From positions 1-7,898 of the forward strand of contig NJBF01000080.1 of assembly GCA_003144275.1 (NCBI GenBank): a DNA stretch of 7,898 bases, in the 5' to 3' direction. Shown piece by piece: positions 1 to 7,898 of this stretch. The notes beneath the pieces are model-generated. The model worked only from the letters and a program-made list of their open reading frames with translations, was not told where the DNA came from and searched no databases. Origin of the DNA: Candidatus Heimdallarchaeota archaeon B3_Heim. Lineage in GTDB: Archaea; Asgardarchaeota; Heimdallarchaeia; Hodarchaeales; Hodarchaeaceae. The first letter of the stretch is position 1. Every line of letters starts with the position of its first letter. The position numbers were made by a program, and so were the translations under genes.

Positions 1-408
1 ACGGTACAGGGCCTTGTTTTGTCATTAAGTTTAGATTTTGACTTTCCCCTAACAGCAGAGATAGACATTCCTCGAACTTATATCGGAAAAACTGGAGATA
101 CGATGAGCTCCGATATTCCCAAATTAGAAGCTGTTTTAATACGCAGAGGAGATGAACTTCTTCCCTCCCATGAACCCATGCGTCCTGATGATAAAATTAT
201 TGTATATTACTACAGTAATTTCGATATGAAACGCACTAATAGAGTCGTAACGGAATTACCTTACAAAAAAAAGAAGAAAAAAGCAAAAAAAAGTAAAATA
301 GTGGATACACACGAAATTAGCGATCTTGAAGGGTCAGATGAAGAGAAAAGTCAATTTGAGGAAAGCAGTTTGAACCAAGCGAATACTGTAGAAAAGGAGG
401 ATTTATGA
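1..408 (+). CDS. 5'-truncated RCK/TrkA-like protein: TrkA_C (RCK-C) domain plus lysine-rich and acidic tail
   Basis: Frame 1 is open from base 1 (TVQGLVLSLS...), so the true start probably lies upstream of the window. EIDIPRTYIGKT...VLIRRGDELLP...MRPDDKIIVY fits the TrkA_C pattern (xVP...VGKT...AIxRGGxxIxP...LxxGDxLxV). The next gene is also RCK-like. Confidence 0.7.
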   Translation, partial: TVQGLVLSLSLDFDFPLTAEIDIPRTYIGKTGDTMSSDIPKLEAVLIRRGDELLPSHEPMRPDDKIIVYYYSNFDMKRTNRVVTELPYKKKKKKAKKSKIVDTHEISDLEGSDEEKSQFEESSLNQANTVEKEDL

Positions 409-1118
409 TGGGTTTTTTTAAGAAAAGAAGAGTCCGTAAGTTCGCTGAGAAAGCTGTGGAACAACAAAGTGATTTTTATGTTTTCGGTAGTAACAATTTT
501 ACAGAGGCCTTTATCGATCAATTATTCCAGATCGGTGCTGAAAGTAAAGTTTCTTTAATTTCTGATATCAAACTAAACTGGATAGAAGAAGTAAAATCGC
601 AGATAAATGTGCTATATGAAGAAAAAACGGAAGAATATGCAAAAAGAAATTTGTACGAAACTCTAGGTTTTCAAAATGCAAAAAAAGTCATTATTCTTCA
701 CGAAGATCCTGTAATAATTCAAAATATAATGTCTTTTGTCACAGGTAGCGATTTACAGGTCATTATATTATCCCAATTCGCTCCACCATTTGTTAAATAT
801 TTATCAGGTCAGAAACCTGGCCAGATACTCATTGTAAATAATATATTTCAAATAGTAAATGAGTTATATGCTAAAATGGACTTACCTCTAAGTAGACCTC
901 CAATCATATCTATCCCCGTTCCTCCAAAATTAATTAACTCCTCTCCAATTCATGTAAATATCCCCAAAGTACGCATTCTACGAATCTTGAGAGAGGAGTA
1001 TAAGAAAAAACTTCTACCAATAGAACTTCCACTCCAAGAAAAAGATCGGCTACTGTTATATTTGGAGGATTCTCAAGAATCTTTGAAAAATCTAGTGGAC
1101 TTTTTAACAAAAAATTGA
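405..1118 (+). CDS. Degenerate RCK/TrkA-like protein (Rossmann TrkA_N-like plus TrkA_C-like domain)
   Basis: FYVFGSNNFTEAFIDQL sits at the beta1-alpha1 position of the Rossmann fold; LYETLGFQNAKKVIILHED resembles the RCK motif LxxAGIxxAxxVIxxxxDD; the C-terminal ISIPVP...RILRILR...LQEKDRLLLYL is TrkA_C-like. ATGA overlap with the upstream stop (405-408) and GGAGG at 396-400; the ATG at 408 is an alternative start. Confidence 0.7.
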   Translation: MMGFFKKRRVRKFAEKAVEQQSDFYVFGSNNFTEAFIDQLFQIGAESKVSLISDIKLNWIEEVKSQINVLYEEKTEEYAKRNLYETLGFQNAKKVIILHEDPVIIQNIMSFVTGSDLQVIILSQFAPPFVKYLSGQKPGQILIVNNIFQIVNELYAKMDLPLSRPPIISIPVPPKLINSSPIHVNIPKVRILRILREEYKKKLLPIELPLQEKDRLLLYLEDSQESLKNLVDFLTKN

Positions 1119-1131
1119 CATTGTACTGTTA

Positions 1132-1761
1132 CTACGAGCGAGGGGTCGCTTGATAGCATATTAACTGTTCACCCTCTATTTTTTTCCTCGCCATTTCCAC
1201 TATATGGAATTGAGTGTACCTCATGATATCGCTGTTGTCATTTAATGATGACGAGAGAAAAAAGGCATATTTAAATTTGAACCTATGAAGTCCATCTAAA
1301 AATTTGGTGACTGGTATAACTCCACTTGGCCCACCCGCCCAAGTTCTAACTATTGGAGAATTAGTTTGAATGTATTCGTCAAAAGATGTTCGTACATATG
1401 GTGGATTAAAATATATGATATCTGGGGAAAAATTTTGAGGATTAAAACAATCAAGATATCTTGCACAGCAGAAATAAGCATTATTATCAGGAATCCATTC
1501 TTTAATATTTTCGATACTCAATGAAACCGCCATTGGAGAAATATCGGTTCCAAAAAATCGTAAATAGGGATATGCCTGATACAAGTATATCAAAATATAT
1601 CCCGTTCCAATCCCTACTTCACAAATTAATCCCGACTGACCCTTCTCGATCTTATATCTAGAGAGAAAATCCGATAAGAATTCTGTAAGGAACCAAGTAT
1701 CCTCACTTGGAGGATATACTTCAGGATTTGATCTTACAGAGAATTTTTCTCGCCATTTCAT
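1132..1761 (-). CDS. hemK: HemK2/Mtq2 (N6AMT1-like) SAM-dependent protein-glutamine methyltransferase, putative aRF1 GGQ methylase
   Basis: VYPPSEDTWFL (Mtq2/HemK2 VYxPxEDSxLL motif), EVGIGTG (motif I), TDISPMAV (motif II), FNPPYV (motif IV) and WAGGPSG. Confidence 0.92.
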   Translation of the reverse strand: MKWREKFSVRSNPEVYPPSEDTWFLTEFLSDFLSRYKIEKGQSGLICEVGIGTGYILIYLYQAYPYLRFFGTDISPMAVSLSIENIKEWIPDNNAYFCCARYLDCFNPQNFSPDIIYFNPPYVRTSFDEYIQTNSPIVRTWAGGPSGVIPVTKFLDGLHRFKFKYAFFLSSSLNDNSDIMRYTQFHIVEMARKKIEGEQLICYQATPRS

Positions 1762-1805
1762 TAGCTACTTGCCATTCCAATTTTTGAAGGAAGCTTTTCT
1801 TCTAG

Positions 1806-4673
1806 TCAAACCATTCCTTTTCCAATTTGATCAAATATTTCTTCAAGAGATCCTCTGACTCTTGAAGAATACAAATCTGATGAGAAACGAAGAAGGTCCA
1901 AATAGAATTTGTTCTGTGCTAATAAGGAAAACCAACTCAGAGTAATTACAGTCTTTTTCAGGGTCCAATCCTTGGTTTCCCAAAAATGCTTCATAGTACT
2001 ATAATCACTTTTGAAACTTGGAACAACAAGTAAAATTCTATAAATGGCGTTATTCTCTGATTTTTCTGTTTCAACAACAATTCGTGTTCCATAAAGGGAT
2101 TTTAATGATTTAACTGCCCTTTCATTTGTAAGATAACCCAATTCAAGTGTTGGTACAGGGATATTATTTTGAATTACTATTTTAACTTCTGGATCGGATT
2201 TAAATACGTTTTTTCCGACAAGTCTCCCAGAAGAACTAAACACATTCGATAAGAGCTCATAAGCATGCGTTTCTAATACTTTAGCATAACTGCGAAAAAT
2301 ATCGGATGACGATGTAACTTCAGCAATCGATTCTTTCAAAAAAGGATAAGTCTTTTTGGTAACAAGAGCGTCTAGAACTTCTGATTGTAAATTATTAGGT
2401 AAAGATCTGTATATTGCATAAAAATAATATCGTCCTACGTTCTTAAATTCAAAGAATGGGTCTTTTTGGAAACTTTGTGTGATAGATTTTTGAATGCTTT
2501 TCATTGACGCAGAGGAGGCCGAAATTAATTTACTATCTTGATTAGCAAGATTTTTTCTGTTTATATTTAAGAAATTACAGGCTTGCATAAACGTTTTTGA
2601 GGCTTCTTTTGACACACCCTTTACTTGCTTTTCTACCAGAGATAATACATTGCTGTAACTTTTTGTTACGGTTGATTCCATTTTTTCAGTAATTTTTCGG
2701 AATTCTTTCTCAGTGTCTTTGATAAATCCTTGGTTCTTCAAAACTTTTTTAAGTTCCTGCTCTTTTAATTTTCCATTTACATATTCTTTTGAAGCATTTT
2801 TCGATTTCTTAAGATTTTCTTGCAGGTCTGTCATTAATTTATCAAATTCAGAAAGATTTTTCGTTATGTCTGAATTAACTTCGGATATGGGCTTTATAGT
2901 AAATTTTAACGAGTGTCGCTTAGCAATCTTGAGTTGGTACCCTTTAGAAATATCCTGCGGTTTTTGAGATAAATATCTTGGAATATTCTTGATCTCATCA
3001 TCGAATTCTGAGCGAAACGCTGTAATCTTCTTTTTAATAAGCTGTCCTTCTTCTGACAAGCTCTTCACATTTGCATCAATCACCGATTGCATCAGCTCAT
3101 CGATTGTAAGCTGATTACTCAAGATTTTTGCTGAAGTAATCTTGTCATCGGGGAATGCAAAAGAAAATGAGACTTTCGACTGGACGCTCTCTAAATAGGA
3201 ATATACTTTGAAAATTCCATGAGATTGGTGAAGGTCACGAGCTAAAAGATCAAGATTTTTATTCAATGTTTCAAGCAGATTATTTGGGTTCTCCTCACTG
3301 AATGCTAATTCTGAGATAACTGCATTTACACCGAAAGCAAGAGAGGAAAAAAGAGCACGATAAAAAGGAAGTACATCACTGGCTTTTTTTACTGTGAAAG
3401 AAAGCGGAGATAATTTGGTTCCGGTCAACTTGAATTTAGTCATCATTTTTTCGATAGTACTGAAATGAGAAGGAGGTATTTCATCTCTCATCTCGGGTAA
3501 TACATCTAAGATATCAATTTTTGTTTCATTACTAATTAATTTGAAAACGATTTGCATATATTTCCATGCAGAAGGAGTTAATCCTGCAGAAAATTCTTCA
3601 CAAAAATATCTTATGTAAGGTATTAGTAATTTAGCAAATATCTCATCTTCTATCATTTTTTCTGCAATTCGTGCTAGTGTGCCCCCAATATCATAATTTT
3701 CGTTTATTCGTGTCGTTAAAAGACTTACTTCGGATTTAAAGGAGGCAATTTCTGGATTTGCTAAAAAATAAAGGGGAAACTCTTTGAGATATTTATGAAA
3801 AATAGCATCTTCAATACGAGATCGAAGGTTTTTCTTAGTAACTTCATGTAAGGAAATATCTTCAAGAAACATTCGAAGATCATTCTCTTCGAATTCACGG
3901 ATCACTTCTTGCAATGCAGTATCAAATTTGAATGCACCTAGGTTTCTTTCAACATACTTCCTTACTTCTTTTAGAAGCGAACTCGATTTAGAATACATTA
4001 CAACTGAGTGAGGATATTCACTTGCCAGAAATTCCATTAATTCATGTGTGAATTTTTCTAGTATATCTTTTCTTTCGGCTTGGATCGTTGGAACAATTTC
4101 ATGAAACTTTCCTTTTAGATTTGAAATTTTAACCAAGGAAGCAGAGTATTCATAACCACTGATGGATTTTTCAAGCGTTTTATCAAGTGATTGACTGAAA
4201 AGATTATCATTATGAGGGATTGATACTTTTTTCCTGGCTTTTTTTATACTACTCAGAAAGAAATCTAAGACATCCGAGATTCCAAATGCAGTAAATTCTT
4301 TCTCTGCACGTTCAACAAGATCAGTTTTAAGGGTCTCCTCAGCAAAGAATGTCACCATTTGCTCATAAAACTCGACAAGAACAGGCGCTACAGTAATATG
4401 CTTACGAGAGATCAATAAAAACTGGCCAACAAGTTCAAAATCAGATCTTTTCACAAGAAATCTCCCAGTTTTATTGTTATGACTACCCCCAACAAAACGG
4501 CTTGTATCTCCACCAATTTCTCCACCCAACATCTGTTGTACAGCTGTTAAACCACCTGTATATACTTGTTCGTCCACAGATTTTAATCCTGGTTGTCCTA
4601 AAGACACCAGGCTTAATCCTGATAGAGAGGCGAGTGAAACCCATGCAACTGGTTGAAAATCTTGGTCTGTCAA
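1806..4673 (-). CDS. 955-aa uncharacterised protein: putative N-terminal longin-like domain and long predicted helical body
   Basis: Uninterrupted 2868-nt ORF. The TTG start has AAGGTG 8 nt upstream. The N-terminus WVSLASLSGLSLV...VDEQVYTGGLTAVQQMLGGEIGG resembles the longin pattern (hhhxxxSGxxL...DxxLxxGxLxAhxxxxxEh). The rest is K/E/L/S-rich with no transmembrane stretch or recognisable catalytic motif. The CDS is secure; the domain call is tentative. Confidence 0.6.
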   Translation of the reverse strand: MTDQDFQPVAWVSLASLSGLSLVSLGQPGLKSVDEQVYTGGLTAVQQMLGGEIGGDTSRFVGGSHNNKTGRFLVKRSDFELVGQFLLISRKHITVAPVLVEFYEQMVTFFAEETLKTDLVERAEKEFTAFGISDVLDFFLSSIKKARKKVSIPHNDNLFSQSLDKTLEKSISGYEYSASLVKISNLKGKFHEIVPTIQAERKDILEKFTHELMEFLASEYPHSVVMYSKSSSLLKEVRKYVERNLGAFKFDTALQEVIREFEENDLRMFLEDISLHEVTKKNLRSRIEDAIFHKYLKEFPLYFLANPEIASFKSEVSLLTTRINENYDIGGTLARIAEKMIEDEIFAKLLIPYIRYFCEEFSAGLTPSAWKYMQIVFKLISNETKIDILDVLPEMRDEIPPSHFSTIEKMMTKFKLTGTKLSPLSFTVKKASDVLPFYRALFSSLAFGVNAVISELAFSEENPNNLLETLNKNLDLLARDLHQSHGIFKVYSYLESVQSKVSFSFAFPDDKITSAKILSNQLTIDELMQSVIDANVKSLSEEGQLIKKKITAFRSEFDDEIKNIPRYLSQKPQDISKGYQLKIAKRHSLKFTIKPISEVNSDITKNLSEFDKLMTDLQENLKKSKNASKEYVNGKLKEQELKKVLKNQGFIKDTEKEFRKITEKMESTVTKSYSNVLSLVEKQVKGVSKEASKTFMQACNFLNINRKNLANQDSKLISASSASMKSIQKSITQSFQKDPFFEFKNVGRYYFYAIYRSLPNNLQSEVLDALVTKKTYPFLKESIAEVTSSSDIFRSYAKVLETHAYELLSNVFSSSGRLVGKNVFKSDPEVKIVIQNNIPVPTLELGYLTNERAVKSLKSLYGTRIVVETEKSENNAIYRILLVVPSFKSDYSTMKHFWETKDWTLKKTVITLSWFSLLAQNKFYLDLLRFSSDLYSSRVRGSLEEIFDQIGKGMV

Positions 4674-4843
4674 AATTGTAACACCTTTAGAGAATCGAGA
4701 AAGTTTTCGAGAAAGACAAAAATTCTCGTACCGAATCCGTTAGCAATATTATAAATATAAATCTCGTACATAATAATTAGGTAGAAAAGGGGATTTATGA
4801 TTATTTTATTCCCTCCCCCATAAAATATCTGGTGTAAAGATAG
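4674..4843. promoter_or_regulatory. Divergent promoter region with a central TATA-like AT core
   Basis: 170-nt gap between head-to-head genes. AATATTATAAATATAAA at 4745-4761. SD-like AAGGTG on the minus strand before the TTG at 4673 and GGTG at 4831-4834 before the ATG at 4844. Confidence 0.6.
4695..4769. repeat. Short direct and inverted repeats built on CGAGA/TCTCG
   Basis: TCGAGAAAG at 4695-4703 and 4707-4715; TCTCGTAC at 4724-4731 and 4762-4769; TTCTCG (4723-4728) is the reverse complement of CGAGAA. Confidence 0.7.
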
Positions 4844-5245
4844 ATGTTTAGAAAGAAATTACGCGAAATGCTACAACTCATGGGCGTAATGGATATCGAT
4901 GACGAAATTCTTGATAATCTACAAAGACAGTTATTTAAATTTCTTGAATTCGATGATTCTCTTGCTGGTGGAATTACTTTTAAGACTGGAAGTATTATCA
5001 CCACCTTACAAATTCAGAATTATCAAGAAATAAAGGAAACCATATCAAAGAAGTATGAGAAGGGAGAAGCACTAGGGAAAATGAATCTACGTCTGACAAT
5101 GTCAAGTTTTTGTTTATACTTAACAGAGGAGAGAAAGTGCCAAATCACGGATGATAGCTGCCCATTTGAAGTTGGTACACGCTGGTGGGAGTGTGAAATT
5201 GTCCAAGCCTCTTGCTTACCAAATGATGAAGAGGAATGGAAATAA
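4844..5245 (+). CDS. 133-aa hypothetical protein: possible histone-fold-like N-terminus and C-terminal five-Cys metal-binding cluster
   Basis: ATG start with upstream GGTG; the ORF fills the space between flanking genes. Cys pattern C90-x8-C99-x6-C106-x10-C117-x6-C124. The histone-fold resemblance was judged by eye only. Confidence 0.65.
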   Translation: MFRKKLREMLQLMGVMDIDDEILDNLQRQLFKFLEFDDSLAGGITFKTGSIITTLQIQNYQEIKETISKKYEKGEALGKMNLRLTMSSFCLYLTEERKCQITDDSCPFEVGTRWWECEIVQASCLPNDEEEWK

Positions 5246-5251
5246 GAGGAT

Positions 5252-5782
5252 CTAATCTCTCTCGGTGGGACGAGGTAGATCATGTACAATTGCCTGTAAT
5301 AGCAAAGACATCCCCGAGTTATTTTGAGGGGACATAGAGTATATTGTTAAATTGTGTTCATTCACTAAATTATTCAAATTCTTGGGAGGTTTTTCTTTTT
5401 CCCCTTTTGATCGATTTCCAACAAGAAGGAATTTCATGGAGGGGGTTGCCTCTTTAATAGTCTCAAAAGCCTGATTTACATAGATGTGGGATTCCTTATC
5501 TGAAAAGTCAAAAACCAATACTACAACTGCTGCATTCTGCAAGAAGTTCTTTATTTGATAATCCAAGCTATTAGATATATCCCAGAATTGGAGATAGTAA
5601 TTGTGTTTCTGATACTCTAATTCTAAATTATAATAGTAAATTCCAAGAGTAGGTACATAATCTGTATCAACATTTGAAGCAACTAGTCTTCGTATAATTG
5701 AGGTTTTCCCAACTCCTTGTTTTCCAAGAAATACTATTTTATAATACGGATGAAATTCATTTACTTGTGTCGGGGAAGACAA
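5252..5782 (-). CDS. Rab/Ras-like small GTPase with degenerate G3, G4 and G5 motifs
   Basis: KIVFLGKQGVGKTS (G1), YVPTLG (G2), LQFWDISN (G3 position), VVVLVFD, LLVGNRSK (G4 position), YSMSPQ (G5 position). TTG start 16 nt after the stop of the upstream gene. No C-terminal Cys prenylation motif. Confidence 0.9.
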   Translation of the reverse strand: MSSPTQVNEFHPYYKIVFLGKQGVGKTSIIRRLVASNVDTDYVPTLGIYYYNLELEYQKHNYYLQFWDISNSLDYQIKNFLQNAAVVVLVFDFSDKESHIYVNQAFETIKEATPSMKFLLVGNRSKGEKEKPPKNLNNLVNEHNLTIYSMSPQNNSGMSLLLQAIVHDLPRPTERD

Positions 5783-5798
5783 AAAAACTCACACGCCT

Positions 5799-6776
5799 TC
5801 AGAGGATTTCCGATTTAAATAAGATTTGACGTTGATCTGATTTTTTCTCCTCAGTCCATAACTTGAAAGGAATAGTTCGTGTTTTTTCTCCCTCTCTAAT
5901 AACAATACCATGATATTTCTTTAAAATTTGCTTTGATACCCACGAAAATCCTTGAGCGACAATATAAATACATGAAATTCCCTTAAATTCTTCTAATGTT
6001 TGATTCAATATTGGGTTTACGATTTTACTTATATCGTCAGCATCGACAGTTTCTTGCATGCAAAAAATCCAAATCATCATGCCTTGATGATCATAAGCGA
6101 TTAGATCAAATGGACCGCTTTCTATTAATGCCCCAGATGGCTGAATAAAAACAATATCTCCAATATTTTCAGAGTAAACAGTGAATCTTAAGGCTAATCC
6201 TCCTTCGATAGAAGGATCGCGTCCAATTATTATTGCATATAGTATTTCAATGAATTTTGGTTGTAAGCTGGCAAGTGTGAGAAGAATTTCTTCTCGTTCT
6301 CCCGATAGGTTAGAAATAATTGTCTCGCTAATCCCGTACTCCCGGGCAAAATTGCTGATAACCTGTGGTGATAACCCTGAAATATGACGGATTTCATCAA
6401 TCAATGAGCGGTGATAAGTACTTACAGATTTAGTATCGTATAACATTGAAAGCGATTTAAGAGACGCTAAATCCTTTTTGGGAATAAATTTTTGTTTATA
6501 AGAGAGACGACTAGAGTGTGATTGATTCTTCAAGAAGAAACGAGCTTGAAGCATACTAATTTCTTCAAGAGATTTTGTCAGTAGAGGAGTATTGCAATCT
6601 ACACAAGAATAGGAAACGCTACTAGCGGTGGAGAAGTGTTGAATTACTCCTACATCACAGAAGAAAGCTTTCCTGCAGGTAGGGCAATAATTAGCTTCGA
6701 ATTGATCTGAAATATCACGACTTGGCCCCCCTTCAAAGACACATGGACGACAATCACTATCACAATGAATCTTCAT
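5799..6776 (-). CDS. 325-aa protein: N-terminal Cys8/His zinc-binding domain and C-terminal PD-(D/E)xK (Mrr-like) fold lacking catalytic residues
   Basis: C5, C9, C12, C31xxC34, C40, H47, C58xxC61. The C-terminal FDLIAYD...IWIFCM...VDADDISKI...IYIVAQGFSWVSKQIL follows the Mrr_cat layout. ATG start with AGGTG 9 nt upstream. Confidence 0.65.
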   Translation of the reverse strand: MKIHCDSDCRPCVFEGGPSRDISDQFEANYCPTCRKAFFCDVGVIQHFSTASSVSYSCVDCNTPLLTKSLEEISMLQARFFLKNQSHSSRLSYKQKFIPKKDLASLKSLSMLYDTKSVSTYHRSLIDEIRHISGLSPQVISNFAREYGISETIISNLSGEREEILLTLASLQPKFIEILYAIIIGRDPSIEGGLALRFTVYSENIGDIVFIQPSGALIESGPFDLIAYDHQGMMIWIFCMQETVDADDISKIVNPILNQTLEEFKGISCIYIVAQGFSWVSKQILKKYHGIVIREGEKTRTIPFKLWTEEKKSDQRQILFKSEIL

Positions 6777-7018
6777 GGTTCTAGCACCTGAGCGAAATCT
6801 CGGAAGAAGGGGTATTTCTTAATTCTCCCACTACTAGGAACTTCTACGATCTATTATTTAAAAATTTTGTGGTTCAAATTATACTCAATTGATACTTTGC
6901 ACAAGGATTACTCTTTAATTAAATCTATGAGGTGTAAAACTCTTTTTATTTACAGAATAAATTTATAATTTCGCAAATATTCTTCCCGAATATAGACATC
7001 ACGTAGCGTTGATTAATT
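6777..7018. promoter_or_regulatory. AT-rich divergent promoter region
   Basis: 242-nt gap between head-to-head genes with TATA-like tracts around 6852-6868 and 6956-6970 (TTTATAA). Exact promoters cannot be assigned. Confidence 0.45.
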
Positions 7019-7447
7019 ATGGAATTTATGCAACAAACACACCAATATAGCTTCTTAATACGATTATTAAAAGGTGAAGATCTACTTCTATCATTACAAA
7101 AGTTTTGTGAGAAACATCCAGATATTGGAGCTGGGTCGATTTATGGGATAGGGGCTGTATCACAAGCAAAATATGGGTTTTTTAACGGAGAAAAATATCT
7201 AGAAAGTATTTTGGAAGAAAATCTTGAAGTACTGTCGATAATTGGTAATATTGCAGAGAATCAAATTGTCCATCTTCATGGAATTTTTGGTAGAGTCGAT
7301 GGAACTTGTGTGGGGGGGCATATTTTACCAGGGTGTATTATTTCGGTTACCTGTGAGCTTTCTGTTATGGTATTCAAACCCAAAGTTATTCGTGAATTAG
7401 ATCCCGAAACAAACTTGAAACTCCTATCGCTTCCCGAAAAAATGTGA
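7019..7447 (+). CDS. PPC/DUF296 domain protein
   Basis: LIRLLKGEDLLLSL, GIGAVS, LEVLSIIGNI, VHLHGIFG, VGGHIL and VTCEL are the conserved prokaryotic DUF296 motifs, including the HxH...GGH histidine triad. Confidence 0.93.
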   Translation: MEFMQQTHQYSFLIRLLKGEDLLLSLQKFCEKHPDIGAGSIYGIGAVSQAKYGFFNGEKYLESILEENLEVLSIIGNIAENQIVHLHGIFGRVDGTCVGGHILPGCIISVTCELSVMVFKPKVIRELDPETNLKLLSLPEKM

Positions 7448-7467
7448 ATATTGAGATGAAATGATAT

Positions 7468-7505
7468 GCGACAAATTTGTCCGCCACTAGGTACGTATCC
7501 TTAGT
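7468..7505. repeat. Two adjacent imperfect palindromes (candidate IS left-end hairpins)
   Basis: GCGACAAATTTGTCCGC (7468-7484) contains the perfect 12-mer GACAAATTTGTC (7470-7481). ACTAGGTACGTATCCTTAGT (7486-7505) is self-complementary apart from two bulged T. Confidence 0.65.
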
Positions 7506-7602
7506 ACAAGAAAAAAACATTCATTTTCGTCGTATTCGTCACTTTCACCGCTCTCTCTCTGTTTCAAGCTTATAAGAGGGAAAATACTAGAAAGAGGTGG
7601 GA

Positions 7603-7898
7603 ATGCGCACCAAGAAACACCCTCAACCGCAGTTAGCGATCCGAATGCAGCTGAAACCGCGGCCAATATTTACTGATTTGTACACCTGCGCGAAAAACCT
7701 CTATAATCGCGCCACCTATGAGGTTCGCCAAGAATTCTTCAGGGCAGGAAAATGGCTCCAGTATACGGCGCTATATCATCGGCTCAAGCACGAACCAGTC
7801 TATCTCGCATTAAAAACCATCTCGGATAGCTATTTACCTCAACAAGTCTTGCGACAGATAGAACAGGTCTGGCGGGGTTTTTTTAATGCCTTGAAAGC
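7603..7898 (+). CDS. tnpB: TnpB (IS200/IS605/IS607 OrfB) RNA-guided endonuclease family, N-terminal part, 3'-truncated by the window edge
   Basis: Not in the ORF track. My translation from ATG 7603: MRTKKHPQPQLAIRMQLKPRPIFTDLYTCAKNLYNRATYEVRQEFFRAGKWLQYTALYHRLKHEPVYLALKTISDSYLPQQVLRQIEQVWRGFFNALK. KNLYN..Y..RQ.FF, LY..LK....Y..L and QQVL......W..FF are typical of the TnpB N-terminus. GAGGTG at 7594-7599; alternative in-frame starts are GTG 7597 and ATG 7645. Confidence 0.88.
   Translation, partial: MRTKKHPQPQLAIRMQLKPRPIFTDLYTCAKNLYNRATYEVRQEFFRAGKWLQYTALYHRLKHEPVYLALKTISDSYLPQQVLRQIEQVWRGFFNALK

Follow-up and report, generated by a model that had tools for sequence, protein, structure and literature searches.

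A Hodarchaeales protein family adjoins small GTPases, among them a degenerate one at a locus of three transcription units

The analysed DNA is a stretch of 7,898 nucleotides (hereafter the window), in which four adjacent ORFs encode proteins of 955 aa (BIG955), 133 aa (p133), 176 aa (a small GTPase) and 325 aa (p325). On balance, we lean towards p325 and the GTPase being a credible functional unit beside separate neighbours, rather than parts of a four-protein machine. Small GTPases number in the dozens in Asgard archaea, and almost none has been matched to a partner; the finding that one p325 family adjoins four different small GTPases in Hodarchaeales offers concrete, clonable GTPase–partner pairs. 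One of these pairs has a canonical GTPase and one a degenerate GTPase, which makes a natural comparison, and BIG955 contributes a new architecture headed by a longin domain. The locus is of value as a testable lead rather than as proof of a eukaryote-like machine.

The four genes are all real: each is conserved across the 21 genus genomes, with dN/dS values of 0.02–0.11, which indicate strong purifying selection over all of them; the GTPase is the only one of the four proteins with a Pfam match. The preliminary description had listed them as consecutive, tightly packed and Asgard-type, with TTG starts for the longin-like and GTPase genes, and in these respects it was accurate: the organism is a Hodarchaeales (Asgard) archaeon, and both the 955-aa and the 176-aa ORFs start with TTG, where many orthologues carry ATG at the same codon. 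The p325 stop lies 16 nt from the GTPase start, both on the (-) strand; the stops of the GTPase (-) and p133 (+) genes are convergent and 6 nt apart; and the starts of p133 and BIG955 are divergent, separated by a 170-nt AT-rich region (4674..4843) that is a candidate promoter region. Instead of the three transcription directions described earlier, the genes fall into three transcription units on two strands, namely p325 followed by the GTPase (-), p133 alone (+), and BIG955 followed by a methyltransferase gene (-).

The first of these units would be an operon of p325 (5799..6776, (-); orthologues 49–96% identical) and then the GTPase, with the two products made together and acting as a pair. 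The gene pair is present in 21/21 genus genomes with a same-strand gap of 16–17 nt, and the 16-nt gap persists down to 33–40% GTPase identity. Furthermore, three other lineages of the p325 family have an immediate small GTPase neighbour: a canonical Ras-family GTPase lies next downstream of the C70-type paralogue in 4/4 genomes, a 315-aa Arf-like GTPase lies just upstream of the C11-type paralogue in 4/7 genomes, and a 29% identical relative adjoins a 196-aa GTPase in divergent orientation. Since the genome holds about 50 GTPase ORFs among 3405 ORFs, a GTPase neighbour is expected by chance for ~3% of genes; the compared genomes are kin, and the adjacency counts overstate independence. No GTPase neighbour was found for two sister-family p325 homologues, two divergent window-type relatives and 3/7 C11-type loci. 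Complex prediction for p325 and the GTPase gave a score of 0.00, which was taken as evidence neither way. The conserved adjacency suggests that the two proteins may physically pair, in which case p325 would serve the G protein as adaptor, effector or regulator. No published description of a p325-family/GTPase pairing was found.

The GTPase (5252..5782, (-)) is a Rab-like small G protein, with a Pfam Ras (PF00071) score of 70.1 bits against a cut-off of 21.6, best PDB sequence matches to Ypt6 and Rab6, and a dN/dS of 0.07–0.11. Its earlier characterisation as degenerate was borne out by alignment to Ypt6 and Rab6. The G1 P-loop, GKQGVGKT (aa 20–27; 5702..5725, (-)), is an intact GxxxxGK[ST] motif, and T45 aligns with the Rab switch-I Thr, so that G2 is kept, whereas the G3 position reads DISNS (aa 68–72; 5567..5581, (-)) in place of DxxGQ, the G4 position NRSK (aa 123–126; 5405..5416, (-)) in place of NKxD, and the G5 position SPQ (aa 151–153; 5324..5332, (-)) in place of SAK. 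Other genus members carry DVSGN at G3 and NK[AFSY]E at G4, and several retain SAK, SAR or SAT at G5; all of G3, G4 and G5 are lost in the window's subclade only. Among the ~50 GTPase-like ORFs of the genome, that of the window is the only one with a P-loop but neither DxxG nor NKxD. The motif loss is real and recent. The protein is not a Rab orthologue; it has no C-terminal Cys prenylation motif, contains no Cys at all and ends in ...PRPTERD. In this subclade the P-loop and switch-I Thr are kept, but the Gly and Gln of switch II, the Asp that specifies guanine and SAK are gone, so that the GTPase has probably ceased to work as a cycling GTP switch; the perfect P-loop leaves some nucleotide binding possible. 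It would then be a pseudoGTPase, a subunit either permanently 'on' or independent of nucleotide.

Instead of a p325–GTPase pair, the locus could encode one four-protein complex, as the preliminary description had proposed, with the degenerate GTPase held by the BIG955 longin head in the manner of TRAPP, Mon1-Ccz1 or DENN, and with p325 and p133 as accessory scaffold; we consider this unlikely. The longin fold of the head speaks for it. BIG955 (1806..4673, (-)) is a soluble protein in which a longin head is followed by helical bundles (~700 aa) and a C-terminal alpha/beta domain (AF2 model: pLDDT 84.4, pTM 0.67). Residues 7–150 (4224..4655, (-)) adopt a predicted b-b-a-b-b-b-a fold like that of solved longin domains, with TRAPP longin subunits among the top structural matches, and the claimed longin domain is thus supported by structure. 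Sequence profiles were negative: the head had no Pfam match to longin or roadblock profiles, PF03259 had no match in the window, and hhalign against the genome's own roadblock proteins gave a probability of 0.4% over a shallow alignment. Conservation in BIG955 is highest in the head (60/118 positions invariant), and the head's helix a1 and Gly-rich loop (aa 29–66; 4476..4589, (-); pLDDT <50), with 27 of 38 positions invariant, may be a binding surface. The C-terminal domain (aa 829–954; 1812..2189, (-)), modelled by AF2 as b-b-a-b-b-a followed by three helices, is possibly a second longin-like domain. Residues 528–686 match generic four-helix bundles only, and whole-model Foldseek and Atlas searches returned no significant whole-chain match, with weak Munc13 and Vps8 matches; the ESM Atlas model of BIG955 is poor.

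One of the two proposed accessory scaffold components, p133 (4844..5245, (+)), is an acidic protein found across the Hodarchaeales order. Its Cys cluster C90-x8-C99-x6-C106-x10-C117 (5111..5194, (+)), which is invariant in 36 sequences including relatives of 33–38% identity, is a probable zinc site. The histone fold attributed to it earlier did not hold, which counts against the complex as proposed. A histone fold consists of three helices (a1-L1-long a2-L2-a3) and no strands, whereas the AF2 model of p133 (pLDDT 71.9) has the topology a-a-b-b-a-b..a; this model had no match in four structure libraries, and the ESM Atlas holds no model of p133. The PF00808 profile finds 10 histone genes in the genome, p133 not among them, hhalign of p133 against the genome's histones gave a probability of 0.5% over a shallow alignment, and a PDB sequence search with the p133 profile returned nothing below E 0.1. 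Two other identities were considered and rejected: a TRAPPC3/V4R-like zinc protein, an idea taken from PMC10933270, has no structural match, and a Trm112-like methyltransferase partner has no PF03966 match, a canonical Trm112 being encoded elsewhere in the genome.

Gene order weighs on both sides of the four-protein proposal. The order of the four genes is kept in every genus genome (21/21), but so is the rest of the nine-gene window; within-genus order says little, as synteny extends equally to the methyltransferase, 237-aa and PCC genes on the flanks. The methyltransferase (1132..1761, (-)) is HemK/Mtq2-like with an NPPY motif and the best TIGR00537 match in the genome, and lies downstream of BIG955 on the same strand, 44 nt from its end and outside 1806–6776. 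In the sister lineage, p325 (42% identical to that of the window), p133 (52%), the methyltransferase and the 237-aa gene retain the window's orientations, with gaps of 45 and 143 nt, and the 17.5 kb there contain neither the GTPase nor BIG955; the four genes are thus not an old module. A sister family, moreover, has p133 beside the methyltransferase without p325, the GTPase or BIG955; the 355-aa and 401-aa genes near this p133 are not relatives of p325 or BIG955. Thus the neighbourhood comparison bore out the four-gene order within the genus, but the four were not found together beyond it. The methyltransferase, a neighbour of p133 in two outgroup lineages, is part of an older backbone at this locus; p133 would be an older Cys4 protein with this methyltransferase as its steady neighbour, and BIG955, placed before the methyltransferase in the third unit, would be a giant helical protein restricted to the genus, its longin head highly conserved. 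The division of the four genes over three transcription units and the persistence of p325 next to p133 where the other two are missing likewise argue against a single complex.

The shared presence of the GTPase and BIG955 in the genus and their shared absence from the sister-lineage locus, which favour the four-protein complex, could also mean that those two belong together. BIG955 homologues are all full length, at least 41% identical and confined to the genus-level clade, and a profile search of five outgroup genomes found none. The GTPase and BIG955 would on this account have been gained together, with BIG955 as a GEF-like or GAP-like longin platform of the GTPase and p325 as an effector, a scenario to which we assign a small probability.

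It is similarly improbable that the adjacency of p325 and the GTPase carries no functional meaning, as an order inherited in a young clade with the two proteins acting separately. Collinearity of the whole window within the genus and the window-type p325 relatives outside it that have no GTPase neighbour are consistent with such inheritance, as is the report that the small GTPase genes of MK-D1, a cultured Asgard strain, generally do not share operons with their regulators (Tran et al. 2024, PMC10933270). Against it stand the same-strand 16-nt gap, kept at 33–40% GTPase identity, and the recurrence of GTPase neighbours in the three further p325-family lineages against a chance expectation of ~3%, and it is this evidence that supports the p325–GTPase unit.

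The p325 family is small and restricted to Hodarchaeales: of 1.84 billion representatives searched, ~28 clusters matched at E<=1e-10; its further profile matches were eukaryotic C2H2 zinc-finger proteins only and were judged to be Cys-composition noise. The protein (dN/dS 0.04–0.06) would combine two putative zinc sites, through a helical linker, with a nuclease-like fold that lacks the catalytic motif. Its N-terminal Cys-rich region (aa 5–61; 6594..6764, (-)) contains C5, C9, C12, C31, C34, C40, C58 and C61. Across orthologues and paralogues, seven of these are invariant and one is nearly invariant; together they would suffice for the two sites. The C-terminal alpha/beta domain (aa about 190–320; 5817..6209, (-)) matched Mrr_cat clusters in the ESM Atlas with a feature score of 0.87 (below 0.9) and a structure TM of 0.33–0.55 over residues 121–320 of a mediocre ESM model (pLDDT 0.64), which points to what is probably a PD-(D/E)xK fold of Mrr-like type that lacks (E/Q)xK. 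No Pfam match was obtained at E<=1, Mrr_cat included, hhalign of the family against Mrr_cat proteins gave a probability of 1% over shallow alignments, and a PDB sequence search with the p325 profile found nothing below E 0.1. Regarding the catalytic D...(E/Q)xK pattern, D224 is nearly invariant, and the (E/Q)xK position, which is variable across the family, reads M-Q-E in p325 and Q-E-K only in the C70-type paralogue. Of the earlier designation as a zinc finger/dead nuclease, therefore, the eight conserved Cys and the missing (E/Q)xK stand, while the Mrr-like fold has ESM Atlas hints and no profile support. That the locus is a conflict or defence system of nuclease + NTPase type, in which p325 would be the effector nuclease and the G protein would sense or switch, is highly improbable, since the restriction-endonuclease-like signal, a nearby TnpB gene and the D...QEK pattern of the C70-type paralogue are outweighed by the absence of (E/Q)xK from p325, the acidity of its nuclease-like domain (pI 5.2), the lack of a PADLOC match for any of the proteins, and the strong purifying selection on a gene that is single-copy and fixed in position in 21/21 genus genomes, where a defence island would be variable.

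Compared with known systems, the window GTPase has its best sequence matches in Rab6/Ypt6 and Rab1/Ypt1 (E 4e-15 to 1e-10), with which it has the P-loop, the switch-I Thr and the overall Ras fold length in common; it differs in the changes of WDTAGQ to WDISNS, GNKxD to GNRSK and SAK to SPQ, and in having no C-terminal prenylation Cys. Eukaryotic pseudoGTPases, such as CENP-M and the AAGAB G domain, have a G-domain fold without the nucleotide-specificity or hydrolysis motifs and a presumed scaffolding role. The window GTPase resembles them in a G fold kept under selection after the loss of those motifs and differs from them by its perfect P-loop; a literature search combining Asgard with pseudoGTPase found no paper. 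In relation to the longin domains of TRAPP (synbindin/TRAPPC4, sedlin/TRAPPC2, Bet5), Sec22b, AP sigma, Fuzzy and Mon1-Ccz1, that of BIG955 is set apart by the missing sequence-profile match and by its fusion to ~800 residues in a novel architecture, and no Bet3-type partner was found for it. Mrr-type restriction endonucleases (Mrr_cat, PF04471) share with p325 the layout of an N-terminal accessory region and a C-terminal alpha/beta domain with a conserved Asp, and the p325 stretch IVAQ.FSW.AKQ resembles the Mrr C-terminal motif; the M-Q-E substitution, the acidic domain and the negative Pfam and hhalign results distinguish p325, as does its pairing with small GTPases rather than methyltransferases. 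Further parallels are Asgard GTPases with fused or co-encoded roadblock/longin regulators (PMC10933270), in which an Asgard Ras-superfamily G protein likewise lies near a longin/roadblock-type platform domain, and bacterial MglA–MglB, as the catalytic Gln is missing from both MglA and the orthogroup of the window GTPase. The window departs from these in the subclade's loss of G3, G4 and G5, and in that its longin heads a 955-aa helical protein in another transcription unit and the operon partner of its GTPase is a putative zinc-binding, nuclease-fold protein instead of a roadblock/longin protein.

The four adjacent ORFs which the preliminary description had tentatively grouped into one complex were confirmed as an observation: BIG955, a 955-aa longin-headed protein (1806-4673, minus strand), p133, a 133-aa Cys4 protein (4844-5245, plus strand), a 176-aa Rab-like GTPase (5252-5782, minus strand) and p325, a 325-aa Cys-rich protein (5799-6776, minus strand). 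All four proved to be real genes by dN/dS values of 0.02-0.11 within the window's subclade (dS ~1-2), and the TTG starts of BIG955 and the GTPase align with an ATG codon of many orthologues. Only the GTPase matched a Pfam or NCBIfam family. The genes occupy two strands and three transcription units: p325 and the GTPase, with a 16-nt gap, form one; p133 is a unit by itself, convergent with the GTPase (6 nt separating the stops) and divergent from BIG955 across a 170-nt AT-rich spacer; and BIG955 is followed after a 44-nt gap by the second gene of its unit, a HemK/Mtq2-like methyltransferase (1132-1761, minus strand), which lay outside the proposed four-gene set. The window is the entire 7898-base contig, from a 3.95-Mb source genome of 94% completeness. 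By the source names of near-identical proteins it belongs to Hodarchaeales, in the Asgard group Heimdallarchaeia, and the organism is present in marine-sediment and cold-seep samples. The contig end truncates a TnpB-family RNA-guided endonuclease gene, of which the N-terminal part is present (7597-7896, plus strand; NCBIfam guided_TnpB, E 2e-5); as window and contig coincide, a break of the assembly within a repeated IS element is probable.

The conservation of this arrangement was compared inside and outside the genus-level Hodarchaeales clade. The four-gene order is kept in every genus genome, and so, equally, is the order of the PCC gene, the methyltransferase, the 237-aa gene and the gene preceding the latter, which indicates plain collinearity that does not single out the four genes. 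Beyond the genus the four-gene synteny breaks down. On a sister-lineage metagenomic contig (L099:8992-13101), p325, p133, the methyltransferase, the 237-aa gene and the next gene are present in the window's orientations (42%, 52% and 63% identity to the window for p325, p133 and the 237-aa protein, respectively), with p133 spaced 45 nt from p325 and 143 nt from the methyltransferase; neither the GTPase nor BIG955 was found on its 17.5 kb. In the sister family, p133 adjoins the methyltransferase and Nop5-fibrillarin genes in one genus and is flanked by unrelated genes in another, with no p325, BIG955 or neighbouring GTPase in either. These outside-genus loci indicate that the locus backbone is p133 plus the methyltransferase, with p325 joining later; of the two genes flanking the methyltransferase's history, p133 and BIG955, the older neighbour is p133. 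Judged from gene content, the GTPase and BIG955, present only in the genus, would have been either inserted there or lost from the sister lineage, and the L099 locus is useful for dating these events.

In two single-contig genus genomes the locus is interrupted by 100-N joins or masked stretches (L017 in G015; L029-L030 in G015 and G006), and in G015 ~0.8 Mb separates the p325 gene from the remainder; these are probably scaffolding artefacts and not rearrangements. The 237-aa protein and the product of the preceding gene (both within window 1-1118, plus strand) have a homologous domain in common, and tblastn gave a second match of ~31% identity directly upstream of the 237-aa gene in every genome. 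The upstream gene in the sister lineage encodes 416 aa. No significant family match was obtained for either protein, with a weak TrkA_C hint only.

The recurrence of GTPases beside p325 relatives was assessed across the paralogues. A canonical Ras-family GTPase lies directly after the C70-type paralogue on the same strand (4/4 genomes), and a 315-aa Arf-like GTPase precedes the C11-type paralogue in four of seven genomes, all of these genomes being kin; a 29% identical p325 relative adjoins a 196-aa GTPase in divergent arrangement. GTPases make up ~1.5% of ORFs in the window's genome, so a chance neighbour is expected at ~3%. A GTPase neighbour is missing from two sister-family homologues, two divergent window-type relatives and three C11-type loci. 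From this gene order we propose, with moderate confidence, that p325 and the GTPase form a functional unit. A link of the GTPase with BIG955, contrary to this pairing, is raised by their identical narrow distribution, and we regard it as unlikely. Four genus genomes share a three-gene row (L053:7704-9496, L054:7747-9530, L057:7807-9612) that encodes a 4Fe-4S ferredoxin-domain protein (233-235 aa), the 315-aa Arf-like GTPase and the C11-type paralogue, in that order; the GTPase is extended at its C-terminus by what may be a Rag-like roadblock tail. The genome of the window has a metallo-beta-lactamase-fold gene in place of this GTPase.

The window GTPase itself, whose closest relatives of solved structure are Ypt6/Rab6 and Rab1, was correctly called degenerate. 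G1 (GKQGVGKT) is unbroken and the switch-I Thr is kept, whereas WDTAGQ is changed to WDISNS, GNKxD to GNRSK and SAK to SPQ. Of the ~50 small-GTPase-like ORFs in the same genome, no other combines a P-loop with the absence of both DxxG and NKxD. Most genus orthologues show DVSGN, NK[AFSY]E and often SAK, and DISNS is restricted to the window GTPase and its three nearest relatives, with NRSK in three of these four and NKSK in the other. The whole orthogroup is therefore already without the catalytic Gln and canonical Asp, and the subclade is further degraded; the loss was stepwise. Neither Cys nor a lipidation motif occurs in the window GTPase sequence. We infer that it would have lost GTP cycling.

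The longin fold proposed for BIG955 was borne out by structure, although sequence profiles gave no support. An AlphaFold model built with 17 orthologues (pLDDT 84.4, pTM 0.67) comprises an N-terminal domain (residues 9-115, b-b-a-b-b-(b)-a), a middle of ~700 residues in helical bundles and a C-terminal domain (residues 829-954, b-b-a-b-b-a then three helices). Searches with the whole model gave no significant match, and in the structure-aligner runs reporting ranges, longin domains matched residues 7-150, longin proteins accounting for ~30 of the 50 listed head matches; weaker ones were AP sigma, SRX, VAMP7, Fuzzy, Bet5, Nprl and Mon1-Ccz1. Conservation peaks in the head (60/118 positions invariant versus 4-18% in other parts), and residues 29-66, 71% invariant yet of low model confidence, would fit a binding loop. 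The homologues found all span the full length, with identities of 41% or higher, and a profile search of five outgroup genomes yielded none.

p325 had been described as a zinc finger with a dead nuclease. C5, C9, C12, C31, C34, C40, C58 and C61 are conserved in orthologues and paralogues, enough for two putative zinc sites. The ESM Atlas pointed to Mrr-type restriction endonucleases (features score 0.87; structure TM 0.33-0.55 over residues 121-320, model pLDDT 0.64), a relation that neither Pfam nor hhalign confirmed. D224 is nearly invariant, and the (E/Q)xK position reads M-Q-E, versus Q-E-K in the C70-type paralogue, which keeps D...QEK. A zinc finger with an inactive nuclease fold is plausible, though shown only in part. 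The family is tiny: of 1.84 billion representatives, ~28 clusters matched at E<=1e-10, each of them similar to the Hodarchaeales sequences, and beyond these only C2H2 zinc-finger noise appeared.

The histone fold suggested for p133 was not supported: its AlphaFold model (pLDDT 71.9) has the topology a-a-b-b-a-b..a, unlike that of a histone fold. C90, C99, C106 and C117 are invariant in 36 sequences. A TRAPPC3/V4R-like identity was not supported. The adjacency of p133 to the methyltransferase in three lineages suggests a link between the two. The methyltransferase carries an NPPY motif and is the genome's best match to the archaeal HemK-related Mtq2 (TIGR00537; 54 bits, under the 87-bit cut-off); a canonical Trm112 sits on a different contig of the same genome. 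On a soil metagenome contig (L091:3562-6421), genes for ubiquitin E2 (UQ_con) and E1 (ThiF) flank a p133 relative of 33% identity, a single locus which hints that p133-type Cys4 proteins may be tied to the Asgard ubiquitin system. In the sister-family genome G023 (L059:4861-7899), the genes after the methyltransferase encode a DRG-type GTPase (MMR_HSR1, TGS) and 169-aa and 433-aa proteins; the latter two have no family match, and their N-termini appear roadblock- or longin-like by eye.

Collectively, the preliminary interpretation of these four genes was partly supported; a single complex of all four proteins was not. A defence-system search gave no match, and neither the p325-GTPase pairing nor a pseudoGTPase of Asgard archaea came up in the literature search. 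Roadblock or longin partners of Asgard GTPases have already been described, and in strain MK-D1 GTPase-regulator operon links are generally absent (PMC10933270).

Follow-up and report, generated by a model that had tools for sequence, protein, structure and literature searches.

The window (the whole 7,898-nt stretch of DNA analyzed) carries the gene of a degenerate Ras/Rab-like protein of 176 aa, which we interpret, at a probability of about one-half, as a genus-specific, RasL-derived pseudo-GTPase that would serve as a non-cycling adaptor and whose nucleotide binding would be at most weak and unselective for the base. The residues that contact phosphate and Mg (Lys26, Thr27, Thr45, and Asp68) are retained; the base-pocket equivalents of Ras Phe28, Asp119, and Ala146 are gone, together with the Gly and Gln of switch II. 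The family gene is single-copy, syntenic, and present in 22/22 genomes of the genus.

Motif status of the GTPase-like gene

The gene and its nucleotide-binding positions are as follows.

5252..5782, minus strand: gene for the degenerate Ras/Rab-like (probably RasL-derived) protein, 176 aa; TTG start, Pfam Ras match, AF2 model
5702..5725, minus strand: G1 P-loop GKQGVGKT, residues 20-27; canonical, with Lys26 in 36/36 family rows
5669..5671, minus strand: Val38, at the base-stacking position of Ras Phe28 (from the alignment and the clade residue table)
5648..5650, minus strand: G2 Thr45, the Mg ligand of switch I; retained
5570..5584, minus strand: G3 WDISN; Asp68 retained, Asn71 in place of Gly and Ser72 in place of the catalytic Gln, with 2 residues deleted directly after
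5405..5419, minus strand: G4 GNRSK; Lys126 where canonical G domains have the guanine-reading Asp
5324..5332, minus strand: G5 SPQ; Pro152 at the position of Ras Ala146

These readings bear out the initial annotation, which had reported an intact G1 at exactly these nucleotides, an intact G2 Thr, WDISN without a switch II Gly or catalytic Gln, NRSK with the Asp lost, SPQ instead of SAK, and a short switch II, where two residues are missing directly past G3 in the alignment to Ypt6/Rab6. Alignment with Ypt6 and Rab6, which are the top sequence matches in the PDB, set the motif register, and Lys126 truly occupies the G4 Asp position because orthologs show no indel between G4 and helix 4. Beyond the motifs named earlier, the base-stacking residue of the Phe28 type is also gone (Val38). 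Neither chance nor sequencing error accounts for the changes, since eight other orthologs, at ~80 to 95% identity, have the same ones and most paralogs are canonical. The protein contains no Cys anywhere and hence no C-terminal cysteine prenylation motif. Separately, synonymous divergence is low over the first 13 codons (5744 to 5782, minus strand; pS of 0.165 versus about 0.6 elsewhere, in a small sample), which suggests nucleotide-level constraint at the start region of the gene.

Placement in the Ras superfamily

Both fold and profile assign the 176-aa protein to the G domains of the Ras superfamily: its AF2 model (pLDDT of 80.7) has a complete G-domain fold, and it matches Pfam Ras at 2e-19 and 70 bits (cut-off of 21.6). 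The top fold matches are Rabs and Ras proteins, namely, Rab9B in Foldseek and Rab28 (Z of 18.4 over 158 residues, rmsd of 3.2) and Rab6 (Z of 18.3) in VIA. In a tree limited to family members and genome paralogs, the family forms one clade (support of 100), from which the window's group is split off by a branch with a support of 95. The family stem is long (1.21) and lies by short Rab-like, not Arf-like, paralogs, a position flagged for long-branch attraction; no sister paralog was resolved among the G domains of the genome.

The protein is probably a Ras superfamily domain derived from the Asgard RasL group, to which the "Rab-like" small GTPases of Asgard archaea have been assigned (10.1101/2024.02.28.582541; for Thor-Rab, PMC10933270). 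Like Asgard RasL proteins, it is a single G domain that has no prenylation tail and is one among dozens of paralogs. Unlike them, the family (36 rows) has the G4 Asp in 1/36 and the catalytic Gln in none, whereas a control census of 138 paralogous G domains from three genomes gave 130/138 for the G4 Asp, 133/138 for the Gly of DxxG, and 111/138 for the G5 Ala.

The protein is not a Rab, and its Rab likeness is one of superfamily, not of orthology. Its best sequence match is Ypt6 (4e-15), whose P-loop is almost identical; unlike eukaryotic Rabs, it lacks the G3 Gly and Gln, the G4 Asp, the G5 Ala, and C-terminal cysteines, and its switch II is 2 residues shorter. Set against the RabF consensus, it partially resembles Ypt6/Rab6 at F1, F2, F4, and F5, and the F3 region is deleted and replaced. 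Among the motifs of canonical switching GTPases, the G1 GxxxxGK[ST] and the G2 Thr are present, and the G3 DxxG (with Gln), the G4 [NT]KxD, and the G5 SA[KL] are absent.

Stepwise motif loss within the family

Throughout the family, the phosphate-binding side of the pocket is preserved, with Lys26, Thr/Ser27, and Asp68 in 36/36 rows and Thr/Ser45 in all except the P0041-type case described below. The base-reading side is altered: the G4 Asp position holds Lys in 17 rows, Glu in 17, and Asp in 1. The window's genome encodes ~55 small G domains, of which the window protein is the only one to lack both the G3 Gly and the G4 Asp. At the Ras Phe28 position, Phe occurs in 74/98 paralogs versus 1/15 members of the window's clade. 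Within the family, the domain is found in three states, as follows.

(i) The larger group (n = 18 in the clade residue table) retains the G3 Gly in 17/18 members, has Glu in place of the G4 Asp in 16/18, and has Ala, Val, or Ile in G5.

(ii) The window's clade (n = 15) has the Gly in 0/15, the 2-residue deletion, Lys126 in 15/15, and never Ala in G5, although 9/15 members are close kin, which inflates the apparent conservation. Asn123 is kept in 11/15 and Pro152 is found in 8/15; G4 and G5 positions other than Lys126 vary inside the clade. As to whether DISN and NRSK are conserved in orthologs, which the initial annotation had made a point to check, the answer is divided: close orthologs share them, but DISN, NRSK, and SPQ are subclade features, most other members of the family having DVSGN and NKxE.

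(iii) P0041 (L152:990-1508), a member of the window's group, occupies the same locus as an open 172-aa frame and is itself 35% identical, between neighbors that are 70 to 78% identical. It lacks the P-loop, G2, G4, and G5 residues, with a P-loop Gly changed to Asp; its branch is ~five times longer than those of its neighbors, and it is known from a single metagenomic scaffold.

Since paralogs have canonical motifs, the Gly/Glu state probably came first, by parsimony. The likely course of events from these sequences is a stepwise loss, from Gly plus NKxE to NxxK without Gly and then to loss of the P-loop.

That P0041 is syntenic and open despite its broken P-loop, and that three base-pocket residues and the G3 Gly have been lost together, would suit a class i pseudo-GTPase that binds no nucleotide in the cell and whose P-loop is kept for folding or as a partner interface. 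We regard such a protein as unlikely, given the invariance of Lys26, Thr/Ser27, and Asp68 (and of Thr/Ser45 outside the P0041-type case) and given that the P-loop is degraded or occluded in the class i domains described so far (PMC5593906, PMC12490416).

The same genome (G000) has other degenerate small G domains, at C79:11079-11606, C9:3916-4485, C79:4014-4568, C79:4770-5375, and C11:30884-31594, whose origin is separate from that of the window family. Those at C79:11079 and C9:3916 have damaged P-loops and group with a degenerate paralog of genome G009 (support of 97); in that at C79:4770, the G3 Gly and Gln alone are missing.

Distribution, selection, and evolutionary rate

The window is from the genome of an Asgard archaeon of the order Hodarchaeales, and its nearest loci are in Heimdallarchaeota/Hodarchaeota MAGs. 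There is one match in 20 of the 22 genus genomes, and the other two carry copies cut by assembly gaps; pseudogenes in these two genomes, which were first scored as missing the gene, were ruled out, both copies being interrupted by runs of N. Outside the genus, the gene was not found in the other families searched: in two genomes of the same order and one of the same class (80 to 93% complete), the best matches are canonical paralogs, although long-branch orthologs may have been overlooked in genomes of this completeness. A search of 1.84 billion proteins added nothing beyond more members of the family and Rab-like proteins of the ordinary kind. Among the genomes searched, the family is limited to one genus.

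Across five close orthologs, the dN/dS of the gene is 0.07 to 0.11 (rising to 0.29 in the closest pair, at a dS of just 0.08), compared with 0.04 to 0.065 and 0.014 to 0.04 for two neighbor genes; by part, it is 0.018 for residues 14 to 73 and about 0.115 for the G4-G5 part. No stop codon occurs in any whole copy examined. Judged by these values, the gene is maintained by purifying selection and is not a pseudogene. It nevertheless evolves rapidly: against G009, its identity of 31% is the lowest among 25 orthologous G-domain pairs (53% for the next); against G020, its divergence puts it in the top three of 32 pairs; and on a fixed tree it runs ~2 to 2.5 times faster than its two neighbors on most branches and not on one stem only, a pace close to that of an ordinary enzyme gene nearby. 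The gene is thus kept but no longer held to the strict conservation that a GTP switch imposes.

As the fastest-evolving G domain of its genome, at ~2 to 2.5 times the neighbors' rate, it could also be taken for a decaying, functionless paralog, and the initial annotation had allowed for a decaying copy whose close orthologs are canonical. Tested in this way, the close orthologs prove to share the motif changes under purifying selection, whole copies are without stop codons, all 22 genus genomes have the gene, dN/dS stays at 0.07 to 0.11, and identity to distant orthologs (37 to 44%) equals that of ordinary neighbors such as the HemK-like methyltransferase. Decay is refuted as far as sequence can refute it, and we give it hardly any chance.

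Constraint is uneven along the protein. Identity inside the window's clade is 0.80 in the N lobe and 0.44 in the C lobe; against G020, the N-terminal lobe, at 0.93 (median of 0.95), is as conserved as in a normal GTPase, while the C-terminal lobe ranks 30th of 32. The difference between lobes is 0.17 here, versus a median of 0.05 and a maximum of 0.16 in canonical paralogs. Because these paralogs have the same gradient in weaker form, N-lobe bias is supportive only and by itself no proof of a partner surface.

Neighboring genes and synteny

Genes near the GTPase-like gene are the following.

5799..6776, minus strand: gene for a 325-aa protein, upstream of the GTPase-like gene with a 16-nt gap; Cys-rich N-terminus and PD-(D/E)xK/Mrr-like C-terminal fold
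4844..5245, plus strand: 133-aa conserved protein of no known family, convergent on the GTPase-like gene
1806..4673, minus strand: gene for a 955-aa protein; longin/roadblock-like N-terminus (first 135 residues, TM of about 0.7)

The 325-aa gene is probably co-transcribed with the GTPase-like gene, and its zinc/Mrr-like product is a candidate partner. This protein has an Mrr/NucS-like fold with no evident second catalytic motif, and a fold search gave only weak matches of the NucS/EndoMS type (E of 5e-3). In the 20 genomes with a single match, the family gene always comes after this same gene. The 325-aa protein belongs to a three-paralog Hodarchaeales family with seven invariant cysteines (L035-L052, L146-L151): one of the other paralogs adjoins a near-invariant canonical Rab-like GTPase (G000 C70:9884-10450) in 10/10 loci, the other adjoins a longer, 315-aa GTPase in 2/9 loci, and homologs in two same-order genomes have no GTPase adjacent to them. 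The pattern is no more than a hint of a recurring link between the 325-aa family and small GTPases, since related loci do not count as separate cases and these genomes abound in GTPase genes. The GTPase-like protein and the canonical GTPase next to the 325-aa paralog are also not sisters in the tree, which weakens the link and leaves their co-duplication unsupported. Complex prediction for the GTPase-like and 325-aa proteins gave a score of 0.01, which is uninformative either way.

The 955-aa protein, in which a long helical region follows residue 135, is 40 to 46% identical across the genus and is a possible partner. The 133-aa protein (dN/dS of 0.014 to 0.04) has four C-terminal cysteines. 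Synteny was considered and rejected as proof of a four-gene module: the same order spans ~12 genes in five distant genus members, in a conserved block that includes gyrase subunits, the HemK-like methyltransferase, and PCC/RidA genes, and, with the whole block conserved, housekeeping genes included, adjacency lends a module little support. In L133-L137, the block runs on into a metallophosphoesterase gene and genes that resemble gyrase B and A (recognized by eye); in G000, this part is on contig C23. In MK-D1, small GTPase genes are generally not in operons with longin or roadblock genes (PMC10933270). A promoter/terminator scan of the sequence gave results at chance level.

At the ends of the window, the frames at 1 to 408 and 405 to 1118 (plus strand) are adjacent mutual paralogs (31% identity over 218 aa; L001/L002) with no Pfam match, the first being cut by the contig end. 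An open frame at 7597 to 7898 (plus strand), at the other contig end, resembles the start of a TnpB/IS200-605 gene and looks like a recent insertion, since in L001/L002 a RidA-like gene comes directly after PCC.

Proposed nucleotide binding and mechanism

The G3 Gly is the gamma-phosphate sensor of G domains, and cellular ATP usually exceeds GTP. A non-cycling adaptor with the residues described above would bind nucleotide weakly, exchange it fast, and hardly discriminate between bases, and such binding would leave it mostly ATP-loaded or empty in the cell. Intrinsic hydrolysis would be absent, switch II would not flip, and the switch I/interswitch face would always be open to a partner (candidates being the zinc/Mrr-like protein encoded upstream and the protein with the longin-like domain) without the need of a GEF or GAP. 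In Ras, Asp119, Lys117, and Ala146 confer guanine affinity and selectivity (PMC11594714), and changes at Phe28, Lys117, Asp119, and Ala146 speed nucleotide release (PMC8916776); in YchF, a non-canonical G4 loosens base selectivity (PMC9748339). Of the alternatives put forward in the initial annotation, ATP or another nucleotide on the one hand and a locked, non-cycling scaffold on the other, the scaffold fits best; "locked" in the sense of a GTP-on state is unlikely because, in Ras, base-pocket changes accelerate nucleotide release (PMC8916776). The ATP switch is the weaker branch, with variable G4/G5 positions and a syntenic member without a P-loop.

The non-cycling adaptor reading leaves the invariant Lys126 unaccounted for, and this fixed Lys is the strongest argument for a change of specificity. 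The Ras/Rab fold would then have been re-specialized from GTP to ATP as an ATP-sensing switch or ATPase acting with the zinc/Mrr-like or longin-like neighbor, with Lys126 hydrogen bonded to adenine N1 and a GAP providing a catalytic residue in trans. The passage from Asp through Glu to Lys at the base-reading position, the occurrence of Lys in 15/15 members amid varying neighbors and once more in the other group, and an N lobe fixed anew after the change all speak for it. Residues 123 to 125 and 151 to 153, however, vary freely in the clade, unlike a refitted pocket; the charge swap between positions 126 and 130 of the two groups (Glu/Lys versus Lys/Glu) fits a loop salt bridge equally well; and, without the G3 Gly, the usual gamma-phosphate sensor is gone. 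Although G4-linked ATP use has a precedent in YchF/OLA1 (PMC9748339), we hold an ATP switch to be rather improbable because most G4 and G5 positions vary.

A further reading keeps GTP as the ligand. An intact G1, G2 Thr, and G3 Asp, Asn123 in 11/15, and a larger group whose DxxG, NKxE, and often SAK are compatible with GTP binding could describe an atypical GTP-dependent G protein like IFT22, of low affinity, stabilized by a partner, and cycling slowly or with a GAP. Guanine-binding proteins without NKxD are common (43% of a PDB set spanning many folds; PMC11594714), and IFT22, without the catalytic Gln, sets a precedent in that it nonetheless copurifies with GTP (PMC10505919). To judge from the Ras contacts (PMC11594714), however, the Lys of the window's clade faces the N1/N2 edge of guanine and Pro152 has no backbone NH to offer guanine as the G5 Ala does, and there is no conserved substitute acidic residue near G4 or G5; we consider this reading quite doubtful.

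Comparison with pseudoGTPases and atypical G domains

With three of five motifs altered, an intact fold, and maintenance by selection, the window protein falls under the sequence definition of a pseudoGTPase (PMC5593906). Its class (i, ii, or iii) is not assignable from sequence. Examples of the classes are p190RhoGAP pG1/pG2, CENP-M, fungal LIC, and AAGAB (class i), Rnd (class ii), and RGK (class iii) (PMC5593906, PMC12490416), relative to all of which the window family has an independent, archaeal origin. Class i members have degraded P-loops, whereas that of the window protein is intact; Rnd still binds guanine nucleotide, whereas the base pocket of the window protein is lost.

IFT22/RabL5 and the AGAP/centaurin-gamma domain are likewise of the Ras fold with a non-canonical base pocket, in unrelated lineages; IFT22 is not known to have a G4 motif, and centaurin gamma-1 reportedly has NTPase activity. 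AGAP1-3 are without NKxD (PMC13222923), and IFT22, mostly without the catalytic Gln, joins its complex with no GTP added (PMC10505919). YchF/OLA1, whose G4 is NxxE and whose specificity is relaxed or for ATP (PMC9748339), recalls the NKxE of the larger group; it is, in contrast, a multidomain enzyme of the Obg family that keeps DxxG, and the window protein has Lys126 rather than Glu, no G3 Gly, and a lone Ras-like domain of 176 aa.

Biological implications

PseudoGTPases have been described mainly in eukaryotes. No paper containing both "Asgard" and "pseudoGTPase" came up in a full-text search of a collection with few subscription journals, nor was any found on this degenerate family. In a published Asgard survey, fast-evolving sequences of this kind were set aside as possible pseudogenes and given no annotation (10.1101/2024.02.28.582541); the window family is at least one such sequence kept by selection, and its genomes contain further degenerate G domains with origins of their own. 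As such, not every Asgard "Rab-like" gene can be counted as a working switch. The ATP-switch reading, if true, would be a natural change from GTP to ATP in the Asgard order proposed to be closest to eukaryotes. With its extant states at a single locus (Gly plus NKxE, NxxK but no Gly, and a lost P-loop), the family is suited to testing how Glu or Lys at Ras position 119 affects the choice of base and may serve as a model for the passage from switch to adaptor.
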